DNA of 64,000 nt, taken from the NCBI GenBank assembly GCA_963771075.1, contig CAVYSE010000002.1, positions 1-64,000 on the forward strand, in the 5' to 3' direction. The stretch is from a candidate division FCPU426 bacterium (GTDB taxonomy: Bacteria; Oederibacteriota; Muellerivitia; Muellerivitales; Muellerivitaceae). The notes beneath the pieces are model-generated. The model ran no database searches. It was given only the letters and a program-made list of their open reading frames with translations, and was not told where the DNA came from. Of this stretch, positions 1 through 64,000 are shown piece by piece (positions within the stretch are counted from its first letter, which is position 1; each line of letters opens with the position of its first letter). The translations under genes and the position numbers were made by a program.

Positions 1-424
1 CTGGTAGCGAGCCTGGCATCCAGCTTGTTTTGTTTGAGGGCTTCCGAAAGGATCGGCCTGACTTTTCCGGTAATCCAACCCGGTAGGCTTTTCCTGATTA
101 TGTCGGACCATTTTTTCGCCTTGCTGGCGGTGGCGGGAATACCGTTTTCACCGGCCTTAATTACAGGAATAGAATTCGCGGATGTCGCAGGTCAGGTCGA
201 TATCCTCTGAGAACCGGTTGATGGCGTTATAGGCTTTGGAAAGCGACGTTCCGCCCTTGAAAGTAAGTGCCGGGGCGATTGCAGATTGGAAAAGCGCCGA
301 ATAGGGTCCAGACAACCCAAACGTCCTTTTCCAGCAGGTAGGCCGGGCTTCCTATCCTTGCCGAGGCGGCTTGCAGGGCTTCCTTGCAATCCGACCTTGA
401 AAGGGAAAAGTAGGACTCAGCCAA
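1..424 (-). pseudogene. AbiEii/AbiGii-type nucleotidyltransferase toxin (type IV TA), 5' part; two apparent frameshifts; runs off the window
   Basis: LLEKDVWVVWTL, then in a shifted frame FKGGTSLSKAYNAINRFSEDIDLT; overlaps the stop of the upstream DUF6088 gene; paralogous to 6691-7755. Confidence 0.85.
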
Positions 425-1004
425 GTTGGCCGGCTTCGCCCAGCAATCGGGCGATCCATTCCGGGAATGAGGCCCTCGAAGCGACCATCACTTTCCACTC
501 TTCCTTTGAGATTTTTTGCCGGATTTTGACAAGGGCCTCCTGCCCATGCGCCTGTCCAATCCAGGCCAAGGCCCGGACGGCCATTCCGGCAGGCCGGTTG
601 CCCAGGGACAACTGCCACCGGGGCGCGTGCCTGAAACGAATGGTTCGTTTCCCGAGTTTCATGGTGCGGTTCCTGCCGGATGTGAAGAACACTTCCTCGA
701 CGGGAACCTGGGTGGTCAGGCCAAGTGCGTTGGCCGCGACCGCGCCATTCGGGGACACTTCCTCCCCTTTTTTGACCGCGATGGACTGGATGACGGCTTC
801 CGGCGAGGGGGGGCGGCTGCCAAAACGACCTACCACGGGGGCCACATATGCGCCTCTCTCAACCCGGATCAATTTCCCGGCTTTCGTCAGGCGGGTAAAA
901 GCCTGATCCACGGCGGCGCGGGTGTTTTTTCCCAAAAACTCCTTGGGGGACAATACGCTTCCCTCCGGCTTTGCCTTGGACGAGCTAAGAATGGATTCAA
1001 TCAA
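417..1004 (-). CDS. DUF6088 / AbiEi-like antitoxin (wHTH)
   Basis: RAAVDQAFTRLTKAGKLIRVERGAY...AANALGLTTQVP motifs; directly upstream of AbiEii. Confidence 0.85.
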   Translation of the reverse strand: MIESILSSSKAKPEGSVLSPKEFLGKNTRAAVDQAFTRLTKAGKLIRVERGAYVAPVVGRFGSRPPSPEAVIQSIAVKKGEEVSPNGAVAANALGLTTQVPVEEVFFTSGRNRTMKLGKRTIRFRHAPRWQLSLGNRPAGMAVRALAWIGQAHGQEALVKIRQKISKEEWKVMVASRASFPEWIARLLGEAGQLG

Positions 1005-1029
1005 GGGGGCTCATGGGAAATAACTCCTT

Positions 1030-1059
1030 ATGTCAGAATTATATGTCCTTTTCTGACAT
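1030..1059. promoter_or_regulatory. Inverted-repeat operator upstream of type IV TA operon 1
   Basis: ATGTCAGAA-N12-TTCTGACAT; a related IR precedes the second TA copy. Confidence 0.55.
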
Positions 1060-1190
1060 CTATCAAGGAGCCATCTTTTGGGTTCCCGGAGGAAGTAATG
1101 GGTATGGGAGGGGGGGAAATCCGGTTTCCACGGATTAAATATTCGGTTCTCATTTATTTCTTCCGCCGTCAAACCAGCCGGTACCCGTTT

Positions 1191-1718
1191 TTATCCTTCT
1201 TCCGTGGCCGATGGTTTGATTTCTACCGTATCCATGCACACTTCTTGGAATACCTTGAGTGCCAATAGCTCCACTTCCCTAAAACCAAAAAGCGCTCCAT
1301 CCCGGACCCATTCCTTCGGTGAGACCGGGGAATCTCCGGAAAGTTTGATGGTTCCCGGGTCCATAACCCAGTACTTCACCATGCTTTTGGCGGCTTCCTG
1401 AATCCGGTTAAGCTTTTCTGAAAGCCAGGGCCGGAAATCCCAATCCTCAGGACGTTCGGTATGACGGATGGTGAACTTTTCATTCTCTTGCATTGATTCA
1501 TGGGGAATACCGTGGAATTCCCCGGCTTCTTTTGCGGGAACAATAAGCTCATAGGCGGCAAGGGCATTGCTCAAAATGCGGAGCATTTCAAAATGAATAT
1601 CAGGACGTTTATCCGTATCCTTCAGATAGCTTTCCAAAGGTTTTTTGATTCGTTTGCAATCTTCGAGTATCGCTGATAATCGCCGGGTTAATTCCGAAGC
1701 TGGATCACTAGACGCCAT
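1191..1718 (-). CDS. Hypothetical protein
   Basis: Open frame; likely ATG at 1718 (MASSDPASEL) preceded by GGAGG. Confidence 0.6.
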   Translation of the reverse strand: MASSDPASELTRRLSAILEDCKRIKKPLESYLKDTDKRPDIHFEMLRILSNALAAYELIVPAKEAGEFHGIPHESMQENEKFTIRHTERPEDWDFRPWLSEKLNRIQEAAKSMVKYWVMDPGTIKLSGDSPVSPKEWVRDGALFGFREVELLALKVFQEVCMDTVEIKPSATEEG

Positions 1719-2169
1719 TATTTGCCTCCCGCAAAAGGTAAGGATAAGAGAATAATAATTATAGTTCAAACCCGCTGGAATTTTATGTTTAACACGGTTC
1801 GAAGCGATAACCGAGGATAAATTCCATGGCCCGATTTTCCTCAAACAAAAATCGGCCGCTTACCAATTTTTCCCGGTACTTGCCAATCCTAGACTTCTTT
1901 TGACTGTTCGTCATCCTGCATTTTCCCCGGAATTCCGCGAATGATTCACCCTGCCCGGAAGGGGCTTTAGCTGATATAAGCCTTCCGGCTTCAGAGGAAG
2001 GACTGATTAAATATCAACAAGATGGAATTGAAGCCCTCGGAGCTGAATATTTCATCGATAGGGCTGGTTAGAGGCCATAAAGAACCCAACCTTCTTTTCA
2101 AAAACACGCGCCACCACCGGGGTCACGAAGGCAACACCGGCCCGGTGGCGGTTGGTTTCCCTATTTTCC

Positions 2170-2412
2170 TTATCGAACCTGAGCCTTTGAGTCCGCGAAA
2201 ACCTCCGCTTCCTCGGGTGTCATTCCAGCTTCCATCGCCTTCTGGATGACGGCCTGTCGGCGGGCCTCCTTCTTGGGTAAAGAACCGCTAAAAGTTAATG
2301 CGCTCTTGTTCCTGAAATAAACCTTGGTGACAATCCGCTGTTGGTATCCACGAACAAAAACGGATTCATAAAGGACCTTTTTGATTCCTGGAATTTCGAT
2401 GTTTAACTCCAT
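2170..2412 (-). CDS. Small hypothetical protein (last gene of the ardC cluster)
   Basis: 80 aa ORF, GGAG RBS, tightly packed with the upstream ORF. Confidence 0.6.
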   Translation of the reverse strand: MELNIEIPGIKKVLYESVFVRGYQQRIVTKVYFRNKSALTFSGSLPKKEARRQAVIQKAMEAGMTPEEAEVFADSKAQVR

Positions 2413-2415
2413 GGC

Positions 2416-2634
2416 CTAATCTCCTTTCCGAATTTCATACCCTTGATCCGGATCGCAATCCGGGCAAATCTTCCCCAAGTCCTGAACCCGGACGTACATC
2501 CGTGTCCCACAAACCCGGCAATAGGAATAAAAGTAATAGGGCGTCTCAAACCCCATCTTCTCCGGCCTTTCGCCCTGCTTGATTCCCTGGTTCAAGCTGT
2601 CCCCCTTCCTGTTTCCCCTGGTTTGGCGTTCCAT
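2416..2634 (-). CDS. Small zinc-ribbon protein
   Basis: CRVC...CPDC motif; ATG at 2634 after GGGGAAG. Confidence 0.55.
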   Translation of the reverse strand: MERQTRGNRKGDSLNQGIKQGERPEKMGFETPYYFYSYCRVCGTRMYVRVQDLGKICPDCDPDQGYEIRKGD

Positions 2635-2651
2635 GGCTTCCCCCTGGTCCG

Positions 2652-2840
2652 TTAAGGACCATCCGAAAATTCCTTTACGACTCTCAGGTAATTGCCCATC
2701 ACGGCCTGGAAGTAAGGGGAGCAGGAAATTTTCCCGCAAGCGGCCAAAGGTTCTTCCCCTGGATTCTCCTTTTTGAATTCCCGGATTTTCTCCTCGGGAA
2801 CCTCCAATTCCGTCCCGCACACCCAACAATTCATTTTCAT
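2652..2840 (-). CDS. Small zinc-finger-like protein
   Basis: MKMNCWVCG...ACGKISC; AGGAG RBS. Confidence 0.55.
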   Translation of the reverse strand: MKMNCWVCGTELEVPEEKIREFKKENPGEEPLAACGKISCSPYFQAVMGNYLRVVKEFSDGP

Positions 2841-2854
2841 TTCAAATTCTCCTT

Positions 2855-3332
2855 TCAAAGAAGTCCCGCATGGCGGAACGAAAAATGGCCCTCGTGGGCG
2901 ACGATCAAATGGTCATGAACGGTCACCCCCAAAGCCTTGGCGGCGGTCGAAACCTGCCGGGTTAGGGCCCGGTCGCCCTCGGAGGGTTCCAGGCTTCCCC
3001 CAGGATGGTTATGCGCCAAAATAACGCCCGATGGCTTTTAGCTCCAGGGCGCGGCGGCATATCTCCCTTGGATAAACCGCGGTATGGTCCACGGTTCCCT
3101 CCCCTTCCAGCACCACGTCCAAAATGTGGTTGCGGTGGTCCAGGTACATGCAAAGGAAAGCCTCGTTGGATTTCCCCCCGATGAACCGCTTGAAGTACTC
3201 CACCGCTTTATCCGGGCTCTCCACCACCGGCCCCCGCTTATAAGTTTCACGCGCCTCCGACCACGACGTGGGCGGAACGGTCGGCGCGGGGAAAGCATCC
3301 AGGTTGAATCTCATGACAAGTTGTCTTTTCAT
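2855..3332 (-). CDS. radC: RadC-like JAB/MPN domain protein, one frameshift near 3028
   Basis: EAFLCMYLD...GTVDHTAVYPREICRRALE, then in a shifted frame VILAHNHPGGSLEPS...VHDHLIV...SFRHAGLL-stop. Confidence 0.85.
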
Positions 3333-3344
3333 GGCGGCCCCCTT

Positions 3345-4253
3345 TCAGGCTACCGACTTGTCGGGCGTAGCCTCGACCAAGCCGGATTCAACGAATTCAG
3401 TTTTCAAGATGAAGTCCATCGCGGCCTGGGCCTTGGCGGCGGCTGTGAAGATGGCCCGCTTGTGGTCCTTCAAAACCTGAATCCAGTCCCCGATATAGTT
3501 GGAATGCCGGGTGGCGTAGGGGATTCCCACGGAGGCGCAAAGGAAGGCGGCTCCCATTTCGGCAACCAGTTCCTCGAAAGCGTAGGCCTGGTCCCCGTAG
3601 CGCTTCCCGAATTCCCGGTTGAGGCGGTGGCTCGCGCCGGTCCAATGGCAAACCTCGTGGTAAGCGACGCCAAAAAAAGCGTCGCGGCTCTCGAAGCTCT
3701 CTTTCAAGGGAAGGGTGATGAAGTCCGTCTTGCGGTCATAAAAGGCCTGGTCAACGGGTGCGAGAATTATTTCCGCTCCCGAATCCGTCAAAATTCCTTC
3801 GGCCTCCTCCAGGGTCTGGAATGGCTCGACGGTTTCCGCCTTCGGTTTCAGGTGGTCCAATCCCTCCACTTGGTCCAGGTTGAAAACCGTATAGGTCCGG
3901 AGAACCCAAAAGGATTGTTCCTCAAGCAAGACCTCATCTTCCAGGTTGAGGCTCTTGGTCTTGGAAAGCTTCTTGTAGAAAACCACGTCGGTCCCCTTCT
4001 CGCCCTTCCTGACGTTTCCCTTCAAGGCCTTGGCCTGGTTGAAGGTGATCCAGGCCGGGGATGAAAACCCCTTTTCTATTTGTTGGTGCCACAAACAAAA
4101 TGTGTTTATACCCCTGTACCGCTTCTGGGTGCTGGCGTTCACCGGCAGGGGTAAGCCCTTCCCGTTTTTCCAGGGCTTCTCCCAGGGTGTGACGCCCTTT
4201 TCCAGGTCTTCCAAAATCCGGTTTGTGATTTCCTCGGCGATATTCCTCTTCAT
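3345..4253 (-). CDS. ardC: ArdC-family antirestriction ssDNA-binding protein (DUF1738 plus zincin-like domain)
   Basis: PWEKPW, YRGIN, WITFNQA, VRKGEKG, YTVFNLDQ, HEVCHWTG, YAFEELVAE motifs. Confidence 0.93.
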   Translation of the reverse strand: MKRNIAEEITNRILEDLEKGVTPWEKPWKNGKGLPLPVNASTQKRYRGINTFCLWHQQIEKGFSSPAWITFNQAKALKGNVRKGEKGTDVVFYKKLSKTKSLNLEDEVLLEEQSFWVLRTYTVFNLDQVEGLDHLKPKAETVEPFQTLEEAEGILTDSGAEIILAPVDQAFYDRKTDFITLPLKESFESRDAFFGVAYHEVCHWTGASHRLNREFGKRYGDQAYAFEELVAEMGAAFLCASVGIPYATRHSNYIGDWIQVLKDHKRAIFTAAAKAQAAMDFILKTEFVESGLVEATPDKSVA

Positions 4254-4272
4254 GGTTCTGCCTCCTTAGTTT

Positions 4273-4506
4273 TTAGGTGAGTGAATGAATTAGTTTTTGA
4301 ACCTCCAAAAGCTGTAAAGGGTCCAGGGCGCATCCAATCGCCCCTAAAAATTCGCCCTCGGTTAGGCCGTCTTTCACGTCCACCATGGAAAGGGTTTCCT
4401 GGTCTTCGATCTCGTAGAAAAAGAACCCTTCCGAATCCTTCCCAAAGTGGATTTCGTACCTCTCCAAGGCCTTGAACTTCATGACTTCAAAAGCTGGATG
4501 CGCCAT
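4273..4506 (-). CDS. Small hypothetical protein
   Basis: 77 aa ORF with GGAGG RBS, in the operon upstream of ardC. Confidence 0.6.
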   Translation of the reverse strand: MAHPAFEVMKFKALERYEIHFGKDSEGFFFYEIEDQETLSMVDVKDGLTEGEFLGAIGCALDPLQLLEVQKLIHSLT

Positions 4507-4515
4507 AACCCCTCC

Positions 4516-4656
4516 TTAAAACCCCCAACCTTCCTCAAGCTTCCGGATGACCCGGTCGATCTCCTCATCCGGCACGGGCCAGCTTTGGGCCTTCGGCTCC
4601 TCGGCCTGGCTCCCCTCCGGTTTTCTCTCCTGCTTCGTGTCCTGTTCCATTTCCAT
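4516..4656 (-). CDS. Very small hypothetical protein (46 aa, MEMEQDTKQ...EEGWGF)
   Basis: Read manually; GGGGGTG RBS; stop 9 nt upstream of the next start. Confidence 0.45.
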   Translation of the reverse strand: MEMEQDTKQERKPEGSQAEEPKAQSWPVPDEEIDRVIRKLEEGWGF

Positions 4657-4764
4657 CACCCCCTTTTTTTCCTTTGTTTTTTTTGATGGCTATTCGCCTT
4701 TCAAAAAACCGCCTTCCACCTCCCCCCTCAAAAACAGAGGGGGGGAGGGGAAGGCCATAGCGGG

Positions 4765-4940
4765 AGTTTTGGGAGTTCGTGCGGGAAAGCGTCCTGAAAC
4801 TGAGGGAGGGAAAAACAAAGCAAGGCCACCCTTTACTTTTGTGACAGCCGCGCCTTTCGGCTGGCGCAAAAGTTGCCGTGCAAGGGTGGCCGTGTGCGAA
4901 GGAAGACCGTCATTGGGCCTCGGGACGAACTCCCGAAACT
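4765..4940. promoter_or_regulatory. Long nested stem-loop upstream of the ardC cluster; candidate ssDNA promoter (Frpo/ssi/CUP-like)
   Basis: Nested pairings 4765-4780/4925-4940, 4824-4833/4882-4891 and 4835-4850/4858-4873. Confidence 0.55.
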
Positions 4941-5603
4941 ATCCATCGCCCAATCACCTGGACCTATCGACCCTCTATGTCTGCTTTTTGGGTTTACTGC
5001 TGAACTTCAGGAAGGAATGACCACTCAAGATCCACCATGAGACCAAAAACCGCTTCACTCTCCACCACCACCGAATCCAGGCACGGTTCTTTTGGGAATC
5101 CCCGATACCCGAAGTGCCGGGAGCCTTCGGATTTTTCGAAGGCGGGGACGAAGTCCTTTCAAAAATGGGAAACCGAGGGGGTATCACTTTTCTTACCCCG
5201 AAATTTTCCATTTTTGAAACGGCCCTGAGGACTCGCACCCTCCCATCCATTTATCGGCGGCGTGCCAGGGCGGCATTTTTAGTTCGCCCAGGCGTGCCGC
5301 CGCCTTTGTGGGAGTGCCAATCCGAAAGCCCCCTCCCCGGCATGTAGCCTCCAAAATTCCATTCCCCGAAGGGCTCCAATGCTTTGGCTGGATAGCATGA
5401 CGGGGAGGGGGCTTTTGGCTTGGTGGGGTCCCCAAAGGGAAATGGATGGGAAATGACAGCTACCACCCCCATCGCCCACCGCCGGTTCAAGGGATTCCAA
5501 AGGGTCTTTCCCCTTTGGTAAGGGGCTTGGGGGCAAGGCCCCCGGGGATCGGGGTGGGCCGGGACCCGCGCCTTTGCGGGGCTTGGCCCAGGGGGGAAGG
5601 CCC

Positions 5604-5637
5604 ACGTACCCAGAAGCCCTTTGGCTTCTGGGTACGT
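5604..5637. repeat. Perfect 15-bp inverted repeat in the putative oriT/ori region
   Basis: ACGTACCCAGAAGCC-CTTT-GGCTTCTGGGTACGT. Confidence 0.8.
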
Positions 5638-5793
5638 TCCCCCTTTAAACAATCTTCTAAGTCTTGAGTGATGTTCTTCCGGCTGCCTTATGTGATGTCT
5701 TCCCGGCTGTCTTTATCCGCTATGTACCCTATTCTCTGTCTTTGGTGTCACCCCGGCCTTTAAGCGGCTCCCTATCCTGTTCCCCACCAAATC

Positions 5794-5836
5794 AAAAAAA
5801 ATGGGGCTTCCTGGTGGTTTTCCAGGAAGCCCCATT
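5794..5836 (-). terminator. Rho-independent terminator-like hairpin
   Basis: AATGGGGCTTCCTGG/CCAGGAAGCCCCATT stem followed by a T-run on the minus strand. Confidence 0.6.
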
Positions 5837-6190
5837 ACCATGATTCTTCGCCTTGTTTTTACCCCGCCCAATACACACCTGCCACTCCATTCACCAGCAA
5901 CGGTCTGCTTTACCGGCTCCCCCTTCGGCTCCTACCACCACCTTCCTCATTACCACACCCCCACGCCGTTACCACCTCAGACATCCACCACCCACCACTT
6001 CATCAGCTACGTTTTGCTTTACCTAATCCCCCCCCGCCACCTTCTTCAATCACAAGCTTTTCCAGCACCCCATCAATTACCACCACCACTTCAATCTCAA
6101 CCTCCCACTTCTATTCTCACTGTTGTCTTTCTTTCTTGTTATCTCTTCATCTACTCATCAAGTAAGTTTTTATGGTTTATTAAGGTTTTC

Positions 6191-6273
6191 TCATGCGGAG
6201 AGGGCGAACCCCCCTATCGTTTCTAGCATCATCACTTGATGCGTAGATAGGGGGGTTCGCCATCGGAGCATGA
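6191..6273. repeat. Long imperfect palindrome
   Basis: GGCGAACCCCCCTATC (6203-6218) pairs with GATAGGGGGGTTCGCC (6246-6261); outer TCATGC/GCATGA and inner GCATCA/TGATGC stems. Confidence 0.8.
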
Positions 6274-6681
6274 GGAAACCAGCCTCAAATAACACTCAAA
6301 CCCACTTTTCGAGTTCAAATGAATTGAACTCCTTTTGGAAGGACAAAAACCCCCAACACCCTCCCCCAAGGCCGGGTTTCCATCTGGCCGGTCCCTGCGC
6401 CGGGTCGTTTGGTCCGCTGGCAGTCCCTTCCCAATCGCCTTCCATCCGTTCTTCAGCCCCAATTTTTCAGCGTTTTATCCTATCCCCTTGAACCACATTC
6501 CTTTCCGATACCGACAACACTTCACGGCTCATCCATCACCGATCCGGGCCAAAGGTTCGGCGCTGACCCCCGAAAAAACCCCCATCATTACGTTTCAAAA
6601 TTTTCGGAAACCCGCCTTAAATAATCCCCAAACGCACTTTTTGAGTTCAAATGGATTGAACTAATTACGGAAGGAAAAAAC
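6274..6681 (+). repeat. Two ~76-bp imperfect direct repeats (6274-6350, 6606-6681)
   Basis: GGAAAC..GCCT.AAATAA....CAAAC.CACTTTT.GAGTTCAAATG.ATTGAACT...GGAAGGA.AAAA shared; each contains AGTTCAA-N5-TTGAACT. Confidence 0.8.
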
Positions 6682-6690
6682 GCCAAACAT

Positions 6691-7755
6691 TCATCGGTTC
6701 AATTGCTTTTCGGCGTCCCTTAAAACCGCCAGAACGTCCTCAAAGATCGGCGGTTCCCCCAGGAACATCGCCTCCATCGCGTTAAAATCGCGTTTCAGTT
6801 CCTCCACCCGGCTTGCCGCCGGATGCAATCGCAGGCTTCCAGGCTTAGCCGAATCGTAATGTGCCCAGCCGGAAGCAAAGAAACGTTGCTTAAACAACAC
6901 CACCCGTTCCAACAATTCCAGGTCCCGGAGCGCCGCCTCTCGGGACGGATGGTTCCACAACGAGGCCATGTCGGAATAATGCCGTGCGAAGCGGGCTGGA
7001 ATCTTCTGGCTGGCGGGCCGGTGGTATTCCGCGTGGAGGATGGTCGCTTTCTCCCAAAAAGTGCGTTCCACCTCAAGCGCGACGACGCTTTCGTCTTCCG
7101 GTTCCAGTGTTTTCAATGCCTCGAAGATCAAAGGCCGTATCGGATGGGTACCGCGAGGCCTCTGGTCGGTCAATGAGCCGAACTCAAGCTTGATGCTTTG
7201 TTGGATGTACCCCTCCGCCACCCTTAGGGCGGCAGGATAGGCGAACAACAGAACAGGGGACCCTGTCTTTGGATCGATTGAAAATTCCAGCCATGAACCC
7301 CCACCTCGACGGGCACCCAATTCATCCAAAATGGCCTTTTCCAACGCCCTGCCAAACCGGCCTTCAACGTATTCCACGCAAGCCTTCTGAACCTCTTCAA
7401 ACCGTTTGGCCCGGCCCGTCCGCGACAGGATTCCTTCGATTTCCTTTTCCGAAAAGCCAAGACTCTCGGGTGAAACCGATAAATCCACATCCTCCGAAAA
7501 CCGGCGGATCGCGCCGAACACCTTGGACAGCGAGGTGCCGCCCTTGAAAACCACTTGGCCGGAATATCCCGGCAATGTGAATATCCGGCCCAACGTCCAG
7601 CATACCCAATAGTCCTTCTCGACGATGACGGGTTGGACGTTCAGGCGTTCGGAAGCCTCTTCAATAAGGGTGGCCCGGTCCGAGAAGGCTCTCACGGCAA
7701 ACCGGGGCATTACTTGGTCCCCTCGGCCACAGCCCGGAGGATAGGGCGCATCCAT
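6691..7755 (-). CDS. AbiEii/AbiGii nucleotidyltransferase toxin (type IV TA)
   Basis: VEKDYWVCWTL, FKGGTSLSKVFGAIRRFSEDVDL, ERTFWEKATILH, ARHYSD motifs; true start probably ~7710. Confidence 0.92.
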   Translation of the reverse strand: MDAPYPPGCGRGDQVMPRFAVRAFSDRATLIEEASERLNVQPVIVEKDYWVCWTLGRIFTLPGYSGQVVFKGGTSLSKVFGAIRRFSEDVDLSVSPESLGFSEKEIEGILSRTGRAKRFEEVQKACVEYVEGRFGRALEKAILDELGARRGGGSWLEFSIDPKTGSPVLLFAYPAALRVAEGYIQQSIKLEFGSLTDQRPRGTHPIRPLIFEALKTLEPEDESVVALEVERTFWEKATILHAEYHRPASQKIPARFARHYSDMASLWNHPSREAALRDLELLERVVLFKQRFFASGWAHYDSAKPGSLRLHPAASRVEELKRDFNAMEAMFLGEPPIFEDVLAVLRDAEKQLNR

Positions 7756-8336
7756 GCCGGAGCCAAGGAAAGGTCTCCGGCCAGCTTCTTTCGGTCAGCG
7801 GTCGAAAGCAATTTTCGAAGGGAGGCAATCCGGTCGCTCGTCACATGGTCCTTGCCTATATAACGGAAGGCCTGAATCACCAGCCCACTGGTGCGGCCTG
7901 CGGCGGTCATGTTTCGGGGGGTTGTTCGTTTCAATCGGATAGTCCGGTTGAGGATACGGTAGGTCCGGCTGTCCCCATCGGTTAAAAAATCGATCTTGGC
8001 CGGAACCTGTTCAGATAGGTGGAGCAGGTTGGCCGCGTATGCGCCGGTGGGTTGAAGCCGAAGCTTGTTCTTGCCCGCCAAGGCCCTGGCGATAGCCTCG
8101 ATGGAAGGAGCTAAAAAACCCAATTCGGGATGTGTACGCGGGTAGTCATATAACCCCCGTGTCAACCGACGAATGGTACCGGCCTTAGCCAACCGATGGA
8201 GGATAATATCGACCGCTTGACGGCTTCCCAAATCCAGGAAGTCGGTTGGAACAAAAACAGAACCCCGTCCCTGTTCGTGAATGCGGTCTAGGATTTTGGA
8301 ATCAATACTTTTCGGTGATTTAGGTTCCGTTTTCAT
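7710..8336 (-). CDS. DUF6088 / AbiEi-like antitoxin
   Basis: VFVPTDFLDLGSRQAVDIILHRLAKAGTIRRLTRGLYDYP...AANLLHLSEQVP. Confidence 0.9.
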   Translation of the reverse strand: MKTEPKSPKSIDSKILDRIHEQGRGSVFVPTDFLDLGSRQAVDIILHRLAKAGTIRRLTRGLYDYPRTHPELGFLAPSIEAIARALAGKNKLRLQPTGAYAANLLHLSEQVPAKIDFLTDGDSRTYRILNRTIRLKRTTPRNMTAAGRTSGLVIQAFRYIGKDHVTSDRIASLRKLLSTADRKKLAGDLSLAPAWMRPILRAVAEGTK

Positions 8337-8365
8337 GTAAGAAAAAGTACCCTGTTTTTCTTACA
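8336..8365. promoter_or_regulatory. Inverted-repeat operator at the start of type IV TA operon 2
   Basis: TGTAAGAAAAA-N8-TTTTTCTTACA. Confidence 0.55.
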
Positions 8366-8423
8366 AACTCAAGTGGTTTTATCTTCCTTTTTTCTCATCT
8401 TCAAAAGCGGGGTATTCCACCAG

Positions 8424-9697
8424 TCAAGGCACCCTGGCTATGGGCAAGTCCCTCAGCCGGGTCGTGTAGTGCGGGGACTGTCTCCCGAATCTCGTCAGCC
8501 ACCTTTGGTTGATCCCCACCGATGCCATCCGGACGGTCCCTGCCCCCTTGACCTCGTTCAATTGGTCGATGGCCCTCATCAAGACCGGCCTTCGGAGGTC
8601 TTCCGGGTGGATGAACAAATGCCCCTGGACGGCGTCCTCGGGCTCCAGCTTGTCGGCGTTCAACCCTATGCGCTTGTACCGGTAGCCCTTCCGGTACAGG
8701 CTCTCCACCACGGCCACCACGTAGCGGATCAAGGGTGGAGGTGTCGTTGGTGGCCACCGGGAAAACCACCGTCCGGGCGTCCCCGTATTGGGGGTCATGG
8801 CCGAAAGGGTTGGTCTGAATCCAGATGGTCAGTTCCTTCACGCATTGCTTCTCCTTTCGGAGCTTCAAGGCCTCCTCGGAGGCCCTGGTCGCCGCGGCCT
8901 CCTTCAGTTCCTCCAACGTCTCGATCAGGGCACCGAAACCCTGGGCCGTTCCCACCATCTTCTTGGCCGGGGGCAGCAGCTCCATGGGCAGGCAGGACAC
9001 CCCCTTCAACTCCGATTGAATCCTGGCCCCCACGACGGTCATCTTGGCCCTCACCCAATGCTCCGGAGCGTTCCTGAATTCCAGGGCGTTGTTGATGCCG
9101 TTCTCCTTGAGCATCCTTTCGTAGGCCGGCCCGACATACCAGATATCCCCCACGTCGGTTCGGGCAAGGGCCTTCTCCAGGTGGGGCGACTTGAAGAGGT
9201 TCAGGACCCCCCTGGCCTTGGCCGACTTCTTGGCGATCTTGTTGGCGACCTTCGCCAAAACCTTGGTCCCCGCGATCCCCACCGACACGGGTATTTCGGT
9301 GCACCTTTCCACCATCTCCTTGATGCGCCTCCCGTACCCTTCCAGCTCCTCACTGGGGGATGCCGGAGAGGTCCAGGAAACATTCGTCGATGGAGTATTT
9401 CTCCAACCTGGGGGTGAAGAGGGAAAGCACTTCCCTCACCCGGTCGCACAGGTCGAAATAGAGGGGGTAGTTTGAGGACAGGACGGCGACGTCATGGGCC
9501 TTCAACAGGTCGCGCATAAGGAACGGGGCGTCACCCATTTTGAGGCCTAAAGCCTTGGCCTCATTTGACCGGGCGATCACTAGGCCATCGTTGTTGGAGA
9601 GCACAACGACTGGCCGCTTGTATAACCGGGGATTAAAGGCACGCTCACAGGAGACGTAGAAATTATTGCAGTCCACTAAGCCGACGACGTACTCCAC
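8424..9697 (-). pseudogene. umuC: UmuC-like Y-family DNA polymerase V subunit in three frames (9350-9697, to ~8740, 8424-8798)
   Basis: LVDCNNFYVSCER, VVVLSNNDG, YSIDECFLD, SVGIAGTKVLAKVAN; C-terminal DUF4113-like SPHYTTRLRDLPIA; frameshifts near 9355 and 8740. Confidence 0.9.
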
Positions 9698-9706
9698 TGG
9701 AACCTC

Positions 9707-10126
9707 TCAAGGGATGGATGGTATAGGTGATGACACCGAGCATTTTGACCCCCTCTTCGGGGTCCACTTGGATGGGCTTGAACTCCGGGTTTTCGGGAAT
9801 AACAGGACTTTCTTGTCCTCGATACTGAGTCGCTTGACGATGGGTTCCCCATTCAGGGCGGCGATGACCACATCGTTTTGGGCTGGTAGCAGGGCCTTAT
9901 CGACCAGGAGAAAATCCCCTGAATGGATGCCCGCCCCAATCATCGAATCCCCGGAGGCGATCCAGAGGTAGGAGGCGTAGGGGTGGTCCACTAGGTCGCT
10001 TAATTGGATGCGCCTCTCCCGGTAGGACTCCGGGGGGCCGGGAGCCCCACAGGGAACCGGGGGCTCCACCAGCCTCAGGATGATGTTCTCGAACTCCTTG
10101 AGCGGCCCGAGGTAGTAAACGCCCAT
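9707..10126 (-). CDS. umuD: UmuD / S24 peptidase; C-terminus frameshifted near 9790
   Basis: PVPCG cleavage site, GDSMIGAGIHSGD catalytic Ser, IVKRL Lys; upstream of umuC. Confidence 0.88.
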   Translation of the reverse strand: MGVYYLGPLKEFENIILRLVEPPVPCGAPGPPESYRERRIQLSDLVDHPYASYLWIASGDSMIGAGIHSGDFLLVDKALLPAQNDVVIAALNGEPIVKRLSIEDKKVLLFPKTRSSSPSKWTPKRGSKCSVSSPIPSIP

Positions 10127-10153
10127 AACTCATAATCCTCCCCTAAAATTATT

Positions 10154-10171
10154 GGTATACTTGTGTATACC
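10154..10171. promoter_or_regulatory. Palindrome upstream of umuDC; candidate SOS/LexA-type operator
   Basis: GGTATAC-TTGT-GTATACC about 30 nt upstream of the umuD start. Confidence 0.4.
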
Positions 10172-10330
10172 TTGATATAACCTTATTTTGGGAGAGGGGT
10201 CAAGATTTAACGAATCGAATTTTTTTAAATTGAAGGATTTTCAGGGAATTCCGTGGAGTTAATTTCGACCCCGGATTTAGATTCAGAAAAAAGTATGTAT
10301 TGACCGCAAATGGCAATTCCTTTTAAGAAC

Positions 10331-11161
10331 TTACATTTTTTTAGGGGAAGTGGGGATTGCTTTGTCTAAGCGTCGATGGAGAAAAGATGCAAGAACCAAT
10401 AAATCCATAGCATCTTGTTCCTCTATGGTCCATATAACTTTTGGAGCATGTCCCGTAACATTTCGAAAAGCCCCAAACATTCCTTTTATTAGGTTCATCA
10501 ACCCTTTATGTTCACTTTGCTCGGTTTCGGTCTGAAGAGAATTGAAAGCTAGCAGGGGGTAAGTCGAAGACCCAATTCCAAAGGCCTTATCAACTAATTC
10601 AGATCCATCGCTTGTAAGTCCACTTTTATTCCTGATCTTTTCCGCAACACTTTTGGTGACCTCGAAAACAGCATGGAAATAATTGTCTTGCATTAATTCG
10701 GCCCGACAGAAGTAAAGAACGTCAGCGTGAACACCACGGTGTTGCAGGGTTGTTCTTAACCGCCCAGCTCGTGATTGAGCTTCATTTAATGTTCGAGCCT
10801 GTTCTGTTTTTTTTAGTTTTCCATCTTCTCCAAGTGATATCCCACAAAAGGAAAGAACTTCATTGAGGTCTGTTCGCCTCTGCATGAACTTAGTTGTATC
10901 TTTTAAGTAACGAGCAGGTGCCATTACCGTCTGAATGAAATTGGCGATTGAATTCCCGCAATGATCCTCGTTTTGTCTCAAACACAGGGCGTTAAAAAGC
11001 CTCTTCCATTTTGTGAGGCTAGGGTCTGGATCTTTAATTCCACATTGGCCTAACATTCTTCCAATTTCTGTACCAGTAAGTCCATCCACTGTGTCGGCAA
11101 TTATTTTGGAAATTGTTTCTAATTGATCGGAAGTAAATGATGGTATTGTTGGCATTTGCAA
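10331..11161 (-). CDS. TIGR02391-family protein with AbiJ-NTD-like N-terminus
   Basis: GLTGTEI...TKWKRLFNAL; YFHAVFEVTKSVAEKIR, DGSELVDKAF, EHKGLMNLIKGMFGAFRNVTGH (RxxxxH); low GC. Confidence 0.8.
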   Translation of the reverse strand: MQMPTIPSFTSDQLETISKIIADTVDGLTGTEIGRMLGQCGIKDPDPSLTKWKRLFNALCLRQNEDHCGNSIANFIQTVMAPARYLKDTTKFMQRRTDLNEVLSFCGISLGEDGKLKKTEQARTLNEAQSRAGRLRTTLQHRGVHADVLYFCRAELMQDNYFHAVFEVTKSVAEKIRNKSGLTSDGSELVDKAFGIGSSTYPLLAFNSLQTETEQSEHKGLMNLIKGMFGAFRNVTGHAPKVIWTIEEQDAMDLLVLASFLHRRLDKAIPTSPKKM

Positions 11162-11195
11162 CCCCTCTTAACAAATGAATGAATCATAAAATACT

Positions 11196-13880
11196 TTAAT
11201 ACCCGTATATTTCCATACGACGTCGAAAAGCTAGATCCCCTCCTTCCAGAATGTTTCGCACTTCTGCTTTTGTTTCAGCCCGATCAATAGAACCACGTTC
11301 AAAAACAATCCCTTTATCAACAGAACGTCGCATAGGAATAAGTAATTCCGCATCACCTAAAACAGCAATATTTGCATTATGGGTAATGAGAATAACTTGT
11401 CTTTTTTCTTTAATTTCTCTAAGGGTTGTAACGATGGAACTAAAAATAAAAGCGTTGTCCAAATCATCTTCTGGTTGGTCAATTATCAGAGGTAGGTTGG
11501 TTTCGGCAAACATTGCAATCGTTAAAAAGATTGTATGTTTTTGTCCATCAGAAAGTTGATTCACGGGTATATCTTTTGGAGGGGAACTTTTGGTCCTAAC
11601 AGTAATTATTGGACAAGGGGGTTTCCAAAGAACTTCCAATTTGTGAATTGTTGTCAGAAACCGAAACCTTGAAATCATTTCTTTTGCCCAAACGGAACCA
11701 ATTTCTCCAACTTTTGAAAGTTCTGTAGCATTTCCGAATTTTATAAGTTCGGCTAGTTCTTTTGGGGTAACACTAGAAGCAAAACGATTAGCTAGTTGCT
11801 CTGACAAATGGGACCCTTGCATGACTTCCAAAATAATACTTTTAAAATCTTCAATAATGCCGGAGGGTTCGTAATGAACAAAAACAAAATAATCTTGAAT
11901 CGTCTTGGAAAGGTGTTTGTTGATACTTTGTAACTGTTCTTTTCTCCTATCCGATATTTTTTTTCGGGTCTCATCAAGTTCAAAAAGATATTTTTTTCGA
12001 TCTGCCCTTAATTGGTTAAGTTGAGGTAGTTGAGCATTAATATTTGTAATTGTCCGGGTTACTTCAGTTTTTTGATTAACTATGGTTTGAAAGTCCTCAA
12101 GACTTCCCGTTAAACCCTTCTTTCGAAGTTCTCCGATTTTTTCGCTCAAATCCGCTTCCATCGTGGAATGGTTAAGATTTAATTTTTGAATCTTTGCCTC
12201 AATGTTTAATGCAACAACTTTCAATTGAGAATTAATTTCCTTTTCTTTTGTCGAAAGAAAAAGATTAGCCTCCTCAATGATTTTTTTGATATCTCCTAGG
12301 ATTTGGTCGCTTTTGGGGTCGGCGGTTATTTCCCCAGTCGTTTCTTTAAGTTCATCAAAATTTCGCAGGAAATTAGAAAGACTCATTCCATTTCTATAAC
12401 TTTTTTTATACTCGTCTAAAGCCTGAGCCAAACTTTTTTCTGATGACAATTTTGATTGAATAGCTGCAATCTCTTTTAGCTTTCCCTCTTCTGCAATTTT
12501 AATTTTCTTTACTAATTCTTTTAAGGTTTGTTGATTAGCTGGAAGCTGTTCAAATCTACCTTCTAAAGGAATCAATTGGCCGCTATTTTCCTCCAGCACC
12601 GAAACTAACTCCGCCTCTTTTTCTCGGAGGTCCCGCAAAGAAATATGGCGATCTAAAAACTCCTGTAACAAAATGGGATTTTTCAGAGGATCTTTAGCCA
12701 CTTCGGCTAAATCTCCTTGGCTATAAAACTCAACGCGAAATGCATCCTCAGGAACATCATGAATTTTGTCCTCTTTTGCTTTAACTAAGGGCCGGGCACC
12801 CCTTCTTCTTTCATATCGATATATAACCCCATTAGAATCCTCACAATAAACAATTACGGCGTTGGGTCCATTTGTATTTTCTTCAAGCTTTTCAGAAATA
12901 CCCAAACCAAATGCCAAACATTGTAAAACCGTACTTTTTCCTGTTCCTCGCCCCCCTATCAAACAATTCAAATTGTTGCTTAAATTAATTACCTGACCAT
13001 CAATAAACCCACCCGAAATATGCAAACCAAGAATCCGAGGAATTGATCTTGGTATTGTTGCCAATGGACGTACCCTTGCTGTGGGATCAAGAAGTGCTGT
13101 TCTGAATGATTCAAAGGTTAATTCATTCATTTTTATCCGAGTTATGGTTTGATCGAAATTTCTTTCATTAAAAGACTTCATAGTATGGGCATCAGAAGAC
13201 TGGATATGGGCCAAATGGACCCGAGAAAATGTTGATCCATTTTTACTTCGAACATCTATTAACTTGCGCCTTTCCAAACCACGGGGATTATTGTCGTCAT
13301 CCGTTGAATACCAATTAAGATTTTGCGTTTCTTTAATTTCAACTCCCAAAAGGCCTGAACTAGTAATAATATCTTTCTTCCAATTTGGATAACCTTCAGA
13401 AAGCATTTCAAACCCTGTTTTCGGAAGATCAATGTGTGCCGCTAAGCAAACCCCACCAAGTGTTTCGGCTTCTTTAATAACATCTGCCATAGACCGTGTA
13501 GTATGGGTATCCAATTCCCCGCGTTTTCCCACAAGATTTATTCTGGCCAAAAGTTCATTTGCGTTTTCAACCTTGTCAGGAGAAAAATAAACAAGTAAAT
13601 GGCCATTAGCAGTTGTTATTTCCACCCCAGCCAATAATAAAAACCTTCCCTTAAACTTCTCGGCGTATTCAATGGCCGGTTTCAAATTGGCATCATTGTT
13701 GTGATCGGTTATTGCAAGAATTGAAATATTTAGAGTTAATGCGGAATCAATCAGGGCTTGGACTGTCATTGTGGAATCTTTAACGTCGTGGGACCCTCCG
13801 AAAGAATGAACGTGCAAATCTCCATTAAAAAATCGGGCTCCATTATCAAATGCTTCAATTTCTTTAAATGTTATTGCCAT
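11196..13880 (-). CDS. PHP phosphoesterase fused to an SMC/ABC-type ATPase (TrlF/Ppl-like)
   Basis: DLHVHS, AITDHN, GVEIT...GHLL, AAHID, SSDAH; Walker A GGRGTGKST; coiled coil; LSDGQ signature; IIDQPEDDLD; ITHNAN. Confidence 0.9.
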   Translation of the reverse strand: MAITFKEIEAFDNGARFFNGDLHVHSFGGSHDVKDSTMTVQALIDSALTLNISILAITDHNNDANLKPAIEYAEKFKGRFLLLAGVEITTANGHLLVYFSPDKVENANELLARINLVGKRGELDTHTTRSMADVIKEAETLGGVCLAAHIDLPKTGFEMLSEGYPNWKKDIITSSGLLGVEIKETQNLNWYSTDDDNNPRGLERRKLIDVRSKNGSTFSRVHLAHIQSSDAHTMKSFNERNFDQTITRIKMNELTFESFRTALLDPTARVRPLATIPRSIPRILGLHISGGFIDGQVINLSNNLNCLIGGRGTGKSTVLQCLAFGLGISEKLEENTNGPNAVIVYCEDSNGVIYRYERRRGARPLVKAKEDKIHDVPEDAFRVEFYSQGDLAEVAKDPLKNPILLQEFLDRHISLRDLREKEAELVSVLEENSGQLIPLEGRFEQLPANQQTLKELVKKIKIAEEGKLKEIAAIQSKLSSEKSLAQALDEYKKSYRNGMSLSNFLRNFDELKETTGEITADPKSDQILGDIKKIIEEANLFLSTKEKEINSQLKVVALNIEAKIQKLNLNHSTMEADLSEKIGELRKKGLTGSLEDFQTIVNQKTEVTRTITNINAQLPQLNQLRADRKKYLFELDETRKKISDRRKEQLQSINKHLSKTIQDYFVFVHYEPSGIIEDFKSIILEVMQGSHLSEQLANRFASSVTPKELAELIKFGNATELSKVGEIGSVWAKEMISRFRFLTTIHKLEVLWKPPCPIITVRTKSSPPKDIPVNQLSDGQKHTIFLTIAMFAETNLPLIIDQPEDDLDNAFIFSSIVTTLREIKEKRQVILITHNANIAVLGDAELLIPMRRSVDKGIVFERGSIDRAETKAEVRNILEGGDLAFRRRMEIYGY

Positions 13881-14046
13881 GTTTTGACCTTCGTTTGATT
13901 ATTAATTTCGCAAGGGGGTCGTAATATTATGCTATTAACCAAAAACAATTTCTTCTTAATAACTTTTTTAAACCAAAAACCGAAAAAATACATTGTTTTT
14001 TCCGGTTTTAATTCGGGCAAAACGAAACGAAGGTTGTTTTGAATTT

Positions 14047-14350
14047 TTACCTTGCGTGAGCCAACATTGGATTCTTTTTCCGCAAAATACGGACTATCTT
14101 CCAAACACTTCCAAATTCAGGATTCCCTTTTTCGAGACAAAACCTTATAAAGACTTTGCCTAGCCAAACCCGTTTCTTTTGCAAGCTTTGTGAATCCCCT
14201 GGTCGCATCCACGATATCTCGAAGCATGGAAAGAACAACTGCTGGTTCATCCTCGTTTAAGCGCCTCGTTTAAATAAGCTTTTCGAAAGCTTTCATTGGT
14301 TTTCAAATGTTCAATGATCGCTGTTTTATGGTCCCTTAATGCCTTTCATC
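14047..14350 (-). pseudogene. Addiction-module antidote protein (HTH, TIGR02684-like), frameshifted
   Basis: Assembled across frames: KAYLNEAL...VLSMLRDIVDATRGFTKLAKETGLARQSLYKVLSRKGNPEFGSV. Confidence 0.7.
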
Positions 14351-14374
14351 ACTTTCACTCCTTTATTGCGGCTT

Positions 14375-14703
14375 TTAAATTCGTACCAGTATTAAAAGCT
14401 TTTCGAATGTCCTGTTTTTGGTGCTTTCTTCTCGCCCCCAACTAATAATAAGCATCATGGTTTTTCCAATTTGCCTGACATAGAGCCGAAAACCCTGCCC
14501 CAAATGGATTCGTAGTTCAAGGATACCGTCTTCAATGTCTTTGTAGTCCCCAAGCAAACCTTGTTCCAACCTCCTGATCCGCTTTTCTAAGGTGACTGCC
14601 GATCTTAAATCCTTTTTGAACTAACTCCGAATACCATTCCTGGTAAGGGCACTTGCCCATCGAGCGTTTCATAGTCCTTTAATTCAAAAGGTGTTGTTTC
14701 CAA
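14375..14703 (-). pseudogene. Addiction-module killer protein (RelE/ParE-like, TIGR02683-like), frameshifted
   Basis: Across frames: YETLDG-KCPYQEW...RIRRLEQGLLGDYKDIEDGILELRIHLGQGFRLY; AGGAGAGG RBS. Confidence 0.75.
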
Positions 14704-14770
14704 TTACCTCTCCTTTTAATTGTCGCCTATGGTTGACACTTTTTCAAGGCCCGTTTTGTTGATATTTCCG

Positions 14771-15581
14771 CTAATCAGCTAATGGTTGATTCAACTGATG
14801 CCAGCATTTTTTGAACGGTTTTGTATTAACCCTTTCAAAATCGGATACAAACCATTGAGGTTGTTCTTCAGGTTTAATTCTTGTTTGAAGGGAACGAATC
14901 ATTCGGACCGCATTTCCAGGCGTTGCGGAAACGATCAGTTTTAGGGCGCGGGGAAAACCACCTTTTAAATTCTCGGTCATTCTTTGGAGGATTACGTCGT
15001 TGTAGTGATGGTTCTCAAGCTCAAGTGCAAAACCAACTCTTCGGCCTTCAATATCTGCCTCGAAATAACCATCAGGTGTTCTTCTTCCTTTGCGGATTGG
15101 GGTTGGCCCCATTGGAACGCCATCTTTCCTTGTTCAACTTTCCTTCCAGGTATTCCGCCTTAATGGATGGGGTGATTCCTGATCGCATCTCAAAATCCGA
15201 AACCCAAAAAATATCCTTAAGTTCTTCCAATGACTCGAATGTTATTCGGATCGTCTGAACCATAACGTCATGCTCTTTTTCATGGGTGTTGATCTTTACC
15301 GGATACTTGTTGCTCCTCACCAATATCTTGTTATTTTCGTCCAAAGTTCTCAAAGCTCCCGCAGTTAAGAAGAAAAGGTTACTGTTCCCAATGGGTGTTT
15401 TTAGAACGTGAAGAAGATCCCTTTCCGGGCTAGTGTACTTTTTAAGTATTTTGTAAGCGTTCCTGGAAGTCTGGTTGGGAAGGAATTTTTTATAAAATAA
15501 TTCCGGTGTCGTAAATTTATTGGAATGAATCCATACGAGATGTTCCATTTCTATATCAGTCATTGCTTTCAAAGCTTTCAA
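14771..15581 (-). CDS. Replication-relaxation (Replic_Relax-like) protein, frameshift near 15100
   Basis: N-terminal wHTH-like part, HEKEHD, then RRTPDGYFE...FALELE PD-(D/E)xK-like motif; overlaps the stop of the coupling-protein gene. Confidence 0.6.
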
Positions 15582-17197
15582 TGGACTTCTTCTTTCTTTA
15601 TTTTTTTAGAATAACCTTCTCCCTTGGACAATATTTCCGTGTCAGGCATTGGTTCAACCTTCACCTTCTCTTTGATCGGGGTTTTCGCTTCTTCTTTTTT
15701 AGGGCTCGTTTTTGATTGAGTCTCAGCTTTGGGCAAAACAATCTTGTTGTATTGGTTGGCTTTTAAATGGTTGTCCCGAATCGGAACGCACCCCACATAA
15801 TCAAATTCCCTAGGAGGCGGTTTGACTTCCTTGAGCTTCATCTTGAAAACTTTCGGACCTGAGACATAAACGATCCTGCACACCGCTTCCCCACGTTTCA
15901 TTCCCCTCAAGTAATTAGGATGAATAATAAACTCCTCATCCTGTTTTTCGGTCCGTCCCCTAGGCTGAGAGATACGGGTGTCATATGAATAAACGTCCTT
16001 CTTTGTGACTTTGGTCCCGAATATCGAAGCGAAGAAGTCCACCGTGTCTTTCTCAGTGATGTTCATCACGATTTTGTGGTTGGTGTTGGTGAGAATGTCG
16101 TCCTTGAATTCCTGGCTGACGGCCCCCAACTGGCCCAGGCTGTGGTGGGCTAGAAAGAAGCAAACATTGGCTTCCCTCCCTAAGGAAATAAGGTCATTGA
16201 GCCCCGGATAAGCGGCGGTATAGAACTCGTCCAAAAAGACGAAAAAAGGCCTTTCCGGCTTCTCAATAAGCCTCCGCCCAATAACCCCAGCCAAGTCAGT
16301 TAGGGCCGAAATAATGACCGGTTTGGAGTCCTCCTGGTTTACCAGTGAAGAGGTTCCAAATAGGAATATCTGTTGTTTCTCAACCACATCCCTCATCTTG
16401 ATATCCGGGTTCAGGGTATTAATAAGGGGTGACCATTCGCGGGTGGTGAAACGTGCCAATTTGCTGGTTAACCCTGAAAGATTAAGCTCCCTGTCCTTCT
16501 CCGACATATTGACCCACTTTTCCAGGAAGTATTTCCCCGAGACGGTGTCCTCGTGTTTCCGGGCCAAGACTTTGATCGAATCGAACGACCTAATCTCGTT
16601 TGAGATAAGGTTCTGGTAATCCATCCTGGTGACGTGCTTGAACTCCAAGAAAAGAAGGTTGGTAAGGTTGCTCAAAACGTCGCTGGCTTGGTCCCGGTAA
16701 TATTCCTGGGTCACAGGGCCGTAAAAGATCGACTTCATGAGGCCATTGAAGACCTCGTCCGGTTTGTCCTTGAAATCCGGGTTGTAAGTCTGGCTCCTTT
16801 TCACATCTGCCAAATCAAAATACTTGAGGTCATGGAGCCGTCCGTATTTCTGGGCGTAATAGGGAATGTGTTTGTTGTAGTTGGATTTGGCGTCAAAAAC
16901 GAACATCCCCAAACCGTTCCTGATCCCCTGCTCAATCATGTGGTTGAAGATGTTGGTTTTTCCCATGCCGGAAGATCCGATGACCTCGGTGTGGTACTTG
17001 AGCAGTTCAGCAGGAATGAAAAACTTGTTTTCCGCATCCAGGTATAAAGAGAATTTTCCGCCTTCATGGCGGGGCGACTCGCCCGGATGTTCCGGGATAT
17101 GCCTCATGAAGAAATGAATGAAATAAATGCAGAAGCCGATCAGGATGGAAAGCCCCATCACCACATCCCCCGTGAACCCCTCGGTTCCCAGGAACAC
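15578..17197 (-). CDS. VirD4/TraD-like type IV coupling protein
   Basis: N-terminal TM; HTEVIGSSGMGKT Walker A; VFDAK; FLDEF Walker B; GREANV; IIHPNYLRGMKRGEA. Confidence 0.88.
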   Translation of the reverse strand: MFLGTEGFTGDVVMGLSILIGFCIYFIHFFMRHIPEHPGESPRHEGGKFSLYLDAENKFFIPAELLKYHTEVIGSSGMGKTNIFNHMIEQGIRNGLGMFVFDAKSNYNKHIPYYAQKYGRLHDLKYFDLADVKRSQTYNPDFKDKPDEVFNGLMKSIFYGPVTQEYYRDQASDVLSNLTNLLFLEFKHVTRMDYQNLISNEIRSFDSIKVLARKHEDTVSGKYFLEKWVNMSEKDRELNLSGLTSKLARFTTREWSPLINTLNPDIKMRDVVEKQQIFLFGTSSLVNQEDSKPVIISALTDLAGVIGRRLIEKPERPFFVFLDEFYTAAYPGLNDLISLGREANVCFFLAHHSLGQLGAVSQEFKDDILTNTNHKIVMNITEKDTVDFFASIFGTKVTKKDVYSYDTRISQPRGRTEKQDEEFIIHPNYLRGMKRGEAVCRIVYVSGPKVFKMKLKEVKPPPREFDYVGCVPIRDNHLKANQYNKIVLPKAETQSKTSPKKEEAKTPIKEKVKVEPMPDTEILSKGEGYSKKIKKEEVH

Positions 17198-17720
17198 CCC
17201 AAAAAAGTCATGGCAAAAGGCTAGGGCTATAACGGCAGGGGCTAAAGGCTAAGAGGTGGGTCATTCGGACATGCTTCTCAAACATGTAGAGAAAACCAAC
17301 GGAAAGGGCCGAAACCGTGTCAAAGGGGGTGACGGACGGGGAAATGATCCCCAGAGACCTCTAGGGTGAATTTAAGGCCCGAATAGACCCCAAATCCGCC
17401 TAAGACAGGGGGAGTGTGCTTCTCAATCGCTTTAAAAAAGTTTCCAAAATTCATGGCAGGTTTTTCTAGTGTTGTATTTGAAACACTCGAACACTTTTAC
17501 TTTTATGCCTGTCGCCCGATGTTGGCAAGTTCATAAAAGACCAAAGGTTAAGAAAAACCAGGAGTCTTATTCGTGTCTTATTCAGTCATGTTTAGCCCTG
17601 GATTGCCAAGGATGACCATGGTTGTCCATGGATACAAAAAAAGCCTTTGTCCGCTAGACTCGCTAAAGTCGTTGCAAACAAAGGCTTTTGAAATTGGCCT
17701 GTGACATTGATTTTTTAAAA

Positions 17721-17798
17721 TGGCGGGGTTGACGGGGCTCGAACCCGCGACCTCCTGCGTGACAGGCAGGCGCTCTAACCAAGCTGAGCTACAACCCC
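17721..17798 (-). tRNA. tRNA-Asp (anticodon GTC)
   Basis: Reverse complement GGGGTTGTAGCTCAGCTTGGTTAGAGCGCCTGCCTGTCACGCAGGAGGTCGCGGGTTCGAGCCCCGTCAACCCCGCCA; cloverleaf with encoded CCA. Confidence 0.97.
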
Positions 17799-17933
17799 TC
17801 GCAGGAAAGGAAAAAGCAGGTAGGAAAAACCTCGCTTTGTCACTGCCTCTTTGGGAGGCCCCCTTAAGGGAAGCGAAACGGAGGGGTATCGTACTGGGGC
17901 AAGGGTCTTTCGTCAAGCGTCTGTAAGAAGTCC

Positions 17934-20900
17934 TTAGACCTTTTGGGGGACTGGGGCCATTTGCTCATGTGGGGGTTTTAAAAGCTTGAATTTCTTCACG
18001 CCGAACCGGGAAACGGTATTCTTCAGCACGCTTTTGGCCGAGAGCTTGTAGACGTAATCGCCCTCGCCCATCTTGCCCGCGTCCCAAATGGAAACGGCAT
18101 AAGCGCCGCCTTCCTTTTTTTCCTCCATCTTGTCCACCAGGGCCCCGGAGGCGTCAAAAATCTCCACCATCACGACGCAGTCTTCCTTCAAGAAATAATA
18201 GAAGCGAACCGGACCAGTGAGGGTTGGGTTCGGGAAAAGCCCCACGTCCTCGATGAAGGTGGAAAATGTTTCCTGGGAAGAAGCCACCGCGATGTCCCGC
18301 AAGGCCAAAACGGGAAACTGGTCGCTCGACAACCGGACCTCATACCGCCCCTCGGGCAGATCGGGGAACTTGAACTGCCCCTTCGCGTCCGTGATGGCCA
18401 CGGCTCCGTCCCGGTGGGCCCGGATCACCTCCACCTTGGCTCCCACCACCGGGGTGGTGCCGTCCTTGCGCAGGAACACACCCGCCAGGCTTCCCATGCG
18501 CCGGATCACGATGCGCCTTTTCGCCGTCAAGCTCCCGAGTTTGCCCCTTTTCGCGGCGGGCACCACGTGCAGGTACCAGACGCCCTCGGCGATATCCTTG
18601 AACTCGATCGTTTTTTCCGTGGTAAAGGGGTCCTCTTCCGTGACCCTTTCCACCTCATTGGGGCTCAAGCGGTAATGCACACCGCCACTTTTGAAAGAAC
18701 CGTCATGGCGGTCCTCCAATAGAAAGACCGGATGGTGCTGGTTGACCGGTTCGTCCTCCCGGGGGTGGGTCGGGCTCTGCAAAACGGGAGGCGGCATTTC
18801 GCCCGCCGCGGTCATCACTTTCGCGTGGGCCGGGTCGGAGAGGTTCCCCGCCCTGTCCCGGACCATCACGTGCAAATACCAAACGCCGGGCTCGGGGGCT
18901 TTCACCGTGATTTCATTCTCAGTTATTCGTTGGGCGTCCGCCAGTCCGGGCCGGGTCTCCGGTATTTGGTCAAAGAGGTAATAGTAGGCGTCAAAACCCG
19001 AGAGCTTGTTGGCCGTAAAAAGGTTGAACTGGATCTTGGACGAGGCGTACCAGCACTGGGAATCGGGATGGCTGGAGGAGGTCACCTGGGGCGGCGCGGG
19101 CCTTTCCACGTCGATTTTCAAACGGTAATGGGCCGATTCCTCGCTTACATTTCCCGCCCGGTCCTTCGCCACCAGGTGGAAATACCAGACCCCGCTTTGC
19201 AGGTCCTTGAGTTCCATGCGCCTGCCGTCCGTGAAGGCCCGGTCCTCCAGGGGCGGGCGGGAATTGGGGCTTTGGTCGATCAGGGTGTAATAACCCGCGA
19301 TGCCGGTGGCGTCCGCCGGGGCGTCCCACAGAATCACCGCCAGGGGATTCGAGCTCCAATCCTCGCTTGAGTGGGAAGGGCTGGAAAGCACCGGCACCCC
19401 GACCCCGTGGTCCGAAATACAAACGGAAACCTGGTTCCCCTCGTGCTGTTCGTTTCCCATGCGGTCCACGGCCTGCACGCAATAATAGTAGGCCACACTA
19501 TCCCTTAATCCTTCGCCCGGATCCAGGAACGAAACTCCCTTCACTTCCCCGTCCATGGATATCTTTTCCCGGGGCGCTCCCTCGATCCACCGGTAGATTC
19601 GGTAAAAGTCGGTACCCGAAAGGGTGTCCACCACCGGCGTCCACTTCAACTCGACATCCCCGCCCGCCTTGGGGGTGGCTTTCAATTGGGCCACCGGGGG
19701 AGGGGGGAAATATCCACCATTACCGAGGCCATTTCCTTGGGCGACCATTCTTCCTGGTTGCCCGCCCCGTCCCGGGCACGGCAACGGAAGGCGTAACGCA
19801 CCCCGTCCTGGGCCTGGAAGGTCCCGCCCCGGTCGGCGACCCTTGTCAAGAAGTCCGCCCAGTTGGCTTCGCCCGCCTTCACCTGCACGTCGTAGGATTC
19901 GATCCCGCTCAAGTCGTCCACGCTTTCCCATTCCAGGGCCACCTGGGTACGGTCCAAGAGGGGAGGAAGTGTCTTCATGCGGGTTCGAGGAGGCGCCGAG
20001 TCGATCTGGATCACGTAGTGGGCCGCTTCCCGGCTCAGGTTCCCCACCTTATCCTTGGCCACCAGGTGGAAATAATAACGCCCATCCTTCAAGGCCGGAG
20101 TCGTGAGGGAATTTTCAGTGGTCCACTTTCCCTGGTTGGGCCCGGGTATGGTGTGGGGTTGGGTATCCAGCGAAACGTAATAACCTTCCACCCCGGAAAG
20201 TTCCCGGGGCGCTTCCCAAACCAGTTTGGCGCTGTTGGCCTTGACCCAGGTGTTGGGCGGGTGGGTGGGGCTCTTGACCATCGGGGCTTGGGCTTCCGAA
20301 TCCACCTGGATTTTGAAACGCACACAGGGCCCGATGTTTCCCGCCCGATCCTTGGCGATTACGTGCACGAACCAGGTTCCGTCTCCCGGCAAGGTCACCA
20401 CCGTGCCCCTCGTGGAGGTAAAGGCCATTTCTTTCAACACCGGCGTCCAGGATTCTTCTTGGTTCGAGAAAAAATAATAGCCCTCGATCCCCGAAAGGTC
20501 TTCCGGGTCTTTCCAAACCATTTCCACCCGGCGGGCGGCGTACCACTTTTCGGGTTGGGGATGGGTGACCGAGGTTACTTCAGGCGCGCCCGTGGTGGTA
20601 TCCAGCCTGACCCGGTAAAGGGCAGGATCCTTGCCGATATTTCCCGCGGCATCTTGGGCCACAACGCTCAAGGTAAAGAGCCCGTCGCGGGGTATGTCCA
20701 CGGAAATTTCATTTCGCTCGGTGAAATTGGCTTTCCCCGGTTCCGGAATGGGTTTGGGGTCCTCGGAGAAAAGGTAATAAAAACCCGTGACGCCCGACAG
20801 GTCGTCCGGCGCGGTCAGCTTGAACTGGGCCTTCGGGTTGACGGTCCAACGCTCCGGGTCGGGGTGGGTCTCGCTGGTGATAAAGGGCCGGGCCACTTCC

Positions 20901-23509
20901 GAATCCACATGGATGGGATAATGCACGGCCTTCCAATCGGTGTTGCCCGCCTTGTCCTTGGTGGTGATATGAAAATACCAGAGGCCGTCGTCCGTCACTT
21001 CGAAGGAGACGGACCGCTGGGTCGTGAAAAGCGAGTTGTGGTCGTTGGGAACCGTGTCGGCCTTGCGATCGATGTTGTAGTAGTAGCCCTCGATGCCGGA
21101 ATGGTCGAAAGGGTCTTCCCATTGAATCTCGACCCGGCGGCTCTTGTACCACCGTCCCGCCTCTCCGTGGGTGGTGGAAACCACTTGGGGCGGGCTGGCC
21201 AGGGTATCCAGGCAGATCTTAAAGTGGGCCGCGTTGGGCGAGAGGTTCCCGGCCCTATCCTTCGTGCGCGCGTGGGCGTACCAGATGCCGTCCGACAGGT
21301 CCTGGAAGGAAAGCTGGGGCCGCAGGGTATAGAGAGCCGTCTCTTCCTGGGGGAGGGTCTGGGGCTCCTGATCCAAAACATAATAATAGCCTTCCACGCC
21401 CGACATGTCGGGAGGCGGCTGGATGAGAATCTCCACCTGGTTGGTGGGGTACCACTGCTCCTGCTGGGGGTGAGTGGGGGAGGAAAGGGTGGGCGCCAAG
21501 GCCTTGGTGTCGATCTTGAGACTCAGGTGGGCGGCCGTCACCCCGACATTGCCCGCCAAGTCCTGGGTGGAGACATGGACGAACCAGAGGCCGTCTTCCA
21601 ACGGTCCCAAAGAGATCCGGGAATCGGAAACAAATTGACCATTGCCCGGCCCAGGCACGGTCAGGGCCTCCCGGTCCGCCTTCACGAAATAGCCCTTCAC
21701 CCCCGAAAGGTCCTCGGGTTCGGACCAGGTGACCACGGGCGAAGGGTTAGCCACCCACTTTTCACGGTCCGGATGGGTGTCGCTGTAAATTTCCGGCGGG
21801 GGCGGGGCTAGGGTGTCAATCTGGACCTGGTAATGGGTGGCCCGGTTGCCAACGTTGCCCGCGTCATCCATGCCCACCACGTGCAGGTACCAGACCCCGT
21901 CCGTCACCGGCAGGATCAAGCGTCGTTCTTCCGTATAGATGGCCTGGGGAGGCTGGGGAAGGGTTTCCGGATTTTGGTCCAGCTGGTAGAAATAGCCAGC
22001 CAAAGGCGAGGAGGGATGCAGTAAAAATTCGACTTGATGCGTGCTTTCCCATTTGTCGTGTTCCTCGTGCGTTGGGCAGGAAATGTCGGGAGGCAGGACC
22101 GGCGGGGTCGTGAAGGAAGAAACCTGGCTGGCCACCAGGGAGCTCGAACGGTTGGCGCTGACCACCCGGTACCGGTATTCGGTTTCCGCCCTCAAGTCGC
22201 TTAAGGCAAATCGGTGCCTAAGTCTCGCGGATTTGTCTGCCACCGAGCGGGACAGTTCTTCCCGATCCCCCGCGATCCCGTAAAAAAGCTCGGAAGCGGC
22301 CGAAAGGTCGGTGGTCCAGGTCAACAGGGCGGATGAGGAGGTCAGTTTTTCCACCTGGAGTTCGGTGATCTCGGGGATGCCCGCCATGTCGAAGGTGGAG
22401 CGCAAAAGTGCCCCCCCGTTTTCGGTGGCGGCGTAGAGATAATCGTTGAAGACCGTAAAGGCCCGCACCCCCTCCTCGTCGCTGGAGTAGGCGGAAACCC
22501 AGTTCTCGCCGTCATGGGTCTTGAGGATACGGCCCGAGTTGCCGGTGCCCGCGTAGAGGGCGTTCTCGTAAACTTCCATGCAATAGAGGTTCAACTCCCG
22601 GCTGGTTTCATAGACCGCCTGCCAATCCCGCCCGTTCTGGGTGCGGAGGATCTTGATGCCCTTGGGACTGGAGGTGCCCGCGTAGAGGGCGCCGTTGAAC
22701 TCGTGGAAGCATTGGATGAAATGCTGACCGGTCGCGGAAACCTCTTCCCAGTTAAGCCCGTCATGGGTGGCGAAGATCAGTCCGCTGGGATAGGTTCCCG
22801 CGTAAAGCCGGTTCTTAAAGATACCAAAACATGTGACGGCGACTTCGCTCAGGATGCCCACGGTGTTCCATTGCAGGCCGTCGAAGGCCACCACCCTTCC
22901 CTGCGAGCTGGTGCCCGCGTAGAGGCGGTTCTTGAAAACCGTCATGGCGTGCACCCGGTCTTCCCGGGTCATGAAGGCCTCCCGCCAGGACTCGCCATCG
23001 AGGGTGGCATAGATGGACCCGTTCAGGTTTGTGCCGGCAAAGAGCGATGGTTCGGAACCCGGAGGAGCGTAGGAACACAGGCAGTAGATCTGTGTGGTCA
23101 GGTCCCCCGCCCCCTCGGCGCTGTCTCCCGTGGGGCTGAAAAACTTCGGTTGTTCTTTAGTGACCTGGACGTTCTTGAAACTGCCAGGGGTACCACTGGT
23201 GGATCGCAGGACGCTGTCCCGCCCGGTGGCCACATAAAGGGAGCCCTTGTACTCGGCCAAGGCATAAAGGGTCGGGATTTCAGGAAATTTTTCCTGGGTG
23301 CCGAAAAAAGCCGGAGAAGCGGTGGAAAGGTGAAGGTCAATGACGGTTTTAAGGCGTTCCATCGCCTCTTTACTGTTTTTCCCCTGGGCCTGAACCCCGG
23401 GAAGGAGGGGGCATCGGGCCAGGATCTGCCCGTTGGCCTTGGTTTCCATTTCCACGGGAAGGTCGTAAGGAAAGGTTTTTCTCTGGATTTTGTCGTCTTT
23501 TTTCAGCAA
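17934..23509 (-). CDS. Giant (~1860 aa) multidomain protein: HicB-like N-terminus, beta-propeller, Fn3, ~10 Ig-like repeats, carboxypeptidase-regulatory-like domain, FlgD/T9SS-CTD-like C-terminus; 1-nt frameshift in a C-run near 19700
   Basis: ORFs 19682-23509 and 17934-19931 join as VDISPPPPVAQLK if one C is added; repeat S.THP...W...W..P.D.SGI.GYY...DG.WYFHV...D.AGN. Confidence 0.8.
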
Positions 23510-23699
23510 AGCTTCACCTTAAAGGGGTGTTGAACCGCTAGGGTTAACAGACAGCTAGGGCGATTATTTTAGTCAAACAGGGGGGGTGTTGACAGCACCT
23601 TAGTGACAAATGGGGCGGCTTCCACGTGGAAAAAGGGCGGAATGGTACAATGATCCGCTCTTCACCCCAGGGTTTCCCAAGAGGGCCTTCGATTTACGC

Positions 23700-24060
23700 A
23701 TGAAACCAAAAAATATACGCCCCAATCAAAACCCACGAATACAAGAAGACCTTGCCCTACATCAAGCCGGAAGGTTGGCGGAAGCGGTCGAGTTGATGAA
23801 GTAGTTGTTGAATTTCTTCTCGAAAAACACCCAGCTATTGACCCACCTGGGCACCTATACCTCCAGCAAGGCAACACCGAGCAAGGTGTTTGATTGCTGA
23901 AAAAATTCCTGTAAATCACGCCCCAACAACCCATGGCCCACTTGAATCTCGCGAACGGCATGGTGTCCTTAAAAAAGTTCGAGGACGCCCTCGTCCAGTA
24001 TGACCTGGCGCTGGTTATTTCGGAGGTGGTTCGTCGAATACAAGGTGAATTGAAATCAGA
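23700..24060 (+). pseudogene. Degraded TPR-protein fragment
   Basis: ALHQAGRLAEA..., PQQPMAHLNLANGMVSLKKFEDALVQYDLAL with stops/shifts; next to IS30. Confidence 0.5.
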
Positions 24061-24081
24061 TCCATAAAAATCAGGAAGCTG

Positions 24082-25125
24082 AATTCAACCAGTAAGTGCA
24101 ACACCTAGGCGAAAGACTTGCTCCGGCGTTTTGAAGCCAAGACACTTGCGGGGACGACCATTGAGAATCCGTTCCACGCGCCTGACTTGAGCTGGGGTTA
24201 TGTTAGCAAAATCGGTTTTCTTCGGATAGAAGCGTCGAATCAAACCGTTGGTGTTTTCCACGGTGCCTTTTTCCCAACTGTGGAATGGCAGGCAGAAGAA
24301 AGACCTAGTGCCCAAAACGGCATTGACCTGGAGGTGTTCGACGTTCTCCGAGCCGTTGTCATAGGTGATGGTCCTGCGGAGTCCCTTGGAAAATTGACCG
24401 AGGCGACGATTGATAGCCATACGGGTATTTGACGCGGATTTCTGGGGCAGCCAAGCAAGTTTTACCAGTCGGCTCTTTCTTTCGACCATGACCAAGATAG
24501 AAGCTTTGCTCTGCCTGGAAATGATAGTGTCCATCTCCCAGTGGCCGTATTGGTCCCGTGCCTTGACGATGGCAGGGCGTTGGGTGATTGAAACGCGTTG
24601 TGGGATATGGCTTTTGCGGTGATTGTGGGAATGCCATCGCCGAAGTCGTTTTCGATGGGAGCGAGCCAAGAAGGGAATGAGATGCCGAGCTTTGCTATAG
24701 ATGAACTGGTAGACGGCCTCGTGGGAAATGGAGATTTTGGATTTCTCCTGGTGAAGTTGACCGGCGATTTGTTCGGGTGAAAGACCTTGCCGAAGTTTAC
24801 GCAAGACATACCGGCGCAGTTCGGGTTTCTTGAGCCGAAAGTGAGTTCGAGAGATCTGGTTGCGCAAGATGGCCCGATCGTGAGCCCTGGCAGGAAGATA
24901 CCGGCCGGGACGTAAGGGAGGGGCGTTGCGCTTCAACTCTCGGGAAACGCTGGAAACATCACGGCCAAGGCGTTTGGCGATTTTTCGCAGGGAAAGGCCT
25001 TGAGCCTTCCAAATAGAGATTTTTTCACGTTCGGCTAACAATAGATGCCTGTAGGATTGTTTCATGAAACTTAGGATAACCCCCGGGTTCTGCCGGGCCT
25101 AAGTGTTGCACTTCGTTATTGAACT
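24082..25125 (-). mobile_element. IS30-family insertion sequence
   Basis: Imperfect terminal IRs TTCAAccagtAAGTGCAACACcTAGGC (24084-24110) and GCCTAaGTGTTGCACTTcgttaTTGAA (25097-25123). Confidence 0.9.
24085..25065 (-). CDS. IS30-family DDE transposase
   Basis: HTH SLRKIAKRLGRDVSSVSRELKRN; GHWEMDT, TITYDNGSE, WEKGTVENTNGLIRRFYPK, LNGRPRKCLGFKTP. Confidence 0.96.
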   Translation of the reverse strand: MKQSYRHLLLAEREKISIWKAQGLSLRKIAKRLGRDVSSVSRELKRNAPPLRPGRYLPARAHDRAILRNQISRTHFRLKKPELRRYVLRKLRQGLSPEQIAGQLHQEKSKISISHEAVYQFIYSKARHLIPFLARSHRKRLRRWHSHNHRKSHIPQRVSITQRPAIVKARDQYGHWEMDTIISRQSKASILVMVERKSRLVKLAWLPQKSASNTRMAINRRLGQFSKGLRRTITYDNGSENVEHLQVNAVLGTRSFFCLPFHSWEKGTVENTNGLIRRFYPKKTDFANITPAQVRRVERILNGRPRKCLGFKTPEQVFRLGVALTG

Positions 25126-25145
25126 GGGGGAACCATATCCTTCTC

Positions 25146-26060
25146 TTATTTTGACAATACCGGCACGGTCACAATCAACGGTTTATATTCCTGGTTTTTT
25201 AAAACTATTTGATCTCCAGGCATGAAATCCCATCCATCGGAATAGCCAAACTCAATAACACGATGCACATGTTTAAAAAGGGTAAAGCTTTTGCTCACAC
25301 TAAGCGTTGGATTTGTGAAAGTGGCAGAAATTCTGAAAATTCGATTAGAAGTTCTTTTAAAAATCGCAACCAAGCCTTTGCTAAATAACGCTTTTCTATA
25401 GGTTATCTCTATTGGCAACAACGGGCGGGCATCAACATGGATTGTAGATTTGTTTACGATTGTTTGATTGGGATGCGTAGTAACGGAATTACATGCTTTT
25501 AGCAGAATGAAAAAACACAACAGAACAACAAAACCCTTTTTCGCATTTGATAACCTTGAAAACTTTGCGGCAATTTTTTTAATTACGGTTAGATCAAATC
25601 GATCTGCCGAGACAACCGAATTAGGAAAACTCGCGTCTTCTTTAACTAAAAACTGCAAATTTTCTTTAACCAACAACTGAACAATTTCCTCACCATCAAT
25701 TAACCGCATTGTCGTTTCTACACTTTTCGAATACTCTCTCGCCTCTTTTGAAAATGTCGACGTAGTAACGAAAACACCAAGCGAGTTTCTCCGGCCATGA
25801 AGAGCACCAACGAATTTTTGTATTTCGGGCCGCCCAACCGTGTCTTCCCATCTTTTCGCCTGAAACAAAAGATCACCAAAACCTAACTTATCCAATTTCA
25901 AACTACCATCAATGCCTCCATCTCCAGTTTGTCCCTCAACTTCTCCAATTTCGCTGTTATATATTTTTTTAAGGAAATCTAAAACAAACTGTTCGAATTC
26001 AGCGGGGGAAAGACTTTTCAGGCGATTTAATAATTCTTCGTTTACCAATTTTTTCACCAA
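25146..26060 (-). CDS. Mrr-family restriction endonuclease domain with TM segment and C-terminal domain
   Basis: LSPAEFEQFV, GDGGIDG, QAKRW, VGRPEIQKFVGAL, GVFVTTSTFS, LIDGEE; low GC. Confidence 0.85.
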   Translation of the reverse strand: MVKKLVNEELLNRLKSLSPAEFEQFVLDFLKKIYNSEIGEVEGQTGDGGIDGSLKLDKLGFGDLLFQAKRWEDTVGRPEIQKFVGALHGRRNSLGVFVTTSTFSKEAREYSKSVETTMRLIDGEEIVQLLVKENLQFLVKEDASFPNSVVSADRFDLTVIKKIAAKFSRLSNAKKGFVVLLCFFILLKACNSVTTHPNQTIVNKSTIHVDARPLLPIEITYRKALFSKGLVAIFKRTSNRIFRISATFTNPTLSVSKSFTLFKHVHRVIEFGYSDGWDFMPGDQIVLKNQEYKPLIVTVPVLSK

Positions 26061-26078
26061 ATAATTTTAAGAAACTAT

Positions 26079-28742
26079 TTATTCCTGCAGTTTCTTTTTC
26101 CACTCCACCAGCAGATTCAAAGCCTCCCGGGGCGAGAGATCGTCCGGGTCGATGGACTTGAGTTCTTCCAAAACGGGATGGGCGCCGCCCTGGCCGAAGA
26201 AAGAGAGCTGGGCGATTGATTTCTCGTCGGCCCTTTTGACTTCAGGCAGCACCTCCCCTTCGGGAACCGGGGGAACCGGTTCCGTCCCCGCCGGGCCCTT
26301 GCTGGCCCTTAACCCTGTGCCCGTCTCAAGGGAAGTCAAAATCTTCTTCGCCCTTTCCACCACCGGTTTGGGCACCCCGGCCAGGCGGGCCACCTGGATT
26401 CCATAGCTCTTGTCGGCCCCGCCCTCCACGATCTTGTGGAGGAACAGCACCTGGTCGTTCCATTCCCTGACCGCGATATTGAAATTGCGGACCTGCGGAA
26501 AGGTCGTCGCCAACCGGGTCAGCTCGTGGTAGTGGGTGGCGAAGAGGGTGCGGGCGTTGATCTTTTGGGCCAGGTATTCCACCACGGCCCAGGCGATGGA
26601 GACCCCATCGTAAGTGGAGGTGCCGCGCCCTACCTCGTCCAAGATCAGAAGGCTCTTGGGGGTGGCGTGGTTGAGGATGTTGGCGGTCTCGACCATTTCC
26701 ACCATGAAGGTGCTTTGGCCCTGGGTCAGGGCGTCGGAGGCCCCTACCCGGGAAAAGATGCGGTCCACGACCCCCAGTTTCATTTCCTTGGCCGGGACAA
26801 AGAACCCCACTTGCGCCATCAGGGTCAAAAGGGCCACCTGGCGGATATAGGTGCTTTTCCCCGCCATGTTCGGGCCGGTCAGGACAATGATTTCCACTCC
26901 GTCCGCGCCCAGTTTGGTGTCGTTGGGGACGAACTGGTCCGAGGAAAGCAGGCGGTCCAAAACGGCGTGGCGGCCATCCACGATGACCATTTCCCGGGAG
27001 TCGTCCACCTCGGGGCGCACGAACCGGCCCCGGTCGGCCACGGTGGCCATGCCGACGAAGACGTCCAGTTCGGCCAGGATATGGGCGGAACGCTGGAGCC
27101 GGGAAAGTTCCTTGGCGACTTCGGCGCGGATAGCCTCGAATATCTCATACTCAAGCCGGTTGGCCTTGTCCTGGGCCCCCAGTACCTTTCCTTCCATTTC
27201 CTTGAGTTCGGGGGTGATGAAACGTTCGGCGTTCACCAGGGTCTGTTTGCGGTGATAGTCGTGGGGAACCTTGTCCAGGTTGGCCTTGGAAACCTCGATG
27301 TAATAGCCGAACACCGAGGTGTAGCGCACCTTGAGGGAGCCGATGCCCGTGCGGGCCTTTTCTTTTTCTTCCAGTTGGGCGATCCAACTTTTGCCTTCCA
27401 GGGAGGCGTCCTTCAATTCGTCCAACCGAGCGTCATAGCCCTTTCGGATGAGCCCGCCTTCCTTAAGGGCGAGGGGAGGCTCGGGGTCAATGGCCCGGTC
27501 CAAAAGCCCGTGCACCTCGGTCAGGTTGTCCCATCCGTCCCGGCGATCCTTGATCCAGGCGCATTTGAAGGAAGATAGAACCCGGTGGACCTGGGGCAGG
27601 AGGGCCAGGGTGTTCTTGAGGGCGACCATGTCCCGCGCGTTGGCGGTGCCGCATCCTACCCGTCCCGAGAGGCGTTCCAAATCGGAAACCTGGCGGAAAA
27701 GGTCGCGAACCGTTTCCCTTTCCTCCAGGTGGGCGAAGAATTCTTCCACCGCGTCCTGGCGGCGTTTGATCTCTGAAACGGTGGTGAGGGGGGTCGTCAG
27801 CCATTGGCGTAAAAGCCTGCCCCCCATGGAAGTGACGGTTTCATCCAGCACCGAAAGAAGGGTGCCTTCCCGGCCGCCATCGCGCATGTTGCGGAGGATT
27901 TCCAGGTTTCGCTGGGTGGTCGCGTCCAACACCATGCCCTCCCCCACCTGAAAGTGGGTGAGTGAAACGATGTGGGAAAGAACGCTATGGGTAGTTTCCT
28001 TCAAGTATTGCAGAAGCGACCCGGCGGCCCGCACCGCCTGTTCCTCGCCCGACAGCCCGAAGCCATCCAGTGTTTTGACCTGGAAATGCTCCACCAAAGC
28101 TTCCTCGGCGCTCGCGTGGGAGAACTTCCAATCTTCCAAATGGGATAACTTGACCCCCTTCAGGTTTTGGAGAAGCTGGCGCCATTCGGGGGCGTCCGGC
28201 TGGTTTTGGGCGGTCAGCACTTCGGAAGGGGCGAACTTGAAGACCTCATTGGCCGCCTTGCTCCAGCGGGCGGGTCCGTGGAGTTCGCATGTCTTGAACT
28301 CACCCGTGCTCACGTCCACCACCGAAAGCCCCAAGACCATGGGGGCATAGGCGAGGGCCACCATGTAGTTGTTGGCCTTTTCATCGAGCATGGAAGCGGA
28401 AAGCACGGTCCCGGGCGTGATGACGCGGGAAATTTCCCGCTTCACCAGTCCTTTGGCCAGGGCCGGGTCCTCGGCCTGCTCGCAGATCGCGATAGAAAAA
28501 CCCTGCTTGACCAGGCGGGAAATGTAGTTTTCGGCGGCGTGGTAGGGGATCCCCGCCATGGGCACCTTTTGGCCCTTGCCTCCCTCCCGGGCAGTGAGGG
28601 TGAGGTTGAGGACCCGGGCGGCCGTTTTGGCGTCATCGAAGAACATCTCGTAGAAATCGCCCAGTCGGAAGAAAAGCATCTCGTCCTTATGGACCCTTTT
28701 CATGTCCAGGTACTGCCTCATCATGGGCGTGAGGTCTTCCAT
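26079..28742 (-). CDS. mutS: DNA mismatch repair protein MutS
   Basis: TPMMRQY, FFRLGDFYEMF, TGPNMAGKSTY, STFMVEM, DEVGRGTST, LFATHYHEL. Confidence 0.98.
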   Translation of the reverse strand: MEDLTPMMRQYLDMKRVHKDEMLFFRLGDFYEMFFDDAKTAARVLNLTLTAREGGKGQKVPMAGIPYHAAENYISRLVKQGFSIAICEQAEDPALAKGLVKREISRVITPGTVLSASMLDEKANNYMVALAYAPMVLGLSVVDVSTGEFKTCELHGPARWSKAANEVFKFAPSEVLTAQNQPDAPEWRQLLQNLKGVKLSHLEDWKFSHASAEEALVEHFQVKTLDGFGLSGEEQAVRAAGSLLQYLKETTHSVLSHIVSLTHFQVGEGMVLDATTQRNLEILRNMRDGGREGTLLSVLDETVTSMGGRLLRQWLTTPLTTVSEIKRRQDAVEEFFAHLEERETVRDLFRQVSDLERLSGRVGCGTANARDMVALKNTLALLPQVHRVLSSFKCAWIKDRRDGWDNLTEVHGLLDRAIDPEPPLALKEGGLIRKGYDARLDELKDASLEGKSWIAQLEEKEKARTGIGSLKVRYTSVFGYYIEVSKANLDKVPHDYHRKQTLVNAERFITPELKEMEGKVLGAQDKANRLEYEIFEAIRAEVAKELSRLQRSAHILAELDVFVGMATVADRGRFVRPEVDDSREMVIVDGRHAVLDRLLSSDQFVPNDTKLGADGVEIIVLTGPNMAGKSTYIRQVALLTLMAQVGFFVPAKEMKLGVVDRIFSRVGASDALTQGQSTFMVEMVETANILNHATPKSLLILDEVGRGTSTYDGVSIAWAVVEYLAQKINARTLFATHYHELTRLATTFPQVRNFNIAVREWNDQVLFLHKIVEGGADKSYGIQVARLAGVPKPVVERAKKILTSLETGTGLRASKGPAGTEPVPPVPEGEVLPEVKRADEKSIAQLSFFGQGGAHPVLEELKSIDPDDLSPREALNLLVEWKKKLQE

Positions 28743-28955
28743 ATAGCTCCCTAATGAAATTCTAAACCAACTTCCAACACGAAGACACAAAGGGCACTCA
28801 GTTCACAAACAGACAATCTTTAGTTTTAACCAACTTTTCAAATGATCTTCGTGTCTTAATGGCTTTGACCCCTTTGGCCTTTAGGCCAAAGAATACGGGA
28901 CCATATCATCCTCTTTATATCTTTTATTGATAGAGGGTATGTGTTTTTTTGGGTT

Positions 28956-31589
28956 TTAGTCTTCCACGATGAAGTTCTTCAATTTAGTCTTTTTCAGCAG
29001 TTCCTTCGAGGCTCTTTGCGCCGCGGCGTGGTCGGGATAATCCCCTACCCGGATCTTATAAAGGGGATAGGCCATATCCTCGGTCTTGACCTTCAAAACC
29101 TTGGGTTTATACCCGGCCTTTTCCAGCTGTTTAAGCGTTGGGGCCATAAACCGGGTCCGGCTGTAAACCCCGACCTGGATATGGAAAGGGGCCGCCGCGC
29201 TGATGGTATCGTCCGATTCCGCCTCTTCCTCACCGGTCGCCTGGATCGCGGGGGTGGGGTTCTCCGCCATAACCGTATTTCCCGCGGAAGCCGGGGCCGC
29301 TGGGACAACTGCCTCCGGAAGTTCGGTCGGGGTAGGCAGGGCCATCATCACAATGGGAGTCAGCTCGGGGTTGAGGCGCTCCATCGCGGACATCCTCTGA
29401 AGGGCATCCTCCGTTTCCAGTGCCCGGGGAAACTGGGTCGCCAGGGTGGCGTAAGCGGCGTGGGCCTGGGGTATCTTGGTTTCCAATTCATAAAGCCGCC
29501 CGAGGCGATAATAAACAAGGTTCATTTCCAAGAATTGGGGGTAGCGGTCCAGGACCTTCAGATATTGTTTCTCGGCCATGGGATAAAGCCTTAATTTGAC
29601 ATAGGTATTGCCCGCCCCCAGCAAGGCCTTGGGCGCCCAGGGACTGTCCGAGGCGTTGTCCGCCACCTTGATGAACTGGGCCATGGCTTCAGGGTATTTA
29701 TTGAGGGAATAGAGGGAGCAAGCGTACCAGTAGCGGGCTTCAGGCGCGGAGGGGCTGTCAGGATGGGTCTTCAGGAATTCCTCGTAAGTATGCGCGGCGT
29801 CGCCATATTTATCCGCGAGATAATAACGGGCCCCCAGGTCCTTTTGGGCCTCCTCGCCTTCCGGTTTGTCGGAATACTGCTTGGCCAGTTCGGTGAATTG
29901 CTTGGTGGATTTGTTGAAATCCTGCTCCATTCGGGCCAGCATGAGCTTGGCCTGGGGGATCATCTGGTCCATGGGATGTTCGGCCACGAACTTGGAGAAG
30001 GAATCCCGGGCCTGGTCGTAGTTTTTCCGGTTGAAATAGTCCTTCGCCTTGTCGAAGAGGGATTGGGAATTATCCGCGACGGCCCCGATGGGGGTCGCGC
30101 CGGTCGTTTGGGCCATCAACATGGCCGGAGCCACAAGCAAGGCAAAGATTAACAAAAGCACGCCCACCCTTTGTCCGTACAGGCTGGCGATCTTGCTTTT
30201 TTCCACCTTTACTCGCACCTTGTCCCCGGCCTTCAAACCCTTCGCCGGAAAGACCACCGTCCGGTTTTGCCGGGTCTTGCCGTAATAGGCGCCAGGCGTC
30301 TTGTCCGCCGGGCCTTCCACCATGACCTCTTCCACGCGACCGACACGGGAAAGGTGCCGGTCGGCGGCGTGCTTCCAGGCCTTCTCGTTCAAGCGGGCCA
30401 GGCGTTCGTCCTTCACTTCCTCCGGCACCTGGTGAAGCATGCGGGCTGCGGGGGTTCCGAGCCTCGGGGAATACTTGAAACTATAGACCAGGTCGTAACG
30501 CACCTCATCCAAAAGCTTGAGGGTGCCCTCGAAATCCTCATCGGTCTCGCCTGGGAACCCCACGATCAGGTCGGTGGTAAGAGCCAGTTCGGGGATGGCC
30601 TTGTGAAGGGTTTCCACCCGGTTCAAGTAATGGGCCACGGTGTATTTTCGGTTCATGCGTTTCAAGACGGTGTCCGACCCGCATTGGACGGGAAGGTGGA
30701 TCATCTCGCAAACGCTGGGCGTCTCAGCCATGGCGGCCACCAAGTCGTCGGAAAGGTCCAGGGGGTGGGACGTCATGAACCGCACCCGCTCGATGCCCGG
30801 GACGGCCCCCACTTGGCGCAGAAGATCGGGGAAAGAAACCGGCCTCTCGTTGCTTAGGGCCAGCCCTGTTTCAATATTGTTTTTTTTGCGGGAACTGGGC
30901 TTGCCTAGTTGTCCATTTTCCGATTTTTGAATCGGTGAACTAGATAAGCCATAGGAATTCACGTTCTGGCCCAGAAGCATCACTTCCTTCACCCCCGCCT
31001 GGGCGATGCGGGTGACCTCGTCCAGGATGTCCTCGGGAGGGCGGGAAACTTCACGGCCCCGGGTGAAGGGAACCACGCAGAAGGTGCAGAACTTGTCACA
31101 GCCCTTCATGATCTCCACGAAGGCCCGGTGGGGGGCGGATAAACGATTAGGATCGTTCGCCGGGAAATAAGCGGGGTCAAAATCGGCCAGCACCTGGGGT
31201 CCCGCGCCCTGGGAGGCCTTGGCGATGGCCCCGACTGCCTTGGGATATTGGTCCGGCCCCAAAACCAGGTCCACCTGCGGGGCGCGGTCGATGATGTTTT
31301 CCTTGTGGCTGGTGGCCATACATCCCAACACCCCCAGGACCCGGCCGGGCTTGCCGTTTTTCCAGTCGGTCAGTTCCCCCAGGCGGGAAAAGATCTTGTC
31401 CTCGGCGTGCTGGCGCACCGAGCAGGTGTTGAAGAGGATGACGTCCGCCTGGGCGCTGTCAGGCGTCAGGGAGTAACCCTCTTGGATCAACAGGCCCGCG
31501 ACATGGTCCGACTCGACCACGTTGGACTGGCAGCCCAATGTTTCGAGATAGACTTTTTTTTGCGGATGAGGATTTAAGGTGATTTCCAT
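28956..31589 (-). CDS. miaB: MiaB tRNA methylthiotransferase fused in frame to a hydrophobic segment, TPR (BamD/CpoB-like) repeats and a SPOR domain
   Basis: LGCQSN, FNTCSVR, GCDKFCTFC radical SAM motif, TRAM domain; then VLLLIFALLVAPAMLMA, TPRs, FHIQVGVY...YKIRVGDY. Confidence 0.9.
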   Translation of the reverse strand: MEITLNPHPQKKVYLETLGCQSNVVESDHVAGLLIQEGYSLTPDSAQADVILFNTCSVRQHAEDKIFSRLGELTDWKNGKPGRVLGVLGCMATSHKENIIDRAPQVDLVLGPDQYPKAVGAIAKASQGAGPQVLADFDPAYFPANDPNRLSAPHRAFVEIMKGCDKFCTFCVVPFTRGREVSRPPEDILDEVTRIAQAGVKEVMLLGQNVNSYGLSSSPIQKSENGQLGKPSSRKKNNIETGLALSNERPVSFPDLLRQVGAVPGIERVRFMTSHPLDLSDDLVAAMAETPSVCEMIHLPVQCGSDTVLKRMNRKYTVAHYLNRVETLHKAIPELALTTDLIVGFPGETDEDFEGTLKLLDEVRYDLVYSFKYSPRLGTPAARMLHQVPEEVKDERLARLNEKAWKHAADRHLSRVGRVEEVMVEGPADKTPGAYYGKTRQNRTVVFPAKGLKAGDKVRVKVEKSKIASLYGQRVGVLLLIFALLVAPAMLMAQTTGATPIGAVADNSQSLFDKAKDYFNRKNYDQARDSFSKFVAEHPMDQMIPQAKLMLARMEQDFNKSTKQFTELAKQYSDKPEGEEAQKDLGARYYLADKYGDAAHTYEEFLKTHPDSPSAPEARYWYACSLYSLNKYPEAMAQFIKVADNASDSPWAPKALLGAGNTYVKLRLYPMAEKQYLKVLDRYPQFLEMNLVYYRLGRLYELETKIPQAHAAYATLATQFPRALETEDALQRMSAMERLNPELTPIVMMALPTPTELPEAVVPAAPASAGNTVMAENPTPAIQATGEEEAESDDTISAAAPFHIQVGVYSRTRFMAPTLKQLEKAGYKPKVLKVKTEDMAYPLYKIRVGDYPDHAAAQRASKELLKKTKLKNFIVED

Positions 31590-31801
31590 AAATTCTTTAT
31601 GTTTTTTTCAGTGCCTGGGCGTCTGGGTGTTTCAAACTTTTTTCGGGATTCTGATTGTAAAGGCTTTGGAGGTAAGTGGCAACGCCCCTCAAGCTCCAAC
31701 CCCAAAGGACAAAGGCCCCCAAGCGAAACTTCAGGAATTAATCACCCATTTAAGGTCAACCTTTGTGTACTTCGTGTTCTTCGGGGGCGAGAGATGTTTT
31801 T

Positions 31802-32086
31802 TCAGTGGTGAAGATGAAGCACTTGGTAAGCAACCCAAAGAGCGGCCAGGAGGATGATCGCCCTAAATATCCACCGGGTCCGGTTGACCCCCGCTGGCAC
31901 GCCTCCCTTGGTCTTGGGTTTGGGAAAATACTGTTCGCTCAATTGAACGGGGGTAAAGGGCTTGCCTTCCTCGTCGTAGACGATCGGCAGACTGGCCCCG
32001 CAGTTCCCGCAGATTTTGTTCTCGGGAATGTTGAACATCCCGCACCGCAGGCATTTGACATCCAGGTTTTTAGCGTGAAGTTCCAT
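31802..32086 (-). CDS. Zinc-ribbon membrane protein
   Basis: CLRCG...CGNCG plus C-terminal TM helix. Confidence 0.7.
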   Translation of the reverse strand: MELHAKNLDVKCLRCGMFNIPENKICGNCGASLPIVYDEEGKPFTPVQLSEQYFPKPKTKGGVPAGVNRTRWIFRAIILLAALWVAYQVLHLHH

Positions 32087-32224
32087 TGCTCTTTATTCTT
32101 GGAATGCTGAACGAGTTGAAAACACAGGCGACCCGATCCATCGAATGTTCTTCACCGAATGCTTTGACTCGATCACGGCTGAAGGGTGTCTTAACGGAAT
32201 TTCCCAACGTCCATTCCTCTTAAG

Positions 32225-33481
32225 CTACTTCATCCCCTGCAGGCGCACGAGGACCAGGCCCACCTTTTTGGCTTCCTCCACCATCTTCTTGTTGGTATAA
32301 GCGGCCTGGAGCTTTTTATAGGTGTCGATGACTTCCTGTTTCTTGGTCTGCTTCAGATAAACCTCCGCTTTTTTCTTGAGGGCCTCCACGTTATCGGGCT
32401 CGAGCCCCACGATGTTATCCAGGTAGGTATGGGCCGCGTCGTAACGGGCCTCATTGAGCGCATGCTGGGCCAGTTCCATGTAAATGGAAAGCGCCTCCAC
32501 CCTTTTGCCCGTTTGGAGCAGGATCTTGGCCTGGCGGGGCAGTAATTTCGGGTCATTGGGACGCAAGGCCATCAACTGGTTCAGGTACTGGTAGGCGGCG
32601 TTCCAATCCTTGGTTTCCTCGCAGAGATTCAACAATTGTTCAATGAGGTCGCCATCCCCGGGGTTCTTGGCCAAAAGCTCCTCGAACTTAGCCCTCGCTT
32701 CCTTGGGCTGTTTGAGGCCGATCAATATCTTCGCGTGGAGGGGAGCCAGATCGGCATTGCCCGCCTGCACCGCCGCTTCGACCGCGTTTTTCGCGATTTC
32801 GAACAGGGACCCATCGCAGGCGATCTTGGCCAGTTGGGAGCCGTATTGGGAGATCTTGTCCGTCTCGCCTTTCTTTTGGGCCAAAGTCAGGAAAAGTTGA
32901 AGGGTATCAATGCCTTCCGGGTCGATATTGGCGATCTTGGCGGCCCATTCCTGGGCGGCGTCGGGCCGGTTCTCGGACAAATGAAAATCGGCGATGGCTT
33001 TCAGGGTGGAAGCCGCCTCGGTGACGCGGGCGTGTTCCAGATAGAGATTCGCCAGTTTTTCCCGGTATGAGAAATTGATGGGCTCCGCAGCGATCAGCTG
33101 CTGGTAATGGGCGATCGCGTCTTCCACGTTTCCATCGGAGGCTTTTCGCTCGGCCTCCTGGGACTTGGAGATGGTCAGGAAGGCCTTTCGCAGGGGGGGC
33201 GGCATCCGTTCGGGATTGAGCTTGGAGATCTTCCGCTCGATGTTCTGCACCTTGTTGACCTGGCCCTGCCGATCGAAAAGCTCCTTGGCCTTTTGGTAGG
33301 ACCCGAAGGCGTCGGCGTCGTCCTGCTTCTTGGCGTAGGCGTCGCCCATCATGTTATGAACGTGCGCGTCGTCCGGGTTGTCCACCAGGAGTTTTTTATA
33401 TTCCTCGATCGCCTTATACCATTCGCCCGATTGCACATAGAGAAAGGCCATTTTGATGATGAGCGGCTTGTCTTCAACCAT
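32225..33481 (-). CDS. Tetratricopeptide repeat protein
   Basis: Multiple TPR-like helices, e.g. AIEEYKKLLVDNPDDAHVHNMMGDAY. Confidence 0.85.
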   Translation of the reverse strand: MVEDKPLIIKMAFLYVQSGEWYKAIEEYKKLLVDNPDDAHVHNMMGDAYAKKQDDADAFGSYQKAKELFDRQGQVNKVQNIERKISKLNPERMPPPLRKAFLTISKSQEAERKASDGNVEDAIAHYQQLIAAEPINFSYREKLANLYLEHARVTEAASTLKAIADFHLSENRPDAAQEWAAKIANIDPEGIDTLQLFLTLAQKKGETDKISQYGSQLAKIACDGSLFEIAKNAVEAAVQAGNADLAPLHAKILIGLKQPKEARAKFEELLAKNPGDGDLIEQLLNLCEETKDWNAAYQYLNQLMALRPNDPKLLPRQAKILLQTGKRVEALSIYMELAQHALNEARYDAAHTYLDNIVGLEPDNVEALKKKAEVYLKQTKKQEVIDTYKKLQAAYTNKKMVEEAKKVGLVLVRLQGMK

Positions 33482-33517
33482 GGCCCTTCCTTTCCTGTGA
33501 TTGGCTGGGATTGAACC

Positions 33518-35150
33518 CTACGATTTTAGTCCGGTGACGCTGTAGGCTACGACCTTATCGGTTTTACCCTTTACCTTCAAGGGGTCCAGCATGACCGCCT
33601 CGATCTTGTGTTTGACCCTCTCGTAGGTGGCGGCGGAAATCAGGATCTGTCCCTTTTCGGCAACCGACTCCAGGCGCTGGGTCAGGTTCACATTGTCCCC
33701 GATGGCGGTGTATTCCATGCGCTCGTTGGAGCCGATGTTGCCCACGACCACTTCCCCGGTGTTGATGCCGATGCCTATATTAACCTCTTTTTTTCCCTCC
33801 ATGCGCCATTTGGCCTGGAGTTCTTTCATTTTTTCACTCATTTCCACCGCCGCCAGGACCGCCCGTTCCGCGTGGTCGGGCATGTCGATGGGGGCGCCGT
33901 AAACCGCCATGATGGCGTCGCCCATGAACTTATCCAGCGTACCCTCGTATTTGAAAATGATCGCCGTCATGGCGGTGAAATATTCGTTAAGGATATGGAC
34001 CACCTGCTCGGCCGTGAGGGCCTCGGACATGGGGGTAAACCCCCGGATATCCGAGAAAAAGATGGTCACCATTTTCTTTTCCCCGCCCAGTTTCAGGCCA
34101 TCCTTGTGTTCCAGGATTCGGTCCACCACGCTCTTGGTGACATATTTGGAGAAGGCCCCCTTGATGACTTCCTTTTCCCTCAGGGACTTGGCCATGTTAT
34201 TGAAGGCCTCGGTGAGGTCGCCCAGTTCGTCCGACCGCCGGATATTGATCTTTTGGTCGAAATCGCCGCCCGCGATGGCCGTGACGCCGTTGACCAAGAG
34301 ACCGATGGGCTTGACCAGCAATGTCACGAATAGGGCCATGAAAACAATACCGATTAAGAGGAAGGCCAGGGTGGTGAGGACGATGGCAATTCCCACATAA
34401 CGAACCACGCGGGTGATGGAGTTTTGGTTCATGCCCACGTGCACCTCCCCCACCCTGTCCCGTCGGCCCTCGGCGGTGATAAAAATGGGGGTCGCGATGT
34501 CGTAAAGGGTTCTGCCGCCGATTCGGTAGGCTTGGGTCAAAACCGATTCCCCGCCCAGGGGCTTGATGCCCGGGGGGAAGGTATGTGGCGTGTTCGAATA
34601 CATATTTGGGCTCATTGTCGCCCACGATAATCCCGTTTTTCCCGACGATTTTCACGTACTCCATGTCGCCCTTTTTAATCTCGGCCTCATCCGGCCAAAG
34701 GAACTGACGGACCGAGTCGTTGGCGATGTTGGAATAGGAGAGAAGCTGTTCTTGAATGGGGGTAAGCCCGGTGGGAACATCCCGAACCGAATCACTGGAC
34801 TGTAGGACCATGGCGTCCTTGGCGGACACAAGGAGGATCGTGCTCACGTCTTCCACCGTCGAGGCGTTGGGGGCCCCCGGGGTCTTGGAGCTTTGAACGG
34901 TCACCAACCGAAGTACCTCTTCCTCGCTGTTGGACGCCAGGCTCCGGGCCTGGGCTTCCCCACGGTCCAAAACCTGCTGGGTCAAGGTTTGGCGGGTTTG
35001 ATCCAACACCATCCACGTCACCACAACCATGAGAGAACAGATGAGGACGGTTAAGACCAGGATAAATTTAAAACTGAGAGGAAACAGATGGTGTTTTCGC
35101 CTCGGCTTGGCCTGGGAAGGGGCGCTCGCCGGATTGGATTTCGGATTCAA
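33518..35150 (-). CDS. Membrane HAMP plus class III adenylate/guanylate cyclase; frameshift near 34580
   Basis: TM plus periplasmic part in 34197-35150; HAMP, FFSDIRGFT, DKFMGDAIMA, YTAIGDNVNLTQRLES, KVKGK in 33518-34615. Confidence 0.9.
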
Positions 35151-35230
35151 GGTAAGGTCCCCTGGCTGAAAGTGACTGAGTGTCTCGTTAATATACGGGA
35201 TGACCTTTTAGGGTGTCAAACCGGTGAAAA

Positions 35231-35923
35231 TTAAGGGTTAGAACCGGGTGGGGGGGGTTCCGTGCCACTCGCCTCAGCCACCGCCTCGGCGGGGACTTCG
35301 GTCTCTCCCTCTTCCATGGGGGCGAGGCCCAGCTTGGTCTCGCGACGCCTCAATTCGCCCTCCATTTCCTTCAAAAATTCCGGAGAAGGCCGGTCACCCG
35401 CCAGTTCCTGTATTTCAGAAACCTTAGGCAGGTCGGAAAGGTCTTTCAACCCGAAATGGATTAGGAATTCATGGGTCGTACCATAGAGTAGGGGGCGGCC
35501 TGGAGTCTCGGCCCGGCCGAGGATACGGATCATTTTCTTTTCCAATAGCGACTGGATGAGATTGGTGACTTCCACACCCCGGATGGCTTCCACCTCGGCG
35601 CGGGTCACGGGCTGTTTATAGGCGATGATGGCCAGGGCTTCCAGGGAAGCCTTGCTGAGGCGGGTCTTGGAAATGACCTTGTAGAGTTCTTTGGCGTAAC
35701 GGTGAAACTCGCCCCGGGTGACCAGTTGATATCCCTGCGCGACCGGCAGGACTTGGAAACTGCGGTCCAAACCTTCTATTTCTTCCCGCAACGACTCGAA
35801 GGCCTTTTCGACTTCCTCTTCCTGGGTATCCTTCAGGAAAGAGGAGACCTTCTTGGCCGAGAGGGGGGTTTCGCTCACGAAAAGCAGGCTCTCGAGTATT
35901 TTCTTGAGTTGTTCAATTTCCAT
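35231..35923 (-). CDS. scpB: SMC-ScpAB subunit ScpB
   Basis: LSKASLEALAIIAYKQPVTRAEVEAIRGV, GRPLLYGTTHEFL. Confidence 0.96.
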   Translation of the reverse strand: MEIEQLKKILESLLFVSETPLSAKKVSSFLKDTQEEEVEKAFESLREEIEGLDRSFQVLPVAQGYQLVTRGEFHRYAKELYKVISKTRLSKASLEALAIIAYKQPVTRAEVEAIRGVEVTNLIQSLLEKKMIRILGRAETPGRPLLYGTTHEFLIHFGLKDLSDLPKVSEIQELAGDRPSPEFLKEMEGELRRRETKLGLAPMEEGETEVPAEAVAEASGTEPPPPGSNP

Positions 35924-36139
35924 TTGGTTTCTTTATCCTTTGTAGAACTTATAAAACAATGAACGACCGAGGCGCATGCCGACCCTCCATAAAACATGAA
36001 AGGAGGCCGGTATCGTCCCTATTTCTTTGGTCCATGGGGCCAAGGGGGACCGAGATTCGGGAAAGGAATGGCCAATCCCAGGACCCTTTTCATAATATTA
36101 TCTCCGTGCCTCCGGGTCCCCGTGGTGAAATCTTTTTGT

Positions 36140-36985
36140 TTAAGCGGTTGGGTTTGCCGGCGGTTCGGACTGGACCAGGATGACCTCGATTTCCCCGAAC
36201 ACCTTGTTTTGCACGACCCGGACCAACTTCAAACGGATCAATTCCAACAGGGCCAAAAGGGCCACGATCTTCTCGGTTTTAGTGCGGCAAGATTCCAAAA
36301 ACGGCCGGAAGACGACCCGGGGACTGTCCTGCAGCACGTCCATCAGGTCGTTGATCTTCTGGCTCACCGTGATCTCGGGCCGGTCCAACTCGGCCGACAC
36401 GTCTTCCTGGGAATGGATGAGGATGTCCTTATAGGCCGCCAGGAGGCCGAAGAGGGTGACTTCCTCCAGCCTTTCCTCCTCCTCCCCTTCCTTTTGTTCG
36501 GACGACACCGCCCGGGGCAACAGATGCTGGCGGTTCTTTTCCAGGCCCATCAGCTGGTCCGCGGCGTCCCTGAACTTTTTATATTCCAGCAGGCGGCGCA
36601 TCAGCTCCATCCGCGGGTCCTCTTCCGGCTCGTCCGGGGTGGCATCCAGGGGAAGCAGCATTCGGCTCTTGATCTGCATCAGGGTGGCGGCCATGACCAA
36701 AAAATCACCCGCGATCTCCAGGTTCATCGCCTTCAGGATCTCGATGTAGGCCAGGTACTCCTTTGTGATGCGGGAAATGGGAATATCGTAAATGTCGAGC
36801 TCATGTTCCTTGATCAGGTGAAGCAGCAGGTCCATGGGCCCGTCGAAGGAAGGCAGGGTGATCTGGTAGGTGGCCCGCTGGTCCTCGGGATGGAGGATTT
36901 CCTTGATGCCCACCATCCTGGTTTCGGAGGAAAGTTGGATCGAGAAAGAACTGGGCGGCGGCGTTTCGGGTGTCGCTTCGCTCAC
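36140..36985 (-). CDS. scpA: Segregation/condensation protein ScpA
   Basis: FDGPMDLLLHLI, FLVMAATLMQIKSRMLLP, LALLELIR. Confidence 0.96.
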   Translation of the reverse strand: MSEATPETPPPSSFSIQLSSETRMVGIKEILHPEDQRATYQITLPSFDGPMDLLLHLIKEHELDIYDIPISRITKEYLAYIEILKAMNLEIAGDFLVMAATLMQIKSRMLLPLDATPDEPEEDPRMELMRRLLEYKKFRDAADQLMGLEKNRQHLLPRAVSSEQKEGEEEERLEEVTLFGLLAAYKDILIHSQEDVSAELDRPEITVSQKINDLMDVLQDSPRVVFRPFLESCRTKTEKIVALLALLELIRLKLVRVVQNKVFGEIEVILVQSEPPANPTA

Positions 36986-38028
36986 AGGCCCCCCTCCCTC
37001 GATAGTTCCTTCTTGATCTTGGAGACCGGAATGCCGGTTGCCTCATAGACCTGTTCCATGGTCCGGGCCGCGGCTTGCCGAGCCTTTCGGGCGCTTTGGA
37101 CCAGCACGTCCTCCACCCGAGCGGGCTGGGCGTCCAATTGTTTCCTTTTTTCACGAATCGCCCCGCCGAAGGTTTCCTCCAGTTTGGCGGCGAGGAGTTT
37201 TTTCGCGTCGCCGTAGCCCATACCGCCCTTGCGGAATCCCCGCTCCATTTCGGCGGCTTCCTCCGGCTTGGCGACCAATTGGTAAAGCTGGTAAAGGACG
37301 CTCTCCTCCGGGTCCTTGGGGTCGGCGACCCCCTTGGAATCGGTGATGATCCCCATGACCTTCTTTTTGATCTCGGCGGGTTCCCCGAAAATGGGAAGCA
37401 CGCTCGCCTCGTCGCTTTTGCTCATCTTCCCGCCGGTCAAACCCATGACCTTGGGCGCCTCGCTCAAGATCCCTTCGGGAAGCTTGAACACTTCCCTGCC
37501 GAAGGCGTGGTTGAAGTATCCCGCCATGTCGCGGGTCATCTCGATATGCTGGACCTGATCCTGGCCCACCGGGACCTTGTCGCTCTGGTAGATGAGGATA
37601 TCCGCGGCCATCAAAACGGGGTAGAAAAACAATCCCACGGAAGGCGGGATGCCCCGGGCCAACTTGTCCTTGAAGGAATGGGCCCTTTCCAGGAGACCCA
37701 TCCCCGTCACGGTCGAGAGGATCCAGGACAATTCGGTCACTTCCGGCACGTCGCTCTGCCGGAAGATCAAGGCCTTCGCGGGATCCAACCCCAGGGCCAG
37801 GTAATCGGCGGCCACCATGAAGGTATAACGGGAAAGCTCATCCCGGTTCTGGATGGTCGTGAAAGCGTGGTAATTGGCGATGAAATAGAAGCATTCGCCC
37901 TCATCCTGCAGGCGGATGTGGTTTTGGATGGCCCCGAAATAATTGCCCAGGTGCAACCGGCCGCTGGGTTGGACGCCGGAAAGGTACCGGACGGGCGCTT
38001 TGGCATGGGATGGGGAGGACAAGTTCAC
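36982..38028 (-). CDS. trpS: Tryptophan-tRNA ligase
   Basis: SGVQPSGRLHLGNY, YPVLMAADIL, VPVGQDQVQH, KMSKS. Confidence 0.97.
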   Translation of the reverse strand: MNLSSPSHAKAPVRYLSGVQPSGRLHLGNYFGAIQNHIRLQDEGECFYFIANYHAFTTIQNRDELSRYTFMVAADYLALGLDPAKALIFRQSDVPEVTELSWILSTVTGMGLLERAHSFKDKLARGIPPSVGLFFYPVLMAADILIYQSDKVPVGQDQVQHIEMTRDMAGYFNHAFGREVFKLPEGILSEAPKVMGLTGGKMSKSDEASVLPIFGEPAEIKKKVMGIITDSKGVADPKDPEESVLYQLYQLVAKPEEAAEMERGFRKGGMGYGDAKKLLAAKLEETFGGAIREKRKQLDAQPARVEDVLVQSARKARQAAARTMEQVYEATGIPVSKIKKELSREGGL

Positions 38029-38054
38029 CTCGTGATTATAATCGGGGATAGGGT

Positions 38055-38747
38055 TTAGCTGAGATTGATATATGAGGCAAGATGACCCAACCCCATCAGG
38101 TGGAGGCCGAAAAAAAGACAGGCGACCACGGGATCAAAGATGTAATTGAAGATATTCCGGAACATGAGAAGCGCGCCCAACAACACCAAGGCCCCGTAAC
38201 GGTCCACCTGGGAAAGTTTATAAGCCCAGGGCCCCGGCAATAAGGCCTTCAAAATCCACGACCCATCCAAAGGGAATATGGGGATCAGGTTGAAGACCGC
38301 CAGCGCGAAATTGATCCAGAAGAAGGTGCTGAAAAAAGTCACAAAGCTGAATTCAGCGGAGGAGCCGGGTTGTGCGAATTGGGTTAAATCCAGTATCGCG
38401 AAAGCCGTCAGGGCGACCAGGCAAAGCCCCATGTTGGCCAGGGGGCCCGCCAGGGCCACCAGGGCCCCATCCTTCCGGGGATTCTTAAAATTCTCAGGGG
38501 TGATGGGGACCGGCTTGGCCCAGCCAAAGAACAAACTACCCGGAAAAACCAGGCGAAGCAGGGGGAAAAGAATGGTGCCAATGGGGTCCGCATGGGCCAT
38601 GGGGTTAATGGTCAGGCGGCCCAGCATTCGGGGGGTAGGGTCTCCCAGGCGGTCCGCCATGTAGGCATGGCCGAACTCATGCAAGCTCAAGGAAAACAAG
38701 AGAATGGTGAAGTTCATTAAGATGGAGACGATTTGCTGCTGATCCAA
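38055..38747 (-). CDS. Site-2 protease (M50) family
   Basis: HEFGH, GWAKPV, FNLIPIFPLDG. Confidence 0.93.
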   Translation of the reverse strand: MDQQQIVSILMNFTILLFSLSLHEFGHAYMADRLGDPTPRMLGRLTINPMAHADPIGTILFPLLRLVFPGSLFFGWAKPVPITPENFKNPRKDGALVALAGPLANMGLCLVALTAFAILDLTQFAQPGSSAEFSFVTFFSTFFWINFALAVFNLIPIFPLDGSWILKALLPGPWAYKLSQVDRYGALVLLGALLMFRNIFNYIFDPVVACLFFGLHLMGLGHLASYINLS

Positions 38748-38875
38748 AAGGCTTCCCCTTAAAAGTCGAAAAATGAGGGGATAACTTTACTTGATGCGGG
38801 GCTTCGGCGCAACCGGCTAAAAAAAGCCTAAGAACCAAGGATGCCCTTGGTTTCGATGAAATTTTCAAGATTCTT

Positions 38876-40138
38876 TTAATTCGCGAAGGTGTCCTTCACC
38901 CACTTCAAAGTCTGGGAGCGATTCCTGAACTTTCCGTCCAATTGGCCGTTCAAAGCTTCCAACAGGATGAACGAATATTGGAACCCCGGTTCGATCCCCA
39001 TGGCTTGAAGGTCCTTGCCCCTTACCCAAGGTTTGGAGGTTTGGATCTTCTGGAAATAGACCTTGAGCCGAGTGTGCGATGCGCCCCGGGAAGCCGCCAG
39101 GAGATAACATTGGACCTCCGGACGCAACGGACACAAGAGTTTATACATTTGGCTCGTCGTGATCTTGGAATCGGCCAGCTTCCCCAACATCGCAGGATAG
39201 GCCTGGGCGGACTGGAGAACGATCTTTTGCTCGGCCCGCGAAAGCATCATGCGTTTCGTCAGGGCACGAGCCTCGGCCTCCGAGGGTTTCGCAAGCAGGG
39301 CCTGGAACCAAACCATGGTCTCCTCATCCAAAGGGATCTTCAGCTTTCGGAAATACTCCATCGCGGCGGGGATTCCGGGTAAAAAAGCCCGGGTCGCCGG
39401 AAGAACATCCAGGGAAGGATGAATATGTCTCAGGACGCCCAACTCCTTCAGGCGCCTGACTGCTTTTTCCGGATGGGGTTCCTTGAAAATAAGGCGCAGT
39501 TCATTGCGCAGCCTTTCACCGGAAACCCGGCGGATGAACTCGCCTTTCACCGACTTCAGGAGCCACCGTTGGGTTTGGCTCTCGATGCGTTTTTGGAATC
39601 TCTGCTCAAAACGCACCGCGCGGAAAATGCGCGTGGGATCGTCCTCGAAGCTTTTCGAGTGCAGGGCCCGGATGCGCCCCTTTTGGAGGTCGACCCACCC
39701 GTTGTAGGGGTCCAATAAATGGAGGAAATTTCCAGAGGACAGGCTCAAGGCCATCGCGTTCAGGGTGAAGTCGCGGCGGTAAAGGTCTTGGACGATTCCG
39801 CTCTTTTCCACTTTCGGCAAGGCTCCCGGATGGTCGTAGGATTCCCGGCGCGCGGTGGCCACGTCCACCTTGCCGAACCCCGGCACCACCACGATGGAAG
39901 TTCCGAATTGGGTGAAGGCTTCCACCTCGGACCCGTAGGCATGGGCCAGTTTCTCGGCGAAGGTAAGCCCATCGCCCTCCACGGTGATGTCGATATCCAT
40001 TCCGCTCTTGCGCAGGAGCAAGTCCCTGACAAAACCTCCCACCGCATAGGCCATCTCACCCCTTTGTTCGGCCAGTTGGCCTATCCTTTTCAAAAGGGAC
40101 AGGGTTTTGGCTGGGATTCGGTCTTGGAATCGGATCAT
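38876..40138 (-). CDS. CCA-adding enzyme / poly(A) polymerase family nucleotidyltransferase
   Basis: VGGFVRDLLL, DIDI, DLYRRDFTLNAMA, EDDPTRIFRAVRF. Confidence 0.93.
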   Translation of the reverse strand: MIRFQDRIPAKTLSLLKRIGQLAEQRGEMAYAVGGFVRDLLLRKSGMDIDITVEGDGLTFAEKLAHAYGSEVEAFTQFGTSIVVVPGFGKVDVATARRESYDHPGALPKVEKSGIVQDLYRRDFTLNAMALSLSSGNFLHLLDPYNGWVDLQKGRIRALHSKSFEDDPTRIFRAVRFEQRFQKRIESQTQRWLLKSVKGEFIRRVSGERLRNELRLIFKEPHPEKAVRRLKELGVLRHIHPSLDVLPATRAFLPGIPAAMEYFRKLKIPLDEETMVWFQALLAKPSEAEARALTKRMMLSRAEQKIVLQSAQAYPAMLGKLADSKITTSQMYKLLCPLRPEVQCYLLAASRGASHTRLKVYFQKIQTSKPWVRGKDLQAMGIEPGFQYSFILLEALNGQLDGKFRNRSQTLKWVKDTFAN

Positions 40139-40175
40139 TTGAAACCTCCGGCCTTTTGAGTAGTTGGAAAAACCC

Positions 40176-40559
40176 TTACACGTTATACCCTTCTTCGGAC
40201 GTGAAAGCATTGGAAAGATGCTGGATGCGGGGTAACCCCAATAGGTTTTTGGCTGGGGAAAGGGCGACCACGTCAAACCGTGCGCTTCGAGGTTCCCCCG
40301 GGTAGCGGGCGAGGAAGACCGCCGCGGCGGCGGAGAGGCGGCTGATCTTATGGGCTGTCACGGCTTCCAGGGGGGAACCTTTGGAATAGGTGGTCCTTCG
40401 TTTGACCTCGACAAACACGATCGTATCACCCTTGCGGCAAACCAGGTCGATCTCGCCCTGGGGAACCCGGTAGTTCCGCTCCAGGATTTTGTAGCCCTTC
40501 AGGCGCAAATAGACGGCCGCGATCGCCTCTCCCCGGCGGCCGACCTTGTGCGTGCTCAT
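40176..40559 (-). CDS. yraN: YraN (UPF0102) family protein
   Basis: GEAIAAVYL..GYKILERNYR...GEIDLV...VFVEVK. Confidence 0.93.
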   Translation of the reverse strand: MSTHKVGRRGEAIAAVYLRLKGYKILERNYRVPQGEIDLVCRKGDTIVFVEVKRRTTYSKGSPLEAVTAHKISRLSAAAAVFLARYPGEPRSARFDVVALSPAKNLLGLPRIQHLSNAFTSEEGYNV

Positions 40560-41533
40560 GATCCGGAACCCTTCAATTGAAACGCCCGCCGGGAATAGAC
40601 CTCCCTCAACCGGTTTAATTCATCCTCGTTCAGGGTGCCGCCCGCCATCCGCTTGATGCTCAGGCCGGTTTTTTTCAGGTCCGCCGCGGATTTCGCCTCT
40701 TCCAACTTGCCGCTCCAAAAGCCGAAGTTTCCCTGAGGGTGCTTCGCGGCCTGGGCCTGGGCGACGGGGGCGAAACTGAGCCGGTGCTCGGGGCAAAGAC
40801 CCTTTTCCTGGATCGCCGCCAGGTGCTCCGGGGTGCCGTAACCCTTGTGGGAAGCGAACCCGTAACCCGGGTAGCGGGTTTCCAAATCCATCAACATTTT
40901 GTCCCTCGCTACCTTGGCCAAGATGGAAGCGGAAGCGATGCTCAAGGAGAGCGCGTCCCCATGGGTGAGGGCTTTTTGCGGAAGGTGCTTGAAATTCGGC
41001 AGGGGCATGGCGTCGGTGAGCAGTCCATCGGGGGGAATGGGCAGGGCCTGGATGGCCCTTTCCATGGCCAGACGGGCCGCCTGGTAAATATTGATCTCGT
41101 CGATTTCACTCGCGGTGGCTTGGCCGATCCCGAAGGCCAGGGCCTTTCCCCGGATGGTCCCGTCCAGTTCCTCCCTTTTCGAGGGGGTCAGTTTTTTGGA
41201 GTCGTTCACCCCTGCCAATAGCAATCCGGGTGGCAGGATGACCGCCGCCGCCACCACCGGACCCACCAGGGGCCCCCGGCCCGCCTCGTCGATACCGGCG
41301 ATGAGTTTGCAACCCAAAGCCTGCAATTCCCTTTCGGGGGCCAGCATGGCCTGGAGGCGTTCCGTTTCCAGGATTTCTTTTCGGAGTTTTTTCTCGAACT
41401 TGAGGAAGAGCTTTTCGGCGGCGGGACGGACGTCCCCTTGCAGTTGATTCCTTAGAAAATGGAGGGCCTCACCCGTCGACCCTTTTTCGAGGGCCTCCAG
41501 CTCAAGGCTTCGGAGCGGGGGTTGGCTTGTCAT
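40556..41533 (-). CDS. rnhB: Ribonuclease HII
   Basis: AGIDEAGRGPL, NDSKKL, SIASASILAKVARD, HKGYGT; ATG at 41533. Confidence 0.96.
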   Translation of the reverse strand: MTSQPPLRSLELEALEKGSTGEALHFLRNQLQGDVRPAAEKLFLKFEKKLRKEILETERLQAMLAPERELQALGCKLIAGIDEAGRGPLVGPVVAAAVILPPGLLLAGVNDSKKLTPSKREELDGTIRGKALAFGIGQATASEIDEINIYQAARLAMERAIQALPIPPDGLLTDAMPLPNFKHLPQKALTHGDALSLSIASASILAKVARDKMLMDLETRYPGYGFASHKGYGTPEHLAAIQEKGLCPEHRLSFAPVAQAQAAKHPQGNFGFWSGKLEEAKSAADLKKTGLSIKRMAGGTLNEDELNRLREVYSRRAFQLKGSGS

Positions 41534-43343
41534 TCGGGGTGGAAGGAGCGCTCGGAGTGGCTTGCGCCCCGGAAGCGGGCTGGTCGTCGGATTCGGTTTC
41601 GTCATCCGGAGTCGGTTGGATGACTGAAGTGGGTACGGCGATCGGGGTGGTTCCGGCATTCGCTGAAGCTTTGGCCTTCACAACCGGTATGGGACGGGTT
41701 TGGGCCGCGGGAGTATTTCCCTCGACATCAACGATGGGCTTCGGAGGCGCGGTCAGGAGGGTCAGGGGGGCCGCCTCGCTTAAAACCCGGTCATTGGTTT
41801 TTAACAAGGCCTTCAAGACAACCGGATAATCCGGTTTTTCGTCCTTTTTCATCCGGATCAGGACGTTCACGGATTTGAGCTCGGAGGAGGAAATGGTCCC
41901 GATTTCCAGGTCCATGGCGTCGTCTTTCATTTTCCACTCGCCGGTGACGGCGGCCGGTTTTTTCAGGGCGGGCGCGGAAGGAGCCGGCCCCCCCGAGGGA
42001 GTCCCCACTACCGAAGGGGCGGTACCGGGCAAGGGGGTGGGGGTCATCGTCCACGCGGGGGTCGCCGTCAGGGGGGGACGTTCGGAGGAACCCGTATCGG
42101 AAGGGTTCACGGACGGATTCGCCAGGGGGGTCGGGGTGGCGAGGGGAACCATTTCAAACCCCTTGGGCAGGGGCAGTTCAAAGGTGGACAGGGGCGAGGT
42201 TTTGGGGCTTTGGTTCTGGAAGGTAAAGTTCAGGGTGTAAAAGGGTTTGGCCTTGTTGGGTTTCTGGGCCACTTCACCCTTGAAAAGGAAGTCGAACTTG
42301 GCCATTTCCCCGTTGGGTTGGTACCGGAGGATGGTTCCATTCGCCCCGACGATGAACCCCATATCGCCGGAAAAGGCGATCCCGTTCAGGGATGGTTTCC
42401 CGGTGGGTTTGACGTGGGAAATCCAGCGGCTGCCATCGTAAAAGATGAGGGTGCCGTCCTGGCCCGTGGCCCATCCGTTGCTCTCGTCCTTCATCCAGAC
42501 CTTGTAGAGGTCAAAACCCGAGAAAGCGGTTCCCATCTTGTTCCAGGTCGTGCCGTTGAATTGGAGGATCGTTCCGAAGGCGCCGACCGCCCAGGCCTGA
42601 ACGTCGTTGATGACCGAAACGCTGTTGAGCCGCTCGGTGGTGGGATTGCCGGGGAAGGGGGCCCAGGTTTGGCCGTCAAATTTGATGATGGTCCCCAGGT
42701 TACCTACCGCCCAGCCATTGTTCTCATCGGTCAGGGACAGGCTGTAGAGGTCATTCTTGATGGTGGAGGCCGCCGCAGCGGTAGTCGCGGGACTGATTAC
42801 CTGCAGTGCGCCCCAGGAAATCCCGTTGAACTTCAAGAGGGTGCCGTTGGACCCTACGACCCAGACCGTGTGGGATTTCGTGACCGCCACGTCGTAGAGG
42901 GTTTCGGTGGAACCGGAATCGGGTTGACTCCACTGGCCGTTGTTGTAATAGAGGATGGTGCCGTGGGAGCCCACAAACCACCCCTCGGTCTCATTGATGA
43001 AGGCCACCGATAAAAGGTTCTCGTTCTTGGCGTAGCCGCTGTCCACCCGGCCCCAAGTCTCCCCGTCCCATTTAAGGATGGTGCCGTTGTTGCCGCAGGC
43101 CCAACCCGCCTTTTTATTGATCATGAAGACGTCGTTCAGGGCGTCGGTGACGGTGATGGTCACGGGAAAGGAAACCCAGTAGATGACGTCGGAGTCGGCG
43201 GCGGACCCGGCGTCCGTCTGGTTGGCCTTGGAAGGGGACAAGGGGCTGACGGCCCCGCTGCCCGAACAACCCGCCATCAGGCCCAACCCGAGGGCTACGG
43301 ATAAAGCCAGAAAAAGAAATAGAAGGTTCAGTGGTTTTTTCAT
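41502..43343 (-). CDS. Lipoprotein with YCF48/BNR-like beta-propeller repeats and Pro/Thr-rich C-terminus
   Basis: Lipobox MAGC; repeated WAVG..GTIL.FDG..W. Confidence 0.8.
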   Translation of the reverse strand: MKKPLNLLFLFLALSVALGLGLMAGCSGSGAVSPLSPSKANQTDAGSAADSDVIYWVSFPVTITVTDALNDVFMINKKAGWACGNNGTILKWDGETWGRVDSGYAKNENLLSVAFINETEGWFVGSHGTILYYNNGQWSQPDSGSTETLYDVAVTKSHTVWVVGSNGTLLKFNGISWGALQVISPATTAAAASTIKNDLYSLSLTDENNGWAVGNLGTIIKFDGQTWAPFPGNPTTERLNSVSVINDVQAWAVGAFGTILQFNGTTWNKMGTAFSGFDLYKVWMKDESNGWATGQDGTLIFYDGSRWISHVKPTGKPSLNGIAFSGDMGFIVGANGTILRYQPNGEMAKFDFLFKGEVAQKPNKAKPFYTLNFTFQNQSPKTSPLSTFELPLPKGFEMVPLATPTPLANPSVNPSDTGSSERPPLTATPAWTMTPTPLPGTAPSVVGTPSGGPAPSAPALKKPAAVTGEWKMKDDAMDLEIGTISSSELKSVNVLIRMKKDEKPDYPVVLKALLKTNDRVLSEAAPLTLLTAPPKPIVDVEGNTPAAQTRPIPVVKAKASANAGTTPIAVPTSVIQPTPDDETESDDQPASGAQATPSAPSTPNDKPTPAPKP

Positions 43344-43396
43344 GAAGGGCTATCCTACCTTTGACGCGCAAGCCGCGCAAGCCGGGTCGGAGGCAT

Positions 43397-43432
43397 AAAA
43401 AAACCGCCCCCGCTATGAAAAGCGGGGGCGGT
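43397..43432 (-). terminator. Rho-independent terminator after rplS
   Basis: CCGCCCCCGCT stem plus T7 on the minus strand. Confidence 0.85.
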
Positions 43433-43450
43433 CGTGAGACGGGGATCCAA

Positions 43451-43930
43451 TCAGGCTTGGGCTGACTTCTCGGGCGTCGCGGAAGTTGCCGCGGCGGGAG
43501 CTTCCACCGGGGCGGGAGCCACGGTTTCGGGGGTCAGGGTCGCGGCGGATTCGGCCGTTTCCTCGCCTGGAACCTTGACGCCGCGCTTGCTTTCCTGGAT
43601 GCGGGCGGCCTTCTTCGTGAGCTTCCCGCGTAGGTAGAACAGCTTGCCCCGCCGGACCCTGCCCGAACGGGTGACCTTGATATCCTTGATCATGGGGGAC
43701 TGGACGTAGAAGGTCTTTTCCACCCCGACCCCGTAGGACAATTTGCGGACCGTAAAGCGCATGCGGGGTCCGCGGCCCTGCAGGCCGATGACCACGCCCT
43801 CATAGGCCTGGATCCTTTCCTTCTCGCCTTCCTTGATGCGCAGGGAAATCTTGACCGAATCGCCCACCTTGAAGGGCACGGCCTTCCGGATCACCTGGGT
43901 TGCCTCGAATTTACGGATTATCTCGTTCAT
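43451..43930 (-). CDS. rplS: 50S ribosomal protein L19
   Basis: FKVGDSVK...EGEKERIQAYEGVVI...GVGVEKTF...VRRGKLFYLR. Confidence 0.97.
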   Translation of the reverse strand: MNEIIRKFEATQVIRKAVPFKVGDSVKISLRIKEGEKERIQAYEGVVIGLQGRGPRMRFTVRKLSYGVGVEKTFYVQSPMIKDIKVTRSGRVRRGKLFYLRGKLTKKAARIQESKRGVKVPGEETAESAATLTPETVAPAPVEAPAAATSATPEKSAQA

Positions 43931-44718
43931 TGCTTCTTCCTCCCGCGTCCTGCCCTGTGCGGCCCGGGGTTTTCCCGGCCCTTCCACTCTTCCCTCACTT
44001 CTTGAAGAAGGTCCCGGTCCTCATCGGACAGGACGGCTTTCTCCAGTAGGTCGGGCCTTTTTGTAAAGGTATTCCTCAGGGACTGTTTTTTTCTCCAAAG
44101 CTCGATCCGGGCATGATTGCCCGAAAGCAGAACCTCCGGCACTTCCATCCCCTTGAAAAGGCGGGGACGAGTATAGTGCGGATAGTCCAATAATCCATTA
44201 AAAAAGCTGTCCTTTTCCACGGACTGCCGGTCGCCCACCACGCCGGGTAAGAATCGGACCAGGCTGTCCACCAGGGCTGCCGCGGCGGGCTCCCCGCCGG
44301 TTAAGACAAAATCTCCCAGGCTGACTTCCTCGTCGATCTGGCCCATCACCCTCTCGTCCAGACCCTCGTAATGTCCGCAGACCAAAATCAGGGCGGGCAC
44401 TTGGGAAAGATCCAAGACCTTCCGGTGATCCAGCCTTTGCCCCTGCGGGGAAAGAAGGATCGTCCTCACCCCCCGGCGCCTGCCTTTCAAGGCCTTCAGC
44501 GCCTTGTCGAGCGGCTCGGGCTTCATCACCATCCCGGCCCCGCCCCCATAGGGGACGTCGTCAGCCTTGTGATGCTTGTCCGTGGCCCATTGGCGCAGGT
44601 CGTGGAGCTTGAGATCGACCGCTCCCTTTTCTTGCGCCCGCTTGACCATGGAAACCGTGAAAGGCCCCTGGAAGTAATCGGGGAAAAGGGTCAGGATATC
44701 AATCCGTGTTTTCCGCAT
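43927..44718 (-). CDS. trmD: tRNA (guanine37-N1)-methyltransferase
   Basis: DILTLFP, YGGGAGMVMK, CGHYEGLDER, GDFVLTGGE. Confidence 0.97.
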   Translation of the reverse strand: MRKTRIDILTLFPDYFQGPFTVSMVKRAQEKGAVDLKLHDLRQWATDKHHKADDVPYGGGAGMVMKPEPLDKALKALKGRRRGVRTILLSPQGQRLDHRKVLDLSQVPALILVCGHYEGLDERVMGQIDEEVSLGDFVLTGGEPAAAALVDSLVRFLPGVVGDRQSVEKDSFFNGLLDYPHYTRPRLFKGMEVPEVLLSGNHARIELWRKKQSLRNTFTKRPDLLEKAVLSDEDRDLLQEVREEWKGRENPGPHRAGRGRKKQ

Positions 44719-45259
44719 CGATCTCTTCCATGGGATCCGCTACCAGGACCCGGTCCTTCAGATCCACCCGCTTCACCACCGACTTCAAGGCGGGCAGGAG
44801 GATTTCCTTCCCTTCCCTCCTCACCACCAAAACCGCGTTGGCGGTCTCGTCCATCACTTCCTCGACCACGCCGAGGGGCTCCCCGGTGGATGTCTCCACC
44901 CTCAGCCCCACCAGGTCGTTCACGTAAAACTGGTTCTCCACCAATGGCGCGCGGTCGGACTCGGGCACGGCCAGGAAAGCGCCCCGGAGGCTTTCCGCCT
45001 CCTCCACGCCCTCCACCTCCAAAAGCCTCACGACCGCGTCCCCGTCGTTGTGCATGAAGGCCCTTCCGACGGTCACCTTTTTTAACACGATCCCGTCCCG
45101 AACGAGGGACAGGGAGGGGCAATTCTTCAAGCGATCCAGGCCGGAGCAGGAAAGCGAAAGTTTCACTTCGCCCTTCAGGCCGTGGGACCGGACGATCGTC
45201 GCCAGGACGATCCAATCGTTTCGTTGGGGTTCGGGGGTTGGGTTCCCGGGATTACTCAA
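44699..45259 (-). CDS. rimM: 16S rRNA processing protein RimM
   Basis: SHGLKGEVK, FYVNDLVGLRV; position in the rpsP-trmD operon. Confidence 0.95.
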   Translation of the reverse strand: MSNPGNPTPEPQRNDWIVLATIVRSHGLKGEVKLSLSCSGLDRLKNCPSLSLVRDGIVLKKVTVGRAFMHNDGDAVVRLLEVEGVEEAESLRGAFLAVPESDRAPLVENQFYVNDLVGLRVETSTGEPLGVVEEVMDETANAVLVVRREGKEILLPALKSVVKRVDLKDRVLVADPMEEIDAENTD

Positions 45260-45482
45260 CGACTTCCAGGGAGAACTTCAGACCGTTTTTGGCGCAGGCG
45301 GCCGAAACCAGGGTTCGGAGAGCCTTGATCGTGCGGCCCTGTTTTCCGATGATCTTGCCGTAATCTTCCTTGGAGACTCTCAGTTCCAGCACGGTCGTGT
45401 CGCCTTCCATGCGCTCTTGCAGTGCCACCGCATCGGGCTTGTCCACGAGGCCCTTCGCCACGAATTCGATGAGATCTTTCAT
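45252..45482 (-). CDS. khpA: KH-domain RNA-binding protein
   Basis: LVDKPDAV...DYGKIIGKQGRTIKALRT. Confidence 0.93.
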   Translation of the reverse strand: MKDLIEFVAKGLVDKPDAVALQERMEGDTTVLELRVSKEDYGKIIGKQGRTIKALRTLVSAACAKNGLKFSLEVVE

Positions 45483-45555
45483 ACACATCCTTCCGATTAA
45501 AGAAAGCGGATGGCCCACCCGCTTTGGGGAGTGGCCAGCGCTCGTTTCTTTTCGA

Positions 45556-45804
45556 CTAAACCTTGGCGACGGCCTTTTTCAGGAGACCCGCCACGGTGGG
45601 GGTCATGACCGCGCCCTTTTTCACCCAGGCTTCCAAGTCATCCTTCTTGAAATTGACGATACTGTTGGCCACGTTCTTGGGATTGTAGGTACCCAAATCC
45701 TGCACCCGGCGGCCCTTGCCGGACATGCGCTCATCCACCACGATCAAGCGGAAATAGGGTTTCTTGCTGCTTCCCATCCGTTTCAAACGAATCTTGAGGG
45801 ACAC
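45556..45804 (-). CDS. rpsP: 30S ribosomal protein S16
   Basis: LKIRLKRMGSSKKPYFRLIV...LGTYNP. Confidence 0.97.
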   Translation of the reverse strand: MSLKIRLKRMGSSKKPYFRLIVVDERMSGKGRRVQDLGTYNPKNVANSIVNFKKDDLEAWVKKGAVMTPTVAGLLKKAVAKV

Positions 45805-46134
45805 AATGCCTCCTAAAAAGCATAAAAAGTCGTCGACCGATACACGTTCGGCCCCGTTTCCATCCTATAAAACATCGGTTTTAGGGAAGGGAGAAGGATT
45901 CTAAAAACCACGCCCCCCTTTGTCAAGGAAATAGGCCGTTTAAAAGGTTTTAGCAACAAAGAATGATCGTTTAAGCACCACCCGGAAGGGATTGGATGAT
46001 CATGTCCGCAAGTGTTGTGCAGTATCGGGAATGAATCCGGGGGGAGCCGGAAGATCCGGGGGTTTTGCCTTATCTTCAGTTATTAGCTCGACAGATAAAT
46101 AGATTTGATATCTGAATTCTAATAAATATTCACT

Positions 46135-46162
46135 GTCGACTGCGGACTGCGAACTGCCAACT
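46135..46162 (+). repeat. Heptamer tandem repeat x4
   Basis: GTCGACT GCGGACT GCGAACT GCCAACT. Confidence 0.7.
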
Positions 46163-46233
46163 AGCTTTAGGGTGGCGGGGTCGATAAAACCTATGGTGTG
46201 ATTTGTAAGCAAAGCCCCTCGGTTTTTTTACTG

Positions 46234-46470
46234 TTATTGCCAGAACCATTTCTTCTTCGGCACCAGGGGCTTGTTCGTGTAAGAAGTACGCTTGTACCCG
46301 GTAAACCTGATCCTATCCCGGGATTCGGATTCCTTTTGTACCACGATCACCGGCTTAGGCAGGGTCGCCTCGGGGGTGACACCCACTTCGGGCGCCTTAA
46401 CAGCCGGTGCCGGAACCGGGGTGGTGGCGGGGACTTCTTTGTTTTGTTTGATGTTAATGGCGTCATTCAT
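46234..46470 (-). CDS. Small hypothetical protein
   Basis: 78 aa, AAGGA RBS, Pro/Ala-rich. Confidence 0.55.
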   Translation of the reverse strand: MNDAINIKQNKEVPATTPVPAPAVKAPEVGVTPEATLPKPVIVVQKESESRDRIRFTGYKRTSYTNKPLVPKKKWFWQ

Positions 46471-46869
46471 AGTCGTTTCCTTTGGAAGAACCTCGTCATG
46501 AAAAACTCTCCCGGTGATGCTGAATTTCCTAAAGACCTTTTAAGTTAAGCTACGGAGGTTTGGACACAGGGACAAGTGGCGGGGGCTGATAGTTAAAAAT
46601 CATCCGGGGCGCGGAGTAAGAAATTATCGAAATGATTCGAATGGGTGACGCACGATCAATTTGATTGGAATGAGGTTCGTCTTTTTAAAGGCTTTCCTGA
46701 CGACCCATCTTTCTTGGATTCAACTGGCCCTGGTAGGTTTTCCAAGGGGAATGAAACGATCCATCAGGCCGTCGATGCGGGCGCTAGGCGCCGTTGCTTT
46801 TGATGGCTTCCCCGTAGTCAAATACCCCGGATAAACACCCGGATCATCACGCGCTTAAAGGAACCTGCC

Positions 46870-47400
46870 ATGGCCGCTCAAAATAAAAAAATCGCTCTCT
46901 TGGTCGCCAAGGATTTCGAGGATATGGAAGTGATGTACCCCTACTACCGGCTCCTGGAAGCAGGACATCCGGTGGACGTGATCGGTGAGGACCCGGCCGG
47001 CACGAGGTACGTCGGGAAGAACGGTTATCCCATCGTCTCCACCCTGGAGATCTCCCAGGCGAACCCCCTGGATTATGCCGGCTTGGTGGCGCCGGGGGGC
47101 TGGGCGCCCGATAAATTACGAAGAAACCCCCAGGTGCTGAAGCTCGTCGTCGATATTGAGCGTCATGACGGCGTCTTGGCTTCGATCTGCCATGGGCCCT
47201 GGATCTTGATCTCGGCGGGCGTGATGAGGGGCAAGAAAACCACCTCGACCCCGGCCTTGAAGGACGACCTGGTGAACGCGGGGGCCCGGTGGGAAGATCG
47301 CGATGTAGTCGTGGATGGCCGCCTGGTCACCAGCCGCAAACCCGACGACTTGCCGGCTTTCATGCGGGAAATGCTGAATCTGCTCGGGGAAAAAGTGTAG
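46870..47400 (+). CDS. PfpI/DJ-1 family (type 1 glutamine amidotransferase-like) protein
   Basis: FEDMEVMYP, PGGWAPDKLR, SICHGPW, VTSRKPDDL. Confidence 0.95.
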   Translation: MAAQNKKIALLVAKDFEDMEVMYPYYRLLEAGHPVDVIGEDPAGTRYVGKNGYPIVSTLEISQANPLDYAGLVAPGGWAPDKLRRNPQVLKLVVDIERHDGVLASICHGPWILISAGVMRGKKTTSTPALKDDLVNAGARWEDRDVVVDGRLVTSRKPDDLPAFMREMLNLLGEKV

Positions 47401-47435
47401 CGGGAAGGGCCGTCTGTCTGTTGAGGGCCTTCCCT

Positions 47436-47466
47436 GCCGACTGCGAACTGTCGACTGCCGACTGCC
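47436..47466 (+). repeat. Heptamer tandem repeat x4, same family as 46135
   Basis: GCCGACT GCGAACT GTCGACT GCCGACT GCC. Confidence 0.7.
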
Positions 47467-47500
47467 TCTTCCACCCAATAATTTTAAGCGAGAAAGGCAT

Positions 47501-48211
47501 CTAGGGCGCTCGCAATACAAAAGAACCGTTCTCCATCCCTGCAATCGCATGATAAGAATATTGGACTGTCAACGACCCATCCGCATTTGAATCAAATACC
47601 AGCATTTCATAGGGTCTTAAATTAACCTCGAACTTGGATTTGGTTAGATAACTTTGCAATTCACCGGCGTTCAAGGGCCACCGGGCATTTTCCTTGCGGA
47701 AAGACAAAATAGGCAAATACAAGCCGACTTTAGCTGAAGAGGTGTAGGAATATTCCTCATCCCCATGCCCCGTATGTCGGGTTGAAATAAACAGGCCAAT
47801 CCCACAAAGCGTGAATAAAGTCACGAATAGGACAACCAAAGTCGTGACCCCACCCCAATCGGCCAAATCAAAACCCCTCCAACCCCGGACGATATCAGGC
47901 GGGACCCTGAATAAAGATCGGGATGCGGGGTTTTTATCTCCCACAAAACCGCCATACCTTGTCAGTGTAAAAACCTTCGTCAGAGGGAAAAAGGCGCTCA
48001 AGCCCCCGTCGTCCAGGCTTATGCGAACATTTAGGCTTCCGTTCACCCGATCCACCCAGGACGACTTTATTTCAATTCGGTAAATTCTTCCGGAAGTCCC
48101 CGTGAATTCACGAACCGATTCGGGGGCTTCTTCAAAATATCCCTTCAGTTCAGAATAATTCATTTGTTTGAGCAAGGAGAAATGTTTGGAAAGGATGTCG
48201 TCCGCTTCCAC
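47501..48211 (-). CDS. Hypothetical membrane protein
   Basis: 236 aa ORF with a central TM helix. Confidence 0.6.
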   Translation of the reverse strand: MEADDILSKHFSLLKQMNYSELKGYFEEAPESVREFTGTSGRIYRIEIKSSWVDRVNGSLNVRISLDDGGLSAFFPLTKVFTLTRYGGFVGDKNPASRSLFRVPPDIVRGWRGFDLADWGGVTTLVVLFVTLFTLCGIGLFISTRHTGHGDEEYSYTSSAKVGLYLPILSFRKENARWPLNAGELQSYLTKSKFEVNLRPYEMLVFDSNADGSLTVQYSYHAIAGMENGSFVLRAP

Positions 48212-48322
48212 GCGATTGCCTCTTTCCTGAATTTGCAGATAGAGTCTGTTTTAAATCTTGCTTTATTTGGTTGTCATTGCGACGAGTGGCCGCCGAATAA
48301 GGAACATAGGGGCCAGAGAAGG

Positions 48323-49349
48323 AACATAGGGGCCAGGCCTACATTTTACACTTTATAAGCTTCTTGGCGAACGCCCGGTCTCTTGCCATCTTCGCCTTGA
48401 TCCTCGCCCATTGGTTCCCCACCGCCGAAAACCCTACCCCCATCCTTTTCCCGATCTCTTTTAAGCTCAATCCCGATTCTTTTTTCAACAAGTAAATCGC
48501 CACTTCCCTCGCTTCACGCCTTCTCCCGCCTGATTTAAGTATCTCTTCCGGCTTTTCCCCATACACTTCACCGATCTTCTCCAATACCTTTGCCGGTTCC
48601 TTTTTCACCACATGCTTCTGGTACTTGGGCACATCCAGGTTTCGGTGTTTTCGACCTACCTCATGCACCTTGCCCAAAAACTCTTCTTTTCCCAGGTAAA
48701 CCTGTGAAGAAAGCTCGTCCCAAGGCGATTCTTTCTTGCCCATCCCCTCCGCCACAAAACGCTTATAGCTGTCTTGGGCCTGCTTTTCCGTTTTTCCGAA
48801 CTGCCCCAAGATCCAGTCCCTTTCCAGCCAGGTTTCGGCTTTGTCCATCCCAGCCGTCCCCCGGTAACTGCTCCATTTCCAATCCCCAGGCTTCTTGACC
48901 ATTCGCGCCCTTACTGGGTTTAACACCACATACCGGCACAACTCTTTCAAATAGCTTTCCTTCTCCACCACAATCGCCTTGAACCGCCCTTGAAAAAGAT
49001 GGCCTGAACGGTAATGTTTCTTGTTGAACCGCTGGGTGTAAATCGCATTCAGGTGCTTCATGGCCAAGGATAGGTTGGCTTCAGGAGTTTCCAGTAGGAG
49101 GTGGTAATGGTTATCCATCAGCACCCAGGCATGGCAAACCACCTGGTTCTCCTCGATCATTTCACCCAATATTCTTATAAACATCCACCGGTCGGCGTCA
49201 TCCATGACGATTTTTCGCCGCTCATTCCCCCGGGAAGTAACGTGGTACACGGCCCCTTCATAGTGTATCCGTTTGGGTCTTGGCATGGAGACATCTTACA
49301 ACCTACGATGCCCCTGTAAAGTGTAATATGTAGGCCTGGCCCCTTTGTT
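48323..49349 (-). mobile_element. RAYT-type element bounded by 33-bp inverted repeats
   Basis: AACATAGGGGCCAGGCCTACATTTTACACTTTA (48323-48355) vs TAAAGTGTAATATGTAGGCCTGGCCCCTTTGTT (49317-49349), 2 mismatches. Confidence 0.8.
48339..49286 (-). CDS. REP-associated tyrosine (Y1/HUH) transposase with C-terminal DnaA-like HTH
   Basis: YHVTSRGN, LMDNHYHLL (HUH), GHLFQGRF, RYVVLNPVRA, WKWSSY; C-terminal SLKEIGKRMG. Confidence 0.92.
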   Translation of the reverse strand: MPRPKRIHYEGAVYHVTSRGNERRKIVMDDADRWMFIRILGEMIEENQVVCHAWVLMDNHYHLLLETPEANLSLAMKHLNAIYTQRFNKKHYRSGHLFQGRFKAIVVEKESYLKELCRYVVLNPVRARMVKKPGDWKWSSYRGTAGMDKAETWLERDWILGQFGKTEKQAQDSYKRFVAEGMGKKESPWDELSSQVYLGKEEFLGKVHEVGRKHRNLDVPKYQKHVVKKEPAKVLEKIGEVYGEKPEEILKSGGRRREAREVAIYLLKKESGLSLKEIGKRMGVGFSAVGNQWARIKAKMARDRAFAKKLIKCKM

Positions 49350-49694
49350 TTTGTTCAGCGGTGACAAATTAATTGTAAATTCTTTAATGTTAATCGGAGG
49401 AACTGCCAATTATTGTGCAGTTTTTTAAAAGAATGTAGATTTTACATACCAAACTAAATCTTGGTTTTCCCTGGGTTTCTAATCTTCCCAGAAATCACAA
49501 CAATGCATCCAGAAGGGTTAAGGAATGGGGCGGGCAGCCAGGAATGTAAAGATTCACTGGCACGGTAGGGGCAGCGCCACCCAACAGCTGGGGATTCTTC
49601 AGAAATGGCCCCCGATAAATAAACCAAGTTGCGGGGGCCTACAAAACTAAAGGGCCAGCTTGGCCCTTTTTCTTTATTGGAATGCCGCGGATTC

Positions 49695-49724
49695 AGCCCG
49701 TGCGAAATCGCACGGGCTTTTTTT
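49695..49724. terminator. Terminator-like hairpin
   Basis: GCCCGTGCG-AAAT-CGCACGGGC followed by a T-run. Confidence 0.65.
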
Positions 49725-49876
49725 TATGAGGGGGTGGCGACCTTAGTCTTGGGCGCCATGGACTTCGCCATGTACTCCACCAGGGCCGAACCAGTCAAAT
49801 GGCGGGTCTGCTTGCGTTCGATGCGCTTCACGGAAAAAGTCGTCTTGGGTTTTTTGGGCCCTTTCTTCTTCGTCAT
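49724..49876 (-). CDS. Small basic hypothetical protein (50 aa)
   Basis: MTKKKGPKKPK...; GGGAG RBS. Confidence 0.5.
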   Translation of the reverse strand: MTKKKGPKKPKTTFSVKRIERKQTRHLTGSALVEYMAKSMAPKTKVATPS

Positions 49877-50078
49877 GACATGCTCCCAACCGACGGCTTC
49901 TTGCTTTATTTTTAAGTGGCCGGTTGCCCTCAAGGGGTTTCAGCGGCCCATCCTAGGCTTATTACCACCCAATAGATACCACGCTGGAATAATAGGTGTG
50001 CCGTTCTGTTTTGTGAGGAAGATCCCATCGACAAATTGGATACCCGGAGCAAGAAAGAGTCCGGACAGGCCCCCGTCC

Positions 50079-51389
50079 CTATCCGATTTTCGAGAAAACC
50101 AGGCAGCCGTTGGTGCCGCCGAACCCGAAACTGTTGGAAAGCGCGTGATCCAGGGCGGCCTTCCGCGCCTTCCGGGAGACAAAGTCCAGGCCCTGGCCCT
50201 CGCAGGCCGGGTCCAGGTTTTCCAAATTGGCCGTGGGGGGAATCACCTGATCCCTCAGGCTCAGGAGCGAGAAAAGGGCCTCGGTGGCCCCCGCCGCCCC
50301 CAGCATGTGGCCCGTCATGGATTTGGTGGACGACACCGCCACGGGGATTTTCCGGTTTCCGCCCAAAACCCGGGCGATGGCCGTGGTTTCCTCCAGGTCC
50401 CCTGAGGGCGTGGAAGTGGCGTGGGCGTTGACGTAGCCGATTTGGCCGGGCTGAAGACCCGCGTCCTCGAGCGCCAGGGCCATGGCGCGGCCCGCGCCCT
50501 CGCCTCCGGGCGAAGGATTGGTCAGGTGGTGGGCGTCCGAGGTGGCCCCATAGCCCGTCAGTTCCCCGTAGATCCTGGCGCCCCGGACCTTCGCGCTCTC
50601 GAATTCCTCAAGCACCAAAACCGTGGCGCCCTCGCCCATCACGAACCCGTCGCGGTCCTTGTCGAAGGGGCGGGAGGCGGCGGCCGGGTCCCCGTTGCGC
50701 TGGGAAAGGGCCCGCATGGCGTTAAAGCCCCCGATCCCCAGTTCGCAAATCACCCCCTCGGCCCCGCCCGCGAGCATCACATCGGCCTCGCCCCGTGCGA
50801 TGAGCCGGAAGGCTTCGCCGATGGAATGGGTGCTGGAAGCGCAGGCCGTCACGTTGCAATGGTTGGGCCCCTTCAGGTTGAGCAGGAGGCTCAACTCGCC
50901 CGAGGGAATGTTGCTGATGACCTGCAGGGCGAAAAAGGGCGTGATGCGGCGGTAGCCTTTTTCCTTGAATTCATCGTAGACCGCCTGGATCTCGGGAAGC
51001 CCGCCCAACCCCACGCCGATGTTGACACCCATGCGTTCGGCGGGGATTTTTCCCCGGAAAGCGTCCAGGCCCGAATCCACGTAAGCCTGGATGCCGGCGT
51101 AGACGGCGAATTGGCCGTAGCGGCCGAAGCGGCGCAAATCCTTGGGAAGGATAGCCTGGGTCAGGAGTTCTTTTTCCGGAAAGGGTCTCAGGGGTTGGTC
51201 CAAGGCGCGGGTCACGTCAAAATCCCTCACCTCGGCCGCGATCCGCACCGGGCTGGAAGCGGCGTCAAAAAGGGTGATGGGCCCCACGCCGGACTCGCCT
51301 TCCAACACCTTTTCCCAGCTTCCCTCCACCGTGTTTCCCAGGGGATTGGTGGTTCCCAACCCCGTGATCACGACCCTTCGCCTTGCCAT
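50079..51389 (-). CDS. fabF: 3-oxoacyl-ACP synthase II
   Basis: VVITGLG, TACASS, NAHATST, KSMTGHMLGAAG, SNSFGFGG. Confidence 0.96.
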   Translation of the reverse strand: MARRRVVITGLGTTNPLGNTVEGSWEKVLEGESGVGPITLFDAASSPVRIAAEVRDFDVTRALDQPLRPFPEKELLTQAILPKDLRRFGRYGQFAVYAGIQAYVDSGLDAFRGKIPAERMGVNIGVGLGGLPEIQAVYDEFKEKGYRRITPFFALQVISNIPSGELSLLLNLKGPNHCNVTACASSTHSIGEAFRLIARGEADVMLAGGAEGVICELGIGGFNAMRALSQRNGDPAAASRPFDKDRDGFVMGEGATVLVLEEFESAKVRGARIYGELTGYGATSDAHHLTNPSPGGEGAGRAMALALEDAGLQPGQIGYVNAHATSTPSGDLEETTAIARVLGGNRKIPVAVSSTKSMTGHMLGAAGATEALFSLLSLRDQVIPPTANLENLDPACEGQGLDFVSRKARKAALDHALSNSFGFGGTNGCLVFSKIG

Positions 51390-51739
51390 AGCCAGCCTTT
51401 CCGGGGGTTCATCCCCCGCGAGATTGTAATGAACCCGGGAACGTTTTAGGGGATGTTGATGCTAAAAACCAGTAACAAAACCTTTTTTTCCACCAAAACA
51501 CCAAGCCATCAACTAAGACTTGGTCAAAAACTCCTAAAAATTATCTTTTTGCCCTTCTCGGTGCCATCGTGACGGGGTTGTGAATTATTTTATGACAACC
51601 TCACCAAACAATCCCAGGGGGTCCGAAACCATGACAAGGACAAATAATTTCCACTTGATGGTTCGCAAGAAAAGCGGGGCTGCAGGATGGAATCCCCATC
51701 CGGTTTCTAAATATACTGATCCCCGGCCGAAAATCCCCG

Positions 51740-52018
51740 TTGATGCGGGTGAATCGAGGAAACGCATTGAACCGTCCGCCCCCCCCACACAACTTGATCT
51801 TCTGGCTGAAGAAAATCAGCAAAACCAGGAACATGGACGAGTTGAACGAGATCGGAAACGCCATCACCCGGCAGATCAGCCTAAGGTTTCCCACCGCGAT
51901 CGATATCGATTTGTCGGAGGAGGCCATCGTCGCGCTTTGGAATTCTTTCAAGGAAAAAAGAATCCACTTTATGGTGGATTCGCCCTACCAAAAATACGTC
52001 GGCCAGATGGGGCCCTGA
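51740..52018 (+). CDS. Small hypothetical protein
   Basis: 92 aa ORF; start uncertain. Confidence 0.4.
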   Translation: MMRVNRGNALNRPPPPHNLIFWLKKISKTRNMDELNEIGNAITRQISLRFPTAIDIDLSEEAIVALWNSFKEKRIHFMVDSPYQKYVGQMGP

Positions 52019-52107
52019 TTTTACCTGCGGTGAGCCCGTCGAACCCCTCGAAGGGGTCCCCGCCTGCCAGGAATTGAGGCAGGCTGTTTCCCTGTTACAA
52101 TGGCGGC

Positions 52108-52776
52108 ATGGTTCGACAAAAAGCAATCGTCTCCTGGTCCAGCGGGAAAGACAGCGCCTGGGCGCTTCATCAAGCAAGGCTTGATCCCGGTTTGGAGGTC
52201 GTCGGGCTCCTCACGACGGTCACCCAAGACTTCCACCGGGTCTCCATGCACGGGGTTCGGGAGGAACTGTTGGAAGCCCAGGCGCGTTCGCTGGGCCTCC
52301 CCCTGGTCAAAGTCCCAATCCCCTACCCCTGCCCGAACGAAACATATGAAGCGGCCATGTCCACAGCCCTGAGTAAGGCCCGTGAGAATGGCGTGACGCG
52401 CATTGTCTTCGGCGACCTTTACTTGGGGGACGTCCGAAAATATAGGGAAGCAAAACTGGAAGGGTCCGGCTTCGAAGGCGTTTGGCCCCTTTGGCTCAAG
52501 GACACCCGGACCCTCTCCCGCCAGATGGTGGAAGCGGGCCTCAAGGCCACGGTTGCGTGCCTGGACCCCAAACACCTGTCCCGATCCTTCGCGGGGCGCG
52601 AATACGACGTCCGACTGCTTCAAGACCTTCCCAGGGAAGTGGACCCCTGCGCGGAAAACGGCGAATTCCACACCTTCGCCTGGGGCGGGCCCATGTTCTC
52701 AAAACCCGTTTCTTTTCGGGTCGGGGAAACCGTCGAGCGGGACGGGTTTGTCTTCACGGATTTATTACCCGCTTAA
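52108..52776 (+). CDS. PP-loop ATP-binding protein (MJ0570/diphthine-ammonia ligase-like)
   Basis: SWSSGKDS, FGDLYL, DPCAENGEFHTF. Confidence 0.93.
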   Translation: MVRQKAIVSWSSGKDSAWALHQARLDPGLEVVGLLTTVTQDFHRVSMHGVREELLEAQARSLGLPLVKVPIPYPCPNETYEAAMSTALSKARENGVTRIVFGDLYLGDVRKYREAKLEGSGFEGVWPLWLKDTRTLSRQMVEAGLKATVACLDPKHLSRSFAGREYDVRLLQDLPREVDPCAENGEFHTFAWGGPMFSKPVSFRVGETVERDGFVFTDLLPA

Positions 52777-52804
52777 ATACTTGATCTCATGAATTCTAAC
52801 AATT

Positions 52805-54781
52805 GCAGAGTAGAGCGCTGGCGCGTATGCCTTAGAGTACGGTGGCGAATCCAACCCTTTCGGATTGGGCCTCAGTCCGGCTCTCATCACCACGTTTCCA
52901 GCGCCCCCTCATCAAACCGTACGTGACCTTTTCGATCATACGGCTTTCCGACAACCTTTCAACCGGCAGCATTCAAGGCAAAAGCTGGAATCCAGTTCAA
53001 ACCAAGGCGTTTCACTTCCTCGATCGACCATGTTCGTCCTTCCCAGGCGTACTTATGCCTCCGAAACAAAGTCAGCCTTTCGAGTACGTAAAATTGAAGC
53101 TTGGAAAAGTATGGCTGGCTGTCCCCAATTCGGAAATAGTTGGCCCACCCCCTTAACACCGGGTTCAAAGCCTTCGCTACATCCTCCATTGGAGATAAGA
53201 GCCGCTCTCGGCCCGCCGTCATCTGCTTCACTTTCTCGGCGATTTTCTTCATGGCCTTCCGGCTCGGCCAGCTCAGGCAACAGGTCTTACCCAATCCTAC
53301 CACCGGCATACCTACTCGAAAGTGGAACCCAAGGAAGTCAAACCCTTCCTTCCCAGGCCCCATTTCCACCAGCCGTGTCTTTTCGGGGTGCAGTTCAAGC
53401 CCTAGTCGTCCCATCAATTCCTTGATGACTTCCAGGCTCTTTTCCGCATGGGCTTGGCTTCCGCACAACACCACAAAATCGTCGGCGTAGCGCACCAGCC
53501 TACCCAGTTTCCTGTGCCTCTTATTCCAAACCTTGTCCAGCAAGTGAAGGTAAACATTGGATAACAGCGGTGAGATCACCCCGCCTTGCGGTGTCCCTCG
53601 GAGAGTCGGCGTAAGCCTTCCTTCCTCAAACACACCCGCCTTCAGCCACCCTCGGATCAGTTTCAAAACCTTCCGGTCACTGATCCTCTGGCGCACCAGC
53701 ACCATCAGTTTGTCGTGGTCGATGGAATCGAAATACTTCCGAATATCTCCATCCACCACCCATCTGTACCCGCCATTGATCCACTTCTTGATCTCCCGGT
53801 GGGCCTGCTGGGCTCCGCGTTTTGGCCGAAATCCAAACGAGCCTTCCAGAAAGTCCGCCTCAAAGATGGGTTCCACCACCTTCCGGCAAGCCGCTTGAAC
53901 TACCCGATCCCGAATTACCGGGATTCCCAACGGTCTCTTGCTTCCATCAGGCTTGGGTATTTCCACTCGTCTCACAGGTTTAGGCAGATACTTCCCAGCT
54001 TTGAGTTCTTCCTGGATGCCCTTCAGGAATGGAATAATTCCCACCTTCTCTTCGATCCATTCCAGCGTTTCCCCGTCCACTCCTCCTTGGCCTTTATTAG
54101 CCTTCACCTGTTTCCATGCCGCTGTCAGGACATCCCATCGGGTCATCCTGTCATGCAGTACATGAAATCTCCGGCTTGGGCTCCTCTTGGCCGCTCGGTA
54201 TAGCGCCCTTTGAAGGGTTCGCGCCTTGTCTTCGGAGTTGTTGGCCCTTTGGGGCATGCTCCAGCGCCTCCCTTTTGAAGGTTGCTTGGTTGAAGCAGGG
54301 GTCCTTCCCTCCAGGTGGTTTTGTTGTCCACCCTTCACAGGTATTGTGACCCCCTCCGACTTCCTCCCGCCCTTGCCCCTTTTCGGTTTTAGCCTTATAG
54401 CGGCAAGTCTTTTGGCGGGTAGGATCTCCCAGGTTGCTTGCAAAGCCTTTCCAGCATTCCGTTCCCCATACGCCGGAGGACTTGCCCCGCTTGCTCCAGA
54501 TTCTTCAGCGGGATCGTGGCCTTCGCCGGTAGACACGCGGCTCGGCATCCTCTTGCACCTTTCGGTGTCCCATTCACGACGCGGCAGGATTCACTTGATG
54601 TTGCGGACTGCTAGATTGTTCCCTCACTGAATGAGGTTTATGACCCCGTTTCGGGCAGAACCTCTCGGTCCTACGCCGGGGGCTGACTTCCAGGCTCTCT
54701 GGCGATTACCTGGTCAGGATTTGGGCTGGCCCTCTTCGGCCTACTCCCTCACCTGCTGGCTCTACAAACCTTCGCTGGCAC
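52805..54781 (-). mobile_element. Group II intron (RT-encoding) inserted next to array site 1
   Basis: 5' GTGCC; domain V AGCCGTATGATCGAAAAGGTCACGTACGGTTT; 3' ...CTCTACTCTGC; boundaries defined by identity with the second copy (3' end uncertain by 1 nt). Confidence 0.92.
52959..54257 (-). CDS. ltrA: Group II intron reverse transcriptase/maturase, no endonuclease domain
   Basis: IPKPDGSKRPLGIP, SFGFRP, GTPQGGVISPLLSN, RYADD, FDFLG, LRGWANYF; ATG at 54257. Confidence 0.96.
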   Translation of the reverse strand: MPQRANNSEDKARTLQRALYRAAKRSPSRRFHVLHDRMTRWDVLTAAWKQVKANKGQGGVDGETLEWIEEKVGIIPFLKGIQEELKAGKYLPKPVRRVEIPKPDGSKRPLGIPVIRDRVVQAACRKVVEPIFEADFLEGSFGFRPKRGAQQAHREIKKWINGGYRWVVDGDIRKYFDSIDHDKLMVLVRQRISDRKVLKLIRGWLKAGVFEEGRLTPTLRGTPQGGVISPLLSNVYLHLLDKVWNKRHRKLGRLVRYADDFVVLCGSQAHAEKSLEVIKELMGRLGLELHPEKTRLVEMGPGKEGFDFLGFHFRVGMPVVGLGKTCCLSWPSRKAMKKIAEKVKQMTAGRERLLSPMEDVAKALNPVLRGWANYFRIGDSQPYFSKLQFYVLERLTLFRRHKYAWEGRTWSIEEVKRLGLNWIPAFALNAAG

Positions 54782-54783
54782 GA

Positions 54784-54811
54784 TGTCCACGATGGGTCCC
54801 TATCGTGGCCT
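54784..54811 (+). repeat. 28-bp array site 1
   Basis: TGTCCACGATG GGTCCC TATCGTGGCCT. Confidence 0.9.
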
Positions 54812-54819
54812 TATACATA

Positions 54820-55089
54820 TCATTCAAATAAATCCGAATGTGTTCCGGTTCTTTCAAAAATGATTTCGCTACCCGAGAGCTTGTAAATCAAAAGCCAATC
54901 AGGCTCCAAATGGCACTCCCAGCGATCCTTGTAGTTCCCTGAGAGTTTATGATTCCGAAATCGAGGTTCTAAAACGCTCTGAGATATCAAACAACTGGCG
55001 ACATCCTTGAACTTTTCGACAAGTTTGCCACGCCGAATCATCAATTTAAGATCTTTCTGAAATTGGTTGGTGTAGGAAGGGATAAGCAT
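54820..55089 (-). CDS. yafQ: YafQ-family toxin
   Basis: FQKDLK...NHKLSGNY...ECHLEPDWLLIY...RTGTHSDLF. Confidence 0.93.
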   Translation of the reverse strand: MLIPSYTNQFQKDLKLMIRRGKLVEKFKDVASCLISQSVLEPRFRNHKLSGNYKDRWECHLEPDWLLIYKLSGSEIIFERTGTHSDLFE

Positions 55090-55349
55090 CAGATGCCGAG
55101 TTTATTGAACATGTCCTCGGCATTCTTAGTTCGGACCAGATGCCGGCCTTTATCCGTAGACTTGAAAACGGCCTTCGTTTTCGCATTCGGTAGGGTGACA
55201 TCGAAAGGCAGCCCGCGCCTCAAAAGGATTTGACTGTAATAAATCGAGATGGCCTGGCTGGCTGTAAGCCCCAATTGGTGTAACAACTTTTCCGTATCGG
55301 CCTTCAAATGCGGTTCTAACCGCGCGCGGACTGTCGCTTCTTTTGCCAT
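55089..55349 (-). CDS. dinJ: RelB/DinJ-family antitoxin
   Basis: TVRARLEPHLK...LGLTASQAI...GLPFDV.LPN; start/stop overlap with yafQ. Confidence 0.92.
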   Translation of the reverse strand: MAKEATVRARLEPHLKADTEKLLHQLGLTASQAISIYYSQILLRRGLPFDVTLPNAKTKAVFKSTDKGRHLVRTKNAEDMFNKLGI

Positions 55350-55416
55350 ATAGATCCCCCTTTAAGGAACTAAAGGAAGTGTAGCTCGTTTGGGCTACAT
55401 TTACAAGCCACTTCAT

Positions 55417-55444
55417 TGTTCACGATGGGTCCCCGTCGTGGACA
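55417..55444 (+). repeat. 28-bp array site 2
   Basis: TGTTCACGATG GGTCCC CGTCGTGGACA. Confidence 0.92.
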
Positions 55445-55651
55445 ATTTCAATTATGATTGCGGCCATAGTATTGCAAGTAGCCGTATCCGATCTGCCCCC
55501 TTCATTGGCCTTAAAAGGGTTTGACCAGGCCCTGCATGTGCACCAACAATATTCGAGAATGGAGTTTTCTTGCGTGACTCTGCCCGCCTAGCCCCTTCTT
55601 TAGCGGCTCAGTAACGCGTTTCAAACAACGGGCCTTTTCAAAATTCCAACC

Positions 55652-56665
55652 TTATTTCCCGATCACCTCGACTTGAATCTCAAATACCTTATGTTGCCTC
55701 TCGTTTCTCCAATTGGTTTCCCAAACCGCCACGGTACTCTTCCCCGGTTTCACGGCCTTCAGCCGGTCGAAGTAATATCCTCTGCTAATCCGCACAGACG
55801 ACCCTGTGTATTTCTCGGCCGTTGTTTCCGCCACCGATTTCCCCTGAATCGTCAATTTATAAAAAGGCCCCCTATTGCTGCCGGATCGACCTTCCCGCAG
55901 GAAAAAAACGTCGTTCAGGGCCACTTTGTTCACCGGATAAAAATTAAATTCCGTTCGGGCTATGCGTGTATTACCTGAACCATCCACTGCGTCGACCTCA
56001 AGGATGTTTTTACCGGGTGAAGGAGCCGTTTCGATCGAACCGCTCAAGTGAAAAGCATCCGGACCCTCGGGGGAACATTTCGGATCGACCGGGAGACCAT
56101 TGATTAAGACCCGTACACTGGAGGGGACCAAGTAATACCCATCCCAAAGGACCGGGTCGATTTTGGGGGCGAACAAACCTTCTTGGTCATCCGGCGGTCC
56201 AACAATGAAAACCGCCGACAGGGGCCGGTAATCGAATGAAGTTTCAGCCGACCACTCGCCTACACGGATTTTCACTTTCTTGGTACCGGGTGCTCCGGGA
56301 TAAATATTAAAATAAAATTCATAATCTCTCAGTTGCCCCGCTTGGCTGTCACCCCGGCCCCCGAGCCTAAACTCCGCTTTATTACCGTTGATCCACAACT
56401 TGGCCTCACCCCGCGATAGGAGGTCCATTATTTCGCCGTCTGTCTTGTAGTCGTCTTTGGGCAAGGGCACGATGAACCTTAGGGTGGCGGTGCCTGCGTT
56501 TATCGGGTTTAAGTAATTCCAGTCCGAGGCAGAACTTGGGTTCGGCAAAGATACTTCGATCCGCGGTTTGGACATATCCAAGTTTGCGCCGAAACATATG
56601 GTTGCGATCAGCATTCCCAAAAAAAGGACGACATTAGCCACTACATTGAAAACCGTGCTTTTCAT
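55652..56665 (-). CDS. Secreted/exported hypothetical protein with Ig-like domains
   Basis: N-terminal hydrophobic signal; GKNILEVDAVDGSGN. Confidence 0.75.
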   Translation of the reverse strand: MKSTVFNVVANVVLFLGMLIATICFGANLDMSKPRIEVSLPNPSSASDWNYLNPINAGTATLRFIVPLPKDDYKTDGEIMDLLSRGEAKLWINGNKAEFRLGGRGDSQAGQLRDYEFYFNIYPGAPGTKKVKIRVGEWSAETSFDYRPLSAVFIVGPPDDQEGLFAPKIDPVLWDGYYLVPSSVRVLINGLPVDPKCSPEGPDAFHLSGSIETAPSPGKNILEVDAVDGSGNTRIARTEFNFYPVNKVALNDVFFLREGRSGSNRGPFYKLTIQGKSVAETTAEKYTGSSVRISRGYYFDRLKAVKPGKSTVAVWETNWRNERQHKVFEIQVEVIGK

Positions 56666-56718
56666 AGACCTTCCCCATTGTTTTTCCCATTTATTAAGTC
56701 ACACCCTATGCGTTTACC

Positions 56719-56746
56719 TGTCCACAAAGGGTCCCCGTCGTGGACA
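56719..56746 (+). repeat. 28-bp array site 3
   Basis: TGTCCACAAAG GGTCCC CGTCGTGGACA. Confidence 0.92.
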
Positions 56747-56786
56747 AAAAACCGAAGACCAGTAGTACCCCCGCCTATTTTTTACC

Positions 56787-57197
56787 CTAAGTCCTTTTCT
56801 TTTTTAACCAAACCCCAAAAAAACATCCAATCGTCCAGGGTGTAATTACAAGAAACAACCAAAATAAAAAGAAATATAAAATACCGTCGCTAAACATTCC
56901 GCTGAGGGCAATAGCCCAAAAAATGATGCTGATAAAAATCAACGGCCAAATAAATTTTCGAACATCCAAACCAATTCTAGAACTCTGGAGAGTACCAGCC
57001 AGAAACATAGAAATAAAAGGGCCAAAAAATAACTCAATGTATAACCAAAGCGGAAAAGGTCGTCCGTGAGAATAAGGAAGATACTTCTCTAATATATCTT
57101 GTAAAAGATTTGCTATCAGAACAACAGCTATAAAAGAACCCAAGACAGTTCCAATGAAAATAGGCACTGTGTTAATAATTTCTTTACGATTATTCAA
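56787..57197 (-). CDS. 4-TM membrane protein
   Basis: Four hydrophobic segments; AT-rich. Confidence 0.7.
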   Translation of the reverse strand: MNNRKEIINTVPIFIGTVLGSFIAVVLIANLLQDILEKYLPYSHGRPFPLWLYIELFFGPFISMFLAGTLQSSRIGLDVRKFIWPLIFISIIFWAIALSGMFSDGILYFFLFWLFLVITPWTIGCFFGVWLKKKRT

Positions 57198-57252
57198 AAT
57201 TTATTCCTCTTGCGAAGGGCGTAACTTATTAGATTTCAATACAAGAAATCAT

Positions 57253-58048
57253 GCAGAGTAGAGCACTGGCGCGGTGGTGTACAGGTCGGCCCTTGGCTGT
57301 ATCCGCCGTTTCCGGCTTCGTGCCCGTTTAGGGACTCCCATCACTTCGTTTCCAGCGCCCCCTCGTCAAACCGTACGTGACCTTTTCGATCATACGGCTT
57401 TCCGACAACCTTTCCTCCGGCGGCTTTACAGGTTCGACTTCCCCCTTGGCCACTCGGTATAGTGCCTGTTATCGATGGTCCCGCGCTTTGGTACTACAGA
57501 GTTGTTGGCCCTTTTGGGGCATGCTCCAGCGCCTACCTTCTTTGAGACACATGGTTGAAGCAGGGGTCCTTCCCTCAGGGTGGTTTTGTTGTCCACCCCT
57601 TCATCGGTACTGTGACCCCCTCCGACTTCCTCCCACCCTTGCCTCTTTTCGGTTTTAGCCTTATAGCGGCAAGTCTTTTGGCGGGTAGGATCTCCCAGCT
57701 TGCTTGCATAGCCTTTCCAACATTCCGTTCCCCATACTCCGGAGGACTTGCCCCGCTTGCTACCAGATTCTTCAGCGGGATCGTGGCCTTCGCCAGTAGA
57801 CACGCGGCTCGGCATCCCCTTGCACCTTTCGGTGTCCCATTCACGAAGCGGCAGGATTCACTTGATGTTGCGGACTGCTGGATTGTTCCCTCACTAAATG
57901 AGGTTTATGACCCCGTTTCGGGCAGAACCTCTCGGTCCTACGCCGGGGGCTGACTTCCAGGCTCTCTGGCGATTACCTGGTCAGGATTTGGGCTGGCCCT
58001 CTTCGGCCTACTCCCTCACCTGCTGGCTCTACAAACCTTCGCTGGCAC
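57253..58048 (-). mobile_element. ORF-less group II intron (~796 nt) inserted next to array site 4
   Basis: Near-identical domains I-III and V to 52805-54781; domain IV reduced to a short remnant; same junction (+ strand GGCAC|GATGTCCACGATGGGTCCC). Confidence 0.92.
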
Positions 58049-58050
58049 GA

Positions 58051-58078
58051 TGTCCACGATGGGTCCCCATCGTGGACA
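58051..58078 (+). repeat. 28-bp array site 4 (perfect arms)
   Basis: TGTCCACGATG GGTCCC CATCGTGGACA. Confidence 0.93.
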
Positions 58079-58086
58079 CCCTAGGT

Positions 58087-58524
58087 TCAATGCAATTCAC
58101 CGATTACAACTTCAACATCATCATTTTTCATATATCTAGTAAGGTATTGCCAACCACCGCCCAGGGGTTCTAATCCACTGGACAACCCGTAAGTATCAAG
58201 CCACCCACTTGAATCTTTTTCCCAAATATAACAATTGGATCTTCCATCGATTTTCACTTTGACTAAATCTTTAGAATTCTTTTTGAGCGTGTTTTTCAGA
58301 ACAAACGAATCTATTTCATTCAGTTCGAAATCGCTGTTCCCATTTAAATCCATTTGAAAATTAACATTCTTTGATAAGTTTAAAAATAAACTTTTTACAG
58401 TTTTTAACTGTTCCAAGTTCTCAATAACAATATTTATCTTTTCTTGTTTATCTGAACTTCTTCGAAGAATCTTAATACTCATTACGGCTCTCCAAACCAG
58501 ATCATTTTTAATGCCGCTCAACAC
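58087..58524 (-). CDS. Hypothetical protein (AT-rich module)
   Basis: ORF nearly fills the space between sites 4 and 5; start may be the ATG at 58482. Confidence 0.7.
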   Translation of the reverse strand: MLSGIKNDLVWRAVMSIKILRRSSDKQEKINIVIENLEQLKTVKSLFLNLSKNVNFQMDLNGNSDFELNEIDSFVLKNTLKKNSKDLVKVKIDGRSNCYIWEKDSSGWLDTYGLSSGLEPLGGGWQYLTRYMKNDDVEVVIGELH

Positions 58525-58545
58525 CTAGTCGAACTGGGATTACCT

Positions 58546-58573
58546 TGTTCACGATGGGTCCCCGTAGTGGACA
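58546..58573 (+). repeat. 28-bp array site 5
   Basis: TGTTCACGATG GGTCCC CGTAGTGGACA. Confidence 0.92.
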
Positions 58574-58592
58574 GGCAACTTTCATCACAGGT

Positions 58593-58826
58593 TTATAAAT
58601 GAACCCCCCAGAGGTGCGCGTAATAAAACATGAGTAAGAGTATCAAAGCGGCGCAAAAATACAAAATAACCATCACCCAAAAGGCCATTACATCTTTATC
58701 CTTCAAGATTGCCGAACCTGTATAGCCCATTAAAGTCGGAGCCTTACCAGTCATTAAAGAGAAAATAATTAAAAAAACGAAAAGTAATCCCCCGAAAAGA
58801 AAAAACCAAGGATTAAGTCGATGCAT
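58593..58826 (-). CDS. Small 2-TM membrane protein
   Basis: 77 aa, AAGGA RBS, fills the space between sites 5 and 6. Confidence 0.7.
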   Translation of the reverse strand: MHRLNPWFFLFGGLLFVFLIIFSLMTGKAPTLMGYTGSAILKDKDVMAFWVMVILYFCAALILLLMFYYAHLWGVHL

Positions 58827-58871
58827 TAATAGTTTCCTTTATTCAACAATGAACTTCAGGGGTTCTTTTTC

Positions 58872-58899
58872 TGTCCACGAAGGCTCCCGGTCGTAGAGA
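58872..58899 (+). repeat. 28-bp array site 6 (degenerate)
   Basis: TGTCCACGAAG GCTCCC GGTCGTAGAGA. Confidence 0.7.
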
Positions 58900-58958
58900 A
58901 GTCTAATGAACAAACTCTTGGGATTTACAATTGCTTTAACGCCTGGGGTTTTTCCATT

Positions 58959-60239
58959 TCAATGCAAAACGATGATTTTAAGGATTTTCACCGTCGAGTT
59001 ACTTCCGTCCACCGCCTTGACCCGAATGTAGTAAAGACCGTTAGAAAGTGTATTACCCGTCAGGCCGGTCAGATTCCAATGAACCGTAGCGTTTTCGTTA
59101 ATGGTTTGCGACCCACCCTCGATTTTACGGAAAGACACCGTGAAGACATCCCAGGCGAGGGCGGTACCAGGAGGGGCTTGCACGTCAAAGTTAACCCCTT
59201 CCGTGTTTTTAACGGGGTTGGGGTAAGGAAGGCCGATCAAAACGCTCGTGGCGTTGATGGTCGGGGTCATTTCCGGGGTAGAAGTGTTTGACGGCGTCGA
59301 GGTGGGTGTGCAGGTGTTTCCCATGGCGTCCATGCAGGGGACCTGGGTGTATACCGGAGTGGGGGTCACGGTGGGCGTGGGAGTCCCGGTGGGGCTGGGG
59401 GTGGGGGAGCAGGCGTTAACGGACACGGAAAAACTGTTGCTGGTGAAGGGTACGGCGCCGTTTTGGATCTCGATTCCGGCCTCCACCGCGTAGAGGTACC
59501 AGGAGGGTTGGATGTAACCCCGTGATATGGCGTCCCCGATGAAGGCTTTGATGTCCAGGCCGGTCACGGAGGTCGTTTGGGCGTTGGAAAGGTAACCGAT
59601 ATAGTTCCAGGTGACGCTTCCGGAACCCTGGTTCCACTGCCAGACTTCCCAAGGCATGCCGCTGATCGTGGCGGAGCCCTGGTCGTATTCCCATCCGTGG
59701 GAGGTGTATTTGAGCCAGATCATCATTTCCGCGCCGCCGCTGAACCCGGCGGCCCCGCAAGTGTTGTCCGGGCAGAACCAAATGTCGTAGGCCACGTCCC
59801 AGACCCCGGTTTGGGAAACCGAGAAGTTCCAGTCGCTGGTCACGCAGGTCAGGGTGCTGATTGCGGCCGGAAGGGCGCAGGGCGGGGGGCTGGAACCGCC
59901 GAAGGCGCTTCCGTACATGATGTCCGGATAGGAACCCACCGTGTTGGCGCCGCAGGTGGGCCCCTGGGTCACGCTGAAGGCCCCCGTCGTTGTGTCGATA
60001 TTCATACATTGGGTGCCGGGGCAGCTGCCATTATTCCAATAATCGGTCTGCACCATATAGGGCCCCATACTAATGGGTACACTCTGGAAGAGCGCACAGG
60101 TGTTGACGATGACATCCCCTTCCACGGGACGGGTGCCCCCCCATAGGGCAATGGCCATCAAGGCAGAGAGATATAAGAACGGTTTGGGGGAGAAAAGGAA
60201 TTTTGGCCGTCTCAAAGCGTGATTATATCCAAAAAACAT
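58959..60239 (-). CDS. GH12 endoglucanase/xyloglucanase with PT linker and FlgD/T9SS-CTD-like C-terminus
   Basis: SYPDIMYG, WDVAYDIW, GAEMMIWL, AVEAGIEI; TPTPSPTGTPTP linker; PYPNPVK...SNGLYYIRV. Confidence 0.88.
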   Translation of the reverse strand: MFFGYNHALRRPKFLFSPKPFLYLSALMAIALWGGTRPVEGDVIVNTCALFQSVPISMGPYMVQTDYWNNGSCPGTQCMNIDTTTGAFSVTQGPTCGANTVGSYPDIMYGSAFGGSSPPPCALPAAISTLTCVTSDWNFSVSQTGVWDVAYDIWFCPDNTCGAAGFSGGAEMMIWLKYTSHGWEYDQGSATISGMPWEVWQWNQGSGSVTWNYIGYLSNAQTTSVTGLDIKAFIGDAISRGYIQPSWYLYAVEAGIEIQNGAVPFTSNSFSVSVNACSPTPSPTGTPTPTVTPTPVYTQVPCMDAMGNTCTPTSTPSNTSTPEMTPTINATSVLIGLPYPNPVKNTEGVNFDVQAPPGTALAWDVFTVSFRKIEGGSQTINENATVHWNLTGLTGNTLSNGLYYIRVKAVDGSNSTVKILKIIVLH

Positions 60240-60348
60240 TCATGCGCCTCTCGGGCACCCGAATTCATAAACGGGTTTTTCGCCGGGTTCCGTGATGCCC
60301 TATCTTTAAGTATCCCATTGGGAATATTAAAAAACATATATTTTTACT

Positions 60349-60376
60349 TGTCTTATTCGGGTCCCCAACGAGGACA
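60349..60376 (+). repeat. 28-bp array site 7 (divergent arms, intact core)
   Basis: TGTCTTATTCG GGTCCC CAACGAGGACA. Confidence 0.7.
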
Positions 60377-60471
60377 GCTCTAATTCCCTTTCATTGGCTC
60401 AAAGTGAATTTCGTCCTCAAGAAGAATCTTCACACAAATGGAGAATGTATCGCTTTCGGCATCCTGCTGGT

Positions 60472-60858
60472 TCACCAGATCACTTTCAGTCCATGGAATG
60501 CGCGGATACGTTTGTCCTTGCTGAGAATAGGGCACCCATACTCTTTGGCAGTGGCCACGAGGATACGATCCGCGGGATCTCCGTGAAATTCACCCTCTAA
60601 CCGGGTGCTCTTCACGGCGATAGCAGGCGATAATGGGATCAATTGGATTTTTGGGAGCTTTAAAGCTTGGTCCACCCATACCTCAACATCCCGATCAAGT
60701 TCTAAGCGCTTTTTCGCCACCAACATGCCTACTTCCCAACAGCTAATGGCATTAACGTAAATGCTGTCGGTAGCGCGAATGGCTTTGGAAGCCTTGGAGG
60801 AGAGTTGGGGAGAGCCCGTTGCCCACCAAATCCAGGCGTGTGTGTCGAGAAGAATCAC
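60472..60858 (-). CDS. vapC: VapC (PIN) toxin
   Basis: ILLDTHAWIWW, AISCWEV, HGDPADRILVATA, SKD; GTG start overlaps the antitoxin stop. Confidence 0.92.
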   Translation of the reverse strand: MILLDTHAWIWWATGSPQLSSKASKAIRATDSIYVNAISCWEVGMLVAKKRLELDRDVEVWVDQALKLPKIQLIPLSPAIAVKSTRLEGEFHGDPADRILVATAKEYGCPILSKDKRIRAFHGLKVIW

Positions 60859-61082
60859 TGACCCGCTTCCCAAACGTCCTCAATTGGCGAAAGAATGTCC
60901 TTTTCACTCAAGACGCTTCCGTGAAGCGAAGTACCGTGTTTGCCTTTCTCCTTCAAAACCGGGCCGATTTTAGCCACTGGAATTCCCCGTTTGGTCACTA
61001 CGATAGTCTCGTGGGCTCTGCTCACTTCATCCAGTAGCGACAGGCATTTGGCCTTGAATTCACCGGCGGCGATGGTTTTCAT
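60855..61082 (-). CDS. Phd/YefM antitoxin
   Basis: MKTIAAGEFKAKCLSLLDEV...VVTKRGIPVAK. Confidence 0.92.
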   Translation of the reverse strand: MKTIAAGEFKAKCLSLLDEVSRAHETIVVTKRGIPVAKIGPVLKEKGKHGTSLHGSVLSEKDILSPIEDVWEAGQ

Positions 61083-61240
61083 AAAATCTCCTTTGTGACC
61101 ACTTATCATGGTCATGTTCCCACGGGAGAAAGAAGAAGTCAAGCCGACCCCTATTCGCAATGCTTGGAGGCGCAATGGAACCGGATAGGGGGATATGGGG
61201 ACATAAAACGAAATAATTTGAAGGGAGCCCTAATTTCTTT

Positions 61241-61609
61241 TTAACGCGCCGTGCGGGTTTTAACGCCGAGTGAGCGGCTGACGGCCCATAAGGCCTTATC
61301 CCGAGTCCAAAATTCACATTGATTCGAGTAACAGGAAAACAATAAATGAGCGTCCACCCAATTAATGCCTTTACCGTTGAGGCGGTGCTTCTCAACCCAG
61401 TCCAAGACTTCCGGATTTAAAGCGGGATACAGGAGGGGCAGTAATTGGAGGTCATGCAGGAATTGGCTCCTGTTTTTTAAATGTCCCAGGGCCAGTTCCC
61501 CAATGATAAAGGGGTGGGTGAGGGCTTCATCCTTTTCCAAAAGGGAAATGAGAAACGCATTCGGGGAATGGAGGTGGTCGACCCACACCGAAGTGTCGAC
61601 CAGCATCAC
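61241..61609 (-). CDS. vapC: VapC (PIN) toxin
   Basis: LVDTSVWVDHL, HPFIIGELALG, GINWVDAHLL, WTRDK. Confidence 0.92.
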   Translation of the reverse strand: MMLVDTSVWVDHLHSPNAFLISLLEKDEALTHPFIIGELALGHLKNRSQFLHDLQLLPLLYPALNPEVLDWVEKHRLNGKGINWVDAHLLFSCYSNQCEFWTRDKALWAVSRSLGVKTRTAR

Positions 61610-61806
61610 GCTTTAGCGGCTCGCCGCCTGCGGGAAGGAGCGGAAGCGCGGGGATCGGTCCCCCCCATGGCCGCAAGCCGCTTGGCGGCTTCCCGGCGGA
61701 TGAGGGATTCAAGACCCATCCGGACAAGGGAGGTCTTTTCGGATACTCCCGTCATTTGACCGGCTTTTTTAATTAGCTGGTCATCGATGTTCAAGGTTGT
61801 TCTCAT
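61606..61806 (-). CDS. vapB: VapB (DUF2191-like) antitoxin
   Basis: MRTTLNIDDQLI...EKTSLVRMGLESLIRREAAKRLAAMGG. Confidence 0.92.
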   Translation of the reverse strand: MRTTLNIDDQLIKKAGQMTGVSEKTSLVRMGLESLIRREAAKRLAAMGGTDPRASAPSRRRRAAKA

Positions 61807-62009
61807 ATGCATCAATATGCCGTTTTGATATGCATCTGTCAAGGAGCGATTCCGGGGATCTTAAAAGCGATCAATTGGAACCGACTCGGGAAAAATCTTC
61901 TCAAATGCCGGAATGGAAGTTCAAGGATTTCATCGATAACTGCTCGCTGAAGAGAATTAAATACCCGGTGTGGAAAAGAATTACAAAATCATGTTAGGCC
62001 ACTTACAGT

Positions 62010-62037
62010 TGTTCACCCCGGGTCCCCGTCGTTGACA
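62010..62037 (+). repeat. 28-bp array site 8 (rightmost)
   Basis: TGTTCACCCCG GGTCCC CGTCGTTGACA. Confidence 0.8.
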
Positions 62038-62098
62038 ACAAAAGTGTTTCCAACAGGTTCAAGACATCCATCTATTCCCCATTAGCCATTTCAAGATT

Positions 62099-62134
62099 AA
62101 AAGCCCGGTCTTTGTTCAGGCGACCGGGCTTTTT
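62099..62134. terminator. Bidirectional terminator downstream of the SPFH gene
   Basis: AAAAGCCCGGTC...GACCGGGCTTTTT. Confidence 0.8.
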
Positions 62135-62179
62135 GAATTACAGGAATCCGGGCAAACTACCGTTAAAACCGGGGATGAA

Positions 62180-64000
62180 TTAATTGGGTTTCTTTTTTTC
62201 TCCGAGATATTTCATGAGGGTGGCCGCAAGGCCCTCGACACCGCCCCCATTTCCACCGGTCACCAAAATATCCGGAACGACTTTGATATTCTTTTCCGCC
62301 AAAGCCTTTACGATATTCACGATGGCCGTGGGGGTCTGCCCGAAGGCGTCCACCTGGGCCTTAAACGCCTTGGCGTTGGCCATACCGACCGCCTCAATCT
62401 CGGCGCCCTTGGCCGTACCTGTTTGTTGGATGTAAGAGGCTTCCCCGCGCCCTTCGGCGTCACGGGCATTCGCGTTGTTGGTTTTGATGTCGATGCCCAC
62501 TTGCGATTTGGCCAATTCAGCCTGCATATCCGCCGTCCCCTTGGCCTTTTCGGTTTTGATCCTTTCCTCCTGTGCCTCGCGCTGCATGGAAAATGTGGTC
62601 TTTTCCTGGTTGGCGATCTCACGGGTGGTGAGCACCTTGACCAGGTCGCCGGGCAGAACCACGTCCTGGATATAAACGCCTTTAGTCTCGATCTTATAGT
62701 CCTTCAACTTGGCCTCGATATGGGCAAAGGCCTCCTCTTGCACCCCTTGGCGGGTTTCAATGAAGCGAATGGCGGGCATGCTTTGGATCTTGTCGCGGAA
62801 ATGGTTGCCGACCGCCGCCTGCAAGACCTCATTCACCAGGTTCTTCATGCTTCCCACGATGGAAATGACCATCGGCGCCTGGGTATCCGCCACGTGGATC
62901 TGCACCTGCAGGTCGATGGAAAAGACGAACCCTTCCCGGCTCTTGGCCACGATAGCCTTGAGGAACTGGTCCAGCTTGTGGGCCTCGGAGACCGCATCGG
63001 CCCAATTCAGGTTCAGGATATAGGTCGGGACGATCTCGGCCTGATAACAGTGGGGGTTGATGGGGTACTTGCCCGTGCGCAAGGGTTCTTCCCAGATACC
63101 GCGGTGCCCAGGCCGCACCAAGGTGCCAAACTTGAATTCCACCCCCGAGGTGTCCTCGGAGAAAAGCCCGACGTAGGACTTGATGACCGCAACCTCGCCC
63201 TGTTCCACCACCAGCATGGGCACCAAGTTGACCGACACCAGGAAGGGGTTCAGGTTGTAGGCCCCATATAGCAGGGGGTCATGCTGAAGACCGATCTTGC
63301 CGCCGTTGTCCAGGAAAGCCTGGAAATCCTGGTAGTTGTTGTGCAGGCCGTTCTTGGTACCAAGGTTAGCCTCCACCAGTTCGGCGTTCTTGGAACCGCC
63401 CTTTTCCAGCTTCTGCAGGTCGTCGAAATCCCCCAGCCGCCCCGCGATACTGCCCGGAGGCAGGGGCCCTCCCTCGTAAGTGGTGACCACGCCCACCACG
63501 TCGATGAGCTTCCCATCCTGGGTGGGCAGTGGCTCGATGCGGATGACGTTGAGCTTCTGGGGGTCCAGGCCGAAGGGCCGGTTTTTGCCGTCCGCGCCTT
63601 CCTGGATGCTCGAATGGTCGGGCATGATGGGGATGCCGTAGGTCTTGTCCTTCGTGATGACCACGAAGGCGACGGGATGCAGTGGCAAAAGGGTGCCCGG
63701 GGGCAGGACGGGCCTTTGGATGCCTTTTTGTCCGCCCGCCGTGATAAAGGTCTCCAGGTCGGTGAAATGGCCGAATTCCTTTTTGTAAACAGCCGATTTG
63801 GCCCCCACGGGAATAGCCTCACCCACTTGGGCGAAAACCACACCGATCTGTCCCGCGGGAATCTGGACCCACGGGAATTTCCGCACGCTGTAAAGGACCC
63901 AGAACTTGAGACGGATACCTGGCATGAGCATTTGGGCCTGGAATCCCGCCTCACCCTTGAAGGCGATGGGATTGTCACCCTTGAGTTTCGCGAAGGAGAA
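62180..64000 (-). CDS. SPFH/band 7 (flotillin-like) protein; start lies beyond the window end
   Basis: GQKGIQRPVLPPG, GKYPINP, SREGFVFSIDL, VYIQDV, coiled-coil tail; frame stays open to position 64000. Confidence 0.88.
   Translation of the reverse strand, partial: FSFAKLKGDNPIAFKGEAGFQAQMLMPGIRLKFWVLYSVRKFPWVQIPAGQIGVVFAQVGEAIPVGAKSAVYKKEFGHFTDLETFITAGGQKGIQRPVLPPGTLLPLHPVAFVVITKDKTYGIPIMPDHSSIQEGADGKNRPFGLDPQKLNVIRIEPLPTQDGKLIDVVGVVTTYEGGPLPPGSIAGRLGDFDDLQKLEKGGSKNAELVEANLGTKNGLHNNYQDFQAFLDNGGKIGLQHDPLLYGAYNLNPFLVSVNLVPMLVVEQGEVAVIKSYVGLFSEDTSGVEFKFGTLVRPGHRGIWEEPLRTGKYPINPHCYQAEIVPTYILNLNWADAVSEAHKLDQFLKAIVAKSREGFVFSIDLQVQIHVADTQAPMVISIVGSMKNLVNEVLQAAVGNHFRDKIQSMPAIRFIETRQGVQEEAFAHIEAKLKDYKIETKGVYIQDVVLPGDLVKVLTTREIANQEKTTFSMQREAQEERIKTEKAKGTADMQAELAKSQVGIDIKTNNANARDAEGRGEASYIQQTGTAKGAEIEAVGMANAKAFKAQVDAFGQTPTAIVNIVKALAEKNIKVVPDILVTGGNGGGVEGLAATLMKYLGEKKKPN

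Follow-up and report, generated by a model that had tools for sequence, protein, structure and literature searches.

Gene-cassette arrays bounded by short TC-centred sites, with a short serine recombinase as the candidate mover, in a family of candidate division FCPU426 bacteria

The array in the window

The window, that is, the whole stretch of DNA analyzed here (64,000 nucleotides from the start of contig C2 of the source genome, G000), carries near its right end a series of short repeated sites that alternate with small genes, and its parts are the following.

52108..52776, +: PP-loop ATPase gene (diphthamide synthase family), left neighbour of the array and convergent with it
52805..54783, −: full group II intron, 1979 nt, with an RT/maturase ORF (stop 52959), at the left edge of site 1
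54784..54811, +: site 1 (13-TC-13), right arm decayed; the intron 5' end is flush on its left
54820..55349, −: cassette 1, dinJ/relB antitoxin (55089-55349) and yafQ toxin (54820-55089)
55417..55444, +: site 2; a public contig matching module 1 departs at its position 17
55652..56665, −: module 2, protein of 337 aa whose N-terminus is hydrophobic, no family match
56719..56746, +: site 3
56787..57197, −: module 3 ORF, 136-aa hydrophobic protein, no family match
57253..58050, −: group II intron copy, 798 nt, RT ORF deleted, inside module 3
58051..58078, +: site 4, 13/13 arm pairs; the RT-deleted intron copy is flush on its left
58087..58524, −: module 4, 145-aa hypothetical protein, GC 0.345
58546..58573, +: site 5; a joint falls inside it in run X4
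58593..58826, −: module 5, membrane protein of 77 aa with two helices, as judged from the sequence
58872..58899, +: site 6, degenerate, GCTCCC
58959..60239, −: module 6, GH12 glycoside hydrolase with a Pro/Thr linker and a weak T9SS-type C-terminal domain
60349..60376, +: site 7, degenerate
60472..61842, −: module 7, two toxin-antitoxin (TA) pairs: PIN toxin 60472-60873 with Phd/YefM antitoxin 60855-61175, and PIN toxin 61241-61609 with VapB 61606-61842
62010..62037, +: site 8, at which the array does not end; further sites lie outside the window at C2:64285 and 68375
62180..64000, −: SPFH/Band 7 gene between two sites (62010 and C2:64285), ending at C2:64111

The eight repeat copies are real and lie where they had been predicted, in a single orientation and between ORFs; every cassette ORF is on the minus strand, and the announced shift of base composition from module to module is present as well (GC 0.345 to 0.556). 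The division of 54784-62037 into seven modules stands as far as the eight sites go, but module 3 also holds an intron and the array runs past 62037 to a ninth and a tenth site; likewise, the tight cropping ascribed to the modules is true of some of them (8 nt, twice) but not of others, the stop-to-site distances across the window being 8, 207, 40, 8, 19, 59, 95 and 142 nt. PADLOC matched none of eight window proteins.

A group II intron parasitises the cassette sites. Two copies lie in or at the window array, each flush against a site (1 and 4); the 798-nt copy corresponds to nt 1-601 plus 1811-1979 of the full-length intron, whose insertion point is 28 nt from the stop of the PP-loop ATPase gene. 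Of 11 sites with the intron, 7 have it pointing the same way as the cassettes and 4 the other way.

Site symmetry and the exchange of flanks

Five of the eight window sites match the consensus of the original prediction with at most two mismatches, whereas none was expected (100 shuffles), and the remaining three, with 8-10 of 13 arm pairs, are more degenerate; the core GGTCCC recurs in seven of the eight, as claimed, the exception being GCTCCC at 58872. The 11-6-11 architecture did not hold: because the GG and CC of the supposed 6-bp spacer are part of the palindrome, the site parses as 13-TC-13 (14-2-14 counting the flanking Y/R), and its asymmetry is confined to the 2-bp centre, which reads TC in 276 of 295 sites. 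Arm changes are indeed mostly non-compensatory, with 734 one-sided changes against 57 compensatory ones, the latter slightly above the 38 expected under independence. The site as a selected hairpin was rejected, since 4 of the 8 window sites fold no better than shuffles, and so was the site as a -35 promoter box, there being no -10 enrichment at any spacing in 224 and 234 flanks. Both attC core boxes (RYYYAAC...GTTRRRY) within 70 nt were found at 0 of 226 sites, the shifted controls giving 1 and 1, in agreement with the claim that these sites are not attC.

The source genome contains 104 sites above 18 bits, arranged in 26 clusters (0 in 3 shuffles), only one of which sites falls inside a long ORF, and 25 of 30 family genomes (26 of 31 counted) carry sites; the exact site pattern was found in 0 viral contigs. 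Neighbouring sites are co-oriented in 213 of 218 cases in the 295-site set, the median site spacing is 827 nt, and the cassette units are single genes of ~0.5-2.6 kb, the modules consisting mostly of one gene or one TA pair in fixed orientation. On the right flank, 123 of 231 sites have an ORF stop no more than 30 nt away, as against 34 of 220 on the left.

Of the pairs among the 295 sites, 103 have just one flank in common and 4 have both; these 4 are duplications within the source genome. On this imbalance the cassette reading holds. One cassette, compared over 400 nt at either end, is 100% identical in the source genome and in G024, which belongs to another genus, and stands between different neighbours in the two; the inner arms are identical as well, and the outer left arm shows differences as far as position 13. 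Eight near-identical left-sharing pairs, some of them with members in common, have 0 mismatches at positions 1-18 and 10 at positions 19-23, and exchange is narrowed to positions 14-18 of the site, a span that contains TC and is wider than 2 nt. Two public runs, compared as contigs only, bear on the window itself: in run X1 a contig agrees with module 1 at every letter as far as position 17 of site 2 and then continues with 824 other letters, and in run X4 a joint leads from 54787 to 58550, inside site 5. Taken by itself the X4 joint is weak: one cassette or four may have been lost, or an intron may have inserted independently at site 5 (short X4 joints, with 20-30 letters on a side, were set aside as repeat matches). 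No circle junctions were seen among these public contigs. Cassette 1 is bounded by sites on both sides in G020, G021 and G041, with differing neighbours, and the gap before a trmL-like gene holds a lone site in G000, an extra ORF and a site in G002, and no site in G001. Comparison of the flanks shows, at the level of the sequences compared, that the sites mark exchange points and that arm variants travel with the adjoining cassette; the predicted platform on short double-stranded sites other than attC, with breakpoints inside the site, is supported by the flank sharing, the X1 contig and the lack of attC cores.

Several observations nevertheless count against a simple picture. Of 6 near-identical right-sharing pairs, 3 differ in the inner arm too; arms often differ between cassette copies that are 83-90% identical, and weaker sets are at the level of random pairs. 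All 6 module 6 homologues lack a site on at least one side, and no flanking site accompanies the homologues of module 1 in G004, of module 2 in G013 (79%) or of the SPFH gene in G001. One array's gap is devoid of a site in 5 of 5 relatives, and the founding of a new array there is not accounted for by the model. At the window locus, a PP-loop homologue was present in 1 of 5 genomes and an SPFH orthologue in 1 of 5, in unrelated contexts.

A candidate enzyme and competing readings

P0001, a serine recombinase of 277 aa, is encoded at the head of another array (G000:C8:80002-80835), its gene ending 14 bp before a site. It has the PF00239 catalytic and PF07508 recombinase domains over cut-off and neither zinc ribbon nor coiled coil; it is the sole PF00239 match over cut-off and the sole intact serine recombinase in the source genome, in which PF13408 was not found. 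The 14-bp distance recurs in 4 of 4 serine-recombinase copies, and among short-clade copies with a readable 3' end a site follows within 35 nt in 12 of 13, the thirteenth having an RT-bearing insertion that leaves 16 nt of its site. Beside longer relatives, conversely, no site was found at any of the 79 genome-collection loci or of the 9 full-length family loci, and 97 loci of such relatives yielded 2 isolated palindromes and no palindromic array. The 20 short-clade proteins, each of them 275-283 aa long, group as a single branch (SH-aLRT 99 in a quick tree of 66 of 121 proteins, first 300 residues) and keep the Y-R-S and DRxxR motifs invariant. Where not saturated, dN/dS is 0.02-0.06 for the catalytic and 0.11-0.31 for the recombinase domain, and on these ratios the short recombinase is under purifying selection. 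Its best fold matches (model pLDDT 67) are the SPbeta, Bxb1, phiC31 and LI integrases, weak NCBIfam matches below cut-off are CcrB, CcrA and XisF, and a homodimer prediction (score 0.02) was uninformative either way.

These properties single out the P0001-type recombinase as the best candidate for the mover of the cassettes. The earlier proposal that a recombinase acts in trans on the window array is supported. Against the candidate count a 67% relative (L076) that continues into a zinc ribbon, the fact that of 31 family genomes 26 have sites but only 5 yielded an intact short recombinase, a further 3 having fragments, and a 99% complete genome, G003, with sites and no match. LI integrase uses its zinc ribbon to read half-site positions 16-24, and its excision becomes promiscuous for all site pairs once the coiled coil is deleted (PMC3783163), which fits a 13-14-bp half-site and identical sites; however, the zinc-ribbon deletion binds ~25-fold more weakly and the coiled-coil deletion does not integrate (PMC3783163), so that integration by the short enzyme is not explained.

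The enzyme class of the original prediction, a tyrosine recombinase acting in trans on 11-6-11 sites (the Xer-like gene at C6:114198-115235 or a RIT trio), is probably wrong, and we hold the reading as a whole to be very improbable indeed. It draws on the 28-bp length shared with dif/pdif sites and on the TA pairs that pdif modules also carry (PMC13141974); the mapped window 14-18 would also lie largely within a 6-bp spacer, and the Xer-like gene, present in 5 of 5 family genomes tested, could serve orphan arrays. Yet next to that gene, in G000, G003, G004 and G012 alike, stands a different, dif-like palindrome of its own that resembles the XerC arm of PMC13141974, and G012 has the gene and no cassette site; pdif spacers vary and pdif sites alternate in orientation, whereas a constant centre and direct repeats are found here. 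The nearest tyrosine recombinase gene to any site is 26 kb away, and the 8 of the source genome were rejected as candidates: four lie at tRNA genes (judged by downstream sequence), three form the RIT-like trio and one is the Xer-like gene with its own site.

Distinctly improbable, too, is a REP/MITE-like palindrome spread by an HUH (RAYT/IS200-like) transposase, a reading in which illegitimate or homologous recombination would shuffle the genes and the serine recombinase would be a passenger. REP elements of the RAYT kind comprise a hairpin with a conserved tetranucleotide foot, inverted pairs and a flanking RAYT gene. The ~100 intergenic copies, 9 of them solitary and some beside or between conserved genes, the 33-nt hairpin insert carried by 13 sites and the 20 Y1 transposase matches in the source genome all lend it some colour, and a REP or terminator was what the original prediction had itself named as the refuting case; but the copies are clustered and co-oriented rather than in inverted pairs, module content is variable, no conserved tetranucleotide foot was found at the sites, folding and one-sided arm changes argue against a hairpin, exchange maps to the site centre, and of the 20 Y1 genes only 4 come to within 2.6 kb of any site, with no Y1 gene flush against one.

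The alternative that we consider unlikely rather than far-fetched is tandem accretion, a process known at att sites (PMC5704250), in which the short recombinase would serve an ICE-like element as its integrase and the arrays would be piled-up, decayed cis-mobilisable elements with no dedicated store. The intact gene adjoins ArdC, RadC and a VirB4/TraG-like ATPase in G000, and ArdC- and RadC-like ORFs (read from sequence likeness) in G044 and G020, and a co-oriented site lies 36.8 kb upstream of it in G000. Nonetheless, the short spacing, the one-gene or one-pair modules of fixed orientation, the absence of integrase or transfer remnants from the window modules and the 26 clusters per genome, more than one attachment locus, all speak against it.

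A proposed cassette system and its relation to known ones

We consider the window, with a probability of about 70%, to hold an orphan array of a family-wide cassette system in which a P0001-type serine recombinase acts at TC-centred sites. A cassette would be the stretch between the centres of two successive 28-30-bp sites; P0001, encoded beside ICE-type genes, would bind each half-site with one subunit of a dimer, cut either side of TC and exchange strands between any two sites, the asymmetric TC keeping cassettes co-oriented. Directly repeated sites would release circles able to re-enter at any site, and the absence of zinc ribbon and coiled coil would abolish the attP/attB distinction and the need for a directionality factor. 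We favour, if with somewhat less assurance, the broader view that an integron evolved independently for a second time, from a serine recombinase which lost its directionality domains and became a general shuffler, reading one symmetric 14-2-14 site, ICE-borne and serving dozens of orphan arrays in trans, with cassettes crossing genera and intron parasites of its own.

Integrons, which depend on IntI and folded single-stranded attC, are to our knowledge the only well-known gene-cassette platform, and no description of the present system was found among openly available papers on cassettes, serine recombinases and pdif. If true, a parallel platform of double-stranded 28-30-bp sites and a serine enzyme would represent convergent evolution of gene capture that attC-based tools would miss, and P0001 would pair a compact recombinase with a short site; a natural 277-aa integrase of this kind would offer a direct test of the need for zinc ribbon and coiled coil in synapsis and directionality, and the arrays are a catalogue of accessory genes from an uncultured lineage.

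The large serine integrases (LI/A118, phiC31, Bxb1, SPbeta) and the SCC recombinases CcrA/CcrB share with P0001 the PF00239 and PF07508 domains, and their sites share with those here an asymmetric central dinucleotide; P0001, in contrast, lacks zinc ribbon and coiled coil, would act on one symmetric site type in ~100 copies rather than on an attP/attB pair, and has single-gene cassettes as its putative substrate. Composite ICE/IME/CIME islands are alike in their tandem units between related att sites and an enzyme on a conjugative-type element (PMC5704250), whereas the units here are single genes of ~0.5-2.6 kb, in 26 clusters, exchanged between genera. The Acinetobacter pdif/dif modules (XerC/XerD) resemble the arrays in their 28-bp sites, small TA-rich modules and shuffling at sites (PMC13141974), but the arms are symmetric here, unlike XerC/XerD arms (PMC13141974, Table 1), the TC centre is constant where pdif has a variable 6-bp spacer, direct repeats (213/218) replace alternating orientation, and the arrays are chromosomal.

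Integrons and CALINs resemble the arrays in their co-oriented cassettes exchanged at sites, in having one-gene and TA cassettes and orphan arrays without an enzyme, and in a first site, next to the gene of the recombinase, that is distinctive. The sites of both are targets of group II introns, in integrons the IIC-attC introns (PMC7923331). Introns of that class have a class C RT and insert in the attC bottom strand, opposite to the cassettes; here the target is not attC and the orientation is mixed. Integron attC sites carry their two core boxes around a long imperfect palindrome, in place of a 28-30-bp symmetric site with central exchange; integrons use the tyrosine recombinase IntI, for which 0 of 31 family genomes gave a match over cut-off (TIGR02249, in a search whose control set held no positive), and the candidate enzyme here is a serine recombinase; and, because its gene is convergent with the cassettes, unlike in integrons, no Pc-like promoter can read into them from the recombinase side. 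The cassette system is integron-like in its working while sharing none of the integron's parts.

Site, window array and introns

All eight sites predicted between 54784 and 62010 were borne out in their coordinates, shared orientation and intergenic placement; five match the proposed consensus with at most two mismatches (0 in 100 shuffles). The predicted gene content also agrees, namely YafQ with RelB/DinJ, GH12 and two PIN toxins paired with the antitoxins Phd and VapB, four ORFs of the array being without any Pfam family. The 11-6-11 parse has to be abandoned, because the palindrome takes in the GG and CC that had been assigned to the spacer, so that the site reads 13-TC-13 (alternatively 14-2-14, counting the flanking Y and R). 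The original prediction also missed two introns and the continuation of the array to sites at contig positions 64285 and 68375, which places the SPFH gene itself between two sites.

Group II introns in the window
52805-54783: complete group II intron adjoining site 1 (54784), RT above the TIGR04416 cut-off
57253-58050: RT-deleted copy adjoining site 4 (58051)

Twelve copies of this intron occur in G000, the genome carrying the window. Wherever sequence beyond the 5' end is available (11 cases), that end sits flush against the arm of a site, to the left or the right of the palindrome, and A follows 11 of 11 3' ends. The ends of both window copies are non-canonical (5' UCGUG, 3' CUCUGC). IIC-attC introns, as described in PMC7923331, are a parallel to this insertion. 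A second intron-like family targeting sites (L092:10850-12400 in the relative G020; G000:C8:88546 and C3:168386-169489) has one insertion inside a site after position 16 and another flush with an arm. Elsewhere in the window, 48339-49286 encodes a Y1/IS200-like transposase that has a helix-turn-helix of the DnaA-C-like kind. Of the 20 Y1 matches in G000, 17 belong to this type, which is longer and scores lower, or are fragments of it.

The weight-matrix scan proposed in the original prediction returned 104 sites above 18 bits in G000 and none in three block shuffles; they form 26 clusters of 1-15, with a single site inside a long ORF. Allowing up to 3 mismatches, the pattern occurs in 25 of the 30 other genomes of the family and in the one same-order genome, and in none of 67 further genomes from the phylum (reversed-pattern controls, 0); viral contigs hold no exact match. 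Within a set of 295 sites (103 from G000, 191 from sampled regions, not whole genomes, of 18 relatives, and one from a metagenome contig), neighbours are co-oriented in 213 of 218 cases, sites lie a median of 827 nt apart, and 276 have TC at the centre. In the first set, of 241 sites, 123 of 231 have the end of an ORF within 30 nt of the right arm, compared with 34 of 220 for the left arm. The chief exception to co-orientation, where three cassettes are duplicated in inverted orientation on the two sides of an intron (G000:C26:138321-143694), may have arisen through misassembly or through the intron. Thirteen long sites, additional to the main set or overlapping with it, all contain one and the same 33-nt hairpin, which lies to the right of the centre and is accompanied by a 4-nt duplication, CCCR; this insert is absent from the sampled regions of relatives and is possibly a site-targeting micro-MITE. 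L175 (G014) carries a different hairpin insert.

Long sites in G000
C26:73627, 134325, 135891 and 136818; C3:148659 and 347198; C5:98258; C11:133945; five more

Exchange of cassettes

Intron flanks left out, 103 site pairs of the 295-site set share one flank only and four share both, all four being duplications inside G000; flank-sharing pairs have members in common and are not independent. The cassette at G000 C28:108352-108768 is identical in G024, of another genus, across the 400 nt examined at either end, and has different neighbours on both sides; mismatches in its outer left arm fall at positions 5, 7, 9, 12 and 13, and its inner arms are identical. Taken together with eight near-identical left-sharing pairs that differ only at site positions 19-23, this places the exchange point within positions 14-18. 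Counting against that mapping, the inner arm also differs in three of six near-identical right-sharing pairs, and the arms of more diverged cassette copies differ about as much as those of random pairs.

In G020, G021 and G041 the dinJ-yafQ module is flanked by a site left and right; it is clearly bounded on one side in G007 and is not bounded in G004. In a public sequencing-run contig (X1) it shows no differences to position 17 of site 2 (55417), followed by 824 other letters. In another such contig (X4) module 5 follows an intron-bearing site; the joint between them, ambiguous over 13 letters, falls within the site, and an alternative reading of it exists. The orthologous gap before a trmL-like gene (named by sequence likeness) holds a lone site in G000 and nothing in G001, and in G002 it contains a site, a decayed half-site and one additional ORF. 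At another gap G000 has a cassette flanked by one decayed and one good site, and five of five relatives have neither cassette nor sites. Some modules are unbounded in other genomes: the homologues of module 2, GH12 and SPFH lack sites, which would make these modules recent captures or mean that the sites have decayed. Housekeeping-like genes also lie between co-oriented sites (G000:C3:345074-346390, C4:3672-5708 and C8:42792-44009; by likeness HflX-like, fatty-acid or biotin genes, and a glycine-oxidase-type DAO family gene), so that capture would not be restricted to accessory genes. Very probably, then, this is a gene-cassette system whose modules are exchanged at the sites.

The probable recombinase and rival explanations

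As originally predicted, the sites are not attC (both attC cores in 0 of 226), and no integron integrase scored above cut-off in 31 genomes. A tyrosine recombinase, the enzyme then envisaged, finds no support: the nearest such gene is 26 kb from a site, and the Xer-like gene, present in five of five genomes tested including the site-free G012, has its own palindrome.

Palindrome of the Xer-like gene
G000:C6:114165-114197 (L247:1166-1198): dif-like palindrome immediately upstream of the only Xer-like recombinase gene

This arrangement suggests a one-enzyme Xer/dif system, akin to XerS/difSL. Related palindromes adjoin the gene in G003, G004 and G012 (four genomes with G000), and the palindrome resembles the XerC arm in PMC13141974. 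A RIT-like trio of tyrosine recombinases (G000:C5:131804-135089) is unrelated to the sites.

Candidate enzyme
G000:C8:80002-80835: P0001, short serine recombinase, 277 aa, domains PF00239 and PF07508 only

P0001 is the only PF00239 match above cut-off in G000, which has no zinc-ribbon family anywhere. A site begins 14 nt past its stop, at the head of an array of genes convergent with P0001. Three other arrays each start from a 5'-truncated copy of the gene; the distinctive left arm recurs at all three, and the first cassette differs from array to array. In 12 of 13 short-clade copies with a readable 3' end (family plus one metagenome contig) a site lies within 35 nt, the 13th (G020) having 16 nt of site and then an RT-like insertion; no site occurs at any of the 9 full-length family loci or of the 79 loci that longer relatives have in the genome collection. 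Protein search returned 19 further clusters (68-96% identity, all 275-283 aa; next match 58%), forming with P0001 one branch of 20 (SH-aLRT 99, quick tree), and dN/dS among five intact genes, where not saturated, is 0.02-0.06 (catalytic) and 0.11-0.31 (recombinase domain); from this single branch and low dN/dS we infer that the short form is maintained and not debris. A 67% identical relative (L076:946-1857) runs on into a zinc ribbon and is a candidate full-length sister of the clade.

The P0001 model (pLDDT 67) best matches the SPbeta, Bxb1, phiC31 and LI integrases. According to PMC3783163, the LI zinc ribbon reads half-site positions 16-24, its loss weakens binding about 25-fold, and loss of the coiled coil allows excision for all site pairs and abolishes integration; these results fit a half-site of 13-14 bp and the presence of only one type of site, and do not account for integration. 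The short recombinase is intact in only five of 31 genomes, with fragments in three more, and the P0001 query found no match in the remaining site-bearing genomes among them; this rarity is a weakness of the serine-enzyme case. On balance, the serine recombinase is a candidate that we consider the probable enzyme of the sites.

Since the intact gene adjoins ArdC, RadC and a VirB4/TraG-like ATPase, P0001 is probably carried by an ICE-like element. The main rival explanation, with the same enzyme, is that decayed elements have piled up at the attachment site of an ICE by accretion of the kind described in PMC5704250. REP-like spreading of the palindrome is disfavoured: the sites are co-oriented, arm changes are mostly one-sided (734 versus 57 compensatory, 38 expected), half of the window sites fold weakly, and none of the 20 Y1 transposase genes is flush with a site. 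To the whole proposal, cassettes exchanged at the sites by the serine enzyme, we give a probability of about 0.7.

Relation to known systems

No cassette system of such build was found in the literature outside subscription papers. As in integrase-less attC clusters, most site-bearing genomes here are without an intact recombinase. The system works like an integron, yet by the respective tests for membership it falls outside integrons, pdif modules and phage integrases.
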